From IMG/VR virus record IMGVR_UViG_3300017763_003471, positions 118,592-138,591 of that record: 20,000 nt of DNA. The stretch is one strand, 5' to 3'. Numbering within the stretch: position 1 is the stretch's first letter; each line of letters begins with the position of its first letter. Under the pieces are notes generated by a model. It was not told where the DNA came from. It saw nothing but the letters and a program-made list of their open reading frames with translations, and did no database searches. The position numbers were made by a program, and so were the translations under genes. This DNA is from an uncultured virus (IMG/VR IMGVR_UViG_3300017763_003471) (lineage: Duplodnaviria; Heunggongvirae; Uroviricota; Caudoviricetes). This document shows positions 1 to 20,000 of the stretch, piece after piece.

Positions 1-216
1 TTACTTTTCTACCTTTATATTACTTGGATTATACTGTTCGCCATTGTATTTAGAACCAGTTGCATTAGGTCCAGTTTCAACGCCACTATTACAACCTACA
101 ACAACTACTGCACCAAATAAACCAAATGCAAGACATGTACGTTTTGTCCACAACATAAATGCTTCGAATGTACGTTCAGCTTCTTCTTGTGCGGCGGCTT
201 TTACTTCATCATTCAT
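1..216 (-). CDS. Small membrane protein, weakly resembling aa3-type cytochrome c oxidase subunit IV; possible lipoprotein
   Basis: ORF track 1..240, start trimmed to ATG at 216 which overlaps the upstream stop (ATGA); AERTFEAFMLWTKR followed by a hydrophobic stretch ending VVVGC. Confidence 0.55.
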   Translation of the reverse strand: MNDEVKAAAQEEAERTFEAFMLWTKRTCLAFGLFGAVVVVGCNSGVETGPNATGSKYNGEQYNPSNIKVEK

Positions 217-365
217 TCTGGCACCGTCCATGGATAACAAGGTACAATGCTTTGTTTACAATACTTGGCATTGTCTACTAACAACACTGGTACACCTACT
301 ATAAAAAATAAAAGTATCAAAAATGCTGGTAGCAATCCTTTTGTTGTACAATAATTTTGACTCAT
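213..365 (-). CDS. Hypothetical small membrane protein (50 aa, MSQNYCTTKGLLPAFLILLFFIVGVPVLLVDNAKYCKQSIVPCYPWTVPE)
   Basis: Translated by hand; ATGA overlaps with both neighbours; one TM-like stretch. Confidence 0.65.
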   Translation of the reverse strand: MSQNYCTTKGLLPAFLILLFFIVGVPVLLVDNAKYCKQSIVPCYPWTVPE

Positions 366-514
366 TTAATAACCTTTCTTAATTCAGATCCTTCAAAGTT
401 TTCCATTGCAAGATACTTTTTCAGCACAGAATTTTCAGGATCTAATCTATAAACTTCCTTAGCCAGTTCTGCAATCATTTCATAATCTAGCTTTGTTTTA
501 ATATGTTTTCCCAT
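362..514 (-). CDS. Hypothetical protein (50 aa, MGKHIKTKLDYEMI...)
   Basis: ORF track 362..562 trimmed to the ATG downstream of tRNA-Arg. Confidence 0.65.
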   Translation of the reverse strand: MGKHIKTKLDYEMIAELAKEVYRLDPENSVLKKYLAMENFEGSELRKVIK

Positions 515-532
515 TTTCTTCTTTCTTGTATT

Positions 533-609
533 TGGCGCTTTCGGAAGGACTCGAACCCTCAACCTGCCGATTAGAAGTCGGCTGTTCTATCCAGTTGAAC
601 TACGAAAGC
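533..609 (-). tRNA. trnR: tRNA-Arg (anticodon UCU), CCA encoded
   Basis: Reverse complement GCTTTCG...GCCGA-CTTCTAA-TCGGC...GGTTCGAGTCC...CGAAAGCG-CCA folds as a cloverleaf. Confidence 0.96.
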
Positions 610-623
610 AATTATTGTGATAT

Positions 624-893
624 TTAAGATGGTGTAGGATTATGAAAATCCTCTTCATTAAGAACTACATCTTTCATTGGAACGACCACTGTAAAACCTC
701 CTGGGTCACGTCCATTGTCTTTGATTTCGTAAAGTTTATTTACACTATCTTGTGTAATAATAGTTCCAGTACGAGTTAGTTCTTTGATAGCAACGATAGG
801 CAAATCAGCCAAACTATACATGCCGCCGGGTCGACCAAATTCATCTACTGTAAATTCATATGTGTATGTGCATTCCATAATGTTTCCTTTCAC
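624..893 (-). CDS. Hypothetical protein between tRNA-Glu and tRNA-Arg
   Basis: ORF track 89 aa; true start probably MECTY... after AAGGA. Confidence 0.7.
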   Translation of the reverse strand: MKGNIMECTYTYEFTVDEFGRPGGMYSLADLPIVAIKELTRTGTIITQDSVNKLYEIKDNGRDPGGFTVVVPMKDVVLNEEDFHNPTPS

Positions 894-901
894 ATTTAAG
901 A

Positions 902-977
<76 letters not shown>

Positions 978-981
978 ATAT

Positions 982-1066
982 TGGTGCCTCCTCCCGGACT
1001 TGAACCGGGACGCCTTGAGGCGAGAGATTTTAAGTCTCTTGTGTCTACCTATTCCACCAAGGAGGC
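982..1066 (-). tRNA. trnL: tRNA-Leu (anticodon UAA), long variable arm, CCA encoded
   Basis: Reverse complement GCCTCCT...AGAGA-CTTAAAA-TCTCT-CGCCTCAAGGCG...GGTTCAAGTCC...AGGAGGCA-CCA. Confidence 0.96.
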
Positions 1067-1071
1067 TAAAC

Positions 1072-1359
1072 TTAAACATTTTCCTCCTGTGGTTGTTCAG
1101 TTGAAATTGTATGCATTTTCATAATTAGAAAATTGATATCGTCTGGAGACAAACCTTGTCGAATAGAATTACCTTCATCAGTAATGCCTGGTAGTTCATT
1201 CAGTTCGCCATTAATTAATGCACCAATCTCATACAAAGATTTCTGTGGCTCTTTGATAATACTCAATGAATACTTAGGTCCAAACTTTATACGTGTACGC
1301 ATAATGCCACCTAGTCCTTCAGTGAAATGTAAATCATCAAATGAAAATCGTTTACGCAT
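1072..1359 (-). CDS. Hypothetical phage protein
   Basis: ORF track 1072..1392, start trimmed to MRKRF... overlapping the upstream stop. Confidence 0.7.
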   Translation of the reverse strand: MRKRFSFDDLHFTEGLGGIMRTRIKFGPKYSLSIIKEPQKSLYEIGALINGELNELPGITDEGNSIRQGLSPDDINFLIMKMHTISTEQPQEENV

Positions 1360-1522
1360 ATTTAGGAGCCATGTCATTTTCAAATTGAGCAACTATCATT
1401 TTCTTATCTTCAATCATTCGTTCAATGATTGCATAGCCACTACGTTTTTCATCACTCGCACCTTCTTTAATAAGAATAAGTGCGTTCTCTAAACTTTCAA
1501 TGTCGTTCAATAATTCAATCAT
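1352..1522 (-). CDS. Hypothetical protein (56 aa, MIELLNDIESLENALILIKEGASDEKRS...)
   Basis: Translated by hand; fills the gap and overlaps both neighbours. Confidence 0.7.
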   Translation of the reverse strand: MIELLNDIESLENALILIKEGASDEKRSGYAIIERMIEDKKMIVAQFENDMAPKYA

Positions 1523-1797
1523 GAGTAATCCTTCTCAATCCATTCTGTTGCATCACCTGTTTTCATTACACCATAGAAACGTGTATTGATACAGTTTGGT
1601 CCGGTATACTTCCAACGTATATTCATACACATACCACCGGCACTTTCTTTTTCTCTAACTGCATAACCAATCGATTCTAAATCTCCAAAGCAGTATTGAG
1701 GTGACCCACCTGCTTCGATTATATTTGGACACATATTCATATCAATCTCTGCTTTAAGATTTTCAATCTTTTGATTGCTATGAAATACAGTATACAT
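1519..1797 (-). CDS. Hypothetical protein
   Basis: ORF track; tightly packed in the operon. Confidence 0.7.
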   Translation of the reverse strand: MYTVFHSNQKIENLKAEIDMNMCPNIIEAGGSPQYCFGDLESIGYAVREKESAGGMCMNIRWKYTGPNCINTRFYGVMKTGDATEWIEKDYS

Positions 1798-1799
1798 TA

Positions 1800-2123
1800 T
1801 TATGAACCTACTGTCAACTCAACAAAGTCGCCTTCGTAGTTATATTCAAGTTGTTCAACATAAACGCCCCAATACCCACAAGCATCCATAAGATGTTGTG
1901 AAGCCTTAAGAACAGAAGGAACATCCCATTCACCGTTAACAACTTTAATTTTATGACCTGATGCCCATTGCATCATAAAGAAATCATCAGTATTCAAACG
2001 ATAGTCAGCCATATCAGTTCGCAATTCATATTCACCATCAGGGATACTCATTGCTTTTTTGGATTCACAATCGAATACCATACGATTTTCGTTAAGATTT
2101 GAATAGATTGTTTCGTTTGTCAT
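1800..2123 (-). CDS. Hypothetical protein (putative early gene)
   Basis: ORF track; directly downstream of promoter P1 with a GA-rich RBS. Confidence 0.75.
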   Translation of the reverse strand: MTNETIYSNLNENRMVFDCESKKAMSIPDGEYELRTDMADYRLNTDDFFMMQWASGHKIKVVNGEWDVPSVLKASQHLMDACGYWGVYVEQLEYNYEGDFVELTVGS

Positions 2124-2154
2124 AGTGATTCTCTTTCTCTCTGATTACTTAATT

Positions 2155-2182
2155 AATATAGCACGATTCGTGATATTGTCAA
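2155..2182 (-). promoter_or_regulatory. Sigma70-type early promoter P1 with GANTC in spacer
   Basis: TTGACA-ATATCACGAATCGTGC-TATATT on minus strand; member of a 5-copy family. Confidence 0.85.
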
Positions 2183-2185
2183 GTT

Positions 2186-2347
2186 TTATATAGCAAGTAT
2201 TAACTTCATTTCGTTAACAATATCTTTGTATGTTTGGATCTTTTTTTCAATCGCATACTTTTTCATTTTTACTGATGAAGTGTTACCAGCAAAAGTAGTT
2301 AGATATTTTTCTAACTTTTTGATTTCGTTTTCGTATTGTTCTATCAT
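2186..2347 (-). CDS. Hypothetical protein (53 aa, MIEQYENEIKKLEKYLTTFAG...)
   Basis: Translated by hand; lies between promoters P2 and P1 with a GAGAGAG RBS. Confidence 0.7.
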   Translation of the reverse strand: MIEQYENEIKKLEKYLTTFAGNTSSVKMKKYAIEKKIQTYKDIVNEMKLILAI

Positions 2348-2372
2348 TTTTCTCTCTCTTGATTATGTATTT

Positions 2373-2400
2373 AATATAACACGATTCGGGGATTTGTCAA
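2373..2400 (-). promoter_or_regulatory. Sigma70-type early promoter P2 with GANTC in spacer
   Basis: TTGACA-AATCCCCGAATCGTGT-TATATT. Confidence 0.85.
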
Positions 2401-3275
2401 GTTTTTAAGAACGTTTTTGCGATAATATCTTGGTATTTTATTCCAGGGTGACACGTAGGATTACTAATGTTATTTACGTCCCTGCCCCAATCTTTTAGGT
2501 GTGATAAATCTTTAAAATCAGATTGTTTTATCTTTAAGGCCATAAGCATTTTACTATCCCAATCATCTGAAAAGTTTTTATCTATGATATTGGATAATCG
2601 TTTTGTTTCTACATTATGATAATTACATAATTCTTTTATGTTATTATTAATTTCATTATAGTTATTGAGTGATAAAAACTCATCTTGTATTTGTCTATAA
2701 TCTTTTTTACCTACTCCATGAATTTTAGAAAGTTCATGTCCATCAGCTAAAAGTCTAGCATGAATCAAAATGTATTTGTCGTTAAATCTGTATTCAAATC
2801 TACCAGGCCACCAACCTAACATATATATTTTACTAGGTTTATATGTCGCATTCTCTAACCATGCTTTCATTATTCTGTGTGCAGTAAAAGGACCCCCACC
2901 ACCTACACCAAAATTCTTTACAGTAATTCCTGTTTCTTGTTCAATACGAGCAGGCCAAGAATATTCAGCAGGTACACCCATACCTTCAGTCCAACTACAA
3001 CCAAAACACCATATTTCATTTTCAGAATTTTCTAATTCATATTCTCTGTTTTTGTAATCTCTGAAACCGTAAGAGTTTTTAGTATAACCAAAATTTAAAA
3101 ATCTGTCTAATGTATATCCAAGTTGGTTTATACTAAATGAGTCAGACAGTGAATCATCATTTCTCATATGATCCACCATTACCTTTTCACTATCGTCAAA
3201 GTACTTTGTGTCGATATATGATTTAAGACCAGTAGATGTTAATTCTATGTTAATCGTCACGTTCGCCATATCCAT
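2397..3275 (-). CDS. SGNH/GDSL-hydrolase-like protein
   Basis: IWCFGCSWTEGMGV (GDS-like block), SWP, NFGVGGGG, C-terminal HPG; start uncertain because the longer ORF overlaps the ligase. Confidence 0.6.
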   Translation of the reverse strand: MDMANVTINIELTSTGLKSYIDTKYFDDSEKVMVDHMRNDDSLSDSFSINQLGYTLDRFLNFGYTKNSYGFRDYKNREYELENSENEIWCFGCSWTEGMGVPAEYSWPARIEQETGITVKNFGVGGGGPFTAHRIMKAWLENATYKPSKIYMLGWWPGRFEYRFNDKYILIHARLLADGHELSKIHGVGKKDYRQIQDEFLSLNNYNEINNNIKELCNYHNVETKRLSNIIDKNFSDDWDSKMLMALKIKQSDFKDLSHLKDWGRDVNNISNPTCHPGIKYQDIIAKTFLKT

Positions 3276-4389
3276 AATCGATAACAACTGGAAATCTTGG
3301 AATACCATCATTTGATAATTCAAAGTATCTACAAGTAGCCCAATTAGGAGTTTCAGCATTTAGAAGTTCTTTTAGTTTTGCTTGTGAACCTCTGATACCT
3401 GAACTAAACTGAGTACCATTAGAAAGTTGAAGATTAAATCTTTTTGCATAACCTGACCAGTTACCATTTCCTTCTTCAACACTTACTACTTTAAATTCTT
3501 CTGTAATGAATTCTTTTCTCTTTAAAAGATTTTTACTTCTCTTACATTCGTAAGCAGAATTTTGTCTTACCATTTGACCTTCATAACCTGCTTCTGTGTA
3601 CTCACCATACATCTTATCGATATCGGCAGTAGTATCAGTTTTAGCAGTTTCAACAATAACAATCTTACCAAGACCGTCAAGGTAATTACCTTCTACTGGT
3701 AAATGCTTTACTAAGAAATACATTCTATCAATGAAAGGCATATCAGGATTATCGGCATCAAACATATCATAAATGTGATACTCAACTAATTCTGCACTCT
3801 CGGCTATTTCTTCTGGTCTACACTTTACTTTTCTAACAAGTGAAACAATCTTTTGAAAATCTGATTTAAGTTCGTGATTGTATAGTTCACCGTCAAGTGT
3901 AATATTAGGATAATCTTTAACAAAGTTTTCTAATGCCTCTGCAATATGAGGACAACTATTAATAGGCTTACCACTTCTTGAATTCATACCATGTTTATTA
4001 ACTAAACATCTGATACCATCTAGTTTCGGTTGTGTGTAACCGCTAGTAACTGGCTTCTTTGTAAAATCATTAGCTAACATAGGTTTGAATAGTTCGTAAC
4101 TATCAACATCATCTATGTTTTCAAAATATTCTTTATCTGCTTTTTGGTCCCAACTAGATTGTGCTTCTGAGATAGCTTGGGTCTTAGCAGTTGTTCCGTT
4201 TGCTTTACCAACATTTTTAGCAATAGATAAATTCCATTCGCTAGTGACTTTCTGGCCATCAATTAATCCGGCAATAGTTCTAGTACCAGCAACATCATCA
4301 GAATCAAAACCGTATTCTACAGTCCAAATTCTTAATTTGCCTTTTGTATCTCTCTTATATAGACTTGCTAAACTTGTGATATTTTGCAT
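3250..4389 (-). CDS. lig: ATP-dependent DNA ligase
   Basis: Motifs QPKLDGIR (KxDG), LDGELY, YHIYD, YEGQMVR, LLKRK, PRFPV. Confidence 0.95.
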   Translation of the reverse strand: MQNITSLASLYKRDTKGKLRIWTVEYGFDSDDVAGTRTIAGLIDGQKVTSEWNLSIAKNVGKANGTTAKTQAISEAQSSWDQKADKEYFENIDDVDSYELFKPMLANDFTKKPVTSGYTQPKLDGIRCLVNKHGMNSRSGKPINSCPHIAEALENFVKDYPNITLDGELYNHELKSDFQKIVSLVRKVKCRPEEIAESAELVEYHIYDMFDADNPDMPFIDRMYFLVKHLPVEGNYLDGLGKIVIVETAKTDTTADIDKMYGEYTEAGYEGQMVRQNSAYECKRSKNLLKRKEFITEEFKVVSVEEGNGNWSGYAKRFNLQLSNGTQFSSGIRGSQAKLKELLNAETPNWATCRYFELSNDGIPRFPVVIDYGYGERDD

Positions 4390-4413
4390 ACATTTTCTCC
4401 TGATTATGTATAT

Positions 4414-4441
4414 ATAATAACACTAAATGCTATTTTGTCAA
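4414..4441 (-). promoter_or_regulatory. Sigma70-type promoter P3 upstream of ligase (no GANTC)
   Basis: TTGACA-AAATAGCATTTAGTGT-TATTAT followed by TACATAATCAGGAG. Confidence 0.8.
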
Positions 4442-4861
4442 GTTTTTTGCTTTTAATTTCTTGGATTTTTTAGCCGCGACCTGCTTTTCTTCCTTACGAT
4501 AAGCAGTGAGCATAGTTTCTTGTAAGTCAAATGCTTCCACTTCCCATGCACGTTCTAAATATGGAGTATCTGAACACTCAAATAATGGGTGTTCTTTTCG
4601 TACATCTTGCTTAATATGAACAAATTCGTGGAAAACACTAGTTAGAATATCGTCTTCTTTAAGACCTCGTCTAATTCGCATGATATATTCACGATATTCG
4701 TCACCGCTAACTACATCAGCATCACATTTGATATTCTTTTTGAGTTCGATATCTACTTCTATATGCTTGTGTCGAGGTAGAAGATAATCCTTGGCAAACC
4801 ATAAGGCCTTTATTACCAATTCTTTCTCTGACTTTTTCCCGCCTTTTATAGAATAGTACAT
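4430..4861 (-). CDS. Putative zinc metallopeptidase-like protein
   Basis: HEFVH (HExxH) plus downstream WEVEA. Confidence 0.7.
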   Translation of the reverse strand: MYYSIKGGKKSEKELVIKALWFAKDYLLPRHKHIEVDIELKKNIKCDADVVSGDEYREYIMRIRRGLKEDDILTSVFHEFVHIKQDVRKEHPLFECSDTPYLERAWEVEAFDLQETMLTAYRKEEKQVAAKKSKKLKAKNLTK

Positions 4862-4877
4862 ATTTCTCTCTCATCAA

Positions 4878-4885
4878 TATTTATC
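4878..4885 (-). promoter_or_regulatory. T4-like late promoter candidate (GATAAATA)
   Basis: Resembles TATAAATA; intergenic, just upstream of the RBS. Confidence 0.5.
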
Positions 4886-4943
4886 GGATATTCTTAGGAT
4901 TAAGTGCGTAGATTATTGTGATTTTTCTTCGCAGTATGTATAT

Positions 4944-4971
4944 ACTATAACACGATTCGTGAATCTGTCAA
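4944..4971 (-). promoter_or_regulatory. Sigma70-type early promoter P4 with two GANTC sites
   Basis: TTGACA-GATTCACGAATCGTGT-TATAGT. Confidence 0.85.
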
Positions 4972-4973
4972 GT

Positions 4974-5456
4974 TTATGTAGTGTATTCGAAATTCTGAGT
5001 ATTGTCGTTGATACCAATTTGCTTTGCACCATTACTGATATGAAAGTGTGTAGCCATTGGTGTGAGAGGAGATAATGTAACCACTCTATTGATTCCTCTA
5101 TCTTTAGCATAAGAAATCATTTTGTTAACTATCTCTTTACCAGCACCTCTTTTTCTTGACCATACTGTATATGCAATAGCAACTTTTTCATCTTTTTTTA
5201 AATATGCAAGTTCACTCATCATATCTAATTCTCTTACACTTGTTGGAACGTCATTCGTATATGCAATACAAATAATTGCTTCAATATTATTCTCGTATTG
5301 TAATCCGTAAATTTTACGCCCATTTGTAATTCGCCAGCCCAAAGTTAACTCAGGCCTAACTGGATCTTCGGATACATCTATATCATCTAACTCTACTAAT
5401 TCTGTTCCTTTGACCCATCTAAAATAATCATTGATTTTATCTTTTACAATTTTCAC
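4974..5456 (-). CDS. Conserved phage protein, possible GNAT-like fold
   Basis: IAYTVWSRKRGAG (acetyl-CoA-binding-like RxGxG) and VVTLSP. Confidence 0.5.
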   Translation of the reverse strand: MKIVKDKINDYFRWVKGTELVELDDIDVSEDPVRPELTLGWRITNGRKIYGLQYENNIEAIICIAYTNDVPTSVRELDMMSELAYLKKDEKVAIAYTVWSRKRGAGKEIVNKMISYAKDRGINRVVTLSPLTPMATHFHISNGAKQIGINDNTQNFEYTT

Positions 5457-5467
5457 AATCTATCTCA

Positions 5468-6364
5468 TTAATCAAACAGACTACCAAAGGCATCTGCTTG
5501 GTTAGGGTTAATACGCAACTGCTTTGGATAACCAGTTCTTTCTTTTTTGATTATCTGCGTCCATTTGGCTTTGTCACTTGGTAAATTATACTTCTTTGCA
5601 ATATAATCATCACGCATCTTTTCATCGTCTTTGCGTGTTTCTGTATCGCTCCAAGTTGATCCAGCAGTCATTTCTTTTAACATAATGTTACGTAACATAT
5701 ATGTTCCTTTATTTGCCATCACACATGACATAATAAATTCATCGTCTTCACCACCTAGTATAGGTTTCGTACCCCATGGATGAACATTGAAGTATTCGTC
5801 CATCATTAATCTTTCTTTATTGTTTCTAAGAAAGAAAAGTGTACCTTTCATATGAGTAAGTTTTCTATCGAATACAAACTCTGTATTCCAGTCTACATCT
5901 TTGTAATCGTTATCTACTCCATTAAACTTGTCATAAAACGCCCCATCACCCGGTCTTTGGTCGTTGTGCGGTGCGAATAACGTAATGTCTTTAAACTTTC
6001 CCGGACTTTTACGAAAGATATCACAAATGTTGATATGAGTGTGAGGGAAATTAGGGTGAAGATTAAGAATTGCATCGCTATCTGCAAAAATAGCCCACTC
6101 ATCTCCGGTGTCATAGAAGTGATTGAATAATATATTTCTTGCACTTGCAGGAGGAGTAGGAACATCAAGCCTGTCAATATAATGAACCCTATCGTTATCC
6201 CAATACTCAACTTCATCAAAGTCCATAGCGAGTATTCTAATTTCAATTTCTTTATCATAATTTAACCACCAATCTATTTGTTTATTATGATTATCACTTC
6301 TTTTCTGCCTTGTCTCTGTATTAGCACGATGTCCGTGATACGCAATTATGTAAATCGCTTTCAT
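5468..6364 (-). CDS. Glycosyltransferase-like protein (GT-A)
   Basis: ASARN, IFADSD (DxD), GGEDDEF motifs. Confidence 0.6.
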   Translation of the reverse strand: MKAIYIIAYHGHRANTETRQKRSDNHNKQIDWWLNYDKEIEIRILAMDFDEVEYWDNDRVHYIDRLDVPTPPASARNILFNHFYDTGDEWAIFADSDAILNLHPNFPHTHINICDIFRKSPGKFKDITLFAPHNDQRPGDGAFYDKFNGVDNDYKDVDWNTEFVFDRKLTHMKGTLFFLRNNKERLMMDEYFNVHPWGTKPILGGEDDEFIMSCVMANKGTYMLRNIMLKEMTAGSTWSDTETRKDDEKMRDDYIAKKYNLPSDKAKWTQIIKKERTGYPKQLRINPNQADAFGSLFD

Positions 6365-7977
6365 TATTTTATACCTATTAACATAAATCTATTATACCTA
6401 TCGCAATCCTTAGTTCCTAAGAATAGTACTTTAGACATAGTATACTTTTTCTCTAACTCTGTCAAGTCCTTAACTGTGTTTATGTGTTCGTCTATTTCAT
6501 GAAAATCGTTTGTTTGTATTGCTACTGTAGTACCTGGCTTAATTTTATTAAACCATTCTTCTGTCATATGCTCTGCACTTGTATTAATAACTAAATCATG
6601 CTTATCATAATCATAACTATTTGCATCTGCTACTAAACCTGTGTATGTATCATTATACTTGTTCAATGCTTTACTAAATTTTATTGCTTGTTCATCAACA
6701 TCTATATTAGTTACTTTATGCATTACGTTTTTCTTAACTGACCAAAAACTTGATATACCTAACCAACCACCTACAAATACTGCATCTTTAAATCTAGTGT
6801 CTAGTTTTATTAAATTTTCTATTAACCATATTTTACTTTCTACTTGATAATTAGAATGAGCATCAATGTAGTTACAATCTGGTGCTTCTTTTACTGCACC
6901 CATCAACATACCAAAATAAGGATCTTGTTCACTTCCAAAGTATTCAAACATGAAATGTACACATCTTTCTGGATTGAATCTGTTCTTCGATCCACTATAA
7001 AGATATTGTAAAAACATTTGTAAATTTTCTGACTTATATTTCTTATCCCATATAAGTTTTTCAACTGCATTATAAATATTTTGTTGATGGTCTTTATTAG
7101 AATCCATAACTGCAAGTCGCATCAAATCTATATCATCTGCATCTGGATGATTTACCCATTCAGCATATCGTTGAATACCATTTAGCATATATCTACCATC
7201 AGGGTATGTTGTATCGAATTCAACTATAGGCTGTGGTTTCCAATTCTTTCTTTGTTTGAACCAAGTGTTCAACCATTTCCAATTATTAATTCTGTGTAAC
7301 TTATCACCTTTACCTACATTTACAGTACCGTAGTTTTCTCCCATGATAGAACCTGATAAGATTTCTGCACGAAAACCTACATCTTCTAATGGGTTCTTCC
7401 ACTCTGATAATTTCTGTCTTCTATCTTGTGTAGCAATACCACTTGCAAGTTTAGTGCTTTCTCTAAATGCACCTTTCCAAGCATTAAAGGCAGTTGTATT
7501 GAAACGTGTTTCATTGGATATTTCTTCTATTGGTAAATATGGAAAGCCTCGTCTTGCAACTTCCGATGTTACATCTACACCTGGAAACTGTTCATACCCC
7601 CATGCTTTATCAAAGAATGCCTCTCTAGCAAATAACTTCACGCCACCGTACCCATATGTTTTTCCTGTAGCAGGGTTAATTGCTCTCCAAACATGTGTAC
7701 ATTGTGCAGAACATGTTTCTGGATATACTTCATCAGTTGTACTAGGTATATAAGAAAAATCAAAATCATCGGTAATCCAAGCATCACCGTCTACTACAAA
7801 AAAGTGTTCTGTTTTTGATTGTCTTGCACATTCTTTATGTGCATTATAGATGCCATCAATGTCTGCTACATTGACCACACGTTGAGGGTACCCTGACTTC
7901 TCTTTTAGTCTGTCAAAGTTATCTTGTGAAAAATCATTCTTATATGTTAGATAAAAAATATCCAATAAAGGTTGCAT
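6364..7977 (-). CDS. Fusion of GT-A-like domain and SAM-dependent methyltransferase-like domain
   Basis: N-terminal AHKECAR...FFVVDGD; C-terminal VFVGGWLG, NIDVD, DLVINTSAEHM. Confidence 0.6.
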   Translation of the reverse strand: MQPLLDIFYLTYKNDFSQDNFDRLKEKSGYPQRVVNVADIDGIYNAHKECARQSKTEHFFVVDGDAWITDDFDFSYIPSTTDEVYPETCSAQCTHVWRAINPATGKTYGYGGVKLFAREAFFDKAWGYEQFPGVDVTSEVARRGFPYLPIEEISNETRFNTTAFNAWKGAFRESTKLASGIATQDRRQKLSEWKNPLEDVGFRAEILSGSIMGENYGTVNVGKGDKLHRINNWKWLNTWFKQRKNWKPQPIVEFDTTYPDGRYMLNGIQRYAEWVNHPDADDIDLMRLAVMDSNKDHQQNIYNAVEKLIWDKKYKSENLQMFLQYLYSGSKNRFNPERCVHFMFEYFGSEQDPYFGMLMGAVKEAPDCNYIDAHSNYQVESKIWLIENLIKLDTRFKDAVFVGGWLGISSFWSVKKNVMHKVTNIDVDEQAIKFSKALNKYNDTYTGLVADANSYDYDKHDLVINTSAEHMTEEWFNKIKPGTTVAIQTNDFHEIDEHINTVKDLTELEKKYTMSKVLFLGTKDCDRYNRFMLIGIK

Positions 7978-7979
7978 GT

Positions 7980-8303
7980 CTAAGCTACATCGTCTGGCTT
8001 TGTCTCACTTGTTCCTAACATACCTTCTGGATCACCCATCCAAATCTCAGTTTCTACACCATCGATTTCTACTTTATGTGCTTCTGTCCATCTTGCATGT
8101 TCCATAAGAACCCATTGACCTGCTTGTACAGATTCTTGTCTAGGTCCTACTGCATAGATTTGAGCCCAACGTGGTCTGATGCCACGTTCACCTGCGGACA
8201 TTTGTGAATCATCTGGAACGATGATTCCACCCTTTGTTGTCTTTTCCCCTTTATCCAAATTCTTTAATAGAATTCGGTCTCCCAACGGTCTTAGTTGTGC
8301 CAT
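7980..8303 (-). CDS. groES: Co-chaperonin GroES/Cpn10
   Basis: LRPLGDRILLK, KTTKGGIIVPD, AVGP. Confidence 0.9.
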   Translation of the reverse strand: MAQLRPLGDRILLKNLDKGEKTTKGGIIVPDDSQMSAGERGIRPRWAQIYAVGPRQESVQAGQWVLMEHARWTEAHKVEIDGVETEIWMGDPEGMLGTSETKPDDVA

Positions 8304-8304
8304 T

Positions 8305-8502
8305 TTAATCCTCTATCAATTTACAAGTTTCGTTGTCTGCTTCTAGTTCAGTTCCTTTTTTATGGATCCAAACATATGAGTAAACTACTGTACCGTCATT
8401 ATTTGTCATACACTTTTTACCCAATTTTACTTCTGGTGGAGTAACGTTTCCGCTACATCCTGTTAATATTGCCAATGCAAAAATCGCCAACATTGTTCTC
8501 AT
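8305..8502 (-). CDS. Small lipoprotein
   Basis: Signal peptide with lipobox ILTG-C. Confidence 0.7.
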   Translation of the reverse strand: MRTMLAIFALAILTGCSGNVTPPEVKLGKKCMTNNDGTVVYSYVWIHKKGTELEADNETCKLIED

Positions 8503-8520
8503 AATTTTAGCCCCCTTAAG

Positions 8521-8964
8521 CTATTTCTTTTTTTTAGTTTTTTTAGTTTCAGACTTTCTTACAAAGTCTCCGTTTTCGTCTTCAACCCAATCATCGTCTT
8601 CTGCTTCCTGAGTTACAGGTTCAGTTTCTTTAACTTCTTCTTTGGGTTCTTCTTTTGTAGGAGTTGGTTCTACCCAATCATCCTCTGTTTGTTTGACAGG
8701 CTCTTTCTTTACAGCCTCTTCCTTGCCTGATGCATCAACATCATTATCAACTTTTATAGAAGACTTAACTACTGCACGTGGATTGTTTACGTTATAGTGT
8801 TCACGTGCTATTGCATCAGCACTTTTTACAACTCTGCCTCCACGACCTAATTGGTCTCCTCTGGCATTTGTCTGAGTATTTCCTACAGAAATATTCTTTT
8901 CAGATTTTGCCATCAGTTTAGCAAGGTCTATACTTACGCCACGCATACTTTTATATTGTTTCAT
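8521..8964 (-). CDS. Conserved jumbo-phage hypothetical protein with acidic tail
   Basis: N-terminal SMRG...VGN...NARGDQLGRGG; duplicated EDDWVE motif. Confidence 0.7.
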   Translation of the reverse strand: MKQYKSMRGVSIDLAKLMAKSEKNISVGNTQTNARGDQLGRGGRVVKSADAIAREHYNVNNPRAVVKSSIKVDNDVDASGKEEAVKKEPVKQTEDDWVEPTPTKEEPKEEVKETEPVTQEAEDDDWVEDENGDFVRKSETKKTKKKK

Positions 8965-9185
8965 CGTATATCCTCGTTTGTATCTTCGTTAATTTCAAAA
9001 ACTTTTCTTAGTAAAGTTTTAATTTGCAGTTCAACAAAATTTGTCCTATCGTTTGATTTAACGAAAGGATTAGTATGTTGATATGAATTATGTATAATGT
9101 TCGTTGTACTTTTTACTAGACGTTCCTCATCAGACGTTAAACAACGTTTACTGTTTGGAAATTTAACTATAGTATCATTTGTCAT
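8961..9185 (-). CDS. Hypothetical protein
   Basis: ORF track; ATGA overlaps on both sides. Confidence 0.65.
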   Translation of the reverse strand: MTNDTIVKFPNSKRCLTSDEERLVKSTTNIIHNSYQHTNPFVKSNDRTNFVELQIKTLLRKVFEINEDTNEDIR

Positions 9186-9736
9186 TTTAAAAACTCATTT
9201 ATATCCAATTCATACTTAATGCTATCAACTTTGTGTATACCCAATAAGTATAACACATAACTTGAAACACTACTGCCTCTGCCAACACCCCATATAATAT
9301 TATGTTTACGTAGAGTATCAACAATATAGACACACACTTTAAGTACGTCTATTATACCGTATTTATCATATAAATATAACTCATTGCATGTTCTGTTCAT
9401 TTCGGGCAAATCATCAGGACATTTATCTAATACATACTTCCAAATGTCTAAGTTTTTATATTCATCTGGTATAAACCATTCTTTCTGATTTTCATCATCA
9501 AATTCAGTTATTTCCTTAGATAATTTCTGTATGGGTTCAATCAAGTCTTTTTCAACATTATTTAATGATAATGCTTTATTGTACTTTTCAATATCATCAT
9601 GCCACTCCATTTCAGTGACTTTAGATATGTCTTCGCCATTATAAAGCATTTCGTATAAATCTTGTCGATTATATACGATTCTTCCATACTGGTCTTTAAG
9701 ACCGTCAATCTTTGATGATTTTAGGTTTCCAGCCAT
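9182..9736 (-). CDS. dnaE: DNA polymerase III alpha (DnaE) stand-alone fragment
   Basis: WGVGRGSSVSSYVLYLLGIHKVDSIKYELDINEFL matches the DnaE GRGS..GSLVAY.LGIT..DP..Y.L.FERFL block; start uncertain. Confidence 0.8.
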   Translation of the reverse strand: MAGNLKSSKIDGLKDQYGRIVYNRQDLYEMLYNGEDISKVTEMEWHDDIEKYNKALSLNNVEKDLIEPIQKLSKEITEFDDENQKEWFIPDEYKNLDIWKYVLDKCPDDLPEMNRTCNELYLYDKYGIIDVLKVCVYIVDTLRKHNIIWGVGRGSSVSSYVLYLLGIHKVDSIKYELDINEFLK

Positions 9737-10367
9737 TAATGTCTACAACTTCTCCGCCTTCTGGTTTCAATGTTAATTCACCCATTGTCAATTTATCAAT
9801 ATTATCTAATATAGTATCAAATTCTGGAGGAGATGTCAAGTCCGTATTTTCATTTACTGAATAATCTTGTGTTTCTACGGTATTTCGACCCCACCATGGT
9901 GAATCATAGTAGTACTTTTCTTGCCCAATCCATTCTTTTAATGTTGGTAATGCTGGATAATGTGTATCCGAATATGTATAAGACATCTTGGGATTGGTGT
10001 AATTACTTCCAATAGTTACTGAAACAACCTCAATAAAATCTGCACAAATGGCATTTAGTTTTGCATGTATTGTCATTGCAATAATATCACTTGTAGGAAC
10101 AAAAGGAAATACAACTACTTTATTCTTTAAATGCATCATATCAATAGTAGCCGCTTTGTGTGTAAATATCGACTGGTGTAGTACATCTTCTACAAAATAT
10201 TTCATTTTTAGAAAAGCCGCGTTTCCTTTAGCCAAATCTGCTGAATTCCAAGCGAAATCTATTTTTATATCAAATGTATCACTTAGAATAAAAGGGTCTG
10301 CTTGTAGCATAGTTACACTGAATTTTGCTTCATATGTTGTGTAACTGTTTATGTAATCGTCTGTCAA
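9705..10367 (-). CDS. Hypothetical protein, possibly degenerate QueD/T-fold-like
   Basis: TTG start; VPTSDIIA...L...VVSV resembles the QueD PTxExIA block but the Zn-binding His motif is not evident. Confidence 0.5.
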   Translation of the reverse strand: MTDDYINSYTTYEAKFSVTMLQADPFILSDTFDIKIDFAWNSADLAKGNAAFLKMKYFVEDVLHQSIFTHKAATIDMMHLKNKVVVFPFVPTSDIIAMTIHAKLNAICADFIEVVSVTIGSNYTNPKMSYTYSDTHYPALPTLKEWIGQEKYYYDSPWWGRNTVETQDYSVNENTDLTSPPEFDTILDNIDKLTMGELTLKPEGGEVVDINGWKPKIIKD

Positions 10368-10368
10368 T

Positions 10369-10758
10369 TTATACCTCTGTTTTATTTGCTATCATATTTT
10401 GGTCAGTAATCTTTCCGTCCATAACAAAATACGTTCCTTGTTTATGGTCTGCTTCATTGATTGTATAGAAATCATACATAAAAAACATCTTAGGAAACAA
10501 CTGACTTAGTTTTAAAATATACTTAATTAAATCTAGTTTAGCACTAAATGTTTCAAAATGCAATATGTCATGCCCAATGTCAAATTTCATAGTTTTAATA
10601 TTAAACAATGGGTGCCACTGATTAGACCACTCTGTATCCATATAATCTATAAACTTAGTAATAGTAACATCATCGCAGTCACATGTCAAGCTATGATATA
10701 CGTTTATTATCCTTTGTGGTTTTTTCGGACGTATTATCGTCTCCGTCTGTTGGTTCAT
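10369..10758 (-). CDS. Hypothetical protein (weak YubB/DUF1281 ferredoxin-like resemblance)
   Basis: WSNQW, HFETF, LSQLFP pattern; overlaps the upstream gene. Confidence 0.5.
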   Translation of the reverse strand: MNQQTETIIRPKKPQRIINVYHSLTCDCDDVTITKFIDYMDTEWSNQWHPLFNIKTMKFDIGHDILHFETFSAKLDLIKYILKLSQLFPKMFFMYDFYTINEADHKQGTYFVMDGKITDQNMIANKTEV

Positions 10759-10984
10759 CGTCTTCTCCTATGACCATAGAATTTGGGGTTTTCTGATTTA
10801 TCAAATCAAACTTCATTTTCTCAAAACGTTCTGAATATTCTAGTTTCAACTCATCCAAATGATGTTGTAACTGTTCCATAACGTGTTCCTGTCCCAAGCG
10901 ATAAGCGATTTCCATTTTAGATTGCAAATCAGTTATCTTCTTATCTAGGTCCTCTTCGGTAAGACTTTTATAATCTGTATACAT
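10691..10984 (-). CDS. Hypothetical coiled-coil protein
   Basis: ORF track; preceded by AATAAATA at 11006-11013. Confidence 0.65.
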   Translation of the reverse strand: MYTDYKSLTEEDLDKKITDLQSKMEIAYRLGQEHVMEQLQHHLDELKLEYSERFEKMKFDLINQKTPNSMVIGEDDEPTDGDDNTSEKTTKDNKRIS

Positions 10985-11008
10985 AATATTTACTTTCTAT
11001 ACTTATAT

Positions 11009-12247
11009 TTATTCAAAATAATTCTGCATTCCACCGTCTCTGACTGTATCAACTGTCAAACAATGTAACCCTGCATCCCAAAAATTTCTGTGTCTAAAAC
11101 GACAATAGACAGGTTCTATTCCATGTTGCTTCAATTTGTCATGCACTTCCTTTTGATAATTTAAAGATAAAATAACATCAGGTGAAACACTTAGCATGTT
11201 AACTTCAAATACTGTTTCTTCTACATAACCAACCCATTTACTTAACCATGCATCTACAAATCTTGCAAATGCTTTATTATCTTTTTGTTTAGGATGCCAC
11301 CATCTACCTTGTGATAAGTGTTTTTCGTTTTGCCAGTCACCCCAATCTGATTGCATTTGATTAGGATGTTCTATTCTTAATATATCCCAGCCTGGAAATG
11401 TTTCTTTAAAATGCTCTGGTTTAAGCCATGGAGCACATACTACTAGACCAGGTTTAGGGGTGCAGAATGTAGCATCATTATGTCCTCCAATAGCGACATG
11501 AGGAGTTTTATAATTTGGATATAATTCACTTATTACTTCTGGTAAATTTATAACATCTTTTTTATCTATAATTAATGTATCACCAATACGTGTTATAGTT
11601 GGTGCCCAAAACATTTGAGTAGATGCTTTATATCTTGCTACTTGATTACCTCTTACACTTTCCATTTTTTTACGTTCATGTGCATTCCAACTAAGCCAAT
11701 CTACTGGAAGTCCATTGTCTTCCATGTATGATTTAGAAGGAATAAATCTACCAAATGTATACTCATCGCCTTTTAATCTCATATCTAAAACTTCTGGATT
11801 TATTAAAGATTGTCCATTTACCTGTAGACCTTTAGATTGATGAAATCCATTAGTGTATAAAACTTTATCTCCCATCGAAATAAAGAAATCTCTAGGAGAT
11901 AAACAAGGTTTTGGAATACCATGACCTTGAAACTTGTCTGTATTTGATTTTTCTACCCAATCCATTACTGATGTATGTTTAGATATTTGAGGTAACCCGT
12001 CTGATAAGTCTGCTAACATAGTTGCATTAGCAGGTGTTCTAACAACATCAACTCCCATGTCTTCCATAGTCTTTTGTATGTTATCTAAATCTTCGTGTGT
12101 TTCGTAAAGAAGTTGTTGTATCAAGTCTCTTGTTCTAGTATCTGGCAAGTCTTCAAAGAACTCAGGTTCAAACACATTGCCAAGAATAACTTGTTTCAAT
12201 GGGTCCCAACCGTTATAAGAATTAATCTTGTTTATTCGGTAATTCAT
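11009..12247 (-). CDS. Amidinotransferase (glycine/inosamine amidinotransferase, pentein family)
   Basis: SYNGWDPLKQVILG, PRD, GHNDATF, NMLSV, AGLHCLTVDTVRDG. Confidence 0.85.
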   Translation of the reverse strand: MNYRINKINSYNGWDPLKQVILGNVFEPEFFEDLPDTRTRDLIQQLLYETHEDLDNIQKTMEDMGVDVVRTPANATMLADLSDGLPQISKHTSVMDWVEKSNTDKFQGHGIPKPCLSPRDFFISMGDKVLYTNGFHQSKGLQVNGQSLINPEVLDMRLKGDEYTFGRFIPSKSYMEDNGLPVDWLSWNAHERKKMESVRGNQVARYKASTQMFWAPTITRIGDTLIIDKKDVINLPEVISELYPNYKTPHVAIGGHNDATFCTPKPGLVVCAPWLKPEHFKETFPGWDILRIEHPNQMQSDWGDWQNEKHLSQGRWWHPKQKDNKAFARFVDAWLSKWVGYVEETVFEVNMLSVSPDVILSLNYQKEVHDKLKQHGIEPVYCRFRHRNFWDAGLHCLTVDTVRDGGMQNYFE

Positions 12248-12569
12248 CTGGGAAATCTCTATATAAAAAATGTTGTATTGTTGTTACGTCTACCATATGA
12301 TTAAATCCAACATGTTCTCCCTCAATGTTTTCTTCATTACGTAACACTCCTGTCATTGCATCGTCTAGTTGTTGCATGTTTTTGAATTCCATATCGATAC
12401 GAAATTCAGGTAAGTCCATAGAACGAAATCCTAATTTCATTCTTGTAAGTCTATAACTTTCCATATGTCCTAACTCTACCATTTTATCTAAAAACAATTT
12501 CATCTTTTTAGCAAAATGATAAGAATTTACTTCCTCACTATGGTCTGCGTAGATTGTATATATGTCCAT
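12222..12569 (-). CDS. DUF6614-like protein
   Basis: YRLTRMKLGF...EFRIDMEF..MQQLDDA...H pattern recalled from the family. Confidence 0.55.
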   Translation of the reverse strand: MDIYTIYADHSEEVNSYHFAKKMKLFLDKMVELGHMESYRLTRMKLGFRSMDLPEFRIDMEFKNMQQLDDAMTGVLRNEENIEGEHVGFNHMVDVTTIQHFLYRDFPDELPNKQD

Positions 12570-12994
12570 TAAATGGGTCCTAGTATCTCAAATCCTTTTA
12601 TCTGTTTCTTATAAGTATGTGCTTCGCCTAAATACAAATATTTGTAACCTTTACTTTTATATATTGCACATTCATTTCTTAAACTTTTTATACCTAAATG
12701 TAATTTAGGAGTTTTGTAATCCCAAGCAAACTGCAATGCTTCAACACTTTCATGGTCTTGTATCATAATACAACTGAATGCAACAAGTTTATCTTCTTCA
12801 TCATAATATCCAATAATATCATTTTGCAAATAATCATTATCGAACATTGGCATTACACTTTTAAAACCTTTATGTCTACAATATGTTTTATAGATTTCAT
12901 TAAGTTCAGGTATGTTTGGTTCTTTCAAAAATCTACAATTTGGTATAACAGAATAATTAGTTTGTGCTAGGTCTATTCGGGCATAAGTTGTCAT
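12569..12994 (-). CDS. Minimal aminoacyl-tRNA--protein transferase (ATE_C/Bpt-like, GNAT fold)
   Basis: YYDEEDKLVAFS, WDYKTPKLHLGIKSLRNE, GYKYLYLG...YK. Confidence 0.65.
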   Translation of the reverse strand: MTTYARIDLAQTNYSVIPNCRFLKEPNIPELNEIYKTYCRHKGFKSVMPMFDNDYLQNDIIGYYDEEDKLVAFSCIMIQDHESVEALQFAWDYKTPKLHLGIKSLRNECAIYKSKGYKYLYLGEAHTYKKQIKGFEILGPI

Positions 12995-13019
12995 ATTGTA
13001 ACTCCTAAGTTACATCTAT

Positions 13020-13505
13020 TTATTCCTTATCAAATCTCCATTTCACAACATCATCGTAATTTTCATCAGGCCATTTATCATAATACCCTTGTTTCTTTAG
13101 TATTTTACTTGCTTGATTTAATTTTGATAGTCTCTGAACTAAGACTAATATAGCTTTACCGTAGTTCATTTTTTCGCCACTAAGTATTTCAGGGTCATTA
13201 GGATGATCCTCAAGTGCTACTATATCTTTACTCATAGCAACATCATTGAAATCTTTTACAATTTTTGAAAGTTCTTCTGGCGTGTAATCTTCCGTAGGAC
13301 AGTAGAGAACTACAACTTCATATTTGTCGTCCCAGTTCTCAGCGAGAGAATCAAGCAGAGGTGATATAGTATGCTTTCCTCCTGATACATAGTTGATTCT
13401 CTCTTTGAGCATTGCCTGTTTCGCAAAAGGACATGGCACATGCCCAATAGGTTCGTTGTGTACTGACACAAAATCCTCAATCCACTTCTTAATATCTTCA
13501 ATCAA
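13020..13505 (-). CDS. DUF1415-like protein
   Basis: WIEDFV...PCPFAK, DHP, LVQRLSKL; TTG start. Confidence 0.55.
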   Translation of the reverse strand: MIEDIKKWIEDFVSVHNEPIGHVPCPFAKQAMLKERINYVSGGKHTISPLLDSLAENWDDKYEVVVLYCPTEDYTPEELSKIVKDFNDVAMSKDIVALEDHPNDPEILSGEKMNYGKAILVLVQRLSKLNQASKILKKQGYYDKWPDENYDDVVKWRFDKE

Positions 13506-13606
13506 ATCTCGCCTTTTTTGCGTTTAACCGCGGTATAGTAACCTGCACTGAAACTTACTGCTATTACAGAAATCATTGCGATTCCATGCCATAATAAAAA
13601 GTCCAT
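13502..13606 (-). CDS. Small membrane peptide (34 aa, MDFLLWHGIAMISVIAVSFSAGYYTAVKRKKGEI)
   Basis: Translated by hand; coupled to mazG (TAATG) and to the next gene; TM segment plus basic tail. Confidence 0.65.
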   Translation of the reverse strand: MDFLLWHGIAMISVIAVSFSAGYYTAVKRKKGEI

Positions 13607-14019
13607 TATAAATCTCCTTCTTTTCTATTTTCTGAATAGTAAACATCAAACTCTCCGCCTGGATATCTTGCTTTTAGTTTTTCAACATTCTCTGCCATTA
13701 CGTCATTAGGATCCAAACCCAATGCACGGCAAGAATTAACCCAATACCACATAATATCACCAAGTTCTCGTTTACAATGAAAGATAGTTTCATTATCAAG
13801 TGGTTTACCTTGAAATACACATTTCTTAACAATCTCACTGAACTCGCCTCCCTCTGATGCAATGCCGATTGCACCTGTCATAAGCAACGCCATATTGACG
13901 CCTGTTTCTTCATCAAGTTTTTTAAGAGTCGCAGTTAGTTCGTCTGTATTGCCTGACTGCTTTGATGTAACCTCTTGTACAAACTCTTTGTATTTATTTA
14001 AGTCTACCTGTTTACTCAT
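13606..14019 (-). CDS. mazG: MazG-like NTP pyrophosphohydrolase
   Basis: SEGGEFSEIVKK, RELGDIMWY, NVEKLKARYP; start at MSKQV (ATGA overlap). Confidence 0.9.
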   Translation of the reverse strand: MSKQVDLNKYKEFVQEVTSKQSGNTDELTATLKKLDEETGVNMALLMTGAIGIASEGGEFSEIVKKCVFQGKPLDNETIFHCKRELGDIMWYWVNSCRALGLDPNDVMAENVEKLKARYPGGEFDVYYSENRKEGDL

Positions 14020-14537
14020 TGTTGTTCCCTGTTCTTTATAAGTTGTTCTATATTTATTTCTTCGTATTTTTCCATTGGCTGAACAATCCATGGGTTGTCT
14101 TCCAAATATTCTACGAAATAGTCTGGTGTATATGATGAACTTCCTTTTAACCACATTGTCGCAGTTTTAATATCTTCAATGAAAAAACCTTCTGTGAATT
14201 GTAACCATTCTACACACTTCTCAAATGTTGTTCCAGAATCTGCTAAATCATCTACTAATAAAATTTTGCTACCTATGTTAGGAGTTGTTTTAGCAAGAGA
14301 ATTTCCAAAGATAATTTGTCCTCTTTGATCCTTTACTTCATCACCATGATATGATTCTACTGACATTATTGCTAATGGTACATCAAATAATCTAGCAAAA
14401 ATATCTCCTACTCTTAATCCACCTTTTGCAATACAAACTACTTGATTGAATTTGTATCCATCTTCGTGAACCATTATAGCTAATTTTTCGATTTCTTCTT
14501 CATATCTATCCCAAGATATGTGTAATTTATCGCTCAT
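14016..14537 (-). CDS. Type I phosphoribosyltransferase (Gpt/Hpt-like purine salvage)
   Basis: CIAKGGL, PRPP-binding ILLVDDLADSGTT, WIVQPME. Confidence 0.88.
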   Translation of the reverse strand: MSDKLHISWDRYEEEIEKLAIMVHEDGYKFNQVVCIAKGGLRVGDIFARLFDVPLAIMSVESYHGDEVKDQRGQIIFGNSLAKTTPNIGSKILLVDDLADSGTTFEKCVEWLQFTEGFFIEDIKTATMWLKGSSSYTPDYFVEYLEDNPWIVQPMEKYEEINIEQLIKNREQQ

Positions 14538-14569
14538 TTGTTATTCCTTCTTCTAGTACTAGTAGTATT

Positions 14570-14598
14570 ATTATATACTATCGAGGTTCAGAAGTCAA
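14570..14598 (-). promoter_or_regulatory. Sigma70-type promoter overlapping the putA stop
   Basis: TTGACT-N17-TATAAT upstream of the PRTase RBS AAGGA. Confidence 0.7.
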
Positions 14599-17424
14599 TA
14601 ACAAAGTGTCTCCGCCGATAGCAGAAGTGTTGATGCTTATGTGTTTCTCCCACACATAAGGAGTTAGATAATTAGGACCACCTGCTTTAGGTCCAGTACC
14701 ACTTAAACCGTATCCACCGAATGGTTGAGTCTCTACAACTGCACCTATTTGGTCTCTGTTTATATAAATGTTACCTATCTTCATTTTCTTAGCTATGTTA
14801 TCATAGAACTTAGTTACACGTGAATGTATACTTAATGTTAGTCCAAATTTACTTTCATTTATAAAAGATACTATTTCATCTAATTCATCTTTTTCATAAA
14901 CATAAACATGCAACAATGGGCCAAATATTTCTTCATCAAAATACTTTTTGTAGTCTGTTACAAGATAAGCACTTGGTGGGATAATTAATTTTGGTAACTC
15001 TTTTCCATTACGAGATTTCGTTGCAATTAATGTTTCGTTTTCTTCAAGTACTGCAATTCTTTCTTGTATCTTTGCATATGCCACACCATCAATAACACGT
15101 GATACGTCTGTATTTAAATCATCTGCATTACCAAGTGATATTACTTTAATTTTATGTTTTAACATATTAATAATTTCTTCACTATTTTCTTTTTGAAGAA
15201 ATAAAAATCTAGTTGCTGAACATCTTTGTCCTGCACTATCGAATGCACCATATGATACATCTTCGACTAACTGTTCAGGTAAACAAGTAGAATCTGCAAT
15301 CATAGAATTTATACCACCTGTTTCTGCAATGAAAGGTATAATAGGCCCATCACGTTCAGCAATAAGCCTCTGTATAGTCTTAGCACTCTTATGAGAGCCT
15401 GTGAACGTTATACCTGATATACGTTCATCTTTGATTGCTTTAGAAGCCTCTTCAATATCAGGGTCACACATACGTAGTGCATCTATTGGTACACCAACGT
15501 GATGCATTGCACCCAATACAACTTTTGCAATTTCTAGGGTCTGTGGTGCGGGTTTTGCCAATACGGTATTTCCTGTAATCAATGCGGCTACGATTGGTCC
15601 TAAGAAAATTGCATAAGGAAAATTCCAAGGTGCTATTACCATCCAAGTTCCTCTAGGATTAAAAACTGTAGAATTATATTCACCGGTATAACCTATTTTG
15701 ATATTTTCTCCATACATTAATTCAGCTTGTTCTACGTAGTAACGAATAAAATCAACTGACTCTCTAATTTCTGCAACTGCATTTGGATATGTTTTAAAAG
15801 AATATTTTACTAATCTGTTTGCCGCAGGAATCATTTCTTCTTCTAAACTATCTGCACATGCTAGTAGAATTTTCTTTCTATGTTCAAATGTTGTATTTGC
15901 CCATTGATTTTGATAGTTGTATAAATGTTCTATACTATCTTCCACTGAAAGTAATTCTTCATCATGGTGAGGGTGAACCGCAGAGTCTAACATATAATCA
16001 ACCATAGCTGGATCAGTTAAATCATATCCTTTACTATTCTTTCTTCCAGGATATAAATCTTTCCATGACTTAAGTGATTTCTTTTTCTTTTTAACTTCTT
16101 TAAAAGGATCTACAACTTCATTTGTATGAACAAAACTAGTGTTAGCACCATTCTCTAATAAACGTCTTATTAGATATGCTAATAAATCTTTATACTCACC
16201 GACTGGTGCATATACTCTGACTTTCGTATCTCCTACTATCTGACTGAATAAACTATCACCCATTCCGTAAAGTTTCTGAAATTCATATTCTTGCTTACTA
16301 CATTTACCAACACATTGTATTGCTGAAACTGTATATGGATTATGTGTAGCATATGCAGTTTTCAATCTTTCACTATGCATCAGTTTTTTAGTACATGCTA
16401 GATAAGATATGTCTGTATTCTCTTTTCTTGTAAATACTGGATAATCTAGTCCTTCTTGTTGTGAATACTTTATCTCAGTATCCCAATATGCGCCTTTAAC
16501 AAGCCGTATAACGAGTTTGGCGCTACTATGCTCTGCTATTGTCTCTAACGTATCAATAACCCAAAAAGCACGTTTCTGATAAGCCTGTAGAGCAAATCCT
16601 ATAGTAAAATCTTTAAATTTGTATGTTTTAAGCATTTCTTCAAGTATCATAATGCTTATATCGAGCCTACGTGCCTCTTCTGCATCAATAAACATTGTAG
16701 TGTTGTTTTCTTCGCATACTCTAGCTATAGCGGCTAATTTAGGTACTAGTGTGTGTAAAACGTCTTTGTGGTTCTTTAATTCGTATCTAGGGTGTATTGC
16801 ACTAAGTTTTATAGATATGGATTCTTTTGACTTAATAGCCGCATCTAAATATCTTTCATAGTATAAATTTGCATCTTCCCAATTTGTTGCGGCCTCTCCT
16901 AGCATATCAAATGAATATGCATAACCTTTTTTCTTATTTTTTATTGCAGTTTCTATGTTGCTACCCATAACAAATAAAGTACCCATTTGTTTTACCATAG
17001 TCTTTGTCATTTCTCTTACTGCTGGCCAGCCTATTCTTCCTACTATACCTTCATATGCTGAAAGCATTTGTGCCTGAGTTAATGCAATACTGGCCGCTTT
17101 AGAATAAAAACTATTATTAGATAATTTATACCATTCTGCATTTGATAATTTATCTTTGATAAGTTTGTCTTGTGTTTCTTTGTCTGGTGTACGTAAAAGA
17201 GATTCACAAAGAGTCATAAGTGCCATGCCCTCAGGAGCACTCATATCATATGACTTCATTATATGAGTCAAATAATGTTCATCGGTAAGTTTAGATTGAA
17301 TGGTTTCTGCCTCAGCCATTACTGACCGAAGGACTTCACTAGATGCCTTAGATGCAATTAGAAGTTTTGGAACAATTTCTAATTCATCGGATCTATAATA
17401 ATCATTATGTGGATAACACTTCAT
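14578..17424 (-). CDS. putA: Bifunctional proline dehydrogenase / P5C (glutamate semialdehyde) dehydrogenase
   Basis: PRODH motifs YSFDMLGEAA, SIKLSA, IDAEE, RLVKGAYWD, ATHN, YLIRRLLENGAN; ALDH motifs PWNFP, FTGS, ETGG, GQRCSA, EEIFGP, QPFGG..LSGTGPKAGG. Confidence 0.96.
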   Translation of the reverse strand: MKCYPHNDYYRSDELEIVPKLLIASKASSEVLRSVMAEAETIQSKLTDEHYLTHIMKSYDMSAPEGMALMTLCESLLRTPDKETQDKLIKDKLSNAEWYKLSNNSFYSKAASIALTQAQMLSAYEGIVGRIGWPAVREMTKTMVKQMGTLFVMGSNIETAIKNKKKGYAYSFDMLGEAATNWEDANLYYERYLDAAIKSKESISIKLSAIHPRYELKNHKDVLHTLVPKLAAIARVCEENNTTMFIDAEEARRLDISIMILEEMLKTYKFKDFTIGFALQAYQKRAFWVIDTLETIAEHSSAKLVIRLVKGAYWDTEIKYSQQEGLDYPVFTRKENTDISYLACTKKLMHSERLKTAYATHNPYTVSAIQCVGKCSKQEYEFQKLYGMGDSLFSQIVGDTKVRVYAPVGEYKDLLAYLIRRLLENGANTSFVHTNEVVDPFKEVKKKKKSLKSWKDLYPGRKNSKGYDLTDPAMVDYMLDSAVHPHHDEELLSVEDSIEHLYNYQNQWANTTFEHRKKILLACADSLEEEMIPAANRLVKYSFKTYPNAVAEIRESVDFIRYYVEQAELMYGENIKIGYTGEYNSTVFNPRGTWMVIAPWNFPYAIFLGPIVAALITGNTVLAKPAPQTLEIAKVVLGAMHHVGVPIDALRMCDPDIEEASKAIKDERISGITFTGSHKSAKTIQRLIAERDGPIIPFIAETGGINSMIADSTCLPEQLVEDVSYGAFDSAGQRCSATRFLFLQKENSEEIINMLKHKIKVISLGNADDLNTDVSRVIDGVAYAKIQERIAVLEENETLIATKSRNGKELPKLIIPPSAYLVTDYKKYFDEEIFGPLLHVYVYEKDELDEIVSFINESKFGLTLSIHSRVTKFYDNIAKKMKIGNIYINRDQIGAVVETQPFGGYGLSGTGPKAGGPNYLTPYVWEKHISINTSAIGGDTLLLTSEPR

Positions 17425-17449
17425 ACTTTCCCTGCTTTACTTATGTATG

Positions 17450-17457
17450 TATTTATC
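17450..17457 (-). promoter_or_regulatory. T4-like late promoter candidate upstream of putA (GATAAATA)
   Basis: TAAATA core about 25 nt before the ATG. Confidence 0.5.
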
Positions 17458-17644
17458 TATCGCACTGATTAATGTTTCAGTGGGTTGCACTCAAAGTGCA
17501 ACCCTATATTCTGAATAGAAGACCTCTCTGTTACTGTTGCAATGCAAATATAACGGTTCGAACCTTTTGCACCTCATAAAGAGAAGGGACTTCGCAATAA
17601 TTCATTTTAATCGCTATTATGCGATATCAGTTGGGTTGCGATAG
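17457..17644 (-). ncRNA. Candidate multi-stem structured RNA (~190 nt), family unknown
   Basis: Terminal 8-bp complementarity CTATCGCA/TGCGATAG, several internal helices, no ORF, AATAAATA upstream at 17686-17693. Confidence 0.55.
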
Positions 17645-17723
17645 TAAACTGTAAAACAGAAAACTACTTGTATTTCCCATGCAAATATTTATTATTTTCG
17701 TAGAAATCACTTTGAAAACAAGC

Positions 17724-17758
17724 AAAAAAAGACCCGATAGTATTGCTACTACCGGGTC
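17724..17758 (-). terminator. Rho-independent terminator
   Basis: GACCCGGTAGTA-GCAA-TACTATCGGGTC-TTTTTTT (12-bp stem with one G-U, GNRA loop, U7). Confidence 0.9.
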
Positions 17759-17826
17759 AGTTGGCGAAGAGGACTAGAGAACGGTGCAGGGAGCACCGTA
17801 CTAAAGTGCAGGCAAAAAGCCTGCAT
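17724..17826 (-). ncRNA. Candidate small RNA (~100 nt): two hairpins, CU-rich linker, intrinsic terminator
   Basis: TGCAGGC-TTTTT-GCCTGCA; ACGGTGC-TCCCT-GCACCGT; terminator; GTAAATA immediately upstream. Confidence 0.7.
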
Positions 17827-17875
17827 AAGTATTTACTACAATTTGTGGATTAATTTACTTACAATATATTGTATA

Positions 17876-18055
17876 TTATAGTTTTTGAGGCTCAAGCATA
17901 TCAGGTTCTAAATCCATTGAACTATGAACATTCCAGACTTCTCTTTCATGTATCAACGCATAATGTTTCGCTTCTGATTCTGTCATTAATTTCATTTCGT
18001 TATTGCCATCAGGATGGTCAATAAGATATAAAAAATGTGCTTTCTTTTTACTCAT
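17876..18055 (-). CDS. Hypothetical protein (59 aa, MSKKKAHFLYLIDHPDG...)
   Basis: Translated by hand; start overlaps the upstream gene end. Confidence 0.65.
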   Translation of the reverse strand: MSKKKAHFLYLIDHPDGNNEMKLMTESEAKHYALIHEREVWNVHSSMDLEPDMLEPQKL

Positions 18056-18380
18056 CTTCTTCGCCTAATACTTCCTTGACACAATCAAGTGCTTCCTCAT
18101 CGAAACCACTTACATGCCATTTATATATTCCATCAGGAATGTTATCTTCATCCCACTCATCTATTTTGTGTATAGTTGCCGCAATGTAATCAACTTCTTC
18201 GCTATACCCCTCAGTATCATGAGGTACTTTGAATTGTAAGACCCATTCAGCATCAGACATATCACTACCTATAGTAGGATCGCCAAATGTGTCAACTAAT
18301 CTTTGGTATGTTGTAGATACATACCCTTGAAGTTCAACACCTTCAACATCTATCATATCGTCATTTTCGAACTCGTACAT
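18048..18380 (-). CDS. Conserved phage hypothetical protein
   Basis: LQGYV.TTY..LV..FG.P...EW...WH; AAGGAG RBS and promoter P5. Confidence 0.75.
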   Translation of the reverse strand: MYEFENDDMIDVEGVELQGYVSTTYQRLVDTFGDPTIGSDMSDAEWVLQFKVPHDTEGYSEEVDYIAATIHKIDEWDEDNIPDGIYKWHVSGFDEEALDCVKEVLGEEDE

Positions 18381-18403
18381 AATACTCCTTGTAATTATAT
18401 ATT

Positions 18404-18431
18404 AATATAGCACCTTTTTGTATAATGTCAA
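18404..18431 (-). promoter_or_regulatory. Sigma70-type promoter P5 (no GANTC)
   Basis: TTGACA-TTATACAAAAAGGTGC-TATATT. Confidence 0.8.
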
Positions 18432-19051
18432 GTTTTAATTAGGCAAACCTTTACGTCACTATATTTGTCTTTGTCGATTTCAATATTATGTTCACCATAT
18501 TCTTCTGTTAACCATTCTTCATTGAAATCTTCCCATTCACCATTTCTTTTAACGAATTCATTTAATAGTTTATTTTCTGCTTCAATATAATGCATCATAT
18601 GATTATCATCTACATACCATGTATATTTTGGATAGTATATATTCCAACCACCTGCTTCATGCCACCAATCAAAGCATTCTTGGTTTCCTCTTTTGACTAT
18701 TAGTATCTGTGAATTTTCTATATTTTGATTTAACCAATCTAAACCGTAAGCAAATTGGTGACACTTAATCATCTTTGGTTTTGCTGAAATGGGTTCTATA
18801 AATCCCACATCACATGCTTTCTTAAATCCTATGATATCATTATTGTAATTTCTTTCAAGACTATGAAAGTTTTGCCCTAATTCCATATGTGGACCCCAAT
18901 AGGCTCCTCTATGACCTGAGAATTCTCCATGCTTGTAAACTCTCCAGTCTGTTTCATCTGAATTGTTATAATTGAAGTTCTCTGAAATGATTTGTGCAAC
19001 ACCAGACCATCTTGATCCTGGTGCACCTGTTAAGAAAGTATAATCATGCAT
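18428..19051 (-). CDS. Sulfotransferase/P-loop-like protein
   Basis: FLTGAPGSRWS, MIKCH, ILIVKR resemble sulfotransferase PAPS-binding blocks; start trimmed to MHDY. Confidence 0.5.
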   Translation of the reverse strand: MHDYTFLTGAPGSRWSGVAQIISENFNYNNSDETDWRVYKHGEFSGHRGAYWGPHMELGQNFHSLERNYNNDIIGFKKACDVGFIEPISAKPKMIKCHQFAYGLDWLNQNIENSQILIVKRGNQECFDWWHEAGGWNIYYPKYTWYVDDNHMMHYIEAENKLLNEFVKRNGEWEDFNEEWLTEEYGEHNIEIDKDKYSDVKVCLIKT

Positions 19052-19286
19052 TTTCAAAATGTTTCTGTAATTCATGGAAACCACCGATGTATTCATCGTC
19101 TAACCATATTTGAGGTGCGGTTCTTGGAACTACATTAATCTTACTACATTCTTCAAATAGCTTTACACGGGCATCGTTGTCTAATTGTATATTATATTCT
19201 GTAATGTCGATACCCTTCATTTTTAATAAATTCTTTGCTTGTACGCAATACCCACATGCGTTTTTACTGTATACTGTTGCTTTCAT
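19044..19286 (-). CDS. grx: Glutaredoxin
   Basis: CGYC active site, TAPQI, YIGGF. Confidence 0.92.
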   Translation of the reverse strand: MKATVYSKNACGYCVQAKNLLKMKGIDITEYNIQLDNDARVKLFEECSKINVVPRTAPQIWLDDEYIGGFHELQKHFENA

Positions 19287-19319
19287 AAGTCCTTTTATCC
19301 TTTCTAATGTATGTACTTA

Positions 19320-20000
19320 TCATTTCTCTACAAATGCTTTCTCTAATACATACTCGCCTTGGACTCTATTACTTCCTTCTTCGAAACCTAATCCTTCTAA
19401 GTATTCTTTCAATTCAACATTCATTGGCATTGAGCCACATATCATAACTCTATCGTGTTCTTTATCTAATTTAGGTAATCCTAATTTATCTTGTACTTTG
19501 TTTTCATACATAGCAGTTGTTACTCTGCCTGTGTTTTCGAATTCTTCACGTGTCACTGTAGGATAAAATTTAAACTTACCTTGAGTTATTTCTCCCCATA
19601 TCTCATGTTCATTCAACCCTTCCAAAAATTCTTTATATGCAAGTTCTTTTACTGTTCTAGTTCCCCATACCAAGATTACATTATCAAAGTCTTCGTATGT
19701 TTCTATTCCCCTTACTAAACTCATAAATGGTGCAACACCAGTACCAGTAGCAAGTAGATATAAATTTCTGCCAGGTTTTAGATTTGGCATAACTAATGTA
19801 CCAACTGATTTATCATTAACAAGTATTTCGTCACCTGGTTTTATATGTTGTAATCTACTTGTTAATGGTCCATTTGGTACCTTAATTGAGAACCATTCCA
19901 TGTATTCTTCATAGTTTGGTGATGCAACTGAATATGCTCTCATAATTGGTTTATTCTTTTGTAACTTCTCTGACCAATTATCTAATCCAATCATTAAAAA
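19320..20000 (-). CDS. fpr: Ferredoxin/flavodoxin--NADP+ reductase (5'-partial)
   Basis: RAYSVAS, GPLTSRL, ATGTGVAPF, MICGS, EKAFVEK; frame is open beyond the window edge. Confidence 0.93.
   Translation of the reverse strand, partial: FLMIGLDNWSEKLQKNKPIMRAYSVASPNYEEYMEWFSIKVPNGPLTSRLQHIKPGDEILVNDKSVGTLVMPNLKPGRNLYLLATGTGVAPFMSLVRGIETYEDFDNVILVWGTRTVKELAYKEFLEGLNEHEIWGEITQGKFKFYPTVTREEFENTGRVTTAMYENKVQDKLGLPKLDKEHDRVMICGSMPMNVELKEYLEGLGFEEGSNRVQGEYVLEKAFVEK

Follow-up and report, generated by a model that had tools for sequence, protein, structure and literature searches.

The window, that is, the whole stretch of 20,000 nucleotides analysed here, is the end of the genome (about 343 kb) of an uncultured marine jumbo phage. 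Its minus strand holds nearly all genes of the window, as well as all five promoters. The promoters and the genes downstream of them are the following.

P1, 2155..2187, minus strand: promoter AAAAC TTGACA ATATCACGAATCGTGC TATATT, core 2155-2182 (−35 box TTGACA at 2177-2182, 16-nt spacer, TGn, −10 box TATATT at 2155-2160)
2165-2169: GAWTC box of P1, inside CGAATCG
1800..2123, minus strand: ORF of 107 aa downstream of P1, start codon about 25 nt past the predicted transcription start
P2, 2373..2405, minus strand: promoter AAAAC TTGACA AATCCCCGAATCGTGT TATATT, core 2373-2400
2383-2387: GAWTC box of P2
2186..2347, minus strand: ORF of 53 aa downstream of P2
P3, 4414..4446, minus strand: promoter AAAAC TTGACA AAATAGCATTTAGTGT TATTAT, core 4414-4441, without GAWTC box
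3250..4389, minus strand: ATP-dependent DNA ligase gene downstream of P3 (phrog_114, E 6e-67)
P4, 4944..4976, minus strand: promoter TAAAC TTGACA GATTCACGAATCGTGT TATAGT, core 4944-4971
4954-4958: main GAWTC box of P4
4961-4965: second GANTC of P4, adjoining the −35 box on its 3' side
4430..4861, minus strand: ORF of 143 aa downstream of P4 (phrog_16532), leader about 76 nt
P5, 18404..18436, minus strand: promoter AAAAC TTGACA TTATACAAAAAGGTGC TATATT, core 18404-18431, without GAWTC box
18048..18380, minus strand: ORF of 110 aa downstream of P5

All five promoters that the initial annotation had described, with a TTGACA-N16 cassette and GTGY, were recovered on the minus strand. GTGY stands ahead of the −10 box in 5/5 and corresponds to the extended −10 element TGn. 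The CGAATCG that had been placed at one spacer position in P1, P2 and P4 occupies spacer offset 6-12 in each of them, and the additional GANTC described for P4 is present directly after the −35 box. P2 overlaps the 3' end of a 320-aa ORF upstream. In the window, TTGACA-N15-18-TATNNT has 7 matches against 0.76 expected, with 7 or more in 0/200 shuffles, and GAWTCRTGYTAT has 3 matches against 0.05 expected, with 3 or more in 0/200 shuffles. Bare GANTC, with 39 sites where 54 are expected, shows no enrichment in the window. The matches at 1789-1817 and 6439-6465 were excluded from the family; they lie inside coding sequence and have no AAAAC lead. RNA-library contigs from 4 runs all cover 1700-2500, including the 107-aa ORF, which is no proof of transcription, as DNA carry-over is possible and the uncovered parts are uninformative. 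Moreover, the repeated cassette breaks these contigs, and their ends near 2154 therefore carry no information on the transcription start.

The five sites are members of a conserved promoter cassette in a marine jumbo phage. Its consensus, AAAAC-TTGACA-N16-TGn-TATAWT, is of σ70 type with an extended −10 element (RTGn), and both hexamers, a spacer of 16 bp and TGn are present in 5/5 sites of the window. The complete genome G001 contains 25 forward matches to the cassette and none in reverse, and the reversed-pattern control also gave 0. In this genome the cassettes lie upstream of genes, co-oriented with them and separated by a short leader; in most of them the start codon follows 17-33 nt after the predicted transcription start. 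Conservation spans about 60 bp and includes the leader ATACATAAT. The cassette was found at 135 or more loci in a scan of IMG/VR, and near-identical phage sequence is present in 14 DNA runs from 9 studies. This marine jumbo-phage lineage is widespread, cosmopolitan and abundant. Comparison of the window and the cassette with cultured phages (megablast, blastn) gave nothing related, and a search of literature full text for GAATCGTG returned unrelated primer matches only. Even if methylation should turn out to be irrelevant, the cassette is a well-defined regulatory element, suited to tracing one transcription class through many virus contigs.

Most of the cassettes carry a GA(A/T)TC box in the spacer, more specifically 18/25 in G001 and 55/84 distinct promoter cores from ten related virus records. 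Against a background of 0.0018 GANTC per position the binomial p is about 3e-96. The genome-wide positional enrichment that had been named beforehand as a check is very strong. The spacer of 29/84 cores lacks GANTC in its 3' part, from offset 6 onward. The 55 boxes have A (48) or T (7) as the middle base, never G or C, and the flanks follow M-GAWTC-R, which reads Y-GAWTC-K on the opposite strand. On one strand 54/55 boxes fit YGAKTCK, as compared to 161/615 (26%) of all GANTC sites in G001. With the transcription start assumed, not mapped, 7 nt after the −10 box, the boxes are centred at −19 (47), −20 (7) and −18 (1), and a smaller peak (10) lies at −26. Relative to both hexamers the box shifts by +/−1. 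The region +2..+30, where the second class of GcrA sites lies, is not enriched in the box. The box block abuts the extended −10 element, and its information content is comparable to that of the two hexamers. In the same promoters the seven spacer positions on the left of the box are free to vary, whereas GAWTC itself is nearly invariant. Among orthologous promoters the box is mostly kept, the left spacer is variable and the W base flips between A and T, although the box is also gained and lost. The pattern persists across records in which the downstream genes are just 66-93% identical. We conclude that the box is a real, conserved promoter element.

Regarding the host, the phage encodes a permuted alpha-type tmRNA with the tag ANDNYQPEMAMAA (RF01849, 122.6 bits, gathering score 50), which was found in both G001 and G002. 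Among 14 control genomes RF01849 matched Caulobacter alone. The best cultured relatives of the DNA polymerase infect Rhizobiaceae (48% and 45% identity). The permuted tmRNA indicates that the host is probably an alphaproteobacterium, and the non-alphaproteobacterial host that would have spoken against the initial annotation is not what RF01849 points to. Caulobacter in particular, which had been suggested for reporter assays, is not indicated as the host. A tmRNA BLAST against 401 alphaproteobacterial genomes matched the conserved core alone, and therefore the matches give no finer resolution of the host. The candidate host class does have GcrA, which scores over the cut-off in 257/401 sampled alphaproteobacterial genomes, among them genomes of 0.9-1.4 Mb; this count contains the unpublished positives G076 and G276 and would be at most 255/399 without them. 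The low G+C content of the phage (35%) first suggested a Gram-positive host, which was rejected in view of the Rz-like spanins encoded by the phage, the alpha-type tmRNA and the relatives. A cassette scan of bacterial genomes gave 1 match, in a genome labelled Alphaproteobacteria. About 1 match is estimated by chance, the region is not phage-like and there is no other such box, and the match was set aside as host evidence. The alphaproteobacterial tRNA-His signature was of no use here, as the phage has no tRNA-His. The accessible part of a marine jumbo-phage survey (PMC9123017) gives no host for this group.

The phage genome also shows a bias against the motif itself. In G001 the observed/expected ratio is 0.60 for GAWTC versus 0.88 for GASTC, and for GAWTC it lies between 0.51 and 0.66 in 9/10 related records. 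According to the available text of PMC8919816, SAR11 and a Rhizobiales genome have CcrM homologues that methylate no GANTC other than GAWTC, and these genomes are GAWTC-depleted. It is important to note that GCWGC, GATC, CGCG and AGCT are avoided in the phage genome as well, and the GAWTC depletion may therefore simply reflect restriction avoidance. The search for phage-encoded gcrA and ccrM, which the initial annotation had asked for, found neither: in the complete phage genome GcrA (PF07750) had no match, and the best score for the CcrM family (PF01555) was 16.1 bits, below the cut-off of 26.7, within a radical-SAM-like ORF. Consequently, reader and methylase would have to be those of the host. 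A 181-aa NPPY methyltransferase is predicted in the phage.

What could a conserved GAWTC block in the spacer be for? The GcrA consensus is TGATTCG/YGAKTCK, with sites "narrowly centered around -20", in the accessible part of PMC4647560, and PMC9976885, as far as its text was available, places GcrA sites at "-20 +/- 1 and -30 +/- 2 in the spacer"; a cryo-EM structure likewise shows the box within the spacer. The phage boxes both fit YGAKTCK and are centred near −20, given the assumed start. They stand where alphaproteobacteria place a site that is read by GcrA, and the phage may therefore read the methylation state of its host. In such a scheme the host RNA polymerase with its primary σ factor would recognize TTGACA, the 16-bp spacer, the extended −10 element and TATAWT. 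The GAWTC box would be an N6-adenine methylation site of CcrM type, read in the spacer by a monomeric, σ70-bound GcrA-type cofactor of the alphaproteobacterial host. Promoter firing would then follow the methylation state of the phage DNA, the cell-cycle state of the host, or both, and box-free copies of the cassette such as P3 and P5 would be exempt.

We regard this GcrA/CcrM-type reading as the best single explanation, although it is unproven and we put it slightly short of an even chance; transcription starts, methylation, the identity of the reader, the transcriptional effect and the "early" timing all enter it by inference. The proposal that an alphaproteobacterial CcrM/GcrA system controls a subset of the promoters has gained from the enrichment, the YGAKTCK fit, the W-only middle base, the −19/−20 position, the tmRNA, the genome-wide GAWTC depletion and the retention of the box in most orthologous promoters, while its version with phage-encoded regulators has lost ground. 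Several objections can be raised. The box is gained and lost among orthologous promoters, 29/84 cores lack it in the 3' part of the spacer, and the +2..+30 class of GcrA sites is not seen. Promoters so close to consensus, with a perfect −35 box and an extended −10 element, may need no activator, and the R at −16 together with TG is explained by the extended −10 element. In the cultured alphaproteobacterial phages Atu_ph07 and Phosso, GANTC occurs at offset 6-9 in 0/25 sites, and in the Pelagibacter phage HTVC008M the box is present in 0/13 sites. A GcrA-motif scan of alphaproteobacterial phages gave no signal according to the part of PMC9437464 that was available.

The strongest alternative is that the GAWTC block works independently of methylation, which is possible but not what we would expect. 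It could be contacted in the spacer by the polymerase itself, through σ region 3 or the β' zipper beside the extended −10 element, and make the promoter stronger; alternatively, a sequence-specific protein of phage or host could bind there, e.g. a monomeric factor that shuts off this promoter class. The early promoters of T4 and T5 are conserved beyond the two hexamers, which counts for this view, as do the adjacency of the block to the extended −10 element, its information content similar to that of the hexamers and the near-consensus promoters. Furthermore, the W-only middle base with constrained flanks is more specific than the GANTC of CcrM and suits a sequence-specific reader. Neither gcrA nor ccrM is found in the phage, and the box is absent from the cultured alphaproteobacterial phages examined. 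However, the 54/55 fit to YGAKTCK, the −20 position, the alphaproteobacterial host clue and the depletion specific to GAWTC would all be left as coincidences. A fixed polymerase contact would poorly tolerate a shift of the box by one position in either direction. In one alphaproteobacterial genome, moreover, only 1/56 TTGACA-N16/17-TANNNT sites has the box, that one being the site by which the genome was found, and hence the box is not general to strong promoters there.

Adenine methylation in the spacer might also alter polymerase binding or DNA melting directly, with a CcrM-type site and no GcrA. Transcription would then differ between parental methylated genomes and new phage genomes that are hemimethylated or unmethylated. 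Methylation-sensitive transcription is found at Dam sites in some promoters of E. coli, IS10 and P1. The GAWTC specificity with the depletion and the alpha-type tmRNA agree with this explanation, and GAWTC-specific CcrM homologues of marine alphaproteobacteria are described in the accessible text of PMC8919816. It leaves unexplained why the flanks match the extended motif of GcrA and why the −20 position is shared with GcrA boxes, and we find it improbable. Still less credit is due to a box that has no function and is carried along by duplication of one cassette: conservation of about 60 bp including the leader, and loss of the box in some orthologues, could be understood in this way, but the freely varying left spacer next to a nearly invariant GAWTC, kept across records with diverged downstream genes, speaks against it. 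Least credible of all is the operator of a dimeric phage repressor, offered by the initial annotation for the inverted repeat CACGAATCGTG and largely refuted here, since the 11-bp palindrome that is perfect in P1 and P4 is not conserved: of 44 standard boxes only 6 have complementary 3-nt arms and only 7 complementary 2-nt arms, and the left arm is most often AGC rather than CAC. Asymmetric flanks of this kind fit a monomeric reader, not a dimer.

Returning to the GcrA/CcrM-type reading, the lineage may have built the epigenetic cell-cycle reader of its host into its core promoters, which would fire only from methylated DNA and be switched off by replication. The methylated DNA would be that of the packaged parent, or DNA in a host that has reached the right stage of its cell cycle; replication would produce unmethylated copies on which the boxed promoters are off. 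We consider this picture doubtful. If it is true, the phage has an early-to-later switch built into its promoters and can sense the state of its host, and this host is marked as a GAWTC-methylating marine alphaproteobacterium. If the GcrA/CcrM-type reading as such holds, this would be the first promoter family of a phage to be coupled to GcrA/CcrM; among the titles listed by our literature search none concerns phage promoters, and the published GcrA-motif scan of phages was negative. Epigenetic timing would become testable, concretely and cheaply, in an abundant uncultured marine phage, and the alpha-type tmRNA together with the GAWTC rules would be a host clue for this jumbo-phage group.

Large lytic phages such as T4 and T5 have many strong promoters for the host σ factor, with conserved lead, spacer and leader and in one direction. 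The cassette resembles their early promoters in being a strong host-σ promoter present in many one-way copies; it differs in that the conserved spacer block is a known methylation motif at the position of a known cofactor. In the Dam-sensitive promoters of IS10, P1 and E. coli genes, GATC overlaps the −10 or −35 box. They share with the cassette a short methylation site at a set place in the core promoter, whereas motif, enzyme family and host class are different and the phage site lies in the spacer. Some alphaproteobacterial phages are tied to the cell-cycle circuit of their hosts through cis sites or borrowed regulators, namely CtrA boxes, a GcrA homologue in PhiCbK and CcrM analogues in Sinorhizobium phages, as given in the available part of PMC9437464. 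Such a tie is proposed here too, but compared with the phages in that part of the paper the cis sites would be of GcrA type and would sit within the core promoter, and neither GcrA nor a CcrM-family enzyme is encoded by the phage. Finally, the phage boxes are unlike the GcrA boxes of Caulobacter crescentus in being phage-borne, in near-consensus promoters, with only W as middle base and with no +2..+30 class, and like them, as described in the accessible parts of PMC4647560 and PMC9976885, in their place in the −35/−10 spacer at about −20, in the asymmetric YGAKTCK motif and in a GANTC-depleted genome.

All five promoters proposed in the initial annotation were found in the window, and all of them lie on the minus strand:

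2155–2182, minus strand: promoter P1, with CGAATCG in the spacer
2373–2400, minus strand: promoter P2, with CGAATCG at the same spacer position
4414–4441, minus strand: promoter P3, box-free, driving the ligase gene
4944–4971, minus strand: promoter P4, with CGAATCG at the same position and a second GANTC adjoining the −35 box on its 3' side
18404–18431, minus strand: promoter P5, box-free

Each site has the form AAAAC/TAAAC-TTGACA-N16-TATNNT, with GTGY (the extended −10 TGn) ahead of the −10 box. The window has seven matches to TTGACA-N15–18-TATNNT where 0.76 would be expected, a count not attained in any of 200 shuffles. The positional sharing of CGAATCG among P1, P2 and P4 holds as described, and GAWTCRTGYTAT occurs three times (0.05 expected), while GANTC overall shows no enrichment there (39 sites, 54 expected). 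RNA-library contigs of related strains show spacer variants without the GAWTC box in the P1 region (window 2111–2186; 2162/2164), one of which retains GTG while the other has lost GTG as well.

The window, with a G+C content of 33–37% and nearly all long ORFs on the minus strand, corresponds to the final 20 kb of an IMG/VR virus record of 138,591 bp, whose completeness is rated at 38%. This record is 99.96% identical, in opposite orientation, to the complete 342,607-bp record G001, which has terminal repeats. Near-identical DNA is present in 14 DNA runs; the 9 studies behind them carry the labels marine, seawater or viral metagenome. The phage carries a T4-type DNA polymerase with clamp loader, DNA ligase, MazG, PhoH, a GroES-like protein, Rz-like spanins, a PutA-like protein and many radical-SAM enzymes; this repertoire points to a large lytic phage with a Gram-negative host. 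The PutA-like protein (948 aa, window 14578–17424, minus strand) combines proline dehydrogenase, aldehyde dehydrogenase and PutA arm domains, is 37% identical to a bacterial putA and is an unusual type of auxiliary metabolic gene for a phage. A cluster of three tRNAs (Arg-TCT, Glu-TTC, Leu-TAA) lies at window 533–1066, minus strand, and the whole genome has 11. In the coordinates of record G000, at least nine radical-SAM-like ORFs are found, several in a single block at 12–23 kb. QueE-like, GTP cyclohydrolase and QueC-like genes (46686–48261 and 78194–78781; L138 6686–8261 and L139 18194–18781 in sub-stretch numbering) hint at 7-deazaguanine chemistry, which may serve DNA modification. The ORF at 51129–52421 (L138 11129–12421, minus strand) is labelled 'tail protein' in PHROGs (phrog_27398); since it is 37–53% identical to bacterial sulfate-permease-type anion transporters, the label looks wrong.

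In G001, AACTTGACA-N16/17-TANNNT has 25 matches, all on a single strand, and a reversed-pattern control gives no match. Four more large relatives have 12, 12, 5 and 9 matches, each set confined to one strand. A scan of IMG/VR with TTGACA-N7-GAATCGTGYTAT finds at least 135 loci; those listed have about 60 bp in common, from the AAAAC lead through a ATACATAAT leader to the ribosome-binding site. The start codon of most G001 copies is 17–33 nt downstream of the predicted transcription start. The promoters are confirmed as copies of a conserved cassette, carried by a cosmopolitan marine jumbo phage. The genes behind it are mostly small and function-unassigned, together with an ATPase, an HNH-like and an endolysin-like protein; their 'early' timing we infer from the promoter and gene pattern.

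Promoters were gathered with a box-free search pattern to avoid circularity. GA(A/T)TC is found in the spacer of 18 of the 25 G001 promoters, and GANTC at spacer offset 6–9 in 55 of 84 distinct cores from ten related records, a fraction somewhat inflated because each record was picked for holding at least one box. The background is 0.0018 per position, so the predicted positional enrichment is borne out. Of the 55 boxes, 44 sit at offset 7 in spacers of 16 bp. The middle base of the 55 is always A (48) or T (7), with no G or C; the 5' flank is C (37), A (16) or T (2) and the 3' flank G (32), A (22) or T (1). YGAKTCK is matched on one strand by 54 of the 55, as compared to 161 of 615 GANTC sites genome-wide. 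If transcription starts at the seventh base past the −10 box, box centres lie at −19 (47), −20 (7) and −18 (1), with a weaker second GANTC peak at −26 (10); elsewhere, +2 to +30 included, there are only scattered single sites and no peak. In information content the box is on a par with the −35 and −10 hexamers, while the seven spacer positions left of it are variable. Orthologous promoters (downstream genes 66–93% identical) mostly retain the box, its W base sometimes flipping between A and T, with occasional loss or gain. The initial observation is confirmed and extends to an asymmetric GAWTC box, strongly selected, at about −20. Box-free G001 copies (e.g. 125242; 324276, which is P5) frequently have an A- or T-tract ahead of GTG (AAAAAGGTG, GTTTTGTG), which may be an alternative spacer element; promoters of Pelagibacter phage HTVC008M have TTTTATGATA at that place.

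The best host clue obtained is a permuted two-piece tmRNA of the same phage with the tag ANDNYQPEMAMAA, outside the window (G001 281167–281530; L187 1167–1530). Its score is 122.6 bits with Rfam alpha_tmRNA (gathering score 50), a model that matched only Caulobacter among 14 control genomes, and a second, distinct relative (G002) has an alpha-type gene as well. By the initial annotation, a non-alphaproteobacterial host would have refuted the GcrA/CcrM idea; the tmRNA favours an alphaproteobacterium. This clue is in line with the DNA polymerase, whose nearest cultured relatives come from Sinorhizobium phage Phosso (48%) and Agrobacterium phage Atu_ph07 (45%); Rak2-like enterobacterial jumbo phages are next, at about 43%. 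When the tmRNA was compared by BLAST with 401 alphaproteobacterial genomes, the matches covered the conserved core and nothing more specific. A scan for the cassette in the genomes of 185,579 bacterial species gave one match, about the chance estimate, and its surroundings are not phage-like. GcrA exceeds the cut-off in 257 of 401 sampled alphaproteobacterial genomes, including several of 0.9–1.4 Mb (among these positives G076 and G276 are unpublished; the point holds without both).

That the box is a GcrA/CcrM-type methylation-reading site, as first proposed, is our tentative preference, at somewhat less than even confidence. Motif, position, asymmetry, the restriction to W and GAWTC depletion fit such wiring. 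Against it, and against a phage-encoded version in particular, the complete genome yields neither a GcrA match nor a CcrM- or Dam-family match over cut-off. The sole methyltransferase candidate, a 181-aa NPPY protein (phrog_799; G000 54784–55329, L138 14784–15329, minus strand) with relatives in many unrelated phages, could methylate the phage's own DNA. Against GcrA there is also the absence of such a box in Atu_ph07, Phosso and HTVC008M, and a GcrA-motif scan of alphaproteobacterial phages is given as negative in the section consulted of PMC9437464. Our literature search turned up no description of GcrA-type boxes in a family of phage promoters. Depletion is itself ambiguous. Observed/expected in G001 is 0.60 for GAWTC (rank 28–29 of 1024 pentamers) and 0.88 for GASTC; GAWTC stands at 0.51–0.66 in nine of ten related records, and GANTC is denser in intergenic DNA (3.24 per kb) than in coding DNA (1.72 per kb). 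Other short palindromes (GCWGC; GATC, 0.25; CGCG, 0.27) are avoided far more, so GAWTC depletion may be ordinary restriction avoidance. GCAGC and GCTGC are wholly missing from G001 (about 208 expected per word), GCWGC from the window (12 expected), from the relatives G002, G009, G013 and G020 and from a 20-kb part of G011, while G010 has 1.11 of expectation; GAGCT (0.14), AGCT and GGCC are avoided as well. This looks like strong restriction-site avoidance differing among relatives.

A methylation-independent polymerase contact, or the site of another sequence-specific factor, is a plausible if rather doubtful alternative: the R and TG adjoining the box are part of the extended −10, and judging from their sequence the promoters appear strong unaided, which both speak against GcrA. 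Methylation acting at the box without GcrA we regard as improbable. A non-functional box carried over by cassette duplication is very unlikely. The palindromic repressor operator, originally the fallback, is hardly credible, as the palindrome is not conserved and its arms are complementary in only 6 of 44.

The GcrA/CcrM-type reading can be compared with known systems as far as the sections consulted describe them. For GcrA, Haakonsen et al. (PMC4647560) give the consensus TGATTCG, more broadly YGAKTCK, with regulon methylation sites 'narrowly centered around -20' and also at +2 to +30; the phage cassette differs from this Caulobacter-type regulon in having no +2 to +30 peak. Wu et al. (PMC9976885) place GcrA boxes in the spacer at −20 ± 1 and −30 ± 2, and their solved complex has a monomeric GcrA DNA-binding domain on the spacer box. 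In Hiraoka et al. (PMC8919816), the CcrM homologues of SAR11 and of one Rhizobiales genome have GAWTC and not GASTC as their methylation target, and the same genomes are depleted of GAWTC and not of GASTC. According to Seong et al. (PMC9516812), GANTC is methylated in Pelagibacter, and about half of pelagiphages are depleted of it. The phage resembles the published GcrA/CcrM systems in motif, position, asymmetry, W-only rule and depletion.

Follow-up and report, generated by a model that had tools for sequence, protein, structure and literature searches.

A Structured RNA Family Linked to putA in Marine Jumbo Phages Descends from the Most Conserved Part of a Decayed Neighboring Gene

Directly upstream of the putA gene of an uncultivated marine jumbo phage lies an RNA element that represents a new structured family, is tightly linked to putA, and descends from the conserved core of a decayed putA-partner gene, preserved as a fossil by selection. 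The DNA analyzed here (the window, 20,000 nucleotides) forms the final 20 kb of a viral record of 138.6 kb with an estimated completeness of 38% and a genomic G+C content of 35%; its relevant features are collected in Table 1. Since near-identical DNA is found in sequencing runs labeled as marine, seawater, or viral metagenomes (several studies), and a near-identical relative of the window is a complete 342.6-kb genome with terminal repeats, the source genome is that of an uncultivated marine jumbo phage. As the initial annotation of this sequence proposed, the element directly precedes putA: the downstream ORF matches Pro_dh (7e-80), Aldedh (4e-81), and Pro_dh-DNA_bdg, the PutA arm domain, in Pfam. 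The ribbon-helix-helix DNA-binding domain is not among the Pfam matches of this phage PutA. A blastn search of the region against GenBank phages gave no match, and a literature search for proline dehydrogenase in marine jumbo phages found nothing; a search for putA as a phage auxiliary metabolic gene returned nothing relevant among the titles and abstracts of the matches listed.

Table 1. Features in and around the element (window coordinates)
Feature	Position	Strand	Basis
putA, bifunctional proline dehydrogenase/P5C dehydrogenase, 948 aa	14578..17424	-	Pfam
Whole remnant of the decayed 179-aa gene, from the vestigial ATG (17680-17678) to the base before the putA start	17425..17680	-	blastn, tblastn
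Box 2, ATAAATA (surroundings AGATAAATAC), 25 nt before the putA ATG	17450..17456	-	context, spacing
Structured RNA domain, four-helix junction P1-P4	17457..17644	-	MFE z, model R1, covariation
P1, 3' strand GCGATAG, directly adjoining the second ATAAATA box	17457..17463	-	pairing
P4, P4a enclosing P4b	17476..17515	-	pairing of P4a around P4b
P3, long stem	17518..17593	-	invariant lower part, covarying middle, variable tip
P2, hairpin ATCGC-ATAATA-GCGAT	17610..17625	-	pairing
P1, 5' strand CTATCGC, partner 17457-17463	17638..17644	-	pairing
Box 1, AATAAATA, promoter-like, upstream box of the old gene, 5 nt before the vestigial ATG	17686..17693	-	conservation, enrichment
Small-RNA-like unit: two hairpins, single-stranded block TAGTCCTCTTCGCCAAC, terminator hairpin 17758-17731 plus T7	17724..17824	-	terminator scan

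Fold and covariation of the element

The initial annotation described a multibranched RNA on the minus strand, and all the pairings listed there are present in the sequence (CTATCGC/GCGATAG, ACTGAT/ATCAGT, ATCGC-N6-GCGAT, GAAG/CTTC, CTTCTCT/AGAGAGG, TGCAAA/TTTGCA, and a 10-bp hairpin). The base of P3 is formed by GAAG (17593-17590) with CTTC (17521-17518). Its lower stem, GAAG-T-CC-CT-TCTC with GAGA-GG-T-CTTC, is invariant in sequence and, as RNA, consists of GAAG, one mismatch (U-U or C-U), CC/GG, a bulged CU, and UCUC/GAGA; the variable tip in the window includes TGCAAA/TTTGCA around GGTTCGAACC. P4a pairs TTCAG (17515-17511) with CTGAA (17480-17476), and P4b is the 10-bp hairpin GGGTTGCACT-TTG-AGTGCAACCC (17504-17482). 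Folding energy, which the initial annotation proposed as a check, proved better than that of shuffled sequences: the 237-nt span folds at -60 kcal/mol versus a shuffle mean of -45.6 (z = -3.58, equaled by 1 of 200 shuffles), and neither the 211-nt core (z = -4.35) nor the relative L003 (z = -4.39) was matched by any of 200 shuffles.

The RNA is also undescribed, as had been supposed. In a search of the whole window against Rfam 15, only three tRNAs reached the gathering score; over the element, the best match at a permissive threshold had 22 bits against a cutoff of 70, and the loci of seven relatives gave no match at E <= 0.05.

Relatives were collected in two ways. PutA protein searches of viral contigs led to L003 (PutA 75% identical) and L011 (64%), both with the fold upstream of putA, and a metagenome pattern scan based on the two shared P3 arms returned 44 loci. 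Of these, 25 were true by the covariance model R1 (79-222 bits); the other 19 and one viral chance match scored at most 18.7 bits or were unmatched by R1, and those 19 were dropped. The window, L003, L011, and the 25 true matches make up 18 distinct sequences of five lineages, A to E. All 18 have the small-RNA-like unit upstream and PutA downstream, so homologs of the element do always precede putA, a point that the initial annotation had wanted checked. Model R1 finds exactly one copy in each of four phage records, including the complete 342.6-kb genome, and no additional genomic copies.

Separate MFE folds of individual relatives contain the same helices, formed by quite different sequences in P1, P2, P4a, and P4b. 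The P1 strands of group B are AATCACGT/ACGTGATT, those of group C are ATCACG/CGTGAT, and those of L011 are ACGACAAT/ATTATCGT; the 3' strand GCGGTAG of L023 and L033 introduces a U-G wobble. The counterparts of P2 are ACTCA/TGAGT (group B), AACTC/GAGTT (group C), and AGTCC with either GGGCT or GGACT, and those of P4a are CAGT(T)/(A)ACTG (group C), ATAGA/TCTAT (L011), and GAGAG/CTCTC (L047). The sequence of P4b is wholly different in every lineage, with one pair changed from G-C to A-U within group B. Of the 15 pairs of P3, 10 are constant and 4 are doubly changed; within group A, C-G is replaced by A-U and A-U by G-C. The spacing of the P3 arms ranges from 34 to 56 nt among relatives, and the junction strands J1/2, J2/3, and J4/1 differ between lineages in sequence and length.

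In the covariation alignment, whose fitting to the R1 model biases it toward the structure, 84.0% of 764 cells are paired, compared with 40.5 to 46.6% when the partners are slid by 1 to 3 columns. The helices covary: 25 of 43 pairs are changed on both sides (9 to 13 in the slid controls), and the covariation score of 0.393 (at most 0.10 in the slid controls) was reached by none of 500 shuffles. The 16 noncoding rows alone give 86.6% paired cells and 24 of 43 doubly changed pairs. Double changes are also seen within groups A, B, C, and E, with several in C and E. The excess of G-U cells over A-C cells, 55 to 13, favors an RNA of the putA sense strand. Part of the constancy of the P3 lower stem comes from the search itself, because a pattern that required those bases was what brought in most of the variants, including all of groups C and D. 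The search pattern played no role in the discovery of groups A, B, and E alone, and these have identical P3 arms even though their putA four-fold sites are saturated at 0.41 to 0.48 identity.

Descent from a 179-aa gene and selective constraint

In lineage D (L019 and L031), the sequence of the element lies within an intact ORF of 179 or 178 aa, respectively, whose stop codon overlaps the putA start codon. The differences between these two genes are distributed 27/17/74 over codon positions 1/2/3, a pattern indicating that the ORF is a real gene. The 179-aa protein has 148 relatives at E <= 0.001, and the same protein search includes 16 clusters at 68 to 99% identity. The family has no counterpart among the families of Pfam, NCBIfam, and PHROGs; PDB sequences searched with a profile produced no hit under E = 0.3, and Atlas provided a weak Coq4 lead alone (rank 27, score 0.88, in 14% of cluster members). 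The bacterial family gene adjoins a full-length or contig-truncated putA at 13 of 80 genome loci, mostly in Cellvibrio and its relatives, and the gene family is therefore putA-associated. The phages of lineage F carry the small-RNA-like unit, the intact gene, and putA in this order, as does the sister lineage D.

The remnants are collinear with the intact gene of L019 (short blastn blocks in the same order), and tblastn on the remnant yields RSPFSL*GA..., with an in-frame stop and frame shifts. With collinear homology and a disrupted frame, the element is a shrunken, frame-broken gene remnant. The region from the old start codon to putA measures 255 nt in the window instead of about 540 nt; across the remnants, a 576-nt region is cut down to 255 to 300 nt. 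The most conserved block of the protein family is ENPxSPFxLPGAIxLExHDCxHxLLGRGLLxQDEAFVIGYTMG, and the stretch that survives as P3 and P4 is exactly that block, and P3 corresponds by homology to the intact-gene codons that specify RSPFSLPG...GRGLL. That the element is collinear with, and derived from, a gene still intact in sister lineages had been overlooked in the first reading of this DNA.

Lineage D retains P3, P4, and a closing helix inside the living ORF, where R1 scores 128 to 138 bits on the coding regions of L019 and L031; one synonymous compensatory change between the two was read by eye. In the intact-gene lineage F the fold is absent (R1, 18.9 bits, E = 0.8). The PutA tree contains a D+F clade (support 96/99) and an A+B+C clade (92/96); E has no resolved place, and the outgroups are very distant. 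The deletion pattern of group E differs from that of groups A to C, as would be expected if the gene had decayed there a second time, independently, with retention of the same core.

Two candidate elements were rejected. A leader peptide at the old ATG is contradicted by the residual ORF, which has 17 codons in the window and 4, 5, 24, or 35 elsewhere (4 to 35 overall) and was not found by pattern in 4 of 16 relics. A tRNA-like or T-loop RNA can be dismissed as well: ARAGORN found only three tRNAs in the window, at 533-1066, and no tRNA-like element, and GGTTCGAACC, taken for a T-loop in the initial annotation, is a lineage-specific descendant of ordinary coding sequence, with AAGTCTCGAGGC as its counterpart in groups B, C, and D and none in group E.

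Comparison with the four-fold degenerate sites of putA reveals constraint on the element. Between the window and L023, four-fold sites are 0.66 identical and the element 0.82 to 0.91; between L028 and L057, the values are 0.69 and 0.78 to 0.92. For L003 versus L028, four-fold sites are 0.47 identical and P3 0.95, and for L011 versus L047, 0.41 and 0.86. The element exceeds four-fold-site conservation in all 11 comparisons between relic lineages. Evolution slower than that of four-fold sites, combined with compensatory changes, points to selection on the RNA fold and on the P3 lower-stem sequence and is at odds with neutral evolution after gene inactivation; the remnant is thus the fossil of a gene, preserved on account of its RNA fold. 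Apart from any mechanism, these findings (fold, covariation, synteny, gene origin, and selective constraint) are very probably correct.

Promoter-like boxes and a neighboring small-RNA-like unit

The upstream motif that the initial annotation assigned to the RNA is indeed present (AATAAATA at 17693-17686, box 1). The 24-nt block around it is identical in L003, and its equivalent in the intact-gene lineages is ACTAAATATT. A second promoter-like ATAAATA box between the fold and putA (box 2) had been overlooked. Its context and spacing recur in eight other box-to-ORF cases (16 to 29 nt), and it is likely to be the proximal promoter of putA. Groups A, B, and C all conserve box 2; in groups D and F it falls within the coding sequence, and group E has no box between the element and putA. 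Among AT-rich 7-mers, ATAAATA shows the strongest enrichment in the 80 nt preceding ORFs (16 of 139 regions versus 1.7 expected), and 19 of its 46 copies fall within the 11% of the genome outside ORFs, many of them 16 to 29 nt before an ATG. The phage thus shares with T4-type late promoters (consensus box TATAAATA) an AT-rich box enriched shortly upstream of genes. Given the canonical context and spacing of box 2, most putA transcripts may lack the fold.

RNA libraries from two studies contain contigs that span the element and the putA start (X15, 16978-17633; X19, 17423-17640); these are assembled sequences with a depth of 3.6 to 8.4 that carry no strand or end information and come from libraries that may contain DNA. 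X19 is an L020-like variant whose indels fall in loops. Positions 17652-17745 are uncovered in all four RNA runs, a gap that proves nothing in assembled contigs.

The terminator that the initial annotation placed before the fold was recovered as an intrinsic-terminator-like hairpin (17758-17731) followed by T7, and it belongs to a small-RNA-like unit. In 19 distinct versions of this unit, 8 of 20 pairs are changed on both sides and the block TAGTCCTCTTCGC is invariant; the stem-loops, the conserved single-stranded block, and the terminator with its U-tract are the features of Rho-independent-terminated small RNAs. Besides the 18 loci of the element, the unit is present in group F. RNA-library contigs over its 5' part run on into the upstream ORF. 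Predicted pairing of the small-RNA seed with the putA leader reached at best -13.7 to -23.9 kcal/mol, within the shuffled range in 18 of 18 cases (15 shuffles each). An 8+4-bp seed match to UUGGCGAACGAGG, found only in groups E and D, was rejected as retained coding sequence (YRFGER).

Possible function, alternatives, and known systems

With slightly better than even confidence, we favor the view that this conserved four-helix RNA of about 190 nt in the putA sense, a remnant of the 179-aa gene, acts in cis as a domain of the putA leader. Sister lineages have the order small-RNA-like unit, intact gene, and putA. In the lineage of the window, the gene has lost its frame and about half its length; its former promoter-like box and start codon survive, as does the stretch that used to code for the most conserved motif of the protein and is now base-paired. 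Compensatory changes maintain P1, P2, P4, and the middle of P3, and the P3 lower stem keeps a constant sequence. Transcription from box 1 (17693-17686), a predicted start, could produce a long putA leader bearing the fold, and the position of the fold suggests that it may act in cis on this long transcript. The invariant bulged lower stem of P3 could serve as a recognition site for a protein or an RNase, and recognition there might set the stability, processing, or translation of the transcript. Box 2 probably also gives rise to a short, fold-free putA transcript.

It is possible, but considerably less probable, that the element is an independent stable noncoding RNA, transcribed from box 1 and having a trans, structural, or decoy role, perhaps after release from read-through by processing at the base of P1. 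The domain is closed and is preceded by a box of its own, the fold is directly followed by a canonical putA box, so that putA transcription needs no fold, contig X19 spans little beyond the element, and the sequence-invariant P3 stem would suit a protein-binding RNA. However, no terminator or other 3'-end signal follows the fold, contig X15 extends from the element 450 nt into putA, and the element, with its single copy per genome, is never found away from putA (18 of 18); moreover, group E lacks the box between the two. An even bolder reading, which we regard as unlikely, is that the RNA was born inside the most conserved part of the gene, worked within the living ORF, as lineage D would suggest, and outlived the gene after decay that possibly happened twice (in A to C and in E), perhaps replacing the lost PutA-partner protein by binding PutA, a host homolog of the lost protein, or a metabolite of proline breakdown. 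The view that the fold is a leftover mRNA structure without present function, in a neutral pseudogene remnant, is quite improbable. The gene is demonstrably frame-broken and shortened, and its apparent conservation is partly ascertainment by the search pattern, but the element beats putA four-fold sites in each of the 11 relic-lineage comparisons, compensatory double changes occur both within and between lineages, and the P3 arms of groups A, B, and E, which were found without the pattern, are identical despite saturated four-fold sites. The least probable alternative is an element that operates as DNA, either as a cruciform or through inverted repeats that bind a regulator of the flanking boxes. 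Although the P3 arms do form a conserved inverted repeat between two promoter-like boxes, their spacing is variable (34 to 56 nt), four separate helices covary, the ratio of 55 G-U to 13 A-C cells is expected for one-strand RNA rather than DNA, and phage PutA has no ribbon-helix-helix domain among its Pfam matches.

The initial annotation suggested either an undescribed phage noncoding RNA or a cis-regulatory leader or riboswitch for proline catabolism, with mutually exclusive folds. Such a sensor would respond to proline, P5C, glutamate, or a tRNA, and the element does present a multihelix junction upstream of a catabolic gene. The segment GCAACCCA(A)CTGA occurs twice in the window, as claimed, and this duplication does permit two folds. 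However, forcing the 5' strand of P4b to pair upstream costs +5.6 to +13.1 kcal/mol (about +10), and J1/2 offers the alternative partner in just 3 of 16 relics, these being three of the five group A sequences; L033 carries an uncompensated C-to-A change that disrupts the alternative pairing. The junction strands vary between lineages, leaving no conserved junction or pocket, and the invariant bases sit in the P3 lower helix instead. An expression platform is likewise missing: no U-tract follows P4b or P1, and the ribosome-binding region of putA lies at least 25 nt beyond P1 and is unpaired in the MFE fold. Together with the lack of an Rfam match for the element, this makes a sensing riboswitch highly improbable, and the element is not a classical ligand-operated switch. 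What stands of the proposed unusual RNA or leader is that it is undescribed, conserved, covarying, and putA-linked; its reading as a switch has no support. The details named for it all occur in the window, but TGAAT/ATTCA, ACTGAT/ATCAGT, GGTTCGAACC, and the duplicated segment are unconserved outside the lineage of the window.

The element adds an undescribed and well-supported structured RNA family to abundant uncultivated marine jumbo phages, and the neighboring small-RNA-like unit represents a second undescribed RNA family in such phages. The two RNAs and a widespread uncharacterized protein family are all tied to putA, which makes the control of phage-borne proline catabolism addressable. 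The element also provides an unusually clear base-by-base record of the change from protein-coding sequence to a selectively maintained RNA fold, and it calls for caution, as a convincing riboswitch-like fold before a metabolic gene can be the fossil of a neighboring gene.

Enterobacterial PutA is a DNA-binding repressor of its own gene and acts at the put control region. The phage element has the same position directly upstream of putA, but phage PutA lacks a Pfam-detectable ribbon-helix-helix domain. The PutA operator motif, GTTGCA, was considered and rejected: it is present in P4b of the window only and absent in groups B, C, and E. Leaders of phage auxiliary-metabolism genes are known to carry riboswitches, such as the glutamine-type RNAs of cyanophages. 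The element resembles these as a structured RNA upstream of a phage-borne gene of amino acid metabolism and differs from them in having no conserved junction or pocket, expression platform, or conserved alternative fold. RNase III processing stems and stabilizing 5' leaders are exemplified by the R-sites of phage T7 and by ompA-type leaders. Like the element, they have an extended helix whose bulges and mismatches are conserved and which occupies the leader or an intergenic site of a phage transcript; the element, however, is a four-way junction rather than a single irregular hairpin.

Orphan structured RNA motifs (the "motif" class of Rfam) have come from comparative genomics of bacterial, phage, and metagenome leaders. 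Like them, the element is a covarying multihelix domain of a 5' region, found in uncultivated sequence only and with no ligand or partner assigned; unlike them, it matches no Rfam family and its protein-coding descent can be traced base by base. The derivation of bacterial small RNAs and leaders from degraded genes or pseudogenes is a theme in the literature on small-RNA origins. The element resembles such RNAs in being a noncoding RNA descended from a decayed ORF, but it keeps a large covarying fold that comes from the most conserved motif of the protein, and the same pairings are found in the living ORF of a sister lineage.

The small-RNA-like unit and its lineage-E complement

In all lineages, A to F, a small-RNA-like unit lies 5′ of putA and of the gene (or, where that gene has decayed, its remnant) that accompanies it, and this position is kept even where a different gene lies farther upstream. 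An Rfam search with the unit gave no match. An 83-nt stretch is identical between the window and L003, a locus found by PutA searches of viral contigs; among 19 distinct versions, 8 of the 20 pairs show changes on both sides, and the CU-rich single-stranded block, TAGTCCTCTTCGC, is invariant. A second block, ATCGTTTTGGCGAACGAGG, which goes back to the part of the decayed gene that encoded YRFGER, can pair with this invariant block over 8+4 bp with one bulge. It is identical between both lineage-E versions (L011 and L047), although only 0.41 of their putA four-fold sites are, and is absent from lineages A to C.

Features of the window and of related loci
Feature	Location	Strand	Remarks
Small-RNA-like unit	window 17724-17824	minus	~100 nt; two hairpins, CU-rich block, terminator with T7
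ATAAATA boxes	window 17450-17456 and 17686-17693		
putA	window 14578-17424	minus	encodes bifunctional PutA at full length; present in jumbo phages of ~342 kb
Phosphoribosyltransferase	window 14016-14537		putA neighbour
MazG-like protein	window 13606-14154		putA neighbour
Arginyl-tRNA-protein transferase C-terminal domain protein	window 12569-12994		putA neighbour
FNR-like NAD-binding oxidoreductase	window 19320-19994		putA neighbour
tRNA genes Arg-TCT, Glu-TTC, Leu-TAA (n=3)	window 533-1066	minus	
Intact family gene	L019:1071-1610 and L031:1074-1610		lineage D
Intact family gene	L067-L072		lineage F
19-nt block ATCGTTTTGGCGAACGAGG	L011:2395-2415 and L047		lineage E

Promoter-like boxes

The ATAAATA motif, often found within the context AGATAAATA(C/G), is a candidate late-type promoter box because in the whole jumbo-phage genome (G000) it is ~9-fold enriched in the 80 nt 5′ of ORFs (16 of 139 regions versus 1.7 expected), commonly 16-29 nt before the ATG. 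CTTGACA is likewise enriched upstream of ORFs in this genome (10 versus 1.3 expected); these copies may be -35 elements of the host type.

PutA and the family of the decayed gene

Intact relatives of the decayed gene encode uncharacterised proteins of ~180 aa that share the invariant core HDxxH...GRGL.QDEAFVIG.TMG. The family has 148 relatives and matched no Pfam, NCBIfam or PHROG family; the sole lead to its identity, Coq4, is a weak one. In the lineage-D metagenome contig L031, putA (1600-2451) is made up of two overlapping ORFs, 1600-2035 and 1980-2451, owing to a frameshift or else to misassembly, and the PutA of this contig is left out of the PutA tree. The ~180-aa protein is likely a PutA partner. 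Its gene is found directly 5′ of putA in the phages of lineages D and F and directly 3′ of putA in Cellvibrio-type genomes.

Follow-up and report, generated by a model that had tools for sequence, protein, structure and literature searches.

A conserved gene for a small non-coding RNA in uncultured giant marine phages

Described small RNAs and the marine phage locus

In the AbcR and cuckoo families of small RNAs (sRNAs), conserved hairpin loops display CU-rich anti-Shine-Dalgarno motifs. These families share with SdsR/RyeB a plan of one or more 5′ hairpins, an unpaired conserved stretch, and a U-tailed terminator hairpin. Orphan structured RNA motifs of marine phages, such as manA, wcaG, and PhotoRC, are found beside auxiliary metabolic genes, and motifs of this type are regarded as acting in cis on the gene next to them. 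Phage T4 encodes small stable RNAs beside its tRNA genes. To our knowledge, few regulatory RNAs have come from virulent or jumbo phages, and we know of none from uncultured marine ones. Phage sRNAs in print include a vibriophage sRNA (10.1101/2024.10.31.621285), the lambdoid prophage sRNA svsR (PMC12803456), and an EHEC prophage sRNA (PMC13502914), and the sRNAs of phages and prophages have been reviewed (PMC12197685). The carriers of these sRNAs are temperate phages of enterobacteria and vibrios. In the portions of the marine jumbo-phage literature reached by a non-exhaustive search, neither a small RNA nor putA is mentioned for such phages.

Here, we describe a non-coding RNA of about 100 bases whose gene is strongly conserved in uncultured giant marine phages. 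The gene lies in the window, by which we mean the whole stretch of 20,000 nt that was analysed, and which forms the final 20 kb of a viral record of 138.6 kb. G001, a near-identical genome that is complete, has 342,607 bp and direct terminal repeats. The phages that carry the sRNA are a clade of ~340-kb, myovirus-like marine jumbo phages of the T4 superfamily. PHROG scans detected a T4-type DNA polymerase, clamp loader, PhoH, MazG, and thymidylate synthase, together with many radical-SAM proteins and tail and virion proteins.

The locus shares features with each of the systems above. Like the phage and prophage sRNAs, it would be a small regulatory RNA on a phage and is presumed to act on host or phage transcripts; its carriers differ, being uncultured ~340-kb marine phages. 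It follows the hairpin, conserved stretch, and terminator plan of SdsR/RyeB, AbcR, and cuckoo RNAs, and, like Hfq-type trans-encoded sRNAs, it has covarying stems and a fixed seed. Unlike all three of these families, it is phage-encoded, and an exact 20-mer of its linker had no hit in 185,579 prokaryote species genomes (one genome per species). It also departs from AbcR and cuckoo RNAs in that its UCCCU hairpin loop is not conserved and its linker alone is. As with manA, wcaG, and PhotoRC, it is marine-only and sits beside an auxiliary metabolic gene (putA), but it ends in a terminator of its own, after which a new promoter-like motif comes, it persists without putA, and it matches none of the Rfam models of those motifs. 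It resembles the T4 RNAs as a small stable RNA of a T4-superfamily phage, but lies ~16.7 kb from the window's tRNA genes, has a different layout, and is not known to be related to them in sequence.

The original prediction had likened the layout to that of AbcR and cuckoo RNAs, and the sRNA was compared with the families of Rfam 15. At gathering thresholds, cmscan of the whole window reported three tRNAs only. At E <= 10, positions 17400-17900 gave eight weak hits, none of them to an AbcR, cuckoo, or riboswitch model; the top ones, all below threshold, were mir-2822 (19.9 bits; gathering 84), SraC_RyeA (19.2; 37), and SdsR_RyeB (18.3; 38). The absence of a family match indicates that the sRNA is not AbcR, cuckoo, or SdsR, and membership of these families was not borne out. 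Judged by sequence comparison, which supports it strongly, the sRNA is a real and new RNA family of a known kind, the phage sRNA. Its comparative support is unusually clean, it occurs in many marine metagenome assemblies, and it survives in an island in which nearly all else turns over; these points recommend it for a family of its own in Rfam. The sRNA could open a route to RNA-based host takeover in ocean phages.

Layout, relatives, and conserved structure

Table 1. Positions of the sRNA, its parts, and the adjacent genes in the window.
Feature	Position	Strand	Details
p59, upstream gene	17876..18055	minus	59 aa; no Pfam or PHROG hit
Promoter-like G+TAAATA	17830..17836	minus	4 bases 5′ of hairpin 1
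Whole predicted sRNA	17724..17826	minus	~98-103 nt; model R1 match 120.3 bits, E 3e-23
Hairpin 1	17807..17825	minus	7 bp, UGCAGGC/GCCUGCA; loop UUUUU
Inter-hairpin segment CUUUAGU	17800..17806	minus	pairs with the start of the linker in the MFE structure
Hairpin 2	17781..17799	minus	7 bp, ACGGUGC/GCACCGU; loop UCCCU
CU-rich linker UCUCUAGUCCUCUUCGCCAACU	17759..17780	minus	proposed seed
Invariant linker core UAGUCCUCUUCGC	17764-17776	minus	within the proposed seed
Intrinsic terminator	17724..17758	minus	12-bp stem 17758-17731, GCAA loop, U7 17730-17724
Decayed remnant of a ~180-aa gene, now putA leader	17425..17720	minus	context; outside the sRNA
putA	14578..17424	minus	948 aa; bifunctional proline dehydrogenase / P5C dehydrogenase

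Read on the minus strand from 17836 to 17724, the unit opens with G+TAAATA and continues with two perfect hairpins of 7 bp each and a stretch rich in C and U; it closes with a terminator stem of 12 bp and seven U residues (Table 1). These elements were found at the coordinates given in the original prediction, and hairpin 1 is probably at the extreme 5′ end of the RNA. The sRNA has a GC content of 0.50 compared to 0.35 for the genome, in agreement with the predicted GC-rich unit in an AT-rich genome. Its minus strand has a minimum free energy (MFE) of -49.2 kcal/mol, compared to -23.3 +/- 3.0 for shuffled sequences (z = -8.7), and none of 200 shuffles folded as stably. The opposite strand folds more weakly (-43.1). 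All three hairpins are retained in the centroid structure. Two terminator-like sites were found in 1.5 kb, where 0.4 would be expected. No tRNA or tmRNA was found in the sRNA region. A 12-bp palindrome, ACAATATATTGT, lies just 5′ of the unit at 17872-17861.

A 25-codon frame opens at the first base of the sRNA. Among 21 translated variants we found no conserved ORF, the frame being broken in relatives by early stops or frame changes; it stops at codon 2 in L006 and L162, at codon 5 in L003, and at codon 9 in L146 and L153. As the frame is broken in relatives, a peptide-coding reading was rejected, consistent with the earlier view that the unit contains no convincing ORF.

Relatives were retrieved in two ways. 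Pattern searches with a piece of the linker gave 26 hits in viral contigs, 5 of them true homologues; the other half of the linker gave 109 hits, again with 5 true homologues; and a pattern search of marine metagenomes gave 39 loci, 38 of which were true homologues. Such searches recover solely copies with an intact linker. Viral contigs were therefore also searched without the linker, using an alignment of the N-termini of phage PutA proteins, which yielded 10 putA loci. Three of these had been found previously and four (L189, L190, L191, and L193) were new and carry the sRNA. Of the remainder, two are distant (PutA 41% and 37% identical) and have no sRNA, and one contig begins inside putA.

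A covariance model (R1) was derived from the alignment A4 described below and applied to 48 related loci of marine viral and metagenome origin. It matched 47 of them at 51-120 bits, representing 28 distinct sequences; its one miss, L174, was a chance pattern hit. Each of the five phage records (G000-G004) has exactly one copy. Compared to the window, nucleotide identity is 70-99% for the sRNA, 53-91% for its flanks, and 67-89% for putA, the sRNA being better conserved than both. No sequence match was found among GenBank phages (50,697 records), where there were chance hits only (E >= 1, at most 21% query cover), and R1 found nothing in four related cultured jumbo phages (best hit E 0.43). All finds of the sRNA are confined to marine viral and metagenome DNA.

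When 23 distinct variants were folded independently, all 23 gave the same three hairpins with the core unpaired. In A4, for which MAFFT aligned 27 sequences without regard to structure, the paired share of cells is 92.4%, compared to 30-47% when partners are slid by 1-3 columns. Covariation had been proposed as a check on the prediction, and all three stems covary, with both sides changed in 15 of the 26 pairs. None of 500 column shuffles reached the observed value on four of five measures, among them paired fraction, double changes, and covariation score; the count of further pair types was unexceptional (264/500 shuffles). In A5, a model-fitted alignment of the 28 distinct sequences that leans towards structure, 99.4% of cells are paired and both sides change in 16 of 26 pairs.

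The changes are distributed over all the stems. The base of hairpin 1 (UGCAG/CUGCA) is near-invariant, and each of its two upper pairs changes on both sides in 14 of 28 sequences. Both-side changes occur in six of the seven pairs of hairpin 2 and in seven of the 12 pairs of the terminator stem, and the terminator is kept, with compensatory changes, in all 28 distinct sequences. One G-U pair of the terminator (columns 80-95) is present in 25 of the 28 and another in 12 of the 28. These pairs would be A-C on the opposite strand, showing that the minus strand is the RNA strand. The locus is a genuine non-coding RNA gene, as had been predicted, and more than a 3′ UTR or a fold arisen by chance; it has covarying stems, an invariant single-stranded CU-rich stretch, a conserved promoter-like motif at fixed spacing, and an intrinsic terminator.

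It is extremely improbable that the locus works instead at the level of DNA, for instance as a site bound by a protein, as a signal for replication or packaging, or as a hotspot of recombination, with the hairpins as incidental palindromes. It does lie in a variable island of auxiliary genes, with the palindrome mentioned above just upstream. However, only one strand keeps the G-U pairs and has the T-run after the stem, and the compensatory changes keep pairing and not sequence.

The linker was originally described as unpaired. This holds for its core in 23 of 23 folds, but its first six bases, CUCUAG, are complementary to the inter-hairpin CUUUAG and can pair with it, possibly extending hairpin 2. 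In A4, the four pairs concerned (25-57, 26-56, 29-53, and 30-52) are kept in 27, 21, 25, and 25 of the 27 sequences, respectively. They are compatible in most sequences and largely unvarying, which leaves few changes to judge by, and we have moderate confidence that hairpin 2 may be extended in this manner. Since CUCUAG is able to pair, the reliably unpaired part of the linker is approximately UCCUCUUCGCCAACU.

Hairpin 2 is less constant in its loop. The UCCCU of the window, which had been suggested as a second anti-Shine-Dalgarno seed, is replaced in other lineages by GCCCU, GUCCU, UCA, UAA, GUUA, UGA, UUA, or CGA, and is not conserved as a seed. A pairing of the UCCCU loop with AGGGA at the ribosome-binding site of the window's putA was also considered and dropped, as that site is not conserved in L003.

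Neighbouring genes, promoter-like motif, and RNA libraries

All genes around the sRNA are on the minus strand. The stop codon of p59 precedes the TAAATA motif by 40 nt, and the gap holds no terminator. Read-through from p59 into the sRNA terminator is likely. An sRNA derived from a 3′ UTR would directly follow a coding gene on the same strand and share its terminator, and such an origin would be compatible with a promoter of the sRNA's own. The upstream gene differs between lineages. p59 was not detected in G002-G004, all of which carry the sRNA; L008 and L154 have a different gene before the sRNA and unrelated genes after it; and L008, L017, and L154 have other neighbours. Neither p59 nor p110 has a family hit, and no neighbouring protein gene, these two included, co-occurs strictly with the sRNA.

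Expression was assessed using Logan contigs of four RNA libraries, which give neither ends nor strand. Contigs covering the sRNA are present in two libraries from two studies (X4, 17762-17915; X9, 17746-17895). Both have a depth of 3 and extend 70-90 nt upstream into the preceding gene. In X2 and X11, contigs of the putA leader extend to 17633 and 17640. Depths across the RNA-library contigs are 3-8, DNA carry-over is possible, and, having no end or strand information, the contigs do not demonstrate a discrete ~100-nt transcript.

These contigs bear on the possibility that the sRNA mainly serves to finish and stabilise the mRNA of the upstream operon with p59, as a structured 3′ UTR and terminator with no trans function. 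By bridging the gene end and the sRNA, they point weakly in this direction, given that they may contain DNA, as does the short, terminator-free distance from the p59 stop codon on the same strand. We nonetheless consider this reading quite unlikely. The sRNA is kept where p59 is undetectable (G002-G004) or where another gene precedes it (L008 and L154), and a mere terminator would not fix 13-22 unpaired nucleotides or the spacing of TAAATA, which is the same in 28 of 28 variants.

Downstream of the sRNA, the product of putA matches the Pfam families Pro_dh (7e-80) and Aldedh (4e-81), and its best PDB match is 3haz (E 1.3e-192). putA follows the sRNA in 36 of the 39 loci with enough sequence, and also in the four L189-type loci. 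The spacer between the terminator and the next gene varies: in L163, L168, L176, and L148 the terminator ends 56-62 nt before the putA start, in others the distance to putA is ~260-300 nt, and in L140, L149, and G004 the ~180-aa ORF is intact. Within the window, the putA leader holds further TAAATA motifs at 17691-17686 and 17455-17450, and a separate TAAATA follows the sRNA terminator in most lineages. G003 keeps the sRNA in the same broad neighbourhood with different flanking genes, and has no putA in 202 kb.

As the sRNA persists without putA and the next gene has its own TAAATA, the sRNA is not the putA leader; the varying neighbours (no putA in G003, no detectable p59 in G002-G004), the single copy per genome, the high conservation, and the TAAATA motifs speak against a putA leader as well as a mere 3′ UTR, and show the sRNA gene to be independent of its neighbours. 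More generally, a riboswitch-like cis leader or attenuator of putA or of the ~180-aa ORF is very unlikely. Such a role would fit the frequent presence of putA downstream, and in the L163/L168/L176/L148 loci, with their short spacer, the seed can pair with UUGGCGAA next to the ribosome-binding site of putA. However, there is no constant leader position before one regulated gene, which is a hallmark of riboswitches and attenuators; both the downstream gene (putA, the intact ORF, or unrelated genes) and its distance change. In addition, the centroid structure keeps three hairpins, no anti-terminator alternative was seen by inspection, and no riboswitch model matched.

TAAATA keeps a constant spacing to hairpin 1 throughout the 28 distinct variants, and sRNA bodies taken from 3 nt past the motif all begin N-U-G-(C/U)-A-G. 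In G001, 94 copies of TAAATA lie in the 100-nt stretches that precede genes, where 24 would be expected; they belong to 89 of the 434 predicted genes, and their consensus is GATAAATAC. The base preceding TAAATA at the sRNA (position -1) is G, T, or C, and never the consensus A. The motif was originally described as late-promoter-like. Its conservation and fixed spacing support the promoter-like part of this description, but the assignment as late is not supported, since TAAATA draws no distinction between classes: it precedes 3 of 10 structural genes and 3 of 10 replication or metabolic genes by no more than 120 nt.

The conserved linker and its possible partners

The linker is identical in all loci retrieved by linker patterns, a figure that is biased by the retrieval: because most homologues were found with the 20-mer, its invariance is partly built in. 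In L189, L190, L191, and L193, which were found through PutA, the linker is altered to CUAUAGUCCUCUUCGCAAACUU, with three changes in 22 nt and the 13-nt core intact. With these loci included, the unbiased claim is therefore that the 13-nt core UAGUCCUCUUCGC and the following AAACU are invariant. The full 22-nt linker is identical in most lineages, and 22 of 22 nt are shared by phages whose PutA proteins are ~55-65% identical and whose GC contents are 0.35 and 0.39-0.40.

A fixed unpaired stretch, covarying stems, and a U-tailed terminator form the pattern expected of a seed-bearing, trans-acting sRNA. Base-pairing sRNAs typically have a Rho-independent, U-tailed terminator and a conserved, accessible seed between covarying stems, and both are found here. 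We give roughly even odds (about 0.5) to the reading that the sRNA is a trans-acting base-pairing regulator. We infer that transcription would start a few bases past TAAATA, directly at hairpin 1, and stop at the intrinsic terminator, where read-through from the upstream gene would probably end as well. The two 5′ hairpins and the terminator hairpin would protect and scaffold the RNA and display an unpaired, CU-rich stretch of 14-22 nt around the core. This stretch may pair in trans with one or more purine-rich, Shine-Dalgarno-like mRNA sites resembling GCGAAGAGGACUA, most likely of the host, and so block translation or trigger decay of the mRNA. The complement of the seed, GCGAAGAGGACUA, does resemble a ribosome-binding region. 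An invariant seed could help to find the host or the target of the sRNA.

Several scans were performed with the seed. In G000-G004, the 17-mer complement with up to three mismatches was found just on the sRNA's own opposite strand and at one chance three-mismatch site in G002. Across 434 start regions of G001, the minimum duplex energy was -23.1, compared to a mean of -23.6 +/- 1.7 for 40 shuffled seeds. A comparative scan of 111 ortholog groups in G001-G004, which was restricted to start regions, relied on crude gene calls, and scored duplex energy but not accessibility, gave a best combined p-value of 0.0028, which is not significant for 111 tests. The best duplexes with rRNA of sampled alphaproteobacterial genomes (two 16S and one 23S) were no better than those of shuffled seeds (share of shuffled seeds at least as good: 0.20, 0.10, and 1.00). 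Of 401 alphaproteobacterial genomes sampled, 17 contain the 13-mer complement; the reversed-pattern control hit at least as many and, by an approximate count, more. A universally conserved host RNA was rejected as a target.

The phage's own putA was considered as a target and rejected. In the L163/L168 subgroup, where pairing of the seed with UUGGCGAA would fall close to the ribosome-binding site of putA, the putA start region ranks in the top 0.2-1% of partners. In the window's lineage it is at the 32nd percentile. The 8-nt match between UUGGCGAA and UUCGCCAA counts as a single event, because it is inherited coding sequence of the decayed ORF.

These scans, which did not yield a target, count against trans pairing, as do the -1 deviation of the sRNA's TAAATA, the partly built-in invariance of the 20-mer, the upstream extension of the RNA-library contigs, and the absence of a phage Hfq gene (0 of 2 genomes, G001 and G002). 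The 22-nt identity, common to phages of 35% and 40% GC, also exceeds the 7-12 nt that a seed typically needs. The same two observations, an identity beyond seed requirements despite the divergence in PutA and GC and target scans that returned no target, would suit a protein-binding or decoy RNA. Here, the invariant stretch would be a recognition site or a mimic of a host RNA, and would act by sequestering a host or phage RNA chaperone, nuclease, or defence factor instead of pairing with mRNA. A possible resemblance to guide-RNA scaffolds was considered; the Rfam scan was negative, with no tracrRNA or CRISPR-related model at E <= 10. In favour of a decoy, phage RNA decoys are in print, and a guide-RNA mimic is reported in a preprint (10.64898/2026.06.03.729762). 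However, the long identity is partly a retrieval artefact, with the PutA-found relatives keeping just the 13 nt and AAACU; no GGA-type or repeat-like motif was recognised in the invariant stretch; and strict co-occurrence with a neighbouring protein gene is absent. Overall, we regard a decoy, the main rival of trans pairing, as unlikely.

Two bolder proposals are, taken together, unlikely. In the first, the RNA would be no ordinary seed-pairing regulator but a decoy or mimic, with a conserved host factor reading its invariant 13-22 nt; in the second, sRNA and PutA would form a module that rewires host proline and glutamate metabolism during infection. The host factor may be a defence nuclease, an RNA-binding regulator, or a part of the translation apparatus. 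Such a factor would explain why the stretch is letter-perfect even though GC content and all the neighbouring genes vary between the phages.

An alphaproteobacterial host is hinted at by the nearest cultured phages only: the polymerase is closest to those of Sinorhizobium phage Phosso (48%), Agrobacterium phage Atu_ph07 (45%), and the Rak2/GAP32/CBB group (~43%). PutA provides no further clue, as its closest retrieved bacterial homologues are 35-41% identical and spread across Alpha-, Beta-, and Gammaproteobacteria. Upstream of the phage's genes, TAAATA is enriched 4.6-fold, TTGACA 4.7-fold, and AAGGAG 11.7-fold. Ribosome-binding sites of the AAGGAG type indicate that the host ribosome reads Shine-Dalgarno sequences.

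Decayed gene and seed complement ahead of putA

The predicted sRNA is separated from putA by 300 nt that hold the remnant of a gene of approximately 180 aa (see the table). This gene is still intact in two related loci (L140 and L149) and in one of the phage records carrying the sRNA (G004). Some blocks of the remnant remain conserved and, among these, CGAAGUCCCUUCUCU and AGAGAGGUCUUCUA are able to pair as a long stem, in which loci L144 and L162 show compensatory changes. The remnant can form an additional hairpin, and two contigs from RNA libraries have ends inside the region, at 17633 and 17640.

Immediately upstream of the putA start, AUCGUUUUGGCGAACGAG is conserved in six related loci (L163, L168, L176, L148, L144, and L162), and UUGGCGAA within it is a perfect 8-nt complement to the sRNA seed, UUCGCCAA. 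The predicted pairing of the seed with the putA start ranks in the top 0.2–1% of start regions in L163 and L168. AUCGUUUUGGCGAACGAG, with its seed complement, is absent from the window's own lineage. Since AUCGUUUUGGCGAACGAG is coding sequence inherited from the decayed ORF, the 8-nt match to the putA start region may be a coincidence.

Coordinates of features in the window and in phage record G000
Feature	Location	Strand	Match
Remnant of ~180-aa gene	17425-17720	-	
Additional hairpin within remnant	17504-17482	-	
GATAAATAC-type motif copies	17691-17686 and 17455-17450	-	
Perfect 12-bp palindrome ACAATATATTGT	17861-17872		
putA, full-length, bifunctional (proline dehydrogenase + P5C dehydrogenase), 948 aa	14578-17424	-	
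Three tRNA genes (Arg-TCT, Glu-TTC, Leu-TAA)	533-1066	-	
141-aa protein gene, ATE_C-like	12569-12994	-	1.5e-6 (weak)
DUF6614 protein gene, adjoining the 141-aa gene	12222-12569	-	8e-23
Radical-SAM-domain cluster, at least 8 proteins	G000:C1:1-37000 (loci L179, L180)		

Phage PutA

The N-terminal 400 aa of the phage PutA share just 35–41% identity with the bacterial homologues retrieved. Of 78 hits in GenBank "phage" records, only two were full-length, both of them contigs with a bacterial putA annotation. Phage putA is an unusual auxiliary metabolic gene, conserved within this phage clade.

Promoter-like motif and nearby elements

Across the genome of the complete relative (G001), 94 copies of the GATAAATAC-type motif lie no more than 100 nt ahead of a gene, versus 24 expected. 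It is similar to the T4 late promoter, TATAAATA, and is also found outside structural genes (20 genes checked). The palindrome lies directly past the point where the 59-aa gene stops, approximately 25 nt ahead of the TAAATA of the sRNA, and is partly kept in related locus L003 as ACAATATATAGT. Separately, several lineages share a (C/T)ACAA element that precedes TAAATA by 10–16 nt.

Other genes

The match of the 141-aa protein is to ATE_C, the arginine-tRNA-protein transferase C-terminal domain; side by side with a DUF6614 protein, it makes an odd combination for a phage. In G000, a carbamoyltransferase is encoded beside the radical-SAM cluster and a tryptophan-halogenase-like protein approximately 10 kb downstream, and the cluster looks like a phage-borne natural-product or modification gene cluster.
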